A stretch of DNA of 64,000 bases from the NCBI GenBank assembly GCA_964106915.2, contig OZ066916.1. The stretch is one strand, 5' to 3'. This document shows positions 1-64,000 of the stretch, piece by piece. The stretch comes from Podarcis gaigeae (lineage: Eukaryota). The notes under the pieces are model-generated. The model worked only from the letters and a program-made list of their open reading frames with translations. It was not told the DNA's origin and did not search any database. The first letter of the stretch is position 1, and every line of letters starts with the position of its first letter. The position numbers were made by a program, and so were the translations under genes.

Positions 1-1465
1 TATCTGACATAGATTTCAGGACTTGGGAAATGGTATGTCAACCATTACTGGTGAAGATATGAAGAGACCCTCCTCCCTTCCTCCTGCTACTATTTGTTAC
101 AGCAGAGGGGAAAGTAAGGAGTGGAGTGATGGGGAGGGAAGCAGGTGGGGGTGGAGAGGAAAGAGGGATTTTTAGATTGATGATGGAGGTGGGGGTCGGG
201 ACTGAAGATACACAGAGACTGAAGACACAGTTGTCTTCCCAATCATGGGGGTTTTTTGGGTGTGTGTTTTTTTTACAAAATCAGAATTTGGTTTGGCATT
301 GTAGTCTCAATAAACCAAGCTATTTATCTGAGCTTTTGGAGAAAGGGTTGCATTTCCATGAGCCTTGTTTTGACCCTGTGTTCAGCTTGGCAAAGGAATC
401 CATGCTGGAGGGACACTGTTAAAGATTATCCTGCTTGCACAGACATTCTTTACTGCCAGCCCCAGTGACTGTAATCTGAAGTTGTTTGACCTAGGATGAG
501 CAGTGACTTCTGACCCCCTATGGTGTTCAGCTGATGGCCAATTTTCCCTTGTACTTTATTTTATTCTGCAAAGTCAACACGGTTTAGACGTACAGAGAAC
601 AGCAGGAACTGACCATGAATGAAGACTAAACACAAAAATGAAATGAACCTCAGCAGTGTTAAGCGTTACGCAGAAATGTATGATGACAGATCAATAATGA
701 GCAAGACACCTACAAAAGATTTTGCATGAGTCGGGGGGGGGGGAATTGATTTCAAGAAGTTTATTCCAACACTTTCTGCAATTGTGTTTGCATCCTAAGA
801 CTGAGACATGGTAAGAGTCAGCATATTGACAAAACAGAATAGTAGCACCCTGCTGGTGCAGCTAAACAGATAATAAATGGCACCATAAAACATATACAGA
901 TGGCTAAATATGACTCAGCAACAAGGTGGGGATCCGCTGTCAATTCAAGCAAGCAGTGATTATCTCATACTAATGCAGGCTGTAAATACCATCTTTAGAC
1001 AAAGAGTTTCATTGCCAAAATAGCATGCCAGACTCTCAATTGGAAACCCATCACAGTTAAAGCAAAAGCAAAAACAAACATGAGAGGTTTGATAGATGTG
1101 AAGCACACATTGCCAAATAATTGGATCTACTGTTCTTATGCCTGGGAGTCAGATATATTGATACCAATCCAACAGTGGATAAAAGTTGCTAAAGCCATCA
1201 GAGAAGGTATTTAAAAGGCCATGCCAAGGGTGAGTTCTTATGATCCCCATCAGTTCCTACATTATCTCTCCCTGCTTACAAGGACCACAGCTCATTCAGG
1301 TGGGACTATATGTTTCCACATGGCTTGGAGCCACCAGGGAAGGACTTTTACATGCTGGAAAAAATTGTATGCCAGAGCACCACCCCCAATTTCGTCGTGT
1401 GAAATTACAGCACAAAACTCATTTGATTTCCTGAGCTAATTGCGGTTGCAAACAGATTTCTTCCT

Positions 1466-1559
1466 GGAAGCAATTAACATAGACATGAGGGTACACCTTC
1501 CACTAGATTCCACTATATTTCCAAAAGTAGTTTTTTACCCTGTGTGGAAGATCACATAA
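1466..1559 (+). mobile_element. Fragment of Harbinger-like MITE (same family as 29158-29275 and 30896-31292)
   Basis: TGGAAGCAATTAACAT...CTAGATTCCACTATATTTCCAAAAGT aligns by eye with the reverse complement of ~30985-31055. Confidence 0.6.
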
Positions 1560-1649
1560 ACAATATAATTTTTGTCCCTGATGTGGTGGTGTCCCTGGAC
1601 AATGCTGCAGTTGGGGATACCACCACATCAGGGACAAAAAATATATTGT
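1560..1649. repeat. Near-perfect inverted repeat (36-bp arms, 18-nt loop)
   Basis: Arms 1560-1595 and 1614-1649 pair at 34/36 positions Watson-Crick, plus one G-T and one A-A mismatch. Confidence 0.95.
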
Positions 1650-1889
1650 CTTTGTATTTCAGTTACTCAAGTTTTGATGTATCATGAACGACTTTTTTTA
1701 TTGATTTATATCACTTAGTATGTTTTGAAAATAATCTTGAGAGCAGCATTCTTCACTAAAACTCATTAATAATTCCTGGAATGTTTTCCCAAACTGAAAG
1801 CTCCTAACTCACATCAAATTTTACTTTGGGGAAAATTTGGAAGCAGTTCTAATACCCTCCTGCTTTGGAGAGCCATTTTAGAGCTTCAA

Positions 1890-2000
1890 GACAACTCTGC
1901 AGTGTCCATTAGGTTAAGAGAATGTGACTTGCTCAAGTGTGTCTGTGTCTGGATTCGAACCCAGGTTTCCCACATCCAGGCCAACTCTTCTGAGCACACT
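1890..2000 (-). mobile_element. MIR/CORE-like tRNA SINE fragment (Squam2-like)
   Basis: GGATTCGAACCCAGG is a reverse B-box; TTAGGTTAAGAGAATGTGACTTGCTCAAG resembles the CORE segment. Confidence 0.6.
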
Positions 2001-3791
2001 GGGCTCAAGAAAAGAGGTAGCATCATTATTGCTGACATATCAATGATGAACTCAGCACAATAAAGATCTGATTATCATCTCTGCTGTGATAGTTTACGGT
2101 TAGGACAATCTTTCTCTCTCCCCTCCTCCTCCCTTTTAAGGGAGTTTAATTAAATTGCTTGCTAGATATGGTTGATTTTTAACCATCGGGGTATTTCTGT
2201 GCTGCTTCTAGAAAATAAAATTCCGGTTCCTGATGTCAAGGAGCTAAACAAATAACAATGTAAGTACTGGACAAAAGGGGTAGGATCCTAGATGCTTTCT
2301 AGACAACTAACACCACTATAGCTGAAAGAAAACATCATTTGGGACTCCCTTGGTTCTCTAGAGCAATGATAGAACAAAAAATGTGGCTTTTATTTTAATG
2401 GCAAATTGGAAACTGGAGGGAGATTTTTTTGAATGCAGCTCCTTCTGAAGGTGATATTACTAGGTGTGGCACAAAATGTTTTAGCATATGAATTATACAT
2501 TTATCATATATTTAAAGAACCATTTAATCTGTTTTTCTCTGGTGATTTTAACAGTTCAGCTGATTAATGCCAGCAGCAGTACAGAAAATTGAAAGTAGGA
2601 TAGCTCCAAGTGTAAAATGTGGATGCTTCATTGCCCTGTTTAGTTAAGTAATAAATTGAAAGCTCATTGGTTAGAAATAATCCTCATTTTATCACACATC
2701 TATAGATTTCATCTTTCCCCATTTTCAGTGCCAAATTGTTGCTTAATATTTGCAAACAGCAGATTTAATTTTACATGCTGCTAGACCTTTTGGTATTTAT
2801 TTATTTTTTAGATGATAAAAATTGCAGCATACCTCATATTTTTAAATAGCACATTAGATTTATTTATGTGCAGTTTCCAGCAGGGCTTATGTGTAACTCT
2901 ACACAATGACAGCATTTATGAACTGTGCAAGGAGAAAAGATAATATTGACCTGCTCTTGTTATCAAATAACTGCAAAATTCTAAAACTGGAACCATTCGT
3001 TGAAACGAATATACAATTAGTGGCGTGGACTATGTGATAATCAACAGTATTTCCCCCTGCTCCTTCTCTGTGCTGAACAGAACTGCAGATCGTCCATAGA
3101 TCTGTGCAACAACGAAAGGATAAAACAAATAATGGTTGATATGCACAGTGCTACACTATGATAATCCAATTATTTCCCATAGTGTGGAAATAACATGCAA
3201 TTTCCACACCTGTGACTTCAGAAAAGTTGTTATTTGCACAGTCTGGATCTGAATACATAGTAAAAAGAGAGAGAGAATTGCTATGGTGTTGTGGCGCAGA
3301 TTTACATTTTTTGCTCCCTAAACTCCACAATCACATATTCTCTCTCTCTTCCTGCATGTTGCAATATGTGCTGCCCTCTTGCCCAGTAGGGAATCCAAGC
3401 TGATGATCAACCTCCAGCATTTGTCACAAACATGACACCTGAGATGACGAGTTGCATCTCCACAGTGGGAAGGAAGACAAGGGAGAAGGGACCTGTACTT
3501 TTATGGCTGTTCCACCAGCCAGTTAGAGACAGGAAGATCAGATGTTAGGTGAATAAGCCATTAATACTAAAGCGTACTAAAATGCGATACAGTGCTCTTT
3601 GCTGTCACTGGTCCATAAACATTTGTTTCACTTAACCAGTTTTTGGTGTGTGATGTTTCTTCTTAGGTAAAGCCTGTGATTAAGCCTGATCTTTCAAGAA
3701 TTCAAAGCCCAACTGCTCTATCAGTCCCTAGGTCAGAATTTGAGTTGGACAACTCCCAAGCTGAGGCAAAGTGCCTCACAGGATTTGGGTG

Positions 3792-4040
3792 CAGGGCCAT
3801 CTTATCCATAGGTGCTAGGGTGTGCGGCACGTGGGCGCCAGGCTCTCAGGGGCACCAGGCCGAGGGTCTGGGGCCCGAGAGTTAAGTCCGGGGAAGTCCA
3901 TCGGTCGGAGCGCCGCGGCGGCTCTGGACCGCAAGTTGGGGGGCAACTGAGCCAGCGAGATGCTGAAGTGGCTGGCCGGCTCTGCCCTCCTGCGCACCTG
4001 GGACTGGGCAACTGGGGAGGGGGGCGCAGGGTGGATCTGT
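3792..4040 (+). mobile_element. GC-rich non-autonomous hAT (Tip100-like) element, one end only
   Basis: Starts CAGGGCCATCTTATCCATAGG (CAGGGCCGTCTTA-type TIR) and has GGGCGCC/GGGCACC subterminal motifs. CpG-rich; no matching right TIR seen. Confidence 0.55.
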
Positions 4041-4455
4041 TTGGGTGTTTATTCAAAGAGAAGTAGGATCTTTACAGAGCTTCTGCAAGAGCCAAAGCAA
4101 GGACCACTGAACACTTCACAGCACCTTAGTAAATACAGACATTTAAAAAAGATGATAGAATCAAGCATCTACTAAAATGTTTCTAAGCTTACCAAATAAG
4201 GAAAACAAAAAGGTGTGGAGGGAAAGGGAAGACCTTGGCGACATTGAAAGTTATGTTTAGCTTAAGAAACATGCCAAGTTCAGAAGGAGGGGGAAGGGGA
4301 TCCTTTGGGACTAGTAGGTCTACTTAGCATTCGTGGGAAGAATTTGGAGAGAGATTAGCTCAGCAAGAGAAAAACGTACATCTCTAAGTTGAAGGAAGAT
4401 GCCAGGCTTGGGGGGGGGGGGGTAAGGTGGATGAAGAGCTCCAATGTTACTGACT

Positions 4456-4580
4456 TAGGGATGGGAGAGAAAATTGGTTTGATTTGCATTTTAAGGCAAA
4501 TCTACTTAATTTTCAGTTCCTGCAATAATATGCGAGCTGAAACACAGCTGCCACACAAAATTCTCACTCGTCTGAATATT
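4456..4580 (+). mobile_element. Old non-autonomous DNA transposon with TAGGGATGG terminus
   Basis: TAGGGATGGGAGAGAAAATTGGTTTGATTTGCATTTT...GAAACACAGC; the terminus is shared with 43756 and, inverted, with 60691-60700. Confidence 0.5.
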
Positions 4581-4794
4581 GTGATGCAATTCTTCAACCA
4601 CATAGGGCCAGATTCAATTAACTGGTTCTGCAAGTGAAAGCTCATGCAATGTCTTCTACAATTTTTGTAGGCCTGAATATCCTTGGTGTGTGTCATTTTT
4701 TTATTTGATGAACTTTTTTTGTGATTCCAGCCCCCCCAAAAAAATCAGGGGCAGGGAATCTGGAGAGAGGCTGTTTTATTGTTTCTTATTTATA

Positions 4795-4955
4795 AATATT
4801 ATATTTATATCCATTCCACTTTTCCTTCAAATAACTCAAGATGACATTCATGCCATCTTGAGGAAGATTAGGCTGAGAGATGGCACCTGGCCAAAGTTAC
4901 ACAGTAAATTCCATGGCTGATTTTAACTCTGCTGTCCCAAATCTTAGACCACTGA
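4795..4955 (-). mobile_element. MIR/CORE-like SINE fragment
   Basis: TTAGGCTGAGAGATGGCACCTGGCCAAAGTTACACAGTAAATTCCATGGCTGA matches the CORE-SINE consensus pattern; L2-like AT tail on the left. Confidence 0.6.
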
Positions 4956-5096
4956 ATATCCTTCTAGCTTATTCTACACTCTAGAGGGGCAAAAAAGTTG
5001 CAGAAGTGGATAAGCTAAAGTAAAGGAATAATTATCTCCCATAGGTCTGGAAATTCATGGGGTTCCTTTTTAACTACTTTAAGAGCATCCAATTCA

Positions 5097-5170
5097 GGCT
5101 GCAGCCACATTCATACTTACCATGGAGCAATCCCTATAGAATTCAGTGGGGCTTACTTCTGAGCAACACA
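5097..5170 (+). mobile_element. Short ancient palindromic MITE (GGCTGCAATCCT...AGGATTGCA type, probably PIF/Harbinger-related)
   Basis: ACTTACC...CCCTATAGAATTCAGTGGGGCTTACTTCTGAG core; related copies at ~6715, ~11210 and ~15894. Confidence 0.6.
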
Positions 5171-6714
5171 TCATTATTGTGGTATGAGCCCATTTACAAA
5201 ATTGTGGCAGCAGGCACCCCTCCATCACAAGACACTTAACGTGCTTAGTATTGAAACTGAAACAGAAACTGAAGTGTTTAAGTGCCCACTATTTCCTTGC
5301 AAAGGAGGAGGATAGGGAAAAAAACAGAACAGGTCAAGGGACACATAACTTTTCTCCCAGCAGACAAGCAGCTGTGACAATAGGGACCCCTTCTGAACCA
5401 AAGTAAGACACTTTTCAGTTTAGTTAGGTGCTAACCATTTGTAAAACTGCAATGCTTAAGTGTTGCAGCTTAAGTATTTTTGCAAGGGAGGAGGATGGGG
5501 AGAATACCAGAACAACTTGGCCACACCTCTGTGGCCTCTCACTGGCCCAGCCCCCTAGAGATCTCCTAGCAGGCTACGAGTGATTGCCAAAGAAGAAAGA
5601 AATGGGCACCATTGATCACTGTATGTGCATGCGTGCAAATCACTTATTGGATAGTGGTCCATGTCAAAATCTTTCAGACATGTAAATTTTCCACATGCAT
5701 GGAACTCTTGACGCTTTTCATACAAACAGTCTCCCTGGCATTCTAAAACAGTTCCAGATGACACATTTCTTTCCAGTAGTGTAAAGTAACTTGGCTAGGG
5801 CAAGACTGTAAACTGCTTAGAGATTTCTGGATCTGCACGTACAATAATTTCCACGTATAAAAATCAGCCAACTGTCTCACTCAGGAATTTTAATGTAAGA
5901 ATAACAATAAAGTGCTTTCTATCAATTGTGCTTATCCAACGTGAATTGCTTCTGAGATTTAGGTTTCCGTTTTCACCTCCAGTCACTTTGAAAGATTTGT
6001 TTACTTACTGCCCGTGATATATCGCTCTTGTGAACATCAGCCAGGGATAAACTGGGATATAATTTGGACTACTACGGCAGAGTGGTCTAATTAAAATCTA
6101 ATCAACAGCATGGGGAGAAACACCAAGTGAGAATCCTTTTAACATCAACTCCTTGAGGCTCCTTGTGTTGTCTATATGCACAGACACTGCGCACTGAGGC
6201 TGAAGGCTTGTTAGCATGCTGAACACATTTTAGCTGCAATACTGCTGTTCCTTTCAGGCTCCGACATGGGGTAATCTTATTCTCAGCTCAGTGATTAAAC
6301 CTATGCAACCTTTTCTTTTCTGGTGGACTGAAGGGGGGAGGGGAAGGTGCAATTAAAAAGAAAGAAAGAAACGTTCACCCAGGACCTTGCCGGAGATGGT
6401 CTAATTATCATCTGTAGCCATAGTAGTTTGAACTGGGGTCTCTCCCTCTTTCCCCCTCTTTTCTTTTCAAGGAGCTGGTGTCTGTTGCTTCATCAACCCA
6501 GAGGCCATATACTCTTATCTCATTTGCAAGGACACTGACAAAAAGGAGGCTAGAGCTATGCCTAGCCGTACACAAGGAGAAAGAACTGGCAGTAATAGCC
6601 CTGGATTAGGCATCCAAGTCAAAGAAACATCTGAAATCATCCATGGGGGAAACAAATTTGAAAAGCGGAGGGTATATTGGATGCCGTAGGCAAATTAACA
6701 CTTCAGCTGCTGGC

Positions 6715-6791
6715 AGGACAATCCTTTACATATGCACTCAGAAGCCTATCCCACTGAGTTCAGCGTGGGGCTTATGTATAGGACTGCAGCC
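6715..6791. mobile_element. Short palindromic MITE, same family as 5097-5170
   Basis: CAATCCT...ACTCAGAAG..CCCACTGAGTTCAG..GGGGCTTA..TATAGGACTGCAGCC. Confidence 0.6.
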
Positions 6792-7942
6792 TGAAAGATA
6801 CAGGTGCCAGTCCATTAGTGAACTGAGGTGTCTGCAGTAGCACAGATTGGCATAACTGTTTCAATTAAACAATGCGGAATATTCATTCTCTGTGCTGTGG
6901 TTTCTTAGCAGCTTTGCAGCCCTTGGGCTGTCTGAAGAAGAAAGCATATTGTTAACCACTTCTAGACCATTGAGTGCAATTCTATCACCGCACTGAGGCA
7001 GCAGTTCCCCAGGTATTCATGTATGTGTTACAATGCTTGTCTCAAATTGTTCTTACTATGATCTTTATTTTATTTATGCAGCTCCATCGATGTAGGTGGC
7101 AAAGTAACATCAGTGGCCCAGGTAGGACCCTGCCCCAAAGAGCTTATGATCTAGAATGCATTCTAAATTGCAGAGATTATGGAAGAAGAAGATGGAAAGG
7201 GGTGGCCAAGGTGACAAGAGGTAGACAGGCAATGAAAACAAAGGCAATTCTTTGTAATGTAGCCATGGCCTACCCAAATGCCAGCTTCTTCCATCTTCTT
7301 CCCCTCTGTTGTCTCCACACATAGCAGAAATACTGTCCAAAGCTTTAGATAGTTCTGAGAAGTTAGGGCAGAGTCATCTTCCTACCATTCCAACATTTTT
7401 GGCCCATAGGAACTGCAGAGGTGAAGGGTGGGTGGCCAACAGCATGTCTATTAGCAACAGGGTTCCCTTTACACAGGAGCAGCTGACTTTGCCCACAGAA
7501 TGGATACTTTTAATATAACTAGGAACACAATCAATGCCACTGAGGCATATGTCAAGTTACAAAATTCATATGCTAGTGAGCATTCTGTGCATTCTTTATC
7601 TTGACAGCAATCTTGCAAGGTCACCTGTGTTCCCATTTTATAGAGAGGTAATTGAGGTTTAGAACCAATCTAGAAGTTATTTGCTGCAGAAAGAATCTTA
7701 CACCAGTGGTATTTTAAGCAGCTTTTAGAGGGACAGCTAAGATAGGGCTATGCTATCTTCTTTCTCTGGCCACTGCTTTCCCAGTTGCCAATCTCAGCAG
7801 CTCTCCCCACCTTGCCCCAAATTCCAGATGCAGGAAGAAAGGGTATATGGAGTGGATACTGGGAGGAACTGGTGGGCTGTAAGTCCACAATTTCCCCAGT
7901 GCTTCTCTGAAGAGGTTTCACAGAAATGCCCTCAGTATAGAC

Positions 7943-8307
7943 CAGGGGTGGCCAACTTTCAAGAGACTGTGATCTACTTTCAGAATTAAAAAGCGGCAGT
8001 GATCTACCCCCTTTTTTAGGGGTTAAAAAAAGCTTTAGGGGGAGAGTTCCGTTTTTGAGGGGGTTAAAGGCAAGGGGCAAAGGGATAAAGTCACTCACAA
8101 AAAGATTGCTATGGATCAAAACAGCAGCGCAGAGAAAACTCCGTCTTCCCTTCCAGAGATCATACAACAATGGAGGGAGGGGTGAGGGGGCGGGGCAGGA
8201 GTCAGTTTTAGTGACACTAAGGAAAGGGAGCCAGAGATCGACCACAATCTACCAAAACCTCATGAGGATCTACCAGTAGATCACGATCGACCTGTTAGAC
8301 ATCCCTG
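7943..8307. mobile_element. Non-autonomous hAT (Charlie-like) transposon, complete
   Basis: Ends CAGGGGTGGCCAAC and GTTAGACATCCCTG; perfect 8-bp TSD GTATAGAC at 7935-7942 and 8308-8315; subterminal GATCTAC/GATCGAC repeats. Confidence 0.92.
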
Positions 8308-9787
8308 GTATAGACATTTATACTTTTGCTTTCATACATTGCATAGTCTATATTGGTGGTTTTTATTTAGAGATTTTACTTAGGGAAATCTTTGACACAC
8401 AATAAGCCAACCCCACTCCCCCTGTAAAAAAAGGAAACTTAAATGGACACTAAAAAAGCTTTGAAATGAATGTGTATATCTATCAAATGTTCCACCTTTT
8501 AAAGTTATAAATTTATATAAAATTAAATAAAAATGTTGCAGTCTTTTATTTTTATTTTTTAAAATCTACAACATTAGCAAAATCTAAAGTGAGGAAGGAA
8601 TCAGGCCTACCATCAGTACTCAGCATTCTCAAGTGCCTTGGCAACATCCAGCGGTACTGACATCTGCCTTGACAGATCATCCATCTGTGGGCACTGCCAA
8701 TCAGCCTCCTTCCAGCTGTGTTGCTGACCAGCATGGTTGGCAGGTCTCCTGTGCTTCCACTGCTTCTAGGACACTGCCAATGCTGGAAGGTCACCACTTT
8801 CAGTTTCCCACAATGCAACGTCTCACAACATTAAGACGGCATTGCCTCGGGAGAACTCAAAACTTGTAGCCACCCTGCGCTGATCAGAGTTAATGCTGTG
8901 CCAGCAAAGTTCATGTGGGGAAGGTTACAATCACTAGCTTGCAGAGGCCTCTTGTGGTGTTGTGCCTGATCAGTGGTGGCACCAGAGGGAGGTGATCAAC
9001 TGCATCATGCTGATGGCTCACTCAAGGCTGAAACCAGCCCTCCACAGATCGCCACCAAAAGCAGACGTTTGCTGAGAAGGAGAAAAGTATCAATCTAGAG
9101 CTCAGGAATCCCATCCTTGCTTTATTTTAACAGTGTGAGCTGCAGACACATCAAATTATAAACAGGACCAAAGTGGAACCATGCCCACTTTGGCATGCAA
9201 AAGGAAGTGCAGGAAGCAGCCCATGTTCCAAGGATGTGTGATGTGGCAGGGTCTTGCATGACACTGCCATTTCTTTTATCAGTGGGGACCGGGAGAGAAA
9301 ACAGATAAGATTTGCTGCTTCTGCTAAGAGTGGAGTCCAAGAAGACTACACTGGTGCAATATAGCCTGTGAGCATCCACTGTATACCTCAGCTCCAAATA
9401 CTTGCCCTAACAAGCATACTCTCAATGCTTCTGCTTCTCCTTTGTGCCCTTGCGTAATCTCAGGCTCAGGTCTCCTGGCACTTGTAAAAATGCAATGGAG
9501 TGTTGAGAACAGTAAGAGGCATTGGCAGTAGTTAAAACAGCAACTTGGGTAAAAGGGGTGGAATTGTTTGCTTGGGAAACGCAGGTTCTCCCTGGGTCTG
9601 TGACTCTGCGTGCACAAAGCAGTTAGAGATCTGCTTAGAGATCAAATGTGCCTTTCTCCAACATGACTAAGAATTGCAAGATGTCATCTAATCTGTTCAA
9701 ATGGCAAGCTCCTTGAAAGTTGTCGTAACACAGAGAACAGAAAGGAACGGTATGTAAGATTGCTTGAGCGAGCAGCAAAAGCTCATT

Positions 9788-9810
9788 ATGATGATGATGA
9801 TGATGATGAT
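9788..9810. repeat. (GAT)n microsatellite
   Basis: Direct reading. Confidence 0.9.
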
Positions 9811-11209
9811 TTAAATTACATGTCAGAGGCTGGGTTTTAAGGGCTCTTTAACTGGGTGTCTTTGAGGGTGACAATTAATTGCAGTTGTCAAAGGCAGGCA
9901 AATTCCATCATGGGTGCAAATCTTGGGCGAAACAAAAGACGTTGGCACCAATGCCAGGCCCTCAGGGCTTATCCCGCTCCACCTATTCAAGTGAAAAGCA
10001 AAACGTCCATTGATCTGATAAAGCAGGATCAGGTCCAAGTAATTCAGCCTTGTAACAGCAACCAAGGTCCTTTTTTATTTTATTTTTAAAATGTATATTG
10101 ACATGCTGTTGACTAGCAAGTGCTGCTCATTATGAATGCTGGGATTACTTTACAGCTTAGCGCACTGGCAGCTCTAAACAGCCGATGACCTTTGCAAAAT
10201 TGGAGCTTGAGAAATTCCAACCTATTGCCTGCGCTTCTGCGTGTTGTGATCCCCAGTGCAAGAAAATCAGATCTATTAGTAGGCACCGCGTAGAATCTGA
10301 CATGCACCACAGCTACACTGTAAAGGCAAACCAATTCATTAGCAGCCCTGGTTACTCAGTAACTTGCGTGTGTTCTCAGCGAAACAGCCTACCATCGCTT
10401 CTGCCAGGTGCTCTTGTTCGCTTCAGTGAGTAAGTGCGGTTAAGGACAAAAATGTGTACTTAACTGGCCAATAAATCTCTCTTAATACTTCTTTTCCCCA
10501 TCTGACCTCCTGCCCGTGAATATCATTAATGCGATGGGTGGGTGGGAAATGGGGATAGTTAAATGGCCCAACGGATACCTTGCGGAGGTCATTTCACACC
10601 CTTGCAACTCACTGGGAGGATAAGTTTGGGAACATCTCAGAGGTGAGGCTGGAAGCTTCTGAGACTGACGAGGCACAAACGGTTTCATTTCCCAGCACTC
10701 CACAATGTCACTCCTGCAGTGAAATAGAAGGACATGCCTATTCACTTAGCTCTCTTGGTCATGGAAGGAGTGTCCCCTACAGTCACAGACTTGAAAGCAG
10801 ATTAAAAAATAAGAACCATAACAATATATATGGTAGCTCTGAACAAAATGAGTATATGCAAATCCCTTTTAGCTCACTCCTTCCCGTGGGATACTGCATT
10901 TTTACCTGTTAAAAGGAGAAGAATATTTTGAATATATGATGGGTGGATAATTGGTCCAGCTACCCCAACATTGCTCTGACTGGCAGCCACAATGCAGGCT
11001 CTCTGGCAGGAATTTTTCTCAGCCCCTTTATCTGGAGATGCTGTTCTGCAATATTCTGCATACCAGTCATGGGCTATGCCACTTGCCTAAGACTACGGTA
11101 TTCCCTCTCCCAACTGTTTCATTGCATTCACCATCTCTCTTGCTTTGCATCCCATTTCATTGTTGAATTCACATGCAGGCGTATTTGTTTGAAATTACTG
11201 GAATACTTA

Positions 11210-11296
11210 CAGTGCAATCATTATACACCTACACACATCTACCCACTGAATTCAGTGGAGTTTTCTTCCACGTAAGTTGTTACAGAACTGAAGCTT
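11210..11296. mobile_element. Short palindromic MITE, same family as 5097-5170
   Basis: AGTGCAATC...CCCACTGAATTCAGTGG...GTAAGT..AGAACTGAAGC. Confidence 0.5.
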
Positions 11297-12000
11297 AACA
11301 TCAACATCAACAACAATAATAAGCCGAGTGTGTCATACAAGTGGCAAAGAAGATTAATAGGATTGGGGAATATATTAAAAGCAAGGGATATGTGTCTCAA
11401 AATAGTGAAATAGAACCATTGCCAAAATGGAACAATAAATAGCAATAAATAAGTAGCCAATTAATTAAATTTGTGGGATGGGATCCAAGAAACTTCTCAA
11501 ATCGTTCTGTACGCCCAGGAGTTCTATGGGCTTGTATTTGTTAAATAGGTGCTCTTTCCACACCACGTGGCAATCTACTTTTAAAACTTTCAAAGTGGTT
11601 TTGGTATGCCACGGGGTGAGTGGATTGCCTGCTCCTTAAAGAAAAGGTGGAAGGGAATAACCATTACAATCCGACTGGGCATGCCCAAGTCCTTCTTTTG
11701 ATCTTGACCATACACTGTCATTTCCTCTTATGCTTCCCTCCATCCTTCACCACCCAATAAGCTGCCATCTTTCATCACAAAACAAGGTAAGCAGCATTTA
11801 TTTTATTTCCTGAAAGGAAATAAGGTCTTTCAAACCTGCGTAGTATAGATGTATAATATGGGCAACACATGGACAAGCCATAGCCTTTCCAAATGAGTGA
11901 TCTTATTCAGTCATAACATTAGCATCTAAATGAAACCGCGCTTGCTGGCAAGAGTAAAACCAGATTCTGTAATAATGGCCACATAGTTTTATTTTTTAAA

Positions 12001-12050
12001 TACGTGTGTGTGTGTATGCACGCGTGCGCACACACACACACACACACACA
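12001..12050. repeat. Alternating purine-pyrimidine tract (TG)n-CACGCGTGCG-(CA)n
   Basis: About 50 bp of uninterrupted RY alternation, read directly. Confidence 0.9.
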
Positions 12051-12380
12051 TCAGCAGAGAAATCAATTATGGATTCGCCCCTCATCTGCTCCTTAGACAC
12101 ATCTGAAGCTTTGACGTTGTGAATTCCGTTTATTTGCTGCTGGCCTAATAATCCCCTGCATGCTGGGAAAAACCTTTGTTCTCTGACAGAAGTAATAAAG
12201 CTGTCTCCACGATTCCCCCTTGTGAGACAAGGAGTGCTCCCGTTTTATTTAATCGGCTGGTGTGCTGCCTTTTCAAAGTAAACACTTCACAGGGACCCAA
12301 GGCAGAAAGACATGCCAATGACAGGTCTGCCATGTATTTTTTTTTTAAAGAGAGCTTTAGCCTCTTTTTAAAAATAATAT

Positions 12381-12414
12381 TAATAATAATAATAGTAATA
12401 ATAATAATAATAAT
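12381..12414. repeat. (TAA)n microsatellite
   Basis: Direct reading, one interruption. Confidence 0.9.
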
Positions 12415-12652
12415 ATGTCCTCACTTAAAAAATAAACTCAGCCCTTCATGAGAAACTCAGGTCAAGCAGGCCTTGACTTGGAGCACGTATCTCCTTGTGG
12501 AAGTGCTTCAGGTCCCTTTCCTGAATGACTCCCCCTCTCCGCCTTTCCCTATTCCCCAAGTCTTCATTCACTTGTTCCCAGTGAATAGAGAGCAGGGAGA
12601 AAATGAAGCGATCTCAACGACAGCAGGAGGCCGGCTGCTTTCTTTTAAGCAT

Positions 12653-12944
12653 NNNNNNNNNNNNNNNNNNNNNNNNNNNNNNNNNNNNNNNNNNNNNNNN
12701 NNNNNNNNNNNNNNNNNNNNNNNNNNNNNNNNNNNNNNNNNNNNNNNNNNNNNNNNNNNNNNNNNNNNNNNNNNNNNNNNNNNNNNNNNNNNNNNNNNNN
12801 NNNNNNNNNNNNNNNNNNNNNNNNNNNNNNNNNNNNNNNNNNNNNNNNNNNNNNNNNNNNNNNNNNNNNNNNNNNNNNNNNNNNNNNNNNNNNNNNNNNN
12901 NNNNNNNNNNNNNNNNNNNNNNNNNNNNNNNNNNNNNNNNNNNN
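12653..12944. other. Assembly gap (292 N)
   Basis: N run. Confidence 1.
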
Positions 12945-13360
12945 CATACATTGTCAAGTGAGTTCCTGATAAGCGGGATCTTCAGCCAGTGTTTGTGCTG
13001 CTTGGCTTCCTTTAATCATACTCCCTTTTGTAAAAGGGATTTTGAGGGGGGAAAGATAAATCATTGCTGAGGAAAAAGGTCATTTTCAAAAGGCTTTAAG
13101 AGCTTCATTTTGTGTGGCTTTTCAAGGTGAAACAGGTAATTCAGTGCAGTGGAAGTCTTTTGTATTCAACTTAATTCACACTTCACACCATCACCAAAAA
13201 AAGAGAAAGAAGTAATGAAATAAGCTTGAACAAAGTCCTTTATTAAAAGTGTTTCCCATACATATGTGAGGTGAATTTTGTTGTTTGCTCACACACAACA
13301 CTGAACATTAAAAAAAGGAAAGAAACTTATTTAAAGGTGTTTAGCCAGGCTTTCACTCAC

Positions 13361-13524
13361 CTATTGCTCCACTTTCGGTGTATTTTATTTGCTCCAGTAA
13401 AAAAGAAAAAGAAAATGAAACCACGACTCCTTTCCTCCAGTCATCATTTCTGTATTCCCTTCCCTGGTGTACAGATGCACATTTTCAGGCATGGATTTGG
13501 ATAAAATGACCAGTGAGCCTACCG
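13361..13524 (-). other. Candidate non-coding exon (164 nt)
   Basis: Minus-strand acceptor TTTCTTTTCCTCAG and donor TAG|GTGAGT; stops in all three frames. Confidence 0.25.
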
Positions 13525-15486
13525 CTGAGGAAAAGAAATCCAGAATAGACACATTTGTATTCTACGAAGGTGAAATGAAGAAGAGCCTTCCTATCTCTAT
13601 CTCTGCATCTATATCCTGCTGTTTTTACAAGTTGGCCAGGAAAATAATTGTTTTGCTCAAGTACTGGTTAGAAAACAGGGAAAAAAAATATTATGAAGAG
13701 ACATAGTCAGTAGGAGAGGAAACAAATATGTGGTGCAGATGTGGGATGCTATGGAGATTAGATAAGGCAAGCCTCAGATATTGCTCTGTGTTACAGTGGT
13801 TAAAATCTGAGATTTCATTTCTTTTAGTGAAAGTAAAGATACCTGTCAATTAAAGAAATGTGTTTCATCCACCCCAAAATAAACATTTCATGGTACTTTG
13901 TAATGACAAAAGGCTAATGTTTTGTGATTGGTATATTGTGCAGTACATTTTATGTAAGCAATGCATAATAGAATATATCATTCAGCCAAACAGAAAATTC
14001 CAGTGAAAGCTATTATATGAAACGACTGATAGTTGAATTAAAATTCAATAAAGCAATGGAAGACTTAAAAAAAATTCAACAGGAACAAATATTTTGATGA
14101 AATCAGCATTTATTTCAAGACAATTCAAGAAAAGTTTTACAGTTTCATTACTGTGCTTTTCTGATTTCTTTGTGACCGGTTATTTAAAAATGAGAATGAA
14201 AATCGCCTCCTTTCCCTAACGTATCCTCAAACCTGCACAGATAATTGGGAATGGGGGTGGTTGCCTTTTAGGATGTTGATAGAGTAATTTGTTGCTATGA
14301 TATAGGAAGCCATGATAGTTTGATCCTATGGCATTTGATTAGTGATGCTTGCGGAATTCCTTCTTTGCAAGCACACAGACACCACACATACAGGGAGAGA
14401 GAGGTGCACACCCCAGAATGTTTATAACAATTCACATTTTAGGGGGAAAATATGAATGTGTATTTTGTGACATAAAATAAATTTGAAAACATTTATTGAA
14501 ATACATATTGAGAAAAAATTGTATGAATTAAATAAAAATTTACAGTAATGCAGAAATGGGATGGAAAAATACATGTGAAACAGACACAGACTGTAAAACA
14601 GCCTGATTTATCCCTCTTTTTAATATAGCAGTAGGCTATGATATGGGTTCTGATGCTTCACTGGATAATGACTTACAACACAGGAATGGCGTGACTAATT
14701 CCATGTCTAAGTAACTTTAGAGTTCTCTCCCCTTAATGCTGTGTATTGTGGAAAACACAGAAATACTGATAAATGAGAGAAGCGCGTTTTGCGATCACAT
14801 TTTCCCTAATATAAAAAAAGGCAATGCACTTTAAAATTTCTTAAGGAGAGGGCAGCAACAGATACTTGGATGTACTACTTTTGAAATGGTTACTTTTGAA
14901 GGGAGTAAACAAAAGAGTGTGACAGTTCCACTACAAGAAACGAGCACATGCAGAATTCAACAGCGTTTGTTACAGGCAATCCTTTCATGCAGGGCAAATA
15001 GGACTTTCAAAGGTTTGCTTCAGCTGCTGCAAGGAACTTGAAAGAACAACCAGCACTTCCACTGAAGATCAAAAAGTCTAAACTCCGAGGTCTAGCATTG
15101 GATTCCATGTCTGAGTGTAGTCATGCTCTAGTAGCACAGCGGAGTATTGTAATTTTTCTTTTCTGCAAGAATATTAACGGAGTTCATTTCTCCACAGCAG
15201 AATCCCATCAGAGCCAAGTGCCTGTGCAGGGAGCATGTGCACATCACTCCTGGTAACAGGGGAAGTTATGCTCCAGTCAATAGAAAATGAAGGACTACTT
15301 ATTACTGTCATATGGGTAATGGGCACTTTAATTTGTATGGAAGATTCCAAGATAAAAGAACATTTGTCCTTTCTTTCCCCCCAAGCTGGGGTGGGGAAGA
15401 AGCAATTTTATTTGTGCAAAAAAGCAGCGTAGAGAGTCAATGGGGGAGATAATAGTTGACCATGGGGAATTTCATGAACGTATATA

Positions 15487-15703
15487 AAGTGGTACATCTG
15501 GTTACGAACTTAATTCATTCCGGAGGTCTGTTCTTAACCTGAAACCGTTCTTAACCTGAGGTACCACTTTGGCTAATGGGGCCTCCCGCTGCTACTGCCG
15601 TGCGATTTCTGTTCTCATCCTGAGGTAAAGTTCTTAACCTGAGGTACTATGTCCGGGTTATCCGAGTCTGTAACCCGAGGTCTTGTAACCTGAGGTACCA
15701 CTG
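15487..15703. mobile_element. Tc1/mariner (Tigger-like) MITE
   Basis: TIRs (C/A)AGTGGTAC and GTACCACTG; TA on the left, mutated CA on the right; internal TTCTTAACCTGAGGTAC repeats. Confidence 0.88.
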
Positions 15704-15893
15704 CAGAGTGGATCAGGAAGGTTTATATAAATTTAGGGCCTGGTTCAGCAGAAGGGATTCACTATCCGCAGAGATTCCGTGATCGATCCATATTCCAGGT
15801 AATGAGGTCCTGCTTGCAAGTTCAAACTTCTGTGGAAGCCAAAACAACTTCCATACAAAGTGTGGTCTTTGGAGAGGTAACTCTAGAGCTTTT

Positions 15894-15982
15894 GGCTCCA
15901 TCCTAAATACAGTTACTAGGGAGTGGTTCCCATTAAACTCAGCTGGACATACTTCTGGGTAGACATGCCCAAAGTTGGGCTG
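15894..15982. mobile_element. Short palindromic MITE, same family as 5097-5170
   Basis: GGCTCCATCCTAAATACAGTTACTAGGGAGT..CCCATTAAACTCAGCTGGACATACTTCTGGGTAGACATG. Confidence 0.6.
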
Positions 15983-18494
15983 CTAGGTTTTCTTTTTTTA
16001 AAAAAAGTCTCTCTCTTTAATGGCATCTGGGAAATTAGCAAAACAATTCTGTTCTGCTTTGGGAACGAGTCCTTCTGTGTTGTTTACTGCATTTTGCAAT
16101 TTTATTTGATTTTTATTTATGGTTTATGTGCTGCTGTTTAATCAAAATATTTTTATGTTGAAATATCATAATTATTTGATCAGCACTTTGGGAATTTGGA
16201 CTAAAAAGGGGAACGGATAAATCATGTAAAATAGGTAAATAAATTAGTGTGCTTTGGCGCTTTAACAGAAATGTCTATGTTGGATTTTTTAATGTAGCTT
16301 TGATGGCTTTCCCTAGGGTCCCTATTTCAAAACAACTCCTGGATTGGGAATCTGTGTTGTTGTTTTTTATCTTTATACCTGCCCCTGTCATCTGTCTCTC
16401 TCCTTACAAGAAATTCCATGAAGTCCATGGCAGAATATTATATATACACACACACAATACAGAATTCTTTATTTGGATTCCGAATGGAAGCAGGTGCCAT
16501 CACAAAATGAGAATGCGCAATTGTGAAATGAACACAATATAGCAATATAATACAGAATTGTAATGACAACCAGCAAGGCAGAAAAAGAAACATACGGACA
16601 ACAAGGTGTGAGTTACAAATCAGGCAGTGAGGCCAGGTCCTGACTGGGGCCAGAAAAGAAGAATTGATCATACCTCTTGCTGGTTGGTTTTAGTGAGGGG
16701 ATTAAAGGTGAGGAGAGTAAGAAATGAATGAATAAAAACAAATTATGTGGAAAGCTTTGTAAAGAACCAGCAGATGATTTTTGAAAGTTCAATTCCACCT
16801 TAAATAAGATGGAAGAATTTCCTGCCTATTAACATTAGGCATGTACCCTCATTGTATTATTTTCGACATCTACCAAGAACTTTTCCATTTAGGCACACCT
16901 ACAAAGCCCTGCAATGTTATTACATTCATTAAAATTGTTTTAAAATTGTTGATTTTTAATTACATTGCATTTCAGTATGTCTGCTAATTTTATTGCATTG
17001 TCTATGGTTCTATGTAAACAGCTTCAAGGTTTTTCCTCATTAAGTGGTATGTAATCATTGTTAAAATAAAGAAATAAATTTCTGGAGAACAAAATTCTCC
17101 AGAATTTCTGGAGAACAATAAAATAAAATAAATACAATTTTTTAATGTAGAAATTGTTCATTTTCATTTTTATATAGGATGTACATTTTTCTTCTTCTGT
17201 AGGACACACTTTTCTAGTCAATAACATTTTAAGCAAAACCAGTCCCTCCTCCCCAAATTCATTTTTAAAAGGACATTTTCTCCTTCTTTCATTAGAAAGG
17301 ATGAATCAAGATGTCATCTGTTTGACTGAATACAACGTATCAGGACTAATGGATGATTATTGCTGGAGGGCAAGATGGATGCTAAATAAATCAAGAAAAA
17401 ATGTAGCTACTTTTATTTTATTATTCTATCTGCACTCTTAAAGAATAAAATATTATTTGGGTGGGTAATAAGGAATCAAAACATTTCTCTTTCACTTGCA
17501 ATCAAATTACTTCTCTTTTAAAAACTTGCTCAATAAAGGATATGTGTTTTATAAGGATGGATATGTCCCAATCAGAATGTGTCATTTTGAAATACTTTGA
17601 GTGATCAAAAATACAAATACATGCTGCCAAATGCAGCACAGGATAATCCACAGATTCTAAAGCACAACAGGGACATGTACAAATGCCTAGTTTATAAGCA
17701 AACCTCTGAGTTTGTAAGAGTTATTCCTCTTTCTTCTTTATTTTAGCTAGAATTAACTATTCTCCCCTACATTCTTAATTCATTTTAAACCAAACTATCT
17801 ACCAATTATATGTAAAGATAAGAAGGATTTCCAATATGGCAAGATAATAATTTCCATGGCACTCACTATTTAACATGAATTGTAGGGAAAGAATTTGCAA
17901 TGCCATTTATCGTATTTACAGTATGGGAAGAAAAGACCCTAAAGGCATAATGGATTCTTTCAGATGTCTGGATGCTTTTTCTGAAGATTAGCAGGTAATT
18001 ATCTGCTTTTAAAAAAATATTGCACTTGGGTTTAGGAACATCACAAGGAAAAGATATTGTCATTTTGATGCCTCGAGTCCCAAATGAACCTCAGAATGGT
18101 ACAGATGCTCGTACATTATAATGCTTTTTTTTTAAAAAAAAGAGCTGGGTTCAAAATTAGTTCAAGTGTAATCACAGAAATATGGAGCAAAAGCCAATTT
18201 ACTAGAAGTCAAAATGCGGTTAATTATATGTTAATCCATGTCTGCATTTGTACGTCTACATTTTGGCTGCATTGAGTGTTTTAAGCCAAGGCACAGTCAA
18301 AATAGACCAATTCACACATGGGACGAGGCTTCCACGTATGGCTCTGTATTGGTTTGGAGAGCCTGGAAAACAAAATCCTGCAGTCTGCCATCATGCTTGG
18401 AACAAAATGTAGGGGAAAACAGTCTCTGCATTATCCTGTTATATTTAGTTAAAGCGCATACACATATCATGTTAGAGCCAGTGGGTTTTGCAGG

Positions 18495-18570
18495 TGCATC
18501 TGTAAGAAACAGGATGTTGGACTTGATCAATCTTTGGCCAAATCCAGCTTGGTGCTCTTTAGGTACTTAG
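18495..18570 (+). mobile_element. CR1 LINE 3' UTR remnant
   Basis: AAACAGGATGTTGGACTTGAT...TGGCCAAATCCAGC...GCTCTT matches the squamate CR1 3' end. Confidence 0.6.
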
Positions 18571-19030
18571 GAGAAAACCCTTACAGTATTGAGTTATTTT
18601 GCCTTCAGTTCAGCATGGTGCAGGAATATAGGAAGGAAGGGAGTCCTCCTCTAGTCTTCCTTTCAAAGCTTTCTGGTCCTTTCCCCAATGTCTGGAACCC
18701 GAGTCTCTTCACTCAGTTTCATTGCCTGTGATTGTGAAAGGACAGGACTTTCAGATCTGTACAGTTATGAGGGGTATCACTCACAAATTCCACCACTGAT
18801 CCAACACACAGGGACTGCATAACTGGGTCTAGTCAGATCACTTCCCCCAAATCACAACACGCTTGTCAATTGATTGGAACGTTGAGAACCTTCTGCTTTT
18901 TGCAGTCTAAATAGTTGAGCACAAAGTTCAAAGCATAAATGCCAGGGCTTGTTCCAGTGTTGATGGGCCTATTGGCAGAATGCCACCCCGACAGGCACCC
19001 TCCTGCTTTGGCAGGCTTCCTCTGCTTCAC

Positions 19031-19095
19031 CTGCAGGGGGTTGGACTAGATGACCCAAAGGACCCCTTCCAACTCTACATTTCTATGATTCTATG
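19031..19095 (+). mobile_element. CR1 LINE extreme 3' end
   Basis: GGGGGTTGGACTAGATGACC...CCCTTCCAACTCTAC followed by (ATTCTATG)2-type octamer tail. Confidence 0.9.
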
Positions 19096-19240
19096 AACAG
19101 CAGCAGTGGCAAGCAGTGGTTTGTGACTGGGTTCTGGCTATTTCCTTTTCCACAATAGCCTGGTCTTTATAACAGTTGTTGCACAATTTTCTACAGATAG
19201 CTCATGGTTGCCTGGATTGGAGAAAGAGCCCTTTCACATT

Positions 19241-19374
19241 NNNNNNNNNNNNNNNNNNNNNNNNNNNNNNNNNNNNNNNNNNNNNNNNNNNNNNNNNNNN
19301 NNNNNNNNNNNNNNNNNNNNNNNNNNNNNNNNNNNNNNNNNNNNNNNNNNNNNNNNNNNNNNNNNNNNNNNNNN
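19241..19374. other. Assembly gap (134 N)
   Basis: N run. Confidence 1.
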
Positions 19375-22115
19375 GCCTTATACTCTTCAATGTTTAAATC
19401 AAGACAAAACAAAGTATTTCTTCACACCTCCATCCTGGCTGGCAACAACCAAGGTGTCACCACTGCCACACTGCCCTTCCCCTCACGTGCTAGTGCTGGT
19501 GTTTGTGCTTAACCCCTGTAGACCATTCTTTCCAAGAAAAGCACACTTCCCCTAACCCCTTTCTCACCTTTCTCATCTGTAGGCAAAGTGGATGTGGTTG
19601 ATGTATTGTGATCAGTTTGTTGGGTCCCAAGTTGTACCGTCTTGGTCTAAAACCTCACCATGGAGATTTATTGCATGCAAAGTGGGCATCACCAGAGTCA
19701 GGAAATGCCAGATTTCTATATTCTTATAGAAGCTGAGAACTCGATGTGGTGTCCTATACCGATGACACAGAGAAACGTTTAATGAACTGTCTGACAATTT
19801 GCCATCCTTATGAGCCCCCTGTGATATTCAGAGTAACCAGTTATAAGGGAGACAACTGCTCCGTCTCTAAGTATCCAGCTGACCAGCCAGCCTGCCAACT
19901 CTAGAGCGGAATTTGTTCATTAGCAAACTCAAGCCAGTCATCAGGATGTGCTCGCAGCATTTATTGCCAACTTAATGTCAGCATAAAATGTCCGCTGAAT
20001 TCCCCCAACAACAGCAGGAGCCGCTAAACCAGCTGAACTTCGGCCACACTACCAAATTAATGGGCAAAATCATTCTGCAAATAACACTTTTGTTTGTGTA
20101 ATAGGGATATTGAACTAAGCACGTCTTCCTCTATGGCCCAACAGTGACTAACTCTGGAGTCTTTGATACTACGGATACAGCAAACAAAAATGACCTCTAA
20201 CGATTTATTTAAACACCAGCTTGTATTTACTGTTACTCAATTTGCACAAATGGAGCAGATATAATTCATTTAATTGGTATGGACTCATCTTTGCTTTGGT
20301 TCTCCTTAGAGAGCCTTGTAGTTTAGGAATTGCAGTATCATTTCTCTAGTGTTTATCCAGTCAATAGCCATAAAGTGCAATTGGTAGCATCTCTCTACAG
20401 TTGCATTGTTTGCAAATAATTAGAACATTGGTTGTCGTTGATCTTAGTGGACTTGCCCATTTTTTACTCTCTCTTTTTTACAGCATATGCATTTGTTATT
20501 AAACTGCAGAGTAAGCACAGAATAAATATGAAAAAACATGCCCATAAATTTAAAAACATCCGTTATAAATCAGCAAAGCCAATAGTGTTTCTAACACCAA
20601 TATTATAAAACACTTCTCAGCCTCCTCTATATGAAACAACAACAAATCAGCCAGCAGTGATTAAGAACTGGCTCAAAATGCAGTGGTTTTTCTGGATAAC
20701 AACAATACAAACCTTCAAAACCCTTAGCCCAACCGTTGAATTGCTTCAGGCACAAATTCAAGACACGGCAGGTGGTCCTTAGGATGGCACAGGATAAATA
20801 GGCCTGATTTGTCGGCCGCAGATCAGGACCATGGGGCAGATGGGTTGGACAAGACCTATCCCAGAAGATGCCATAGTGAAGATGCCAAGTCTCATGCTGT
20901 GCTTCAGACAGCCTAGAGATGGCCTCCCCAAATTATCTTAAGGTATGCTGCAGGAACATTTAGAATCAGAATCAGCTGCAAACTGAATCTGATCTTGCTT
21001 CAGGGGGATTCAAGACGGGCTTGTCCTTTAACCAAAGGAGGTCTTAGGTGGGTTGCAGGTGTTGGGAAGCAAAGCAGGTAATATGCATTGAGTGAAGACA
21101 TCCGTACCCTTTCATTACTGTGTACAGCAACATAAAAATCTTACTTGAAACAATGAGGAAAAACAGCATTGCGGCATTCTAAGCTGCTAATGTATACACA
21201 GCTCCCTTGCCCATCCTTCTCTTTCTCTCTTTCTCCATATTATGTCTACATGTATCTACATTCAGCAGAATTGCCTCCATTATGTTCTGAGCAATGCAAA
21301 GAACTGGGGAGGAGGATAATTTTTTTGCTTGGAGTTATCAAAAATGGGCTGGAATCGTTTCAAATCGAGATAATTTTTATTGCTGAAAATGATTCTAAAG
21401 GTGATTTGACCCAGGAAAGGAGAAGCTGCAACCATTGGGCATCTTTTGGGATCATTTTCTCATTTTAGGATTTATATACTGGGACAAGAAAGGGAGGTCA
21501 TTTCCAGGGAGTGAGATTCAAACTTTTCGGCCAGCCACAGCCATGGCTGAAATGACCCTATGTTAGACAACAAGAAGATGCACAATTCTGAGAAGTAGGA
21601 CTTTTTGAAAAATGGCTATCATAGCTTGCTACTAAACCCAGCTCTCTAGAATCATTTTCAGCAGTAACAACAACCAATCCCAAACACTATTAACTACTCC
21701 ACACCCCAAAATTTTCCACTCCTGACTTGGGCACAGTAATATACGCTCGCTGTTTGTAACTTGTGGCAACAATGACTGGGGGCTGCAGCGGTACTCTGAA
21801 GTTTTAAAAGTGCACTCTTCCAAGATTACTAATCAGCTCATTAAATACTTAAATTGTCATAATCTCATGTCACAGTCCTTAATGTCATCAGATATCACTT
21901 CTCTCTGGAAATCTGCTAATTGTTAAAACATACTCGCTCCGCTTCATGATAGGTACTTTATATAGTCGTCAGTTCAGGAGACTAGCCTACTTTGAATTCA
22001 GCGATAGCAACCTTAATGTTCCCAAATCTGACAAATGAAGCATGTGGGCTCCTGTTTCTTTATGCCAGTAGTGCCTAAGTTTGGATCCAAAAGGCCTAGG
22101 TGAGGAGATGTAGGG

Positions 22116-22448
22116 CAGCAGGGGGGAACTTCAGGCTCAGGGACCAAATACAGCCCGCCATGCTTCTCTACCTAGTCCTTATGACTCTCCTTAGGCCACA
22201 CTCCATTCCCAGAACATGCCCCTCCCCTATCCTGCTCCACACCCTTCTTGAGTGCTTTTGGCTGGCCGAAGGGTGTCCTTGAACTGTGATGATGTCGCAT
22301 GCTCATCTGGAGCCCAAAGGGTACAGTCTCATTCATTGTTCAATCCACTTTTGCACTGACCAAACTTGCCACTGGTATGTGCCCCCACCCAAAAAGTTCC
22401 CCACAAAGGAGTGTGGCCCTCAAGCTCCAGCAGTTTTCCTGCCCCTGG
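22116..22448 (+). mobile_element. Old hAT-type MITE
   Basis: Ends CAGCAGGGGGGAAC and TTTTCCTGCCCCTG; the internal GGCCACAC..CCCTGCTC...GTGTCCTTGAAC segment is shared with ~24150-24310. Confidence 0.55.
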
Positions 22449-22479
22449 ACCATCAGGTTGTTAAGTTCATCAGGTCCTA

Positions 22480-22610
22480 GCAAGTGCTCTGCTTGATGAG
22501 ACGAAAGACTGTCTAGTCTACCATCCTTTTCTCACAGTGGCCAACCATAGACCTAGGGGAGCCCCCCAGCAGGACCAGAGCTCAACAGCACCCTGTCTGC
22601 TTGTGATTGA
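22480..22610 (-). mobile_element. CR1 3' UTR remnant
   Basis: TCTAGTCTACCATCCTTTTCTCACAGTGGCCAACCA..AGCAGGAC, similar to 42430-42480. Confidence 0.65.
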
Positions 22611-24144
22611 CATGGCTGAATAGCTACCAAATCCCACACCTTCTAAAGGGGTGCACTGCTGACCCTCAGAGCATCCTGGTCCTCTTCCTCCTCCTTTTCG
22701 CCTACTCACCTACTCCTACTCAGCTACCCTTTCTGAGCATTAAAAATGTGACAATGGTAAGAGGGAAAAGGAGGAGCATCTTCCCCTTGCCTTTCGTTCT
22801 ATTCTCCCTCTGGGCTGTAGTGCAAACAGACCCAGATGAAGAAGGCAAGTGAATGGGCAGCTGTGATACTGGTGAGGAAACAGGTCTATTTGGCTCTCCA
22901 TGAAAACTTTGTTTTTAAAGGGACCTCTGAAACTGTGATTCATCAGAACAAGGAAATGACCGCAGGCTGCAATTACAGGGGTAGTCTCTCACATAAAACG
23001 AACTAATTCTCGCTGACTTCACAATGTGAAGCAGAGGGGAAGTTTTACATCACTGCAAATAGTAATACTTTTACATACATATTTTATGAGCCAGGTGACA
23101 AAGGTATTCAAAATGTTCTGGAAATGTGTACATCTGCTCTCTGAATTCAAGTTAATCACACTCAAACATTTTGCAGGAGAAATGGAGCTGTGGGCGTATA
23201 GTTGTCGTCTGAGAGGTAAAGCTGATACTAATTTTATAGGTTACACTGATCGGTGCTCCCTGTGAAATAGCTCTCTAGTTGGGAAAAGAATAAAGTTAGA
23301 TTTAAAAGGCCACACTGATATATACTGTGGCATGCCAACCCAATCTCTAAGTGGTGCAGTTTCCTCAGAATGAGGGACAGAGGAGACTATGGTGTCCTTA
23401 TGAAAATATGGTTTATTTATACAGTACATATATACAAGAGCCTACAGTGGAGGGGCTCACAGCATTCACACTGGAATAAGGTATTGCTTCTCCCACAGCC
23501 ACAGCCTTGGATTCCAGTAGAAAGCAGGCATGGTTCTGTCTCTACCTGCAGCCTTGCTATAAACCTCAACTCTCAACTCTGGCCTTAGTCTTTCTAACTA
23601 CCAGTGAGCTGAGGGCCATTACCTGACCAGGAAGCTAGCCTGGCTATTCCAGGAATTGAATCCCTGCTGGAGCCAGGAATTAAAGGGGTCACAGGCATAC
23701 AGTCTACCCTTTCAACTCATAACAATATTAATGTGGTTCTTGCCTCTTTTTAAATTTATTGTTGACAGATACTTCCTAAGAGATGCCCAGCTCTTTACAC
23801 AACACAGCTTTGAAAGATAATGTAGAGGCTAGGTCAAAGCGATTTCTAGATCTGGAATTCTTTTATTGACATTTTCTGTGTTCTATTAAGTTGTTGCATC
23901 AAATCCTGCATGCAAGGTCATGCATAGGTGCTGTTAACACAGATCTTTACATATTTAAAAATACATATTTTGGAAATTATATTTCTAGAGAGGAATTCAA
24001 TGGCAGCTTCTGAATGATAATTTGTGGGTACAATCGAAACTACAGTGTGGAGAATAATGGAATAAGATCCCTGCTGGATCAGATCAAAGCCCATCTTCCT
24101 GAGCATTCTGCACTGCAAGGGGGAGCACTCATCACTGAACATGC

Positions 24145-24330
24145 CTGAAAATGGGAAAGCCCGGGGCCAGGGGTCAAATATGGACTTCTCTCTGTCTGAC
24201 CCTCAAGATTCTCCCCATACCACATTCCTCTCCAGACCATGTCCCTCATGGGCCCTGCTCTGCACTCTCCATGAGAACTTTTACCTGCCTGGCATGTGCC
24301 CCTGAGATATCATCATGCCTCTTGCTTGCC
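24145..24330 (+). mobile_element. Old hAT-type MITE fragment (family of 22116-22448)
   Basis: GGGGTCAAAT..CTCTCTGTCTGACCCTC..CTCCCCA..CCAC..GGCCCTGCTCTGCAC shared by eye. Confidence 0.45.
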
Positions 24331-24739
24331 TGAATAAGCACCTCTGTGTAGAAACCACTGACTTCTGATAGGGTAGGATGTAGCCTGCTGCACAAAAGTG
24401 AGAGTTATACCTGTTGTTCTGTGCATGTTTGTCTCTGACTATACCCACCACTGGCGGCAGAGGGTACAACTTAGACTCTTACAAAGCAGTCGCTGGAAGG
24501 TTGCTTACAAGTAAATGTAGCCCTTGTGCTGAAAAAGACTGTTTCCCCACTCTTGTTGTATGGAGTATTTGCTCTCTGCTTGTTTTTAAGACTGCCAGAA
24601 TTGCCAGATGAAAAAAAGAAGGGTTGTACAGCTTCCCCCTTCCTTTTGTCCAAATCACTAGGTTTCTTTCACAGTGGTGGTGGTTGATCATAACTTATAA
24701 ATGTCACATCATGTATAGAATTCACTGCCATAAAACCAA

Positions 24740-25085
24740 ACATCATTTTAAGGTTCTCTGGACTGCCACTTTGTCGATCAGTTCCTCCCAGTTGGTGAGG
24801 ACCAGGTCCAAGAGAGATGACCCCCTTGTTGCTTCTTCCACCTTCTGGGAAATGAAATTGTTGGCACAGCAATTAAGGAATTTGTTGGACCTTACGCTCT
24901 TGGTAGAGTTGGAGTTCCAAGAGATATTGGTGTAGATGAACTCCCCCATGACTACAATGTCTTAACTTTTTGAATGCTTGGTAATCTGCTGTAGGAAGGC
25001 ATCATCCAAGTCTTCAGTCTGGCTTAGGCAGACTGTATAGAAGACACCCACAGTAAGGTCACTGTTGTTTCCCACTCCTACAATT
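24740..25085 (-). mobile_element. CR1 LINE ORF2 apurinic-endonuclease fragment (decayed)
   Basis: Translation SNKFLNCCANNFISQKVEEATRGSSLLDLVLTNWEELI; upstream EDLDDAFLQQI and IVVMG motifs typical of CR1 APE. Confidence 0.9.
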
Positions 25086-26049
25086 TTTTTGGATTCATAA
25101 ATTTACTTGAAGCCTTCAAATTGCTAACTTTAGAGCCACTTGCATAGCAGATTACAGCTTGTTTGTAATATCACATCTGCAGACACCTGTTGGTACACAT
25201 AGATAATAGCTGATTTCAGAAAAGATGGGACAGGACGTGTCTGGTTTTTGTTTTGCTTTTCCTGAGCCAAAATTTAGTCATCTGATTGTGAAAGAGCTGT
25301 TGGAAATTCTCAGAGATAATAATGTTGGGATAATTGCTTTATGCAAGTATTATCAATTGATTTAAATGGTCCACAATGAGCATCTATTTTTCTGCATATT
25401 AGGCATTACAAGAATAACCATGCTTGAGTTGATGATGCACGGAAAAAAACAAGTAATTATGAAACTAATATAGGCAAACACACAAGTGTTGCTGGGTGGG
25501 GAGAGAAGAAAACAATGAATAAATCATTTATACAGAATTATTTTTTAAGGCCTTATTTGAATAGACACCTCAGGTGTTGCTGAATGGGTGCCTGAGACTC
25601 CTGCTTTTCAATCACAGCCAATGTCAGGGTTCTCAATTGATGGCAGGATTCTGCTGAATTTTAATTTCCAACTGCAATGCTTTGAACAATATTGTTGAAC
25701 TAAAAATTGTGGGTTTTTTATATATGTTGTTCTTTTCATCATTAAATTGCTTCATGATGTCTCATGGGAAGTGATTTGTAAAGAAAACTATAAATAAACA
25801 ACTCTGCATCCAATTTTGCAATCAAAGAGCTGACTACCGATAATGGCAAACATGGGTTTCTCTCTGAGCAACACTTCCTGTGACTTGGACTTTAGTTAGC
25901 ATGGGTGTGTTGATTTTCTCAGCCTACCACGGCACTACTTCATGATGCAGTGTGATTCCATTAGCACATTTGGACTGAAGAAGGTTAACATCCTGCTTGT
26001 TGTAAATCTTATGTCAATTGAAGGGGCAAATCTTATGCCAATTGAAGGG

Positions 26050-26335
26050 GAAGGCCTGGCACCTAAAGATAAGTAATGAAGGCGCAAGGTAAGCCTTCCT
26101 GGCGAGGGCATTCGTCAAATGGGAAGCCATGGCAGAAAAGGCCCATTCTTCTGTTGCCACCCTCCAGGCCTCTTGTGGAGGAGGCTCAGAAAGTAGAGCC
26201 TCAGATGATGAACACAGGGTCTGGGCCAGTTCATATGAGAAGAAGCAGTTCATGAGGTATTGCAGTCCTGAGCCATTTAAGGCATTATAGGTCAAAGCCA
26301 GCACTTTGAATTAGGCCCAGAAACTAATGGGTTTC
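26050..26335 (-). mobile_element. L2 LINE 3' ORF2 fragment
   Basis: FKVLALTYNALNGSGLQYL...AFSAMASHL.NAL...LAPSLLIFRCQA, the typical L2 C-terminus. Confidence 0.88.
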
Positions 26336-26556
26336 TTGGGACTCTACATAAGAACCCTCCAATGGCACCTTCCTTGATCACTTTGGCCTGGTTAGGATGT
26401 AAAATTAGGTAAAATTAACATTATTTACTCCACCCACTTTTGCCTCTGGCCTCCAGAAGGTTGCTGGAAAAGATTCCCAACCACCGGAAGGCCCATATAT
26501 AGACTGATTAGAGACTCTTTCATAATCAGGATTCCTGAAATTATATGAGCATAGCT

Positions 26557-26766
26557 TGTCTGAAACCCTGGAGAGCTGGGGCACTTGCTGGGCCAATGGT
26601 CTTATAGAAAACAGTTTCCAATGACCCTATGTAGGACCTTTACATGGCTATGTGGGGTTAGGGTCACCATGCGTGATACCACTCTCACCTACATAGGATC
26701 ATTGGAAACTGGTTTCTATAAGACTATTGGCCAAGCTAGCTCCACAGCTCTCCAGGCTTTCAGACA
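26557..26766. repeat. Inverted repeat (79-bp arms, 52-bp spacer)
   Basis: Arms 26557-26635 and 26688-26766; the inner 45 bp match at 42/45. Confidence 0.92.
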
Positions 26767-26835
26767 GGGACATCTCTGAAAGATGCTGGGGATTTGAACC
26801 TGATACAATGCAGCTGCTCTACTGACTTATAACCC
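26688..26835 (-). mobile_element. Squam3-like tRNA SINE, internally deleted
   Basis: Minus strand CAGGTTCAAATCCCCAGCATC (B-box) ... CCCTGTCTGAAAGCCTGGAGAGCTG ... CAGTTTCC..TGATCCTATG. Confidence 0.75.
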
Positions 26836-26894
26836 TTCCCTTAGATGTGTTCCCTTCAGTCTTGAAAGGATGTCTACTCTTAGACGAAGCATTT

Positions 26895-26908
26895 TCTCTC
26901 TCTCTCTC

Positions 26909-26953
<45 letters not shown>
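26895..26953. repeat. (TC)n microsatellite, interrupted
   Basis: Direct reading. Confidence 0.95.
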
Positions 26954-26957
<4 letters not shown>

Positions 26958-28096
26958 TGAGGGACAGTGCTGGAACTAAAGCTACGATAAAATAAAATAA
27001 AACACAGAAAAATAATGTCTGAGCTTCAAAATGATTGCTGCTGCAATCTTCACATCTCTGACTGCTCATTTATGCAAAACAAACAAAAGTAATATTACAA
27101 TGGATATGGTTTACAGTTACTATTCAAATTCAGAAGAAGAAAAGGTGCCATCAGCATATTTTACCTGCTTTTATTGCACAAGAGCATTTATCCACAAAGT
27201 ATATATGCTTTAAAATCATAGGAAGCTGGATACTAATGTGAGGTTTTTAAAAAAGAAAGTATGCCACAGTATAAACGTTGAAACATACAGCCCTGAGAGT
27301 TAAGCCCTTTACACTGCATTATTCTTTGTCACATTAAATTGAAGGTATTTTGGAAATGCAGCCATCAAGAAGGGAACATAGGATGGCAGGTATCATAAGC
27401 CAAACCTGCATACAGAGCCAGTGTTATGCTTGTGCTGTTGAATCCACTGCAAACTTCTCGTTTTCTTTATTCAGTATTCAAAATGTTGTGGGGCTACTGC
27501 CCTGCATCACTGTATTAAAGCACATTTTTAAAAATCATTCTTAATTTATGTCCATTTATATCCTGCCTTCTTTTTGGAGACTGATGACCCAGTAAAATGG
27601 GGCATAAGAACTTAAGCTGACTGCTGCCCTACTTCCTTATATATGCTTGAATAGAAGCACTTCGATTTAACTTGGCTGCAGATTGAACTCTCCATTCATA
27701 GATTTAGGAAACTACACTCTGACATTTGTTACATCTTTTTCACAGATTGTTTCCTAGGGGGAAATCTCTAGTCCAATAATTTTCTTAATCTTTTTTAAAA
27801 CCATGATTTTTTTAAAAAGGTGTTTGAAGTCCTTGAATTTACCCCAGGGCTCTTGGCCATCTTTAATTCCCATTTCTAATCCCCTAACACCCTTAATCAA
27901 GTCTTCAGTAGTTTTAATTATTATTCAACATATTATTTAGGATTAGAATTTTTTTCCATGATTACCCTATGAATGTAGATCATCAAATATTCATTGTACT
28001 GCCACAATTAAAAATATAATTCCCCCAAAGATGTTTGGAACAATTTAAGCTGAAGAGAGTGAGGAAATTGGAAGCAAGATTCATGGGTTGATGAAG

Positions 28097-28098
<2 letters not shown>

Positions 28099-28132
<34 letters not shown>
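28099..28132. repeat. (AC)n microsatellite
   Basis: Direct reading. Confidence 0.95.
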
Positions 28133-28134
<2 letters not shown>

Positions 28135-29157
28135 GCTTAGAGTAAGGAAAAAGTAAGTACTACTAGCAAAGTAGAAATGTAATGCTGCTTTCTCATAACA
28201 TGTTCCAATGTTACCTATAAGTGTGATTTCAGCTTCTTTTCAATAATTCATCAGGAAAGATGGAACATGGAAATAGGTTTATTCCCACAAGCAGGTTCCT
28301 TTTTGTATTAGGTCCTTTGCAGTTGAAATCATAGTATTTGCCCTTGCTGGATTCCTCATTTCCAGGACACTGGACTCTAAGTATGACCCTGTTGCTGAAT
28401 TGGGACGTTGTCACTCTGCTTTTTGATAGCTAGTTGTTTGTGTGGCAGCAGTAGACTGCAGCCTTCTTCACACTTTGTACTGAAGACAGGTACAAGCTGT
28501 CTTTACACTTGCACAAGAGTTTCCATGGAAAAAGGGTACGCTTTATTTGCACAGCTCAAATCCAATTTACAGAGAGTGTGCTTCCTGAATGTTTGTTATA
28601 TGCAAAAACCTATTCAAGTGTTTATGCATACACAGGTAAACAGATCACACACTTATTCAATGTAATGTGTGAGCATTCCTATAAATGTCACTCCACCCTC
28701 TGTGATTCTAAGAGACAATCAGTGACCAGAATGCTAACTATGATTGTATTCAGACATGAGGATTATTGCCTTAGTTTTCCTGGTTATAATGCTTGTGCTT
28801 CAGGCACTGCTTCTAACATTCCTTTTAAACTACATTACTAGTTGCATCATGGAACTGCAGCATTTCAACATAGTATAACACTAAATTTAATTCACAGCAG
28901 CAGCTGCCATTGGACATGTCACCTCCTTTTATATGCATGCTTGCTCCTGTTACCCCATGTTTCACTCATGAAAATGGTGGGAAAGAACTTTATGCCAGAA
29001 TACCACCTCATATTTTTTTCAGTTGAGCAGCGGCTGCATGGTCCATGAAAACTGCAATGCAAATCTTCCATGATTTTTCCAGGTTAAAGGGGTTGCAATT
29101 GGATTTTTTTCTCTCTGAAACCAAGGAATAAGACTTTTCTTTCTTTCTTTCTTTCAG

Positions 29158-29275
29158 AATTCCACTAGACTTCCAGAAATGGCTTCTACCTCATGTGAAA
29201 GATAACATAAAATGTGAAAATCATCGGGTAAGGAAACATTGGGGAAATGGAATAAAGTGCTGTCTGAATGCACCT
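29158..29275 (+). mobile_element. Terminal fragment of Harbinger-like MITE
   Basis: ATTCCACTAGACTTCCAGAAATGG...AATAAAGTGCTGTCTGAATGCACC is the reverse complement of ~30896-31012. Confidence 0.7.
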
Positions 29276-30895
29276 TCTGAAAGCTAGCAGCTTCAACTAT
29301 CTACAGAAGCAACTACCAAAGATATAACAGGACATTCACCCTGTCCTGCACACAAGGATCTGTGGATCTGCCAACTGCTTCTCTAGTAGCAAGGCTAAAT
29401 GAAATTTACCATTTGGAATAAAGTGAATGCGCTAAGCCTTGAATCCTAAAATATGTTGTAAGTACTGTAGACAGGAAAATGACCAATCCAATTTTTATTT
29501 TTTATGAACACAAGAGGCTCTGATATAGATGTGGTACATTCATGCCACTGGAGGTAGAATGCTTGCATAGGGATACCTTTGTGTGGAAGGAAGAAAATAA
29601 CATCCAGAATATATGTATTAAAAAAACCCACAGCCTTGTTTTTCACAGCTTAAAAATGGTTTGTCTTTCGTCTGTGCCCTGAAGAGAAAGCACACACCTG
29701 GCTCCCTAATATTTTCTGACCTGCACCACTGCATAAGCCCTGTGAATAGAAAGCATTGTGTTCCATTCTGTTCTGAAGCCCTTATCAGTGTTGTTCTCTG
29801 CACTGAATTTATCTAGTGCCTTGAGATATTGTTGGTGCAACCTGGTAGCAAAATTGATTGGGAGGGAAGCCTCCCACATTATACAAAAGTGATATCCCCA
29901 GAGTCAGTGGCTGAGCATCTCCATCAGTTAGATATAGATGGGGAGGGAGGAGTGTTCCCAAATTCTCAGGGCTCACTCAAAGAAATCTTATCTGCAGAGG
30001 GGCAAAGGAATCAAGCAATTCCAAAGAGATATCCCTTAGCAGATGGCTCAATTTGTGCTAGTTTAGCAACTGAATCAAGGGGAGGGAGGGAGAAATTGCA
30101 GCACTGGACAAAGTCAGCATTCGGCTCGCATGTGTTAGTGTTCAAAAGGTGGCATTAAGACTCAAAATCATCATGGTCATTCTGCATTTGAACAGATGCT
30201 TTCTGTATTATGAAATATCCAACAAGTGTTCTGAACCTTACCACAAAATATGATTGAGGCCCATTTGGGACATCCTGAAACTTTAGAAAAGCAGTATTGG
30301 ATCTGGGGGATTGGATCCTGCTTCGCAAGTGAGTCACCGATGCATCACAGCTGTTCATTATCATATGAATTTAGCACAATTTTCAAATCCTCTGGATCAT
30401 TGTTATCTGGGGTTTATTCCTTGTTGTGAGAGGCAACATGAGTCATTATTTTGTTTATCTGAAGACGGAGCTGTGACAAGCAATGCATCAAGAATAATGA
30501 TAGCAAATGCTTTGTGCCAAGGTAACTGTCACTGTAGAAAACTCCCCCCTCCTCCAAGAAGAAAATTCCTGTAAAACTTTCATTGTTGAAACAGGTGGTG
30601 CATCTTTTTAGAAAAAGAAATGTCCTGTTACTTGTTACACATCCTAGTCCACTACATAAAGGTGGAACTTGACTTGGATTTTTTTGATTCAGCTCTAAAT
30701 AGATTGCGTACCAATAGGTTGACAGGTGTGTCAAGCCAGGTCCGTGTTGCAGGTTTTTATATTAAATGCTGCTTCTGTTAACTAAGCAAATCACCAGTGA
30801 ATTTTACAAATGTCCATATCTGTGATGAGCCAGAGATTTACAAGAGCAACATAGAAAATAGTATCATGGAAAAGGCAAATGGGTATTTCAATCAT

Positions 30896-31292
30896 GGCTG
30901 CATTCAGACACCACTTTATTCATTTTCTTGATGCTTACTTACATGCTTATTTCCCTCATTTTATGTGTTTTTTCACATAATGTAAAATCCACTTCTGGAA
31001 ATCTAGTGGAATCTAGCAGAAGTTTGGAATTCATTTCCATGTTAATTGCTTCCAATCTATTTTCACCCCATGCACATGCCTATTAGGTAGCAATTGGTCC
31101 AGTAATGTCCATTGCTGTGCCATAACATGTTCACAGATGTGAACAAAATTAAGCAGTTAATCAATAAAAATGCCACAATTCCATAACACAACCAGCTACT
31201 GCAGTGTAAAAGAGACATTAGAAACCAGGACAGAAGTGTCAGCATTATAACCAGAGGAACTAATACAATAACTTCCATGTCTGAATGCACCC
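30896..31292. mobile_element. PIF/Harbinger-like MITE, full length (~397 bp)
   Basis: 15-bp TIRs GGCTGCATTCAGACA and TGTCTGAATGCACCC (14/15); two other partial copies in the window; TSD not clear. Confidence 0.75.
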
Positions 31293-31734
31293 TGCATTGC
31301 AAATCCCATAATAGCTTTGAACTATAATGCAAACTAAAAATCTCCACTTACTGTCACGGCTGCTATGGGTCTCTCTCACTGGAGACTGGGTCAACCACTG
31401 TCAGGGTCAGTCTTGCCATCTTGGTGATGGTGTCCTGAGGTATACCCCTTCCCCCCTTAGGAGTGAAGAGCTGTCACACAGTGGTGTGGGGAATGTAAAG
31501 AGTTGTACTCAGAAACATTGTTTACTCACTTGCTTATTATAAGCGTTTATAGCCCACACTTCACTAGTCCCTGGGCAGGTTACATGTGGTTGAATACAAT
31601 ATGTATCTTAATTAATCCAATAATTGAAACCATATTAAACAGCAGTCTAGGCCAGGACTGCAATAGGGGGTGCTTGGATTTCATTCTCCAGCCCCGAGAG
31701 CCTGGGCAAAAAATATGTATCATGACCTGCTGTT

Positions 31735-31860
31735 GAAAACCATTTAGAAATGGAGCCAGATGGCCATTGTACAGCTTGGGGGCCACCACAGAAAAAGTCT
31801 TGCACCGTGTGAATGACTGGTCACTTGCCTGGTTAGAAGATGTATTTGAGGCAAGGGGCA
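31735..31860 (-). mobile_element. Highly decayed L2 3' fragment
   Basis: Translation KTFSVVAPKLYN resembles the L2 RAFSVVAPRLWN motif. Confidence 0.45.
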
Positions 31861-32116
31861 CAAATATTTTTTTGAGGAGTGAATCCGACCTTACTCTGTT
31901 CAGTTTCTCCCTTATAATTTATGTGGCTTCATTGAAAACTGAGCCTGCCCCTGTATGTATAGTATCTTAAGCATTTCTGATTCACATTAGATTGTGACAG
32001 ATCTACAGGATCTTGAAGACAGGCACAGGACCAAAAAGGCTACAGGACCTCAGAGACAGGCATGTGAAATCTGTCTCTGCTCACTGCCACATACCCCTCT
32101 GTTTGTTCCTCTCTCG

Positions 32117-32248
32117 TAGCCTTTCTCAACCTTAGGTCACCAAGGTTGGACTACAACTCCCATCACCACTGACCACTGACCCTGCTAGCTAGGGATGATA
32201 GAAGTTGTAGTCCAACAACAACTGGGGATCCAAGATTGAGAAAGGCTG
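32117..32248. mobile_element. Short hAT MITE (ACTACAACTCCCATC family)
   Basis: TIRs (T)AGCCTTTCTCAAC and ATTGAGAAAGGCTG; internal palindrome GGACTACAACTCCCATCA / TGATAGAAGTTGTAGTCC. Confidence 0.88.
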
Positions 32249-33691
32249 CTCTGTGGCATAATGAGATGTGGATGTTTTTCCTGTGGTGGTGTAAATTGCT
32301 TTAGTCCACCCTACAACTTGTGACATCCTACAAGGGCATTAATTCATGTGCTGGAGTTAGCATACATAATTGCCAGTGCAAGACTCACAGGACTGAGCAG
32401 CATCTGCTAGGTACATTAGTCTGTGAAACATGACAAGAGCCAAAAAATTATTCACTGTGAGCCATGAAAAATACAAACTATACACAAATGGCTACAACTA
32501 ATTTTTGCAGTCTTTTCATTCAGCTAACTGGAGCTGGTATTAATGTGACAACAGTGAACCCATTCATTTTTCTGTCCAAATTCCAGAGAGAAGATACACT
32601 GGCAAGATACACTGGCAAGCGTGATTCTAAATGTCAGTTGATGAACAATACTTCCCCACAAAACCTTTAGAGATTTTGCATGAAAAATCATAATCCTGTA
32701 GTAGCTGTCTTCCTTTATTTTATTTTATTTTATTTTAAGCAGCAGAAGAAAATGTAATCTCAATTTGTCTCAAAGAGAATTGTGGGCCGACCTCATAGAT
32801 TTCAGTTTACTTTGTTTCATTTTATTTTTTTAAAGTAGGGAAGTGATGGTCTTTGGGGTAATGTGGCTACTGAAGTAACTATTTTTATATGGGAAAGTAT
32901 TGTTCTGTATAATTCCCAAATGAGAACCTGTCATCCATCTCCTGAATAGGCTTTATCCCTCTTTCGACGGCTAGTTCTTGAAACCACCAATGACTCCAAC
33001 CAATTCTTTCTAACTTCCTAAATAAAGACGTCAGTTTATTTGCAAAAGAACAGTGCAGGACAGGAAGGGGGCAGCTGTCTCTTGGGGGGGGGGGAGAGCT
33101 CTTACCAGCTTAGTTAAAAGCTGTGAAACATTATTATTGAGTGTATGTCACTGTGATGTGTCCGTACAGTTTAAAGTGCTGCTTCAAGCGGAAGATTTCT
33201 CACTTATGATATATCAGCCTAAGTATATAAAGTGTTCTGGGGAAAGACTCCTACCACTCCATCAAAGGTAATTAAAGGCAGAAAGTAAACTTCAAAGACA
33301 AATGGAACAGAGTTGGTGGGGATGAAGGAATGAACTTTTCTTCTCCAGTTATTATGAAAAAAAGCTATTTATTCAGAGTTTCTTTCAGGAAAGGACAAGC
33401 TCAATGCTGTTATGTCTTATTTATATCACATAGAAAAAGTGAATGTAAGGGTTTCTCAAAGATTAGGTATTATGCTTTCAAATGATGGGACTACAGTTGC
33501 TAAATTTTCTTACATGAGCTAGTAATTCCATCTGCAACAATGATGTGAGCATTCAACACAATTGGTATCTTACAGTTATTTTTGAAAAACTTCTCTCCTT
33601 GCCCCAGATATGTGGTGTCAAGGAAGCCATTTGACCTGAAGTATTTTGCAGGCATGAATAACCGATGAATGGGAATAATTCTATGACGGTG

Positions 33692-33692
<1 letters not shown>

Positions 33693-33731
<39 letters not shown>
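33693..33731. repeat. (CA)n microsatellite
   Basis: Direct reading. Confidence 0.95.
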
Positions 33732-33733
<2 letters not shown>

Positions 33734-34216
33734 CAAATAACATAGTTGAGAATAGAATTTAATTATTGGATTTTCTCTCCTGTTTCGGAGAACTAAGCTG
33801 CCCGTTTTAATCACTATACTTTGTTATGTTATTGCACAGCTGCTGCAGCTGCATTTATTCAGCACGACAGCCACCAGGATGTGACATCCTGTTCCCGGAT
33901 CATTTCAATGAGAAATTCCAGTAAGGACAATGAGATAAGATGGGGATTTGGAAGGAGAAGGGTTAGAGTGAGGTCAAAACCCGAGACAAACTCTGCCCGA
34001 TCGTCTTCGCTATTGTCAGGAGGTTAAGGAGCTGCTGTGTTTCTCAGGTGCAATGCATCATATATAGGCAATTCTATTTGAAGCTGAAATATGAAAACTT
34101 TTTTTTTTTTGGAGGGGAAAATAGCTATCTATATTTTTAAAAAGCAAAAAAAAAAAAAAAAAAAAGCAAATCCAAGCACAATGAAAATTAAGAGACAAAA
34201 GCAGGACTGGACTTAC

Positions 34217-34290
34217 CATGAAGCGAGCGGTGTGAAATAGTCCGCTTCAGACAGTCAATTCCAGAGGGGAAGCATTTTACTGCCTCTGAT
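34217..34290 (-). other. Candidate exon ending in ATG|GTAAGT (5' boundary uncertain; could be a longer first exon)
   Basis: Consensus donor at 34216-34211 directly after CATG; polypyrimidine run ~34296-34318 with AGs giving 69- or 74-nt exons; unique sequence with local CpG retention. Confidence 0.45.
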
Positions 34291-34694
34291 CTCCATTTTA
34301 AAAAAAGAAAGAAAAGATATTCAGTCCAGAGCAGAGTGTCGTTTTGATTTTTCACTTCAGGTGTGAAATGTATACAAGTCAGCACTGGACAGAAATCTTT
34401 TATTTTTTCAGTCGCACAGTGTTACTGCTATTTAACATTTATATGATGTCAGAAATGGTGAACTAGGTACCGTGTGAAAGAGTGTCTTTTAACGTAGGTC
34501 GTTCAGAAGAGCACGCTCCTTTTTAAAGATGGGCAAGAGATTTTTGTGATCTTCAGTGTGTTCAGAGGAGTCAAGCAGTAATGAAAGAAAAACCAAATGT
34601 AATTTTGCAGTGCCAATTCACATACTCAAGTTATATACTAATATCTTAAATTTACAAGAATAACAAAAGGTGCACCTTAAAAAAATATTTGATG

Positions 34695-34696
<2 letters not shown>

Positions 34697-34730
<34 letters not shown>
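34697..34730. repeat. (TAA)n microsatellite
   Basis: Direct reading. Confidence 0.95.
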
Positions 34731-34731
<1 letters not shown>

Positions 34732-35037
34732 TATAATGCAAACTCTTTAGTGATGGTCCTTTCAATAATTGACTTTGTAGTATATATTTTGTATATGTTT
34801 TTTTTTTTTTTTGCGGGGGGACAAACCATATTGAATATTGCGCTCACATTTTCCTGCCTTGATATGACCTATGGTTTAAATGAAATATTAAATGATTGAT
34901 AATACAGACTACAAGTAATAGTAATATTCACAAAAAGATGGCAAATTGTCAAAGATCACACTTTGAACTTCCTGACACTGAGGGAATCTTTCACATTCAG
35001 AGTCAACACTGCTGTATGTTTGAAGAAGAGCTAATAA

Positions 35038-35193
35038 TATATCTAACTCAGTGATCTCTACATTTATTGATAACAGCTCTCTTGACTTTCAGACAGGTCT
35101 CTTCCTCACTTCACTCCCAAGTCCTACCTGGATATGCTACTGATTGACCTTGGGACCTTTTGCAGGCAAAACAAGTGTTTTGCCACTGATTTA
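35038..35193 (-). mobile_element. Squam3-like tRNA SINE
   Basis: Minus strand TCAGTGGCAAAACAC..TGCAAAAGGTCCCAAGGTCAATC..CCAGGTAGG..CCTGTCTGAAA..GAGAGCTG..ACTGAGTTAGAT. Confidence 0.75.
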
Positions 35194-38100
35194 AAAACAA
35201 CTTGCAACTCAGGGCATTAGCCATGGGGCAAGAATTGCTTAGACTAGAGCCTCACAGAATGAAAAACTGCGTATATATCATTGTTCTCTCCACCAATTTC
35301 CTTTGAAGGTCTGAATACATGAAATCAAAGTTAACTGAAAAAGCAACTAATTAATGCTACAAAAAAAACCCCACATAAAAAGCATGACGATTCAGGAAGC
35401 ATAATAACTATTGCTAAAATGCAAAAAATTAAAAAATTAAAATCAAGCTATTAATTGCCAGGGCTCATTGGGATTCACTATACTAGCTTGCATTGCTTCC
35501 AGTCTTTCACCAGCTTGCCCTTTTCCTGCAGTTTCTCACTCTCAACCATCTTTCTCGATATCACATTTTAAAGCTCTTCTTAGCCCATGAGTGCTGGCAA
35601 CTTAGCTAGATGTGTGTATTCTGCAGACTTTTGTAAGTGGAAAGAGAGAAATGTGATTTGTTATTATGGGAGATGTGGACAGGCAGGGTGCGGGGAAAGG
35701 AGTCAGTTCAGTTGCTCAGAAAAGCATAACTGTGTGCATGGGTGTACATGATATTTGAAACAGTTCTGAGATCAGGGGCCTCTATTGTCAAGTTAAAATG
35801 TTAAACTTTTATGTCTATTTCTGACATACGAATGTTCTTTTAAAATCCATTGAAGCAGCATGTCACCAGCAAAATTTCATGATATGCCTGGCATCACCCC
35901 ATTTTGAATGCTGAAAATGCATACCTATGCTTGACTTGTAACTGGATGGGACTTGAGGTAAACCCTCTGAAATTTTGGGGGCATAAAACTAAATTTGAAA
36001 ATACCCCTATCAAAATGTTCCATTCTAAAATTGACGGCACCTTCACACATTTCTCAAATGGAAAGTGTTTTCTTCTCAAGAAATGGACAGCTTGAGAGCC
36101 CAATATTAAACAAATACACAATCACTAATTGCAGTAAACCTATTTGGAACCTTTTTAGATAACCTGTGCATAGTAAATATTTAATATCGGGCACTGGAAG
36201 ATTAGAAACCGTGGTGACAAGCTTTCCACACAGGATATCTTTCTCTGCCTGTCAAATATTTTGCAAAGCTTGCATCCAGCGTGATTGAAACTTTGCCTGT
36301 AATCTTCAAAGAAGCCAGGAAGGCAAATGATGTGGGCTGCTACAGGAGGAATTGTGTGGGATGTATCCAGTTGTTCTTTTTAAACAAAGGAAATAAATGC
36401 CAAACTGTGCTGCACTCAGAGGAGACTGTCAGACCTGATGTGGTTTTCACACGTTATTTTCCCCGTTATTTTCTCTACCATAATAAGGAGGCAAGCGGAG
36501 TAAATTGAGGAGAACAGAGAGGAGAGCTCTGTCAAGAGGTGCCCTAATTGAATGCTTACTACAGCATTCTTTGCACATGATGGCTTAATTAACCAGCTAC
36601 AGTGTGTAGCTGCTAACCTTGGGAAGAACTTATTTGTTGCTTGAAAAACAGTTTTATGCATTGGCTCGAGATGCCAACAAACAACAAGAATAATACTTGA
36701 TGATTTAATCCAAATATTCCTAGCAATGCTTTTAAAAAATCCTTTCCAATGGCATTCAATATAGTCCTTTAAGGAACTATCTGGTAAGACAGGACACTTG
36801 ATATTGTCCTTCAGATCAACACCTTTTTCATAGGACCTCATTGTGTAAAATAATATTAACTGTTTTGGAATGATGCTATTCATGTTCATATACACATCTA
36901 GGTCCCCCCCTTTTTTTTTTAAAAAAGAGCCTGCAGTAGAAAATTGCAGCCCTGTACCTTTTGCTTCTGGCAACCTTTGCCGGTTACCATTAAACATTTT
37001 CCTTCTAGGAGAAAAAAAAATCTACACACATTCGACCTGAAATACCCCAGAAACGCTTTGAAGTTTCCATTGAGATGTGTTTATTACCTCAGCCAATATT
37101 AATGGTTTCAGATAATAAAACACCCCTCATTTTTTTAAATAGACAAATGGTCAGGAAGCATCTAGAAAGTGTCAGTAGGTTTGCATGAACTGTATAATGT
37201 CACCTGAAGTCAGTTCTCTCATCAAGAACAGCTTTCATGCAGGTCTCTTACTGGGATTAGAAAATCACTCCCAAAACATTAGTTTTTGGTTGGCACAGTG
37301 TTTTCCTTGAAGGTTTACACTATTCTATTACATTTTTGTAAAATATATTTTTCATTGTTTGTACTTGCTTGTTGTAACTGAAAATAAAAACCAAAGATTA
37401 TTAAAAAAAACAGGAAATGGTGTTGTTTAAGAGCCCCCAACACCATCAACACCACCTGCTGATGTATATTTATATGGTATTCAGGCCCAATCTACTCTTG
37501 ACATTGAAATGCCTACAAAATTTCATCTAGTTCTGCAAAAAGTGTGTGTGGAGGGGTTATAGTTATTTTTATGCTTCCCATTATAGTGAATGGAGTACAG
37601 AACTAATTCCATTCTGAATAATGAGCTGAATTCGAAAGACACGGAATAGTGCTGAAACAGATCTAGTTGCTTCCAAAAGCTACAGCTATAACCTGAATAT
37701 TCTGGCCACTGCACCACCCCCCCTACAAAATACAAGTAAAATAGAAATGCTAAATTACATAGCTCCCTAGGACATCAGAATTCTGGGTTATGTACTCAGA
37801 GCAGTTTCAGAGTTCCAGTGCTTACAATTTTATGTGTTTGCGAGAGATCATTTTGGACGCAGTTGAGTTTGCATTGCTATCCCACTGGCTGTTTGTGGCG
37901 CTCTAATGGAGATATGTATCTCCAGACACTCTGGGACATGCAGTGGACATAGCTGGAGAGTCGCATTTGGCTCTCTGGTGCATGTCCATAGCTTGTTTGG
38001 AGAAAACACATTTCCCTTTCACACTTTATGTCTTTATCCCAACAGGCACCAAGTGTGACAAAGATGGCAATCATGGCAACTCCAACTGCCCTGTAAAGTC

Positions 38101-38796
38101 TGAAGCAGCTTTTGAGTGTGTAATAATTCACTATAAACAGAATGATGGCCACAAAATATGGTACTTGCATGAGATTTCACATCTGTTTAGTAGCATAAAA
38201 AGGTATTAAGTAATGGTAATAAAATAACGCTAATGTGACATAGCCAGGGCAAAAGCAGCAGCTCCGTCTTCTAGGGTTTTATGTATGACATGCAATTCTA
38301 GCCTATTGTCAGGCATTTTATGTACATCCGTTGCTTGGTGTTTTTGAATCACATTATGTTTAAGATTGGGAGGAGGGTGACACACATCCCTTTCCTGAAG
38401 GAAAGCACTAATGGAAGAAAGCTGGCTTCAAGCTGCATTTGCATTAATGACGGCAGACCTTTAAAAACAGCTCTGCATTCCTAATAAAGACAACGATGGA
38501 ATCCAAAATAGGTCAAAAGAAAGATACACCTGACTCACAACACGGCTCCCGGAGATCACAACTGGGCAAAGGGAAGCCCCCACTGTTCTTTGGAATTGCT
38601 GCTAATGAAAAATGAAGCTTAGGTGAAAATATTCTTTTTTATATAGAGCAAACTGGAGGCACACTTTTCGAAGGGGGGCTAAAACGTGTGTGTCCTGTGG
38701 TTGTGTCACATGTTTCCTAGGGCATCAGCTAGGATACCCTACCATCAGTGACAACAAAAGGCTACAATATATTCTTTTAAAAATAATAATAATAAG

Positions 38797-38868
38797 GAGC
38801 TTCCTGTTTCCGGTAGTGGGAAATGGCGGATCCCACACGATTGGACTTCAGCCGTTCCGATAATTTTC
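38797..38868 (+). mobile_element. Probable L1 5' UTR start (72 bp), truncated
   Basis: Follows TTTTAAAAATAATAA; contains CTTCCTGTTTCCGG (ETS-like) and AAATGGCGG (YY1 core); CpG-rich; ends abruptly at the LTR. Confidence 0.45.
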
Positions 38869-39456
38869 TGTCAAGAGGGGGGTCAGCAATAATTTACAAT
38901 AACTTTTGGTGAAGTTATCTCTTTATTCAAAGAAACAAAACAGCTTACGCCTAGTGATCATAGCAACTCTTCCCCGTATGTCTTGTTCCAATGAGGCAGC
39001 TGCGAGAATTAAAGGTCCCCACCTTCTCGCCACTTTCTAAGACTCCTGTTCCCCTGGGTCCTTCCCCAGCAACCTGAGGATCCTTCATCTTCTCTTTTTT
39101 TGCTCCACGCTTTTCATTCCTCTTTGTGTTCCTCTTCACTGGGAGACTGGGAAAGAGGGGAGCTGGTCACAGCAGGAGGGGGAGACTCCCTGGCTTCCTC
39201 AGCAGCCTGCCTCATCTCTGTGTCCTGGCTCCCCTCCCCTCCTGCCTTCGAATTTGTACTGCTTTCTGCCTCAGCCTCTTCCTGCTCACTAAAAACCGGT
39301 TGCCTCTTCAGCTCCCAACACCTCCTCCTCCTCCCAGTCTGTTCCCACTTCACCCTCTGACCATTCATCGTCATCCCACCACCAATCCTCTGGCTCTGAG
39401 CCTCCTTCCCCCGGGGGTTCCTATGGGGCTTCCCCAGCTGGTGCCATTCCATGACA
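38869..39456 (-). mobile_element. Solo LTR (Gypsy-like), 588 bp
   Basis: TGTCA...TGACA inverted termini; minus-strand AATAAA (plus TTTATT ~38922) about 50 nt before the end; purine-rich U3-like body; no internal gag/pol. Confidence 0.8.
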
Positions 39457-39954
39457 TCAGGTTAGCTAAGGGACAATGAAGCATGATGACCTCTTTGTAT
39501 ATCCCTTGCAAAACTATGTGGTATATTCAGTTAAAAGAATAACCCGAAACCATTTAAGGTGTTGAAGATGTCACATATGCTTAGACACATATTATTCCTT
39601 AGGCACATTGAGTTTGTTTGATCCCAAGAAACAAGGCTGCAGATTCGGATATCGTCAATGGACGCATTCGTCTACAGACACCTTTAGAAGATGCTATATC
39701 AATCAGGTTTCAGTCCCCAATTTTTCTCTAACAGCTAACAAATAACTAAAGGTACCCATTGTGCAGGTGGCTGTTGTTCCACTTGCAAATTTGTTTAGTT
39801 GGATACCACCCATATGGTCTTGAAACTCCAGTGTTTTTCTGGTTTAGCAGTGCACTGGGGTTTCTCTGTCCATTTGCGTATGGGAATTTTAAGGTGAATA
39901 ATCATTTCACCTGATTAAAAGTTGGATAGGGGAAACAGAGGCAGCAGGGCTGCA

Positions 39955-40032
39955 GAAAGAGAAAGAGAAAGAGAAAGAGAAAGAGAAAGAGAAAGAGAAA
40001 GAGAAAGAGAAAGAGAAAGAGAAAGAGAAAGA
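39955..40032. repeat. (GAAAGA)13 perfect hexanucleotide repeat
   Basis: Direct reading; produces the spurious (RE)n ORF. Confidence 0.97.
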
Positions 40033-41448
40033 GAGAAGCTTGCTGTTGGGTCTACTGTTGGCCCAACCTCATGCTGGTTCATGTACCAGTTGCTAGCCTG
40101 TAAAATCTCCCCTCAAATATTAAACAGGTGCCATTTCTGTCATCTTTCCAATTCCTACTGGAGACCTTCCTTATTTAACAAAACTATTAAGTTGAAAACT
40201 TCCCCCAGTTTGCATCTGTATTGGAAAATTTTTGAATAGTTTTTAAAAGATTTTTAAATTGTTTAATTACTTGTTCTTTGCTGCCCTGGACTCCTTTGGT
40301 AGGTAGGGTGGGATATACCTGCAATAAATAAATACTTAAACAACTGCCTGTTGCATGTGCATAGGTGCTCCCTATAATTGGGAATCCTGATTTTGTTGGG
40401 TTCCCATTTGTGGGGAGAACATATGCACTCTGAGCATGTATCCCCTTTACAGACAAGCTCCCCTTACGATGACTTCTGGGATAGTGGCAGTAGCAAGACT
40501 CAGGGGCAGGGGCAGGATCTGTATGTGGGCTCTCTCTCCACATAGCTAAATAGGTATTAAGTAGCTCCAAATTGTTCCACAATTCTACAACATTGGTGTG
40601 GCAATTTTGGACTCAAATGACAAGGAGGTCAAGAATATTGATTAATATGTCTGTAGCTGCTAACAGAAAAAGAGCACAACTTCTTTTTCACGTTATTAAT
40701 TCATGGCAAACTCCCACATTTCAAAGGCAAGTGTTATCTAGGAAGCTTTTAACTGCATTTCTGAACTTCTCTGAACGACTTGAAAAGCTACAATCAGTTG
40801 CAATAAAGAGCTACTTATCATATGGATAGATCTCTACAATTAAGACAAGGAGAGACTCAGTAAGCGAGAGGATTTTGAAATATTGGCTTGCCTCCTACAC
40901 AACACAAAACAAAGGCTCACTCTGGTGTCCAGGTCAACCCAGTGTGGGCCAAGCCTGAGCTCTGATTTGCCCCATACAATGAATTATAATAGAGTAGAAG
41001 CAAGAGCTATTTAAATATATGAGTTAAAATTACCCGTGACTGAAGGGAGTACATCAATCAAATGTTTTGGCATGTAATGAGCTAGACAAACTGGTATGGT
41101 AAGCTCGGGGGCAGCAAAAGTCTCTTTCCCGCATTTAGCATTTTTCCAAATTACCATGACATCTCTTTCTATAAGCCACCCAACCTCCAGCAGGTGGACT
41201 TTGCAGGCATTGTGTGGGGAGGACAAAGGAGATTCAGATAGAAACATTTCATTTTGCTTCCTGTTTGGATGTTCTCACAAACTAAAAATTGCATAACCCT
41301 ACAAAAAAAGAAGGGGAAAAGAAAAGCGACTTGGGAGAAATGAGACTTAAATGGGAAATGTCATCTAGCTGCTTCTTTGTTCAAAGTTGGGACACGGGTG
41401 AGAATTTTAAAGAGGGACAAATGGAAGTGAATGGAACTTGTTTCCCAA

Positions 41449-41449
<1 letters not shown>

Positions 41450-41480
<31 letters not shown>

Positions 41481-41668
41481 TTTTTATTTATACCCCGCCC
41501 TCCCCAGCCAAGGCCGGGCTCAGAGCGGCTTACAAGCAATAATAAAAAACAAGATGAATGATTACAACTTAAAAACAAAAATAAAATACAACATTAAAAT
41601 AATGGAACATTAAAATATTAAAATGTAGCCTCATCGCAGGAGAAGGAAAAGAAAGAAAGAGGAGAAAA

Positions 41669-41703
<35 letters not shown>

Positions 41704-41862
41704 AATCAAATTGGCTCCAAGCCAAAGGCCAGGCGGAACTCTGTCTTACAGGCCCTGCGGAAAGAAATCAGATCCTGCAGGGCCCTGGTCTCATGAGGCA
41801 GAGCGTTCCACCAGGCCGGAGCCAGAGTTGAAAAGGCCCTGGCTCTGGTTGAAGCCAATCTA
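41450..41862 (-). mobile_element. Young 5'-truncated L2 LINE (ORF2 end, 3' UTR and (TTA)n tail)
   Basis: RLASTRARAFSTLAPAWWNALPHETRALQDLISFRRACKT; 3' end GTAAGCCGCTCTGAG...GGGCGGGGTATAAATAAA; CpGs retained. Confidence 0.92.
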
Positions 41863-42131
41863 AATGTAATATCTGACAAACAAAACCCAGGCACCTCTGT
41901 CAAGTTCCTGAGCCTGAAGAAATCAGAGGACTCAGTGAAACCTACCCATACCAAAGCATGACTGTTCTACATTGTACCAACATCTCAAGTGACTTGCGGT
42001 GAAGCTAGATTCTTGGCAGGTGGATTGCTGATGCTCACCAGAGGGGAGGCCACAGGAAGGTTGGAAAAGTGCAAAGGCACCAATGGAGCCAATCCAATGG
42101 TCCTGCTGGTGCAGTTAGATCATGCCCGTTT

Positions 42132-42263
42132 CATGGGTGTAGCCAGGGGGAGAGGGCAGCCAAAGTTTTTGAGCTTTTTAAAAGGAAATCAACATTGTGG
42201 GCTTCTGTGGTGGTGGTGGGGCAGAACCTCAGATAATTGATTACTTTCAATGCTACGCCCATG
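42132..42263. mobile_element. hAT (Tip100-like) MITE
   Basis: TIRs CATGGGTGTAGC and GCTACGCCCATG (11/12); degenerate 8-bp flanks GCCCGTTT / TCCAGTTC. Confidence 0.75.
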
Positions 42264-42376
42264 TCCAGTTCCCTACTGAGAAACTAGTTTAGCAGTTCGG
42301 TCCGACTTAGCAGCCTGCTTAGGATCCTGTGTAAGTTTCAATCCTTATGAGTTCTGATCAGTCTAATTGTATAGAT

Positions 42377-42690
42377 AGAACATAGGTACAGTAGTACACG
42401 GCAAGAACCTGCAGGATCAGGCCAATGGTCCATCTTGTCCAGCATCCTGTTCTTACAGTGGCCAACCAGCAAGCAGGAATCAAGCATAAGAGTGCTCTCT
42501 CCTCCTGTAGTTTTCAGCAACTGGTATTCAGAAGCATTTCTGCCTCTGACTGTGGAGACGGAGCATAGCCAACATGACTAGTAGGCATCCATAGGCCTCT
42601 CCTACATGGATTTGTCTAGTCTTATTTTAAAGCAGTCCACGTTGGTGGTCATCACTGCCTTCTGTGGGAGCAAATTCCACAGTTAAACTC
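42377..42690 (-). mobile_element. CR1 LINE 3' end
   Basis: GGATCAGGCCAATGGTCCATCT.GTCCAGCATCCTGTTCT.ACAGTGGCCAACCAG...TGGATTTGTCTA...GTTGGTGGTCATCACTGCC...TTCCACAG. Confidence 0.9.
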
Positions 42691-42783
42691 CAGTGGCAAA
42701 GGGTGGAACAAAGAGAGAAAGAAGAACATGAGCTATAGTGTGCAGTATTCTCTAGTACGCAGAGAGGGAAAAGAGTCTTCTAT

Positions 42784-42894
42784 CAGTGATGGTTGACGCT
42801 TGACCCTCCAGATGCTGCTGTCATCCCTGACCATGCTGGCTGGGATTCATAGGAATTGTAGTCCAGCAATCAGCTCCAGGCTCCCCCTGCCATT
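42784..42894. mobile_element. Decayed short hAT MITE (family related to 32117-32248)
   Basis: CCCTCCAGATG..CATCCCTGACCATGCTGGCTGGG..GGAATTGTAGTCCAGCAA. Confidence 0.65.
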
Positions 42895-43078
42895 GTGGAA
42901 AGGCATACGGAAAGAAGGCTAATAGAGAAAGGGTTATGTGAGACCAATAACAGTTCAGAAAGAGAGGAGAAGACTTCTGTGGGGCACAAAGAGAAAAGCA
43001 GGTTAACAGAGAACAGGTTGCATATAAACATTGAGTTAAAATGGTAATAAAAAAGCTATTGTGATGCAGCCCTTTTGC

Positions 43079-43120
43079 AAAACAAACAAACAAACAAACA
43101 AACAAACAAACAAACAAACA
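43079..43120. repeat. (AAAC)n microsatellite
   Basis: Direct reading. Confidence 0.95.
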
Positions 43121-43755
43121 TGGAAGTGGCCTTCAAAGTGCTTTGAGGTGTGCACCCTGGCTTCACATACACAGATGATGCCTCTTATTAGTCCATTGAT
43201 TTTTTCAGTCTACCAGGATCTTGATATCATTTCCACCCCTTTGATTTTAATGCTTTATCACAGCCTTCCAAAGCTTTCGCTCAAAGCAAAGCCATGCATT
43301 TGCACTTAGCAGGACGTACTACCCTCGTGTCTTCAAAGAGGTGCAAACTGAATGCCTTTAGTAATTTCTGTGCTGCAGCCTGTCTGAAGGCAGCTGGCGG
43401 CACCCCTCCTAAATGTTCACACTTCATCAGCAGAAACCGCTGGCACAGATGTTTATGTGATTTCATTATTGTTGGTAATCCCAACATTCACTAGACTTTA
43501 GACTCACCTTTCCACCTGTGTGGTGTGACAGTCTGGTTTTTGTATATGATATGGGTTGTAATATAAAAAACAGATTGTGAGGCAACTGGATCATTTGGGT
43601 ATTTTTTTTTTTTGCAATAAAGCAGAGAATGTCATCTGAGCAAGTAAAAACACAACTGAGATGGGGGTGACAGCTGCAGTCTCCTTAAGATGCACTTTGG
43701 CTTCCATTGAATTTTCCTTAACTTATCTACCTCCTCTTTAATTTTGCAATATCAA

Positions 43756-44590
43756 TAGGGATGGGTTGAGCAGCTAATTCCATCTCATTTCTTTATATAT
43801 ATATATATATAATTTTTATTAATTTTCATCCAATTATACATTTTATACATTTTAACCCAAATACAATAAATTATGTCAATTTTGAACTTCCTTCAGCGTC
43901 TCTGAGAGTCGTCCATTTTTGTATCTTTAATACGCATTCCCTTTTTTTATATTGCCATTATTCTTCCTTGTTCCCATTATTTTTCATAAACAATACATAT
44001 TTGATTTTTTACAGTGCCTCTTGAAATCCCACTAACGTTGTATTTATACCACATGTGTTTTTCAGATAATCCACCAATTTCCCCCAGTCCTCGATGAACT
44101 TTTGGTCTTTAGTATATCTGATTTTTCCAGTTAATTTGTCCAATTCCGCATAGTCTATCAGTTTTAGTCTCCATTCTTCTATCGTCGGTATCTCCTCTTG
44201 CTTCCACTTCTGGGCCAACAGGATTCTGGCTGCCGTTACAGCATATTGGTAATTCCATCTCATTTCAGTATTTCAGAAACTTAGTCAAATGTCTCCTCCA
44301 CCTTGTTCTGTTATTGCATCCTGGTCCATCCCTTTGCATTCCGTTCTGTCCCATTCCATCTTGTTGTACGCATTTTGTGCACACTTTCAATATAACACAC
44401 ACACCTTTTACATACCATGCACATTTTTCAATTCAATTCACATAAAATAATATTTATGTGTCTTTAATGTAATACACATTTTTGGTACAGTTGTTTTTGC
44501 ACAAAAAATCATTGCAGCATCTACTGAATAATCTGACTAGGAATTATGTGCTGATCCACAAGACTGTCAGGTGTTGGGTCAGCCCATTGC
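43756..44590 (+). mobile_element. Old TAGGGATGG-type DNA element interrupted by the L1 insertion
   Basis: Starts TAGGGATGGG and resumes after the TSD with AT-rich GCACATTTT-type body; right end approximate. Confidence 0.45.
43792..44249 (-). mobile_element. 5'-truncated L1-clade LINE (ORF2 C-terminus and 3' UTR)
   Basis: TAARILLAQKWKQEEIPTIEEWRLKLIDYAELDKLT...DW; AATAAA and (TA)n tail; perfect 17-bp TSD TAATTCCATCTCATTTC at 43775-43791 and 44250-44266. Confidence 0.93.
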
Positions 44591-46639
44591 AAATAATAAA
44601 ATAAAATAAATCTGAATTTCTACAGAATTTACTTCTTAAATATAAATATGCAGAATAGATATAAGACATCTCCACATCATGGTTCATTAGCTGCAACTGA
44701 ATCCCCAAGGTCTGCTTTACCTCTCCAAAAAGTTTTGGATGGCATAGTGGAGTTTTTTAATTCTTTTTTCTCTCTCTCCCCATGGATTATCATTTATTGC
44801 AGAACAGAGAAGTGATGAGATTGTGATTAGATTATCTCAGAAATCTCTGCTAACATAGGAAGTCAGTACCCTCCCACTGAATGAATGTGTGGAATACAGC
44901 ACAATAATCTATTGAATATCCTACTGGTGTACACTGTATGTGATTCTTGCCTCAGAAATGCACAAAATGCATTACAGTGCATGAAAATGCATATATTTAA
45001 AGAATTACACTTGCAGATATCAAACATGCATAGGTTTATAAGTGCAGTTTTTTAAAGCAGCTGATTGGCATGCAAATGAAATAGAATGGAAAAAACAGTG
45101 GAAAAAAGGTGTGCCTAAATGGGACATCTCTAGTTGGAACCACTGAGGTTATATGAGTGACTCCTTTCCTGCATGTGAAACGCTCTGATTTGGATTTCAG
45201 CTACATGATTCCTTACATTCATAACAAAATTGTCTTTCATCCAGGATTATTTCTGCCCAATTTGTATTGTCCAGGAGTGCCTCAATAGTGTTGTTATCTA
45301 GAAACCAAATAGACAATTAGCAAACACCTCTTGTAACAGAAATCTCCTTTGTAAGTTGAGCATTGGGACCCGTCTTGTACAAGCCCCTAATATGAATCAG
45401 GAGACACCTGTCAATGTTAGATTGCCACTTTGCCCATAACTGATCATGTTATACAGAATCAAAAGCCAGCGATAAGTCAACAAGAGCTGAGAATAAAAAC
45501 TTTTTAGAGCCAGAGGCATATTTAGGGATCAAATGATCAAGCACAAGACAATGATCAATAGTTCCTCTTCCCTGCCTAAGTCCAATCTTCTTTGAAGATT
45601 GTGTCTTTCTGAAAAACATGAAAACGTCAACACAAAAATGATAAAAATAATCCCTTGTGGTAGCTATATCAGGTGCTACTGTTGATGGTTCTTTTTCTTC
45701 TATATAAAGATTGCTCTAGTTAAAGACATCTGTAAAAACACTGCCGAAAACAATTAGCACATTTTTCATCCATTCATTTGGCTATAATGGATGAAAACCT
45801 GCATGTTGCATATAATAGTTACTTATGATACAATTGTGCAAAGTTCTGGGTTTTCTTTTAAAGAAATCTTCCCACCTCTTTCTACCATTAGAGAGAATTT
45901 AATATTGGAGGCTTATTGTTTTCCTATTTCTCTCTTTTCAATTTGGCCCAAAGATAAATAAAGAGAAATGTTTATATGTTTGTAAACTGTACATGTTTGA
46001 TGTCTAGCACTCAGTAGTCATGTAAATGGCATCAGAACAAGGCTGTTCTTCCAAGGAAATTCCCCAAGTTAAAGTTGTACCTATTATGGGACAAAGTGAC
46101 TGTATTATCTGATTAAAAACCAAATAAACGTTTTCAATTTAACATCTGGCATTGTTTAATTGTAAAATTGCATTTGTTATTTCTTAAAAAGTGATGGTAG
46201 CTTGGTGAGATACTGGATAAACAGAATTGGTCTTAATATTTTTGTGAGCCATAACAACCTCACTCAGAATTTCATTTGTTACTTAGATGTACATTCTGCA
46301 TTGAATACAGAGATTCTGTGAGTGGAGTTCTACTCAGCGAAGATTCTTGATTTTTCCTGCAGCCCAGAAAATGTTGTCTGGCGGGTTGGAAGAATTCTCT
46401 GGAACAGTGTGAGGACATGGCATAGGGAAGATTGAAGGCAGAAAGAAAAATAAGAAATCAATTCCCCTCCCTGTTCTGTGAGTGGGTGGTTCTGCTGCTA
46501 GATTGCAGTACGCTTTTACAAACATAAGGAATCTTCCTGTTGTGGATGGATTACTCTGACCTGAAACCATTGTCACTAACTATATCTATCGCTTTATAAA
46601 ATGTTCTTCTTGGACTAATGCTTAGATTCAGTAGTGGGC

Positions 46640-47510
46640 TGGATGAGAGCCAAAAGGTTGAAGCTGAATCCAGATAAAGAATAGGTTTCCCAGATCCAGG
46701 AATGGAGAGGTTAACTGTTGTGAATGGGCTTGCACTTCCTCTGAAGGAACATCTACAGTATGTGGCTGCTCATAGAGCCAGCATTGTCACTGGAGTTTCA
46801 AGAGGCATCCATGGCAAGGAAAGCCTATAAACAGTCCAGCTGGTTTGCTAGGTACAACTGTTCCTGGACAGGGAGAATGTTGATGCAGTGATTTGTTCAT
46901 TGGTAACCTCAAGACTGGACTATTGAGATCCATTCTGCATGGGGTTGTCCTTGGAGTCAGCTTGGAAGCTACAACTAGTGCAGAATGCGGCAGCTAGCTA
47001 GGTTTCTCTGAGGGGTGTCTGCCATGAACATATTACACCAATTTTGAAAGAACTGCAGTGGCTGTGTATATGTTACTGAGCCTGCTTCATGGTATTTGTG
47101 TTGACGTAGAAAGGTCTAAAAGGTCTTGAGCTTGGATACCAGAGAGTATGCCTTAAAAACAAAACAAAACAAAAGATTGTCTATTTTTTATAGCTCTGCC
47201 AAGACTGACAATACATTAATGTGAAGGATAGCCTTCACAGTGGTGGCACCCTAACTCTGGAACTGCTTGTCCTTTGAAATAATGGCTGGCACCTACACTT
47301 TTAAGCCTTTGAAACCAGCTAAAGACAAAGTTATTTGCATAGGCTTTGGGCAGAATTTAGTGTGCCATTGTCAATGTTCATTTAGTTGACTGGTAGTGAT
47401 TACCTGCCTTGTTTTTGCTACTTGTTTTATATATCCAGATTTGATGTTCATTTCTCAGGAAATGCATTTTGCAATGAAGAGCAGAAAAGAAATGTTTTAA
47501 ATTAATAAAA
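46640..47510 (+). mobile_element. Old L2 LINE, 3' portion
   Basis: Decayed LVTSRLDY..., LQLVQNAAA, HITPILKELQWL and AFTVVAP.LWN motifs; AT-rich tail. Confidence 0.88.
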
Positions 47511-50500
47511 TAGTATGTGATTTCTTTTAATAAAATGGCTATAGATTTATTCTAGAAAGATCATATGAAGAAGGACAGAATTGTACACCGACTAAGAAAA
47601 GGGAAACCAAGTGATAGATATGCAGAAAAGCACAAAGTGCTGAAATCCCCAAATGAGAAATATTCAAGGGGCTGATTTAAGCAAAGTTCTGAAAGAGAAA
47701 AACAAAATTCATTACATAAAAAAACCTGAAGTCAAAAGACAAATTAAAAGTCATTTCCAGAAGAAAGAAGCTTAATTCTAAAAATCATGAAACAAGGCAG
47801 GACAGCTAAATTACTTCTTCGTCATTTTTTTTAAAGGATTCATAATATTATTGTTTTTTTTAAAAAAACACAATCCCAAGATAATGTCCCTTTAAGCAAT
47901 GGGAATTAATTGTCTGTTTTATCCTCCCTCTCCCCCTGCAGAACATAATCACTGTCTGTCACCCTTTGATGTCATAATCATCCAATGAAGTGCCACAGCT
48001 AAGGAGTAAATCTGCTTAACACTCACTCAAATAAAATAATAAAATAAAATAAAATAGGTATGCTGGGCATGTGTTGGAATTGAGACCCTTGCATTTCTGA
48101 GGCTCTTTCATTTCTTTGTGGGTAATGGCCAAATATTTCAATTAAAGCAATGCCAGGAAGTGACATATTTTGTCCCAGCCACTGGCATATCAAAGGCCAA
48201 AAGAATATTTATAAGACTATTTTCAGACCATCTTCATCTTAATTAGTTTCAACTGTAACACTGGCTGTTCGTCTTTCACTAAGTCCCCCCAAACCCCTTT
48301 TGTGTACTGCCTAAACCTAAACCTACGATAAACAGAACTTTAATACATATCTCCAGAGCCTGGAATGATGCTAAAAATGTACTGTATTTGGGTAGCTGTT
48401 GTTGGGTTTTTCCGCTAACATTTGTTCTCCTCCCCCTCCTCTTTTAACTAAAGAAGAAATCAGCATTGTGTGCCTTCTGTTGAAGATAGCATCCAGTTCA
48501 TTTCCGAAGAAGCATCATTACCATTGGCTTTGAGAATTATCTTTGTCGCTTTACTTGCACTGCCAAGGCAAATAGTTTCTTTGTGTCTAATATCTCCTTT
48601 GATTTTCTTGCTTGGAACACTCATTGTTCAAAGAAGTTAACGAATTCCTGCTCATGATTTGTCTAACCTTTCGAGCTACTTAAATCACATATGATGCCCT
48701 GCAACTTCCCTTTCCCCCACCTTATAAGATGAATTACATAATCAATACAGGGAAATGCCTTTTTCTCATTTCCAGTAATGCGTAATGATTTCTTTGGCTG
48801 TGTGCATGCCTGGATATAATGCAAATGGGGTCCAACAAACAAGAAAACTCCCTGTACTGCGGTGTGTTGCATGCTATAGGAGGGAAAATATCACCACCAC
48901 CCCAAAATCCAACATACACAGCTAATTTCCTTTTTTAAAGAGTACTTTTAGGAACTGGTGAAACTCAGATGGTATTGGAATAAGGAGCAAATTGGGGAAG
49001 CAAAGACCCTTGCTTTTCTCCCGTTGCCTTTTCTCTATCTGCTCCTGTTTGTTTCCCTTTTCCTGCCTCTCATCTATAATCTCATTCCACTCACCTTCAT
49101 TCTCTCAGATATTACCCTTGAAACATTTCCTTCCCTGCCTTCCTTCACCAGTTGCATGTCTCTCCTACCCACCTCTTCCCTGAACCTGAGTCACAGAGCT
49201 GCACTTGATCCATGTCAAACCCTATTGCCTGCTGGAACTTTTGTAAAGATGGTGAGCAAGAGGACATGGTCCTTTATGTGGATGGGGTGGGGTGATGGAA
49301 TTGGGTCCCTCCAAGCCTATTTGAGTTCCCCTTTGAGCTCCTAGCTGAAGGGAAGCAAGCCATAGCCACAACCCACCCACTCATTGGCAGACCCATAAGG
49401 ATAACACTGCCGCACTGTTTCCTGCTGCCATTTTTTTCCTGGCATTATGAGGGCACCATACATGCACATCATTATCTTCAATACTGCATGACTGGCTTTC
49501 AACACCATTATTCAAGACTGTGTGTGTGCATGTGTGTGTGCAAAGTATATATTTGTTTCTTAAAGTGGAGGTGTGAGTCACCATTTTAAGTGGCTGTTCT
49601 GACCTAACACACTCCTTAGTCAGCTGCTTAAAAAAAACCCATCTTGAAACAACGGAAACAAACATTTTCAAACATTCTTCTGAGGTAACGTTTTCAGCAA
49701 GTCATCTTCACTTAATGCTTATACTGAAGGAAACTGCAGCAGTGAGGGTTTTTTCTTTTTTCTTAAAAAAAACCCCAACCCACTGTGGCTCATAGCCCAC
49801 TCAATGTTCTTTATATTGTGTTAAGAAGCTGGTGGTTTCAGCTTAATTATCTTTCTGTAAGGTATAGTGCAATAGTTATAGTGCAAACGGCTTTCCCTAT
49901 TAAGATCCTCTGGTGTGTTTTCCTGGCTATTGGGTTTCTAAATGATGTTCCATTGTACAGTACGTAGGAAGAAATTATGGCTGTAAATGCCTTTGCATTC
50001 AACTCAGCTGGTGGATATAAAACCGATTGGCTTCGTCGACAAGATCAGAGTAGAAGGGACTGTTGCATTTCATTACACTTATTATGTACCAATTTTGGGC
50101 TAGTTTGGGCTATAAGTGCTTCCGTAACAGTATAAATAGTTGAACAGTGGGGGGAGGGAATCTCATTTTAACACAGACCCTACATTTGATCAGCTGTTCC
50201 TTGCCTTGTCTCTATTATATTGCAACTGCTCTGTTCAGTGTAGGGATGAAAGACAGAGATGTTAATACTTAATGTGAGTCCTTGGAGAAACATCCACCCA
50301 TTCCACTATACTAAAGCAACATGGTTGCACCACATTATGCTACAACTGTGCACAATTACAAACTCCCCAAGCCCACCCCGCAGTCAATCTCATGGATCAC
50401 TTGGTGCCCTGTTATGGTATTTTTGAAACAGTGCACTTTGGACCACGTTCAGAAGGACTTCAGTGCTACAGCCTGCTCAGTTGATGTTGTTTTTTGCCAT

Positions 50501-52971
50501 CGTGGCTGCTGCTGCCCTGCAGCATCAACAACTGTGTGGGCAGGCCTAGCCACCATTTTGTATCCTCCATCATCCTAGCATCATTCTGAGGCATCGTGTG
50601 AAGGAAATGGTGACTACTACAAAAAAGAAAAAGAAGCAGAAGGGGAATATTAGGAGGAAATTCTTCCTGTTCAAGGGTATGAGAGAAAGATAGGAAGAGA
50701 AAAAGGCCCTGGCAAATTTCTTAGGAAAATGTCCTGGCAAATTTCAACTGCCGTTTTTTGAGACCAAAGAGTCGGAAATAAGTGTGTTGATGATTCAGCA
50801 TGTAGCTAGTTCAAACTTCTGCTAATACTTGATGAATGGCATGCATTTTGTATGGATACTGAAATTAAAATCTGTCACTGTATTCCTAATATTTGTTGAT
50901 CAGGACCAACCTTAAACCCTGGAATTCTTTATCCTTCATTCCTGGGCTTGCATAAATGATGTCTTGGTCAAACACATGCCTAATTTGTGGGAATGATATG
51001 TAATCACATATCAAAACATTCATGAAGTCTTATTAAGTCTGTAATTTAGCAGCAGCTGTTGGCCATCTTTATCCACTTGCTTGTAAATCATACTCTGTGG
51101 ACAAAGGTTCCGGGATTATACATTTGTTTAGGTCCCTAAAGCTCTTGTAGCTTACAAGATATCACTTTTCATTTCCACATCCTGGAAGAGCATTGTAAAT
51201 GTGAACAATAATAGACCCGGTCTAAGTCAGTTTATTTCCATTAAATACAGCACCTGAGACTTGATAGTGACATTTCGGGGCTCCTGTGTTGTAAAACTGG
51301 ATTGTCAAGGTCCTGTAGTAGCATAAGGGGAGGCGAGACCACTAGTGGATTGATGAACTAAGCATAGTTCTTTGCTTGTTTTCCCTGCCATAGCAAAGGG
51401 AGGATAATGACTGAAATGAAAGACACTAAATGGGTAGTCAACCACCATCAGATTTTGGTTGATTCATCATGTAGGAAGACCACTATCAGCTACTTTGTGA
51501 CTTTGCTATTTTGTATATATTTTTGGTGGTTATTTTATTTAGATTGTTGCAGCGACCCGTGTAAACATGGTTGCACACAAGTGGGAGGTGCATAAGTGTG
51601 TGTGGGGGGGAGAGTTCCTGTAAATGCTCACAAACTTTGCATCTACCTATATATTATTCACAGATGTGAGCACATCCATATGCTTGCACACACAAAACAT
51701 GCATTAATTATCCTACAAAAATTGTAAAGGTATAGGCTTTGATATTACAGGCCCCTATTTTCCCTCACCTGAAAACATATTCTTACAAACCACTCCATAG
51801 TGTTCTTGAATCCTTTATGTCACACATACACGCACAGACACACAGGTGCACACACCATTTAAAGAAAACAGTTTAGGGATTTGGTTCAAAGAATAAGGAC
51901 AATTAGGAAAGAACGACTCTCAAGTTCAATCTTAATTTGAAGTTAGAGAGGCTCAGGGAGACAGTTGGGTCAATTTTCTGTTCTCTGTCCAGTCAGCTCT
52001 CTGTACTACTCAACCAATCCCAATCCAATAGTATTGCTATGGCAAAGACTTCCCCTCCATGCATCTCCAGGCCAACAACAACAAACAGAAGTGAAAATTT
52101 TATATTGTTGGACTGCTAGCTACTTAGCCTCACTTGTGCAGATTCCTACTCCCTCCTGTTATCATGAGGTCAATCCAACCAGAGGATATAGCCATCGGTG
52201 GTATACCAGCTTCTGGTATCCTTTCGGAATCAATACATATGTTCTGGAGGATATTCAGAGCAGTTTCCATTGGTATGGCTTAATTTCTTTTTCTTTAAAT
52301 CTTATTCTTTCCATAGATGTGTTTTTTCATGAGGAGACAATGGCACTCTGTATGTGTGTAATGGCACACTTTCTTAAATAAGTGTTGTACTTGTGATGAA
52401 AACAGCAAGGTTAAACTTTACAGCCCTACCAAGTCGAAATGTTGCCAGCCAGGAGTGGGAAGAAATGTGCATTCATTTCCCCGGTGAATTTCTGCTTATC
52501 TGTGTTGACACATAAAAGGGCATTAAGGCCTTTGAAAAGTAACATGAGAAGTGGACAGAATTCTTGCAGACAAATTTGAGGAGCAACTGATAGTAATTTC
52601 AAACCTAATCACACTTGGAGTCCGGGGGTCACAATTCACCATGATGAAAAGGCTTTAATTTTATTTAAGGAGGATGCAAAAGTATGTAATCAATATACAA
52701 GCATTATCCTAAAGTGGATTCAGTGCCAGTGTATTTCTCCTTATGCCTCTTATGAAGATGGACTTCAGCATCAGAAGGATTGGATGACATGGACCTTTTC
52801 AGCTTAGAAAAAGGGTGAGTAGGGGAGACATGATGGAGGTGCTTAAAATTATTCATGGTACAGAAAATGTGGACAGAGAAAGGTTTTCCTCCCTCTTTCA
52901 TAATATTAGAAACCATGTTCATTCCAATGAAGCTGAAGGTTGGAAGAGGCAACACAGACTGTGTTTTTTTA

Positions 52972-53170
52972 GTTACAGATAGGTAGCCGTGTTGGTCTGC
53001 CATAGTCAAAACAAAAAAAATTCCTTCCAGTAGCACCTTAAAGACCAACTAAGTTAGTTCTTGGTATGAGCTTTACCTGGTATCTGAAGAAGTGTGCATG
53101 CACACGAAAGCTCATACCAAGAACTAACTTAGTTGGTCTTTAAGGTGCTACTGGAAGGATTTTTTTTTGT
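52972..53170. mobile_element. Penelope-like element (PLE) terminal fragment with inverted pseudo-LTR structure
   Basis: GGTAGCCGTGTTGGTCTG...GTAGCACCTTAAAGACCAACTAAG resembles reptile PLE ends; 64-bp inverted arms 53011-53074 and 53107-53170 (63/64); possible TSD TGTGTTTTT(T/C)TA at 52960-52971 and 53168-53179. Confidence 0.8.
53078..53119 (+). ncRNA. Minimal type I hammerhead ribozyme motif
   Basis: Stem I UGGUAU/AUACCA; core CUGAAGA plus one extra A; stem II GUGUG-CAUG-CACAC; GAAA; palindromic AGCU in place of stem III; UC cleavage site after 53113. Confidence 0.82.
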
Positions 53171-53200
53171 GTTTTTCTAAACTATGGAATACACTGCCAT

Positions 53201-53360
53201 CAGTAGAGGTCCTTGGGTTCTCAAATTTCAGTTGCACCTTGTGAGACACCAAAATTTGGTGCCCCCACCTCCGACCTTCCATTCTATGTCATAGTTGTGG
53301 TGCTGCCTGTGGCATCTTTGATTCTCTCAATCTGATCGCGCTCCCCTAAATCCGCCTCTG
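53201..53360. mobile_element. hAT (Tip100-like) MITE nested in CR1
   Basis: Right end CCCCTAAATCCGCCTCTG (reverse complement CAGAGGCGGATTTAGGGG), degenerate left end CAGTAGAGG; CR1 sequence is contiguous across it. Confidence 0.7.
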
Positions 53361-54227
53361 TTTCCACAAGTTGTGGTGATGGTCACCAACTTGGATGGCT
53401 TCAAAAAGGAATTAGACAAATTCATAAAGGATAAATCTTATAAATGGCTATTAGTGCTACTGTCAGTATGGTAAGCCTCTGAATTCTAATTTCTGGGAAT
53501 CACAAGTGGGAGAAGGCCATTGATCTCCTGTCCTGCTTATGGGCTTCCCAAAGGCACCTCATTAGCCATTGTGAGGACATAATGGTGGAGTAGATGGTCC
53601 TTTGGTCTGTCAGCGCAGAGCTCCTGTTATGTTCTTATGGGGGCAATGTGGTAATCATGGATTTGACAGGATTCAGTCTGTCAACACAACTGATCAAGAC
53701 ATCTGACACAATACATTTGTTTCTCCAGAATACTTCCAGCAATTTGTCAGAAAAGTATTTCCAAAGCTGAAGTCAAACTGCTAAACTCATTTTACCTTTT
53801 AGAGAAAGCGGTCCACAGTGCTACGGCAAAATTGAAGCTGCTGCTTAGAAACAACAGCAGGGGACATTAAACACAATTTTATAGTCTGGTTATTGCTGGA
53901 CATAACTATGATTAGTTGGGACCATCAGCACAGACTGTCTTGCAACCTGAGGTATTGCTGTCTCAGGCAGCCAGGTACCAGGGAAAACAAATACCTCCGC
54001 CTCCTTTGGGAGGAAATGAAGCATCAAGTTAAATTTCTTTCCCTGAGCTAACAAAGCCAGGAAAATGCAGGTTGGAGCAGAGGAGGGAATCCACATAATT
54101 CTACAGGAGGGTTTTCTTTTAAAAGCTGTGCGCCAAGGAGTCATCTAGGCGTATGAATATTCATGGGGATTAAAATTAAAATACAATTAAAACAATCCTG
54201 CTGCAGGTTATCACTGTTGTTGACTGA

Positions 54228-54300
54228 TTGGCAGTCAGTGTGGACAATCCTTACATAATTGGACCAGTGGTCTAACTTAGTATAAGACAGTTTCCTATTT
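54228..54300 (+). mobile_element. Squam3-like SINE 3' end
   Basis: CAGTCAGTGTGGACAAT...TGGACCAGTGGTCTAACTTAGTATAAGACAGTTTCCTAT. Confidence 0.75.
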
Positions 54301-54732
54301 AGCACTAATTCAGCTATTTGCTTCAGACTCCTATCTGACTTGTTTCCTTCAGACTCCACTGAGGGTTTATCCTCACCAGAACCCGGACAAACACTTTCTT
54401 TATGCCACTGCTTGAACTTCCTAAATGTGTGCTTTTAAAGACTTAAAAATCCATGCCAGAAGTATTAATTCAAAGCATGCTCACTTGTCTTTCTAAAGTC
54501 CGATTTTATTTCAGGTAGAACACTCTGAAGTGTTTGTGCAAAATGCACCTAAACAAGTCTATTTCTGATTTCCTGCTTATGCTTACTTTGCAGCTGAATT
54601 TTTTAACACCTCTCCGAGCTTATTGTATGCATGTGGCCAGGAAAAACTGGTGTTTAAAATTCTGTATAAAATAAACATAGTAATAATATTCTTCAAGCTT
54701 TATGTCAGAACTTGCAGAACACATGAAGGGGC

Positions 54733-55370
54733 ACTGGCGTCAACTGCAGGGGGCCCTGGGGGCCTAGGCATGTACAAAATGGTAACTGTGGGAGCCTGGC
54801 CTCCGTCCATTGCCCGCTGCCCATTGCCCCACCTCTGGCTCTCTGGTGCCATGGCAATGACTGAGCTGGGGCTTCCATTGGGGCTCGCTGTGGCCGCGGA
54901 CATGCACCCATGGTCCCCTACCCCCACCTGGAGGCCTAGAAGTGGCAGCGGAGAACATCATCATTGTGCATCATGGCATGATGTCATCACATTGCATTAT
55001 GGTGTAACATCATCAGGTCATCAGGTTGTGCTGCACTGTGATGTCATCACCTCACATTGCAGCACGCACCGCTAGATACCCATGATCTGGCGCCCATGCT
55101 GATGCCTCTGGGAGGCACTGGGGTACGAAGGGGGATGGGGGGAAGCATGCTGCACCAGGTACCATTTGGGGAAAGGGTGCCATCATGGCCACTCGCTCCC
55201 AGGATGCATGCCACACCCTCCTGGGATGCATGCTGCATGCTGCGCAACCTCGGGATGCATGCTACGCCCCCGTGGGAGACACGCCAGCCACGCCCCTGCC
55301 TGTTTTCCACTCCAGGGGCTGCAGCATGTTGCTCCGCCACTGCTGGGAAGGAGCCAGAATACACTGTGAT
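54733..55370. mobile_element. GC-rich, internally repetitive non-autonomous DNA element (hAT-like), family uncertain
   Basis: Starts CACTGGCGTCAACT..GGGGGCCCTGGGGGCC; internal TGATGTCATCA and GGGATGCATGC repeats; abrupt GC rise. Confidence 0.45.
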
Positions 55371-55808
55371 TTTGCCACACTGAGAATGATTTTCTGAGAA
55401 TGAAGGGTTTCCTGAAAGGAAACCCCTGGATGGTCTCTCAGTTTAAACTGCTATGCTGTTCACTGGTTTTGAATGTGCCTGGCCTGATTAGAGAAATGAT
55501 TTTTTCAGAATTTCAAAGTAGTCCTTCATTCCAAAGATTAACTTGTAGGAGAGAAAATACCTAGCTTGTTGATAGAAGAGTTTTCTCCATGGTTTTTCAA
55601 ATGAGGAACCCCTTTATTAACTTCACAATAACGATGAAACAACTGTCTTCTAGGGCTTTTCACTGTATGCTTATGTCACTGTAAATAGCAATTATCACAT
55701 GTGTGGTATCATGCAAACTGAACAATAGCTTGAAAGGGTACATTTGCCTGAATGCAACACCTACTCATGAGAATTGAATGTTATCACTGATGTTTATTAA
55801 TTAATTCA

Positions 55809-55875
55809 TGGCATGCTCTGGTCCATGGGGTCACGAAGAGTCGGGCACGACTAAACAACTAAACAACAACAACAA
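55809..55875 (+). mobile_element. RTE-BovB LINE (or BovB-tailed SINE) 3' end
   Basis: GTCCATGGGGTCACGAAGAGTCGGGCACGACTAAAC followed by (AAC)n tail. Confidence 0.92.
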
Positions 55876-58800
55876 ATGGTATCTACAGATGGAATCTCAT
55901 TTACTGCAGTTGATTAACTAATGTATAATATCAGTGCTTCCCAATGAAAATCCATCCCACATTATTGCCAGTAATTCTACATCTGAATTGACTCCTAGCT
56001 GTGGTGAGTCGCTACTAGAGAAAGGACCTTGAAAGTCATAGGATTTGAGAGAGAGGGGAAATGACATTCCCAGGGGATGGCAAAATAAAGCATCCTGTAA
56101 CATCATCATCCCAACCAGAAGTTGAGCTGGCAGATATATATCTCTCCAATGCCACCACATGAGATGGAATATCTATCCAACCGTTTGTTCCTGCCAAGGC
56201 TTGCCAAAACGTCTGGTTTCTGATAGAATAAAAAAAACTGTGCATCTTGCATCTGCTGTCCTCTCCCTAGTTGACACACAATGACAATTCAGGGTTCTGT
56301 GAATTGAAATGATAGATTAAATAATTTGAACAGAGCTCACATCGCACAGTGCCAAACCTTACTCACTGTTTTTCATTTACCTCAATAGTCAGGATTCCTG
56401 CAGAAAGGTCCATACCCCCAAACCAAGTCCTCACTCCAAATGAGTCAAATGTCATGCCAATGAGACACAAAAAGTGTCTTCACTTTATATTTATGTCCTC
56501 TCACTTGCATATAAGAAGAAACAATTATTTCTTACCAGTCCCTACTTCCACACTCCAAACCAGCACCTGGCTAAATACAAATGAGAACATATTTCATAGT
56601 AAGTACAGGTGCAGGCAAGATTATTTTTTTTTCTTAAACAAAGCAATTTTAGACTCCAGATGGTCCAGGAGGAAACACTAATGGACTTGTTTGAAGCAAT
56701 TAGGTGCTTTTGACCAAATCGCTGGGAGATGATTCTCTATGCCAGGAGGGAAATATATTTTGACACCCTAAGCCTTTTCTTTCCCTTCATTCTCATGTGT
56801 GAGCTTCCAATCTGCTGGCCTCAAAATATATACCTGCAAACCCACAAGCCACCTTCTTGACAGCTGCTCAAATAACAGAGAGGAGGTGATGGAGAGGGAG
56901 GGGGGAGAGAAAGATGCCCTGTTCTGCATTATCACCCACCCAGCAGTTTTGAAAGCTTGGTAAGTTACTCATACAGTGTAGGGAGGGAAATGCCTGACAG
57001 AGAGGGAGGGGGCGGACGGACGGAGAGAAGTGGAGAGGAGGGGGAAATAAAGAATGGCTCTTAAAAGTGCAACATTTGCAACATGCGCCTACAAACTAAA
57101 GGGCCAATTAGGATAATAGGTTTGAAATTGTTTCAGTGAAGTCCTAAAGACCAAAAAAAAAATGAAAGAAAAAAAAATGTCCTTCAGCAATGGGCTTGGC
57201 ATTGTTAGGAAGAGTCTCTGGATAAGGAACAATGCATTCTCTCCGACCACATTCCTCTCCTTCTTCCGACTGGACCATACATTATTAATGAGCCCCATTT
57301 TCCGCTGTGAAAGGCCTGCTTGAAAAGCATTAACATAGACTATTGGATGTGATTGACACTGTCATCCCTTTCATTTTTTGCTGTTGGCAAGAGGTATCCC
57401 TGTAGATTTATGTGCATCTGGACATTGCTAATATTCTCCTTGTTTTGCTCTCTGGGCAGCTGTGATATAGACGTTTTTGGCAGGGTTTTTGTTTTTTTAA
57501 AAAAAAGCTACCATATTATCATTCACATAAAGAAGGAAGGGTTTTATTTATTTTTATTTTCTCTTTATCAAATATATTAATACCTAATGGGCAAAGCGTA
57601 TAATGAAAACACACACTTTGTTAGCTGCTGTTTCATCAGGATCCATAGCTATTTCCATTGGCTCTTTCCTTCCAAGCAGGAAAGAGAGTGAAGACAAGAA
57701 CTTACAGTTAGTCCCTCAACTCCGGAATAAGCTTGGGCTCCTCTCAGTTTTGCAAATGACAGGTGTGCACACCTGTGAATTGAACACCATATGCCCATCA
57801 ATCTTGCCTTTTCATTATGTTTTATGTTGCTTGCTCCGTTTTGATTTTCTTTTTAAGTACTCAATGTAACTTTATACCAAGATTGGTTCATTTATTACCT
57901 TAATTTTTAAAAATCAGAGAGACCTTTTAAAAGTGGCAAATTGTCCTAGGGTCTTGGGAGTGGGGAGAGGGTTTGTGTGTATGTGAAAGTGCAATCACTG
58001 GCCAAGGAGTAGTGTGCAGAAATTCCCTAAAGATGCAGGCTTTTTTTTCTGGTAGAGTTTGACTTTGAAAATGAAATGTTTGTTTGCCTTAAGTGTGACA
58101 AAGGCACTTTGAAATAGAGCTCAGTTGTCTGAAAACATTTAATCAGTATTCATCCTTTGAATAATATGTATTTTAAATGTATTATTTTAAAAGGGACGAA
58201 CTAACCTTTCTTTTCTTACCTGCAAATTGCAAGATTGATATTATAAGGTACAGATTGCAATCTAGCCCAAGATGGTTATGACTAAGTAGGATTAGACTTC
58301 ATCATGACAAAGTCCTATCCCAATGCTTTGAATGCAAATTAATTATGACTATGGCCCAAATCAGAGGTTTGCTCCATGGATTCAGAAGGTGAATGGAGGG
58401 GGATGTCTAAGGATTCAGACATAGCTGGCTGACTGTTCAGCAACATTCACCAACTTCCTTAATAATCTGGAAAAAAAATATATAAAGCTCAACTAAAAAT
58501 AGACATTGAATGAATACTCTGAGCTAGGCCTGTATTGCTGAAGTCTTTGCAGACCCTAATTATGTGGCCTGTACAACTTTCCTTTCCTTTGTTAGCTCTA
58601 TTGTTGCTCTACTCTCCCTTTCCTACCTTATTTTTCTTACTGTCTTTCTGATACATCTCCTATCTTTGACAGGCAACATTAGTAGCCATTAGAAACTTCC
58701 ACTAAACTTCCAGGTGTTGAGAGAAATACACACAGCATGGCTGTTCTGGTCATATTAGGGACAAATTACTCATTTGTGCAATGGATGTACCAGCCCTGTG

Positions 58801-60374
58801 TTTGGGCACATCAAACTATTTGTTGGAGCAAACATATTCATCTCCACCAGTTCCATAATTGTTATGTACTGAAGTTCTCACCCTGGGCCAGCAGGGGGAT
58901 ACTGTAGATAGTTATGCAAATAAGGGATTGAAAGTGACGTTCAGTGATTGGATAGTTTTAGAAAATTCTTACAGTTACATTGTACTGGAGCTCTATATAA
59001 GCAGGCTGACTGAACCCTTCAGTTCAGTTCTATCCTGGCCTGTGAATAAACAAGAGATGTTTGAAGAATCACTGTGTCGTCTGATATGTTCACCCACAAC
59101 TTAACAATAATAACCTATCCAGAGACTCTGGCACAAGTGAATATGGCTGTATGCTGTCTATAATGAAGGAAACCAAGGGATTGTCTGCTGTTGCAAATAA
59201 CCAAGTGTGTTAAATTGCCAAGATAATTGATTTGGTTCTTGTGACTTAACAAAAATGATTTGGCACTGTAAATGTTGCAATGGAAGTCTTTCATACCCCA
59301 AAGTGATTATGTGAAGGAATGAAACTGTTCCACCCTTTTGTGTTCAGCTTCATTGCTATGAAATGATTGACTTCTCTTTTAGGATCTCTTCATCTAGGAA
59401 GTTCACAATTTTGGACATATTTCTGCAGAGCCATTTGCCCAGGCCACATTATCCAAAACACTTTATTTCATCTTTATATTAATGGACAGTGTCCCATTAT
59501 TTCTATCTCTCTGTTATGTTTAGCTCTTCTTAGGCTTTACGATTCCTTATGACTAGTAGAGACAGCAGAGTAGCTGACATTCAGCAGGCTTGCACTTTTA
59601 GTGACGCATTGTTCACTACCTTCTTGAGAGGTCAAGCCCATCTTACCCATGGCAAACCCATTGTCACCCAGTCCTGGCAGGCAGCATTCAAAAGCCCAGA
59701 CCTCTCCTCCTTGGAAGCAACAAGGCATTGCCGCCACTCCTCTAGACGCCTAATTACACCAATCAATCATGCAAAAACGGTTCTCTTGGCTTTAAATAGA
59801 GAGGTTAAATCTCATGAAGATACTACCAAAAGAGAGGGAAGGGCAAGATCTGGAGCTAACTTAGAATTTCACACAAGAAAAAAGGGTGGGGATTTATAAA
59901 CAGAATCCCAGTCATAGAATAAAACAATAATTATCTTACTCTTCTTAACATCACCTCATCCTGCCCTCATACAGTGGCTGGGTTCACACTGGCTCCCTGA
60001 TAGGTTGTGATATTAATTTAATTCCCCATGTTTCAACCTTGGACTGCTTCTTGTGTTGCCTCTAGGTCCAGACTTTGGACTGCTGAAAGATTGTGATTCT
60101 AGGACCACTGCTGTTACCTGTGAGCTTCTCTGCTTGTGCACTACCTGAAGCAGAATGCATCATTGGGTGTTATGTGTTGTCAATCCATGTTTTTTTACCA
60201 TAGTAGTGCTAGAGATAACTTGGTCCATAGTTTTAATGGCTCAGTCAATGGACACAGGAGTTATCTGTGATTTAACAGTAGTTAGGGTGGAGTCCATTGA
60301 GGGGGAAATATGCATTTTTTAGAAGATTTTGGATCCTTGTGTGTGGCTACCTGTGGCTATATTGTGGCTATATT

Positions 60375-60700
60375 GGGCAAATTGCATTTTAAAATGTGTA
60401 TCTTAGGAGATATCTTTAAAAAATGCTGATGATTTTTCATGAGCACTTAAAAAAAAAAAAGCAAACCAGTGTGGAAATGTGGAGAAGTGACGTTAAAATT
60501 AAAAAAAAAAAGATGTGAGAATTAGATATCTGAAGAAATAATTCTTTTTTTGTGTGTTTAGCTTATTTTATTGTAAAGTGTTTTTCTTTGTTGTGTGTTT
60601 TGTAATGTCTTTTTTGTCATAAATGTGGAGAACCAATAAAAGTTTTGTTTTTTTTAAAAAAAGTGAGCAAAAGGAACATTGACAGAATTGTCCATCCCTA
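60375..60700 (+). mobile_element. Right part of a TAGGGATGG-type DNA element, with an inserted AT-rich LINE tail (~60540-60662)
   Basis: AAATTGCAT..AAAATGTGTAT.TTAGGAGA...TGTGGAAATGTGGAGAA...TTGACAGAATTGTCCATCCCTA; the insert has AATAAA and a T/A tail. Confidence 0.6.
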
Positions 60701-60734
60701 ACCCTAACCTTTTGTTCGTGGATTTAAACAGTCC

Positions 60735-60868
60735 TTGAGGAGCCTGTGGTTGTGTAGATGTTGTTCAACTTCAGCCCCTTTTATAACCAGGCAAGATAGC
60801 CAATGGTCAGGAATGATGGGAACTGCAGTACAACCACATCTGGAGGGCTGTAGATTCCCCATCCCTTG
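60735..60868. mobile_element. Decayed short hAT MITE
   Basis: CCAATGGTCAGGAATGATGGGAACTGCAGTACAACCACATCTGGAGGGC..ATTCCCCATCCCT. Confidence 0.7.
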
Positions 60869-61360
60869 TAACTTCACTGACTTCCTCAGATCTAAACATC
60901 AATAGCTTCTGAGCAAGATGTGTTCGCATGATGAGTTCATTCACATCTTCCCCCACTTCCATTCATATATAACATGTCTGCATCTTAGGAGTGGGCATCT
61001 TATAATACCAGTAAAAGGAGAATGCAGGTTCTTAATTCTCCACCACATCATTCTTCCTAACACTAAGCAATTCTAAATTCCAAAATCTTAAATTAAAAAC
61101 TTTAAAAACAAAACTGCAAAGTGTCATGTGATAGATAGCAGCTTTTTTATTAAAAAAAACAGCAACACATGCACACACAGAGAGAGACAGACAGACAAAG
61201 AGTGATGAAATGGTTTCTTTTTCTTTTTCCAGCCTGCTGAGTAGAAACATTGTAAATATCTGAAGCAAGCTCTAAACGGTTCACCATGAGGGTTCTCTCG
61301 ATGACTTGGCTATGAAGCAGTAAATACAGCATGCCAGAGAGGTATTCCTGTGGCACTTAC

Positions 61361-61577
61361 CTTATTTCACTGCATGGTTAGTCTTTGTGATGTCTGTAAT
61401 CGATATGGCACTGTTGACAATTTGGATTGAAGTGGAATAAGAAAAAGAATATTTCCCTCAAGACCCTCCAGAAAAAGTAATGTTTGAAGGTGTATGAGGT
61501 GTGCCGGATGATTGCAGTCATATGCCTGAGGAGATCTCTAGGAATGGCAAAGACTGGGAGCAGAAGTATTCTAAAGG
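61361..61577 (-). other. Candidate non-coding exon (217 nt)
   Basis: Minus-strand acceptor CTTAATTTTCTTTTCACAG and donor AAG|GTAAGT; stops in all three frames. Confidence 0.3.
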
Positions 61578-62019
61578 CTGTGAAAAGAAAATTAAGGGGA
61601 AAGAGCTGTTGCAATCATAATAAAAAAGCAGCTACTTGCCTGCTATTTCTCTCTCTCTCTTGACTATTCAGTTTCTTTTTAGAAGAAGTAGGGGTAGTAA
61701 CAGAAAGAAATAGAGTGAAAAGCGCTAACTGTTGTCTACTGTTATTTATTTTAAGCAGTCATTTGCAGGTCATGTGAGTGGAATAAAAAACATCACTGTG
61801 CCAATCCATGCCTGCTTTCCTCTTGCCAGAGATAGGTTTTTTACTTTTTAGTGTATGATTGTAGTCTCTACTTTCTGGCAACAGATGAAATAGTCACATA
61901 CAAGTAGCTACTCTGATATTTAAGTTGCAAGTATAAACTGCTTGCAATTTAAATATCAGAGAATGATACTGAAACAGTGCTGGTACTGCGTACTCCTGAG
62001 TACCCCCAAAGGGACTGCA

Positions 62020-62290
62020 TAGGCGATCCAATTGACATTGTGTCCAGTTGACTTTCTAAAAGCAGTTGATGATATTCCTTACGAAATGGTAATCTTAATA
62101 GGAGTAGAAGGGGTCCTCTTATGGAGCAGGACTAGCTGGAAGCAAAGAATAGGATTAAACTGACAGTTCTCTCGATGGAGGGATGTAGAAAGTGGAGTCC
62201 CAACAGTTCAGCACAGAGACCTTTTGCATAAATCATCTAGAATATGAGGTGAACAGTGAGGAAGCCAAATACGCTGGTGATATTAACTTA
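62020..62290 (+). mobile_element. CR1 reverse transcriptase fragment, decayed
   Basis: GDPIDIV..DFLKAVD..P...QFSRWRDVESGVP...INHLEYEVNSEEAKYAGDINL (compare CR1 DFQKAFDKVP, SGVPQG and FINDLE..VAKFADDTKL). Confidence 0.85.
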
Positions 62291-63819
62291 CCCCTGCTTA
62301 CGAATTTAATATACTCTAACAGAGTGGAAAGGGTGAAATGGCTGCTGAGTGATACTGATGACTTTGTAACTTATAAAAGTAGCATTATATGCGCTGGCAG
62401 CTAAAAAGATCAGGAGAAAAGAGCTAGATAAAATAGCGGTCAACTGCAAAGGGGATTTGGACATTTAAGCTGGCATATTTTACCTTAGATTTCCCTGCTA
62501 TTCTAGTTTATGCAACAAATAATCTCTAGGAGACTTGTCGTGGTTTATTGCTAAATGTTTTTTTAAATGTTTTTATGGTTATTGTTGTTTTTCCTTTTGT
62601 TCTCCTTGTGAACAACGCCATGGCCTTTGGCTAGAGCAATAAAGTTTATGAATTGAATTGATATTAAATTGTTTAGGGTGGCTAAAACAAAAAAAGAGTG
62701 TGATGAGCTTTGAAGGAATCTCTTCAGATTGGGTGAATGGACAGGTGGCAGATGCAATTCAGTGTAAGCAGACATAGGCTGATGTGCATTGGGGTGTTTT
62801 TTTTTTCTAATTTCACATATATGCTTGTGGAGACAGGTCATCAGGGACAACTCTTTGGGTCAATCACTCTGACACTCTGACCCACACCTGCACTTACTGT
62901 CCTTTTGTCATCAGGTGACATACTGTAAGTGGTTACCTTAGATGGCTCCTCTGCCATGGACTCCCCGCTGAAATACATACCCTGCCTCACGGCCACCACA
63001 AGCACAATTTCCCAGTGGGAATGATGAGTTGTTATGAGTTTCAAAGCAACATTTTCAAAGACTCTTCAAAGTAACATTTGCTCAAAACTAATCTACTCCT
63101 ATCAGAAATATTTGCTATTCTTCACAAAGGCGATTTCTCCTCATTTCATTCTGCTTTATCAGACTTGTATGTCTTTTTAAAAAAATGTTTAAAAATGATG
63201 TTCCCTCTTCATTGCCCTTATTTTTTCAATTCTGTATGACACAGGCTAACAAACAAATTTTTTCCACACAATGTTTCATGTTCCATTAATTGATGGCCTA
63301 GCCTTCTTCCTTTACAATATATTTCAATTATTTCCCCTCTAACTGTGGCTGATAATCAGTACATCATCTGTTTAATTTTGGCTCAATGCCAAGTCACACA
63401 TTATGGGTAACACTGATGTTTGTGGGGTTTTCCCCCCTAATGAAAAGTAGTGACCTTAAGTTCAGCAGAGTAGCTGTCTAACTCTTTTGCCTTCAATTGG
63501 CTTTGTTTTGTTTTTTGTATTGCAAATTATGCTTCTACAAGCTGCATTTATCTTTGAAGAGGAAGAGATACTCAGACCTGTATTGTTTCTCCTGCTGTGG
63601 GGAAAGCATTGTGGGGGTGATGTTGAGTGAATAATGGATTGGAAGGACCTTCCCTTTACCTGCTCCTGACTGCAACCTGCCCTACCTGCTATTTAAGAAG
63701 CTCTTCCCTAAGAAGGTTGGAGAAAAGCTAGATGTGACTGCTTAATGTGCAGCTACATTCAGAACAGATCTCTAGGCAACAGATGTCACACTACAGATGT
63801 TGTTATGCTGTTGGATCTT

Positions 63820-63918
63820 GACTGGCCCAGAGTCACCCAGTGATCTTCAAGGTTAAGTGAGGATTCAAACTCTGATCTCCTAGCCCAACACATTGACCAT
63901 TACACTGCACTGGCTGTC
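63820..63918 (-). mobile_element. MIR/CORE-like SINE 5' part
   Basis: GACTGGCCCAGAGTCACCCAGTGA.CTTCA.GG.TAAGTGAGGATTCAAAC (reverse B-box)...ACCATTACACTGCACTGGCT. Confidence 0.75.
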
Positions 63919-64000
63919 TCTCCAAGTTACACTGTGCCTCTGTGCAGTTATACAAAAGTATTGGTGAGAAAGGAATTAGGCCAGAAGCTCCACCTGCTTC

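What the first reader, a model, noticed from the sequence alone, without database searches (positions are those of the whole stretch)
53078..53119. Complete minimal hammerhead ribozyme motif inside a short Penelope-type insert
Seen: all hammerhead core residues are present in order (CUGAAGA 53084-53090, GAAA 53106-53109, UC 53112-53113), with a 6-bp stem I and a perfect 5-bp stem II. Stem III is reduced to the palindrome AGCU, and there is one extra A after A9. Established: Penelope-like retroelements carry minimal hammerheads of this kind in their pseudo-LTRs, and these are thought to cleave as dimers through the palindromic stem III. Inference: this is a young, possibly cleavage-competent ribozyme in a non-coding ~200-bp mobile unit, so it may represent an abundant non-autonomous, ribozyme-bearing element family in this lizard lineage.
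Basis: partly seen in the sequence, partly recalled or inferred. Interest (0 to 1): 0.8.

Follow-up and report, generated by a model that had tools for sequence, protein, structure and literature searches.

The report
Fold-back Penelope fragment with minimal hammerhead
The hammerhead motif is real, but it sits in a young 196-bp scrap of a very abundant lizard Penelope-like retrotransposon, two truncated tail ends pasted head to head, whose long hairpin should keep the ribozyme from folding, so this is an ordinary member of a known kind.

Summary
At 53078-53119 (+) there is a type-I minimal hammerhead: CUGAAGA, one extra A, a 5-bp stem II, GAAA, the palindrome AGCU and C17. My descriptor finds it once in the window and never in 100 shuffles. 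Rfam hammerhead models do not see it. The motif has every hallmark published for Penelope-like element (PLE) minimal hammerheads, so the "extra A" is a family trait and not a defect.

The insert is 52972-53167, 196 bp, with a 12-bp target duplication. A contig from a related species (organism E) shows the empty site. The family is very abundant: 11,500-14,000 contigs per DNA run match it.

The insert is not a 200-bp mobile unit. It is two 5'-truncated 3' ends of the element joined head to head. The arms are identical at 53 of 53 positions. One ends 54 nt and the other 96 nt after the cut site, which resembles the PLE "tail" geometry of Anolis Poseidon (+55 and +89).

In a transcript of the whole insert the 67-bp hairpin takes over the 3' half of the ribozyme; stem I probability is about 1e-10.

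Cleavage, transcription and an autonomous master were not tested. This scan has already noted the same family many times in this genome, with the same conclusion. Interest is low.

The parts
52960..52971 (.). Left copy of the 12-bp target-site duplication (TGTGTTTTTTTA), an AT-rich target.
   Evidence: Direct repeat D2. The empty-site contig of organism E joins 52969 directly to 53178 (record 25).
52972..53167 (.). The whole 196-bp insert: a fold-back made of two truncated PLE 3' ends.
   Evidence: Summed contig depth jumps from 10^1-10^3 in the flanks to 10^5-10^6 exactly over bins 52968-53177.
52972..53074 (-). Antisense arm. It is a 5'-truncated copy that starts inside the HHR (at A13 of GAAA) and runs 96 nt past the cut site.
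   Evidence: (reverse complement identical to the right arm over 53 nt).
52972..53013 (-). About 42 nt of extra 3' sequence present on this arm only. This is the candidate PLE 'tail'.
   Evidence: About 100 contigs per run leave the family sequence at 52970/52971 and run into heterogeneous flanks (table 7). Compare the 30-40-bp one-sided tail.
53075..53079 (.). Junction letters ACCTG of unclear origin. They lengthen stem I from 4 to 6 bp.
   Evidence: loose ends at 53080, and low depth with variants at 53075-53078.
53080..53167 (+). Sense arm. It is a 5'-truncated copy that holds the complete HHR and ends 54 nt after the cut site in a T run.
53078..53119 (+). Type-I minimal hammerhead motif, with the predicted cut between C53113 and A53114.
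   Evidence: The architecture matches the PLE min-HHR and the Anolis Poseidon HHR.
53092..53105 (+). Stem II plus loop II, a perfect 14-nt palindrome (GUGUGCAUGCACAC). It holds one of the insert's two CpGs, at 53105/53106.
53008..53074 (.). Left arm of the 67-nt, 97% complementary inverted repeat. Its partner is 53107-53173, with a 32-nt apex between them.
   Evidence: I1. The whole-insert fold is -120 kcal/mol, z -16.8.
53107..53173 (.). Right arm of the inverted repeat. It contains A13-A15.1, GCU, C17 and the 3' strand of stem I.
53168..53179 (.). Right copy of the target-site duplication (TGTGTTTTTCTA), matching the left copy at 11 of 12 positions.

Best explanation
The insert 52972-53167 is a dead-on-arrival insertion of an abundant Penelope-like retroelement (PLE) family. 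It consists of two 5'-truncated copies of the element's 3'-terminal ~100 nt, joined head to head at the hammerhead. Shown here: a discrete insertion with a 12-bp duplication of an AT-rich target; an empty site in a related species; two arms identical over their shared 53 nt; one arm 42 nt longer at its outer end; one complete PLE-type minimal hammerhead at the apex; and a very high family copy number. Inferred: both target strands were nicked, and each primed reverse transcription of the same RNA from one of two internal start sites (without and with the 'tail'). The two cDNAs were then joined near the hammerhead by template switching. This fits what was shown in vitro for Anolis Poseidon, which cleaves and extends both strands and has two start sites about 34 nt apart. 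In source elements the motif is thought to process the PLE RNA, as a dimer or with help from the element's protein. At this locus it is a passenger. There is no partner motif in cis, and any transcript of the whole insert folds into a 67-bp hairpin that removes stem I and buries the cleavage site.
For: Motif. [quoted passage not shown] All are present. The Anolis Poseidon HHR, read from its published consensus, has the same architecture (CUGAGGA-U-stem II-GAAA-CGU-C) with entirely different stem sequences. Insertion: the TSD. The organism E contig runs 52800-52969 and then directly 53178-53302, skipping 208 nt, which is the 196-bp insert plus one 12-bp TSD copy (record 25). Contigs of organisms A and B run from the flank into the insert (records 1, 7 and 17). 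Abundance: 11,542-14,067 contigs were laid per DNA run, and depth is 10^3-10^5 times the flanks. Fold-back: (67 nt, 97%), and the arms are identical 53/53. End geometry: 54 and 96 nt after the cut, against +55 and +89 for Poseidon (cut at +29/30, starts near +85 and +119). The published PLE hallmarks are 5' truncation, an adjacent inverted truncated copy and a 30-40-bp tail at one end only. Inactivity here: stem I pair probabilities are about 1e-10, hairpin pairs are about 1.0, and the HHR-forced fold is 13.5 kcal/mol worse. Single min-HHRs are inactive in vitro.
Against: No RT/GIY-YIG ORF lies in the window, and I could not fetch a full-length copy. The link of this sequence family to an autonomous PLE therefore rests on motif architecture, insertion hallmarks and unchecked notes from this scan. 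The contigs of organisms A and B reach only 22 and 18 nt into the insert, which is below the tool's 31-nt bridging rule. Family-wide evidence for a tail-less end is ambiguous: the loose ends at 53014 and 53155/53167 look like linker variants of subfamilies. The 5 junction letters at 53075-53079 are unexplained. No covariation was seen within the family. The only variants of 5% or more between 53080 and 53118 are 53105 C>T and 53106 G>A (G12), both at the single CpG, and 53113 C>T (C17); 53119 A>T, at the outer end of stem I, also varies. Core conservation above the flanks is therefore not statistically shown (0 master-type changes in 34 nt against 4 in 54 nt). Rfam gives no hit.
Confidence: 0.77

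Rival explanations
1. One reading: the ~200 bp is one copy of a non-autonomous, ribozyme-bearing mobile unit (retrozyme- or SINE-like) whose hammerhead can cleave.
For: The insert is short and non-coding, has a TSD and carries an intact core. About 0.5% of the family depth covers a similar apex, so fold-backs at this spot recur (table 3). Earlier notes from this scan describe 284-319-bp non-coding tandem-HHR mini-elements in the same genome. A 2026 preprint derives animal retrozymes from PLE pLTRs.
Against: The insert has one HHR only, with no tandem unit and no loop 1-loop 2 contacts. The two arms are the same segment in opposite orientation and have unequal outer ends, which a transcribed unit would not regenerate. 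Most family copies continue upstream of 53080 into other sequence. The hairpin abolishes the HHR fold.
Confidence: 0.07
2. The motif is conserved in PLEs for a reason other than self-cleavage in vivo, for example as a folded RNA element that the element's protein recognises or that stalls reverse transcriptase. On this view 'ribozyme' overstates its role, in source copies as well.
For: Min-HHR activity in vitro is low. In Anolis Poseidon, no RNA-seq reads begin or end at the cut site, HHR mutants do not change insertion in vitro, and cleavage needs the protein. Both truncation points of this insert fall at the HHR.
Against: C3/G8 single mutants abolish Poseidon RNA cleavage and the double mutant partly restores it. 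PLEs of fungi and plants carry efficient canonical HHRs. Unrelated PLE families keep the catalytic core while their stems differ.
Confidence: 0.12
3. The fold-back has been taken over by the host as a hairpin-RNA or miRNA-like small-RNA source.
For: The hairpin is 67 bp and 97% paired, with z -16.8. There are sub-threshold hits to miRNA precursor models on both strands (mir-559, 62.4 bits).
Against: The score is below the gathering threshold of 95. The hits are symmetric on both strands, as for any long palindrome. The insertion is absent from a related species, so it is not conserved. No RNA evidence could be obtained, because all runs were contigs and the 'RNA?' labels were guesses.
Confidence: 0.04

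Closest known systems
Minimal hammerhead ribozymes of metazoan Penelope-like elements (Cervera & de la Pena 2014, PMC4209133)
   Same: It is a type-I motif with an open helix I and no loop 3. It has the palindromic 15.1-16.1 tetranucleotide (AGCU), an unpaired nucleotide between A9 and 10.1, G10.1-C11.1 and a helix II longer than 4 bp. It occurs in thousands of mostly solitary, truncated copies. The paper reports such motifs in reptiles (turtle, snakes).
   Different: The primary sequence was not found in the literature held here. Helix II plus its loop is a perfect 14-nt palindrome. This copy has an accidental 6-bp helix I.
Poseidon_Ac (PAc) of Anolis carolinensis and its HHR (Frangieh et al. 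2024, PMC11167929)
   Same: It is a lizard PLE with the same HHR architecture. Insertion ends lie about 55 and 89 nt after the cut site there, against 54 and 96 nt here. The target is AT-rich. Both target strands are cleaved and extended, which would give head-to-head copies.
   Different: All stems have different sequences (stem II GCCUGC.. against GUGUG; helix III ACGU against AGCU). In PAc the ORF starts in stem II. Here every frame stops within about 45 nt after the motif. The tail here is 42 nt, against about 34 nt in PAc.
Complex tandem/inverted PLE insertions with a one-sided 30-40-bp tail (Arkhipova 2006; Craig et al. 2021, PMC8557442)
   Same: It shows strong 5' truncation, an inverted truncated copy directly adjacent, and an extension at one end only.
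   Different: This is an extreme miniature. Both copies are cut down to about 90-100 nt, so nothing remains but the fold-back.
Non-LTR retrozymes of animals (Cervera & de la Pena 2020, PMC7229834; Li et al. 2026 preprint)
   Same: They are non-coding, carry a type-I HHR, and are related to PLE pLTRs.
   Different: Retrozymes are tandem units with canonical HHRs that have loop-loop contacts and give circRNAs. Here there is a single minimal motif and no tandem.

Membership tests
PLE minimal hammerhead (min-HHR) | Catalytic boxes CUGANGA ... GAAA ... UH in type-I order, with helices I and II. | tested here: met
   The descriptor scan gave 1 hit against 0 in 100 shuffles.
PLE minimal hammerhead (min-HHR) | An unpaired nucleotide between A9 and 10.1, and a G10.1-C11.1 pair. 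| tested here: met
   A53091; G53092-C53105.
PLE minimal hammerhead (min-HHR) | No helix III hairpin; positions 15.1-16.1 are palindromic, allowing a dimer. | tested here: met
   AGCU at 53109-53112. Dimer formation itself was not shown. Cofolding of two monomers prefers a 14-bp intermolecular helix II.
PLE minimal hammerhead (min-HHR) | Lies in the pLTR of an element that encodes a telomerase-like RT and a GIY-YIG endonuclease. | not testable with these tools
   No such ORF is in the window and eukaryotic contigs could not be fetched. Unchecked notes from this scan report such ORFs ending at hammerheads elsewhere in this genome.
PLE minimal hammerhead (min-HHR) | Self-cleavage after position 17. 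| not testable with these tools
   Only Logan contigs were available, so there are no read ends (table 6: none).
PLE insertion architecture | A 5'-truncated copy with an adjacent inverted 5'-truncated copy. | tested here: met
PLE insertion architecture | A 30-40-bp 'tail' at one end only (two RT start sites). | tested here: met
   A 42-nt excess on the left arm only; the ends lie 54 and 96 nt after the cut. Family-wide clustering of tail-less ends remained inconclusive.
PLE insertion architecture | A discrete insertion into AT-rich DNA with a target duplication. | tested here: met
   12-bp TSD; empty site in organism E (record 25).
Rfam hammerhead families (Hammerhead_1, _3, _II, HH9, HH10) | Reaches the covariance-model gathering score. 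| tested here: not met
   No hit at gathering score, nor at E<=10 on 351 nt or on 53 nt.
Non-LTR retrozyme | A tandem repeat unit bounded by canonical type-I HHRs with loop 1-loop 2 contacts. | tested here: not met
   There is one motif only, no tandem and an open helix I.
mir-559-like miRNA precursor | Reaches the Rfam gathering score. | tested here: not met
   62.4 bits against 95, and equal on both strands.

The most novel reading that the evidence does not exclude
The folded hammerhead may be a hot spot where PLE reverse transcription stalls and switches template. On this reading, fold-backs with their apex at the ribozyme arise again and again. Both truncation points here lie at the motif, and about 0.5% of the family depth covers a similar apex. 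Such inserts would then be natural footprints of two-strand target-primed reverse transcription from the two RT start sites. A side possibility is that these 67-bp hairpins feed small-RNA silencing of the family.
Probability: 0.15. Interest if true: 0.4.

Novelty: new member of a known kind. Interest (0 to 1): 0.15.

Why it matters
The finding matters little on its own. It is one more truncated copy of a retroelement class whose minimal hammerheads, inverted and tandem layouts, and tail are all published. This scan has already met the same family many times in this genome. Its modest value is as a clean natural example, with an empty site, a TSD, identical arms and two different 3' ends, of the two-strand, two-start-site insertion so far shown only in vitro for Anolis Poseidon. 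It also serves as a warning that an intact hammerhead core in a genome does not imply a foldable ribozyme.

Tried and rejected
1. Rfam at gathering score and at E<=10, on 351 nt and on 53 nt, gave no hammerhead hit. The miRNA, leader and sRNA hits only reflect the long hairpin.

2. I considered a type-III reading in which the 67-bp helix serves as helix III. I rejected it by hand: helix I would then need U-U and A-A pairs and a loop that is too small.

3. I considered snap-back self-priming of a single cDNA. I rejected it because the left arm carries 42 nt that the right arm lacks, so it must have been copied from a template holding the tail.

4. Exact scans for the 30-nt core in metagenome and viral contigs found nothing.

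5. A full-text search for a 22-nt string of the motif found no paper. The supplements of the 2014 paper are not held.

6. Pfam on the window's 8 longest ORFs gave nothing. There are no other family copies or min-HHRs in the window.

7. I first took the loose ends at 53014 and 53167 as proof of recurrent tail-less ends. I withdrew this because their consensus (...ACAAAAT and TTTTGTTTT...) looks like linker variants of subfamilies.

8. Testing conservation of the core against the flanks from the variant table was inconclusive.

9. RNA evidence could not be obtained. No run is on record as RNA, all runs are contigs, and so nothing can be said about expression or cleavage.

Full report
**Observation**

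- Stem I is UGGUAU (53078-53083) paired with AUACCA (53114-53119).
- CUGAAGA is at 53084-53090, followed by one extra A at 53091.
- Stem II is GUGUG/CACAC closed by the loop CAUG (53092-53105).
- GAAA is at 53106-53109, GCU at 53110-53112 and C17 at 53113.

The isolated 56 nt fold into this three-way junction as the minimum-energy structure. The energy itself is unremarkable (-12.7 kcal/mol, z -1.3). A min-HHR descriptor that I wrote finds exactly this site in the 64 kb and none in 100 shuffles. It requires the core boxes, an optional bulge, G10.1-C11.1, a palindromic 15.2/16.2 pair, U16.1, H17, stem I of at least 4 bp and stem II of at least 4 bp. A relaxed version also finds only this site. 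Rfam 15 does not recognise it at any threshold tried. That is expected for a motif without a helix III hairpin, but it means membership of the curated hammerhead families is not met.

**What kind of hammerhead**

Cervera and de la Pena (PMC4209133) list features that recur in PLE minimal hammerheads although their search descriptor did not require them:
- a G10.1-C11.1 pair;
- palindromic positions 15.2-16.2 with no loop 3;
- a helix II longer than the canonical 4 bp, and a short open helix I.

All of these are present here. The Poseidon element of Anolis carolinensis has been characterised experimentally. Reading its published consensus gives the same layout (CUGAGGA, U, a 6-bp stem II, GAAA, CGU, C) with entirely different stem sequences. 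The core is thus kept across unrelated PLE families while the helices differ.

**The insert**

A 12-nt direct repeat flanks the element, at 52960-52971 and 53168-53179 with 11 of 12 positions matching. This defines a 196-bp insert at 52972-53167. I laid Logan contigs of four public runs on 52800-53400.
- A 3,635-nt contig of organism E runs 52800-52969 and then directly 53178-53302. It skips 208 nt, which is the insert plus one copy of the duplication. This is an empty site.
- Contigs of organisms A and B run from the flank into the insert. They reach only 22 and 18 nt, because the assemblies break at the repeat, and this is below the tool's 31-nt bridging rule.
- Over bins 52968-53177 the summed contig depth is 10^5-10^6. 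In the flanks it is 10^1-10^3. Each DNA run laid 11,542-14,067 contigs.

The family is therefore very abundant. The tool warns that depth is not a copy number.

The flanks are themselves moderately repeated. They carry a short ORF with a motif that I recognise from memory as the C-terminus of CR1-type LINE ORF2. I did not test this.

**Anatomy**

The insert is a fold-back. The arms 53008-53074 and 53107-53173 are 67 nt long and 97% complementary, with a 32-nt apex between them. In element sense, the right arm (53080-53167, + strand) holds the complete hammerhead and ends 54 nt after the cut site in a T run. The left arm (53074 back to 52972, - strand) starts at A13 of GAAA, 7 nt before the cut site. 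It runs 96 nt past the cut site and so carries 42 nt that the right arm lacks. Over the 53 nt they share, the two arms are identical.

About 100 contigs per run leave the family sequence within 1-2 nt of 52971 and run into heterogeneous AT-rich sequence. This outer end is therefore a recurrent family terminus (table 7). Other copies continue upstream of 53080 as ...CTGT(C/T)TCAGT. The five letters at 53075-53079 are a junction, and the canonical helix I is only GUAU/AUAC.

**Mechanism**

These features match the published hallmarks of PLE insertions: strong 5' truncation, an adjacent inverted truncated copy, and a 30-40-bp tail at one end only (Craig et al. 2021).

Frangieh et al. 2024 showed three things in vitro for Anolis Poseidon:
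- the protein cleaves and extends both strands of an AT-rich target;
- reverse transcription starts internally, at two sites about 34 nt apart;
- those sites lie near +85 and +119 with the HHR cut at +29/30, that is, 55 and 89 nt after the cut.

The arms here end 54 and 96 nt after the cut. I therefore infer that both target strands primed cDNA synthesis on the same RNA, one from each start site. The two cDNAs were then joined near the hammerhead by template switching.

A single snap-back cDNA is excluded, because the left arm holds sequence that is absent from the right arm. The inference is not proven. The family-wide evidence for tail-less ends turned out to be ambiguous, and the junction letters are unexplained.

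**Is this copy an active ribozyme?**

This is unlikely, for four reasons.
- There is one complete motif and no partner in cis.
- Single PLE min-HHRs gave no detectable cleavage in vitro, and dimers cleaved only weakly.
- The Poseidon HHR cleaved only when its protein was added, and left no read ends in RNA-seq.
- In an RNA of the whole insert, the antisense arm pairs with GAAAGCUCAUACCA. The fold is -113.9 to -120 kcal/mol (z -16.8). Stem I pairs have probabilities near 1e-10. Forcing stem I costs 13.5 kcal/mol.

The sense arm alone would fold as the hammerhead.

**Conservation across copies**

At a share of 5% or more, the variants between 53080 and 53118 are:
- 53105 C>T and 53106 G>A (G12; 12-18% of depth), both at one of the two CpGs of the insert;
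- 53113 C>T (C17; 4-9%).

53119 A>T, the outermost base of stem I, also varies (5-22%), and I count it with the downstream positions below.

The downstream arm has variants at 20-51% share at 53121, 53125 and 53140. These are mirrored at 53060, 53056 and 53041 and look diagnostic of subfamilies. So lineage-type changes number 0 in 34 nt of the ribozyme, against 4 in the 54 nt behind it. This is suggestive but not significant. No compensatory pair was seen. Dead copies decay at the CpG, as neutral DNA does.

**Autonomy of the family**

No RT or GIY-YIG ORF lies in the window. All three frames stop within about 45 nt after the motif. I could not fetch full-length copies. Earlier notes from this scan report RT/GIY-YIG ORFs ending at hammerheads, head-to-head truncated PLE insertions and 284-319-bp tandem-HHR mini-elements elsewhere in this genome. 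The look-up showed 8 of the 181 notes that fit 'hammerhead'. I used these as leads only.

**Verdict**

The motif is of the Penelope type, the insert is young and the family is abundant. The ~200 bp is not a mobile unit, however, and this copy is very probably inert. It is a new member of a known kind, already found repeatedly by this scan on other DNA of the same genome. Interest is low.

Noticed in passing
window 53092-53105: Stem II plus loop II (GUGUGCAUGCACAC) is a perfect 14-nt palindrome. Cofolding of two monomers predicts a 14-bp intermolecular helix II, a domain-swapped dimer, rather than the AGCU helix III dimer usually proposed.
   Followed up: partly
window 53075-53079: The junction letters ACCTG match neither the canonical upstream sequence nor the antisense arm. 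About 0.5% of the family depth covers a similar apex, with 53075 deleted and 53077 C>G. Fold-backs centred on the hammerhead therefore recur.
   Followed up: partly
window 52700-52971 and 53180-53480: The host sequence of the insert is itself a moderately repeated element. Its depth is up to about 7,000 against about 44 for single-copy contigs in X1. The ORF at 52815-52982 carries a ...RGDMMEVLKIIHG... motif that I recall as the C-terminus of CR1-type LINE ORF2. This was not tested.
   Followed up: no
window 53024-53157, both strands: There are sub-threshold Rfam hits to miRNA precursor models (mir-559 62.4 bits against gathering 95; also mir-606 and mir-126). The long palindrome alone causes them.
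   Followed up: yes
window 54800-55400: A 600-bp block has 58-60% G+C against 40% for the window. It is CpG-poor, has overlapping ORFs of 59-150 aa on both strands, and contains short tandem units of 22 and 29 nt at 55188-55263. It is probably another repeat. No ORF tested from this block (54623-55075) had a Pfam domain.
   Followed up: partly
window 12653-12944 and 19241-19374: There are two runs of N, 292 and 134 letters long.
   Followed up: no
run X19 (organism I) laid on window 52968-53177: Runs guessed to be RNA hold family contigs at depth of about 10^3-10^4, against about 5 in the flanks. One is a 2,132-nt contig that starts at the tail. This could mean the family is transcribed in that species, but the RNA label is only a guess.
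   Followed up: no
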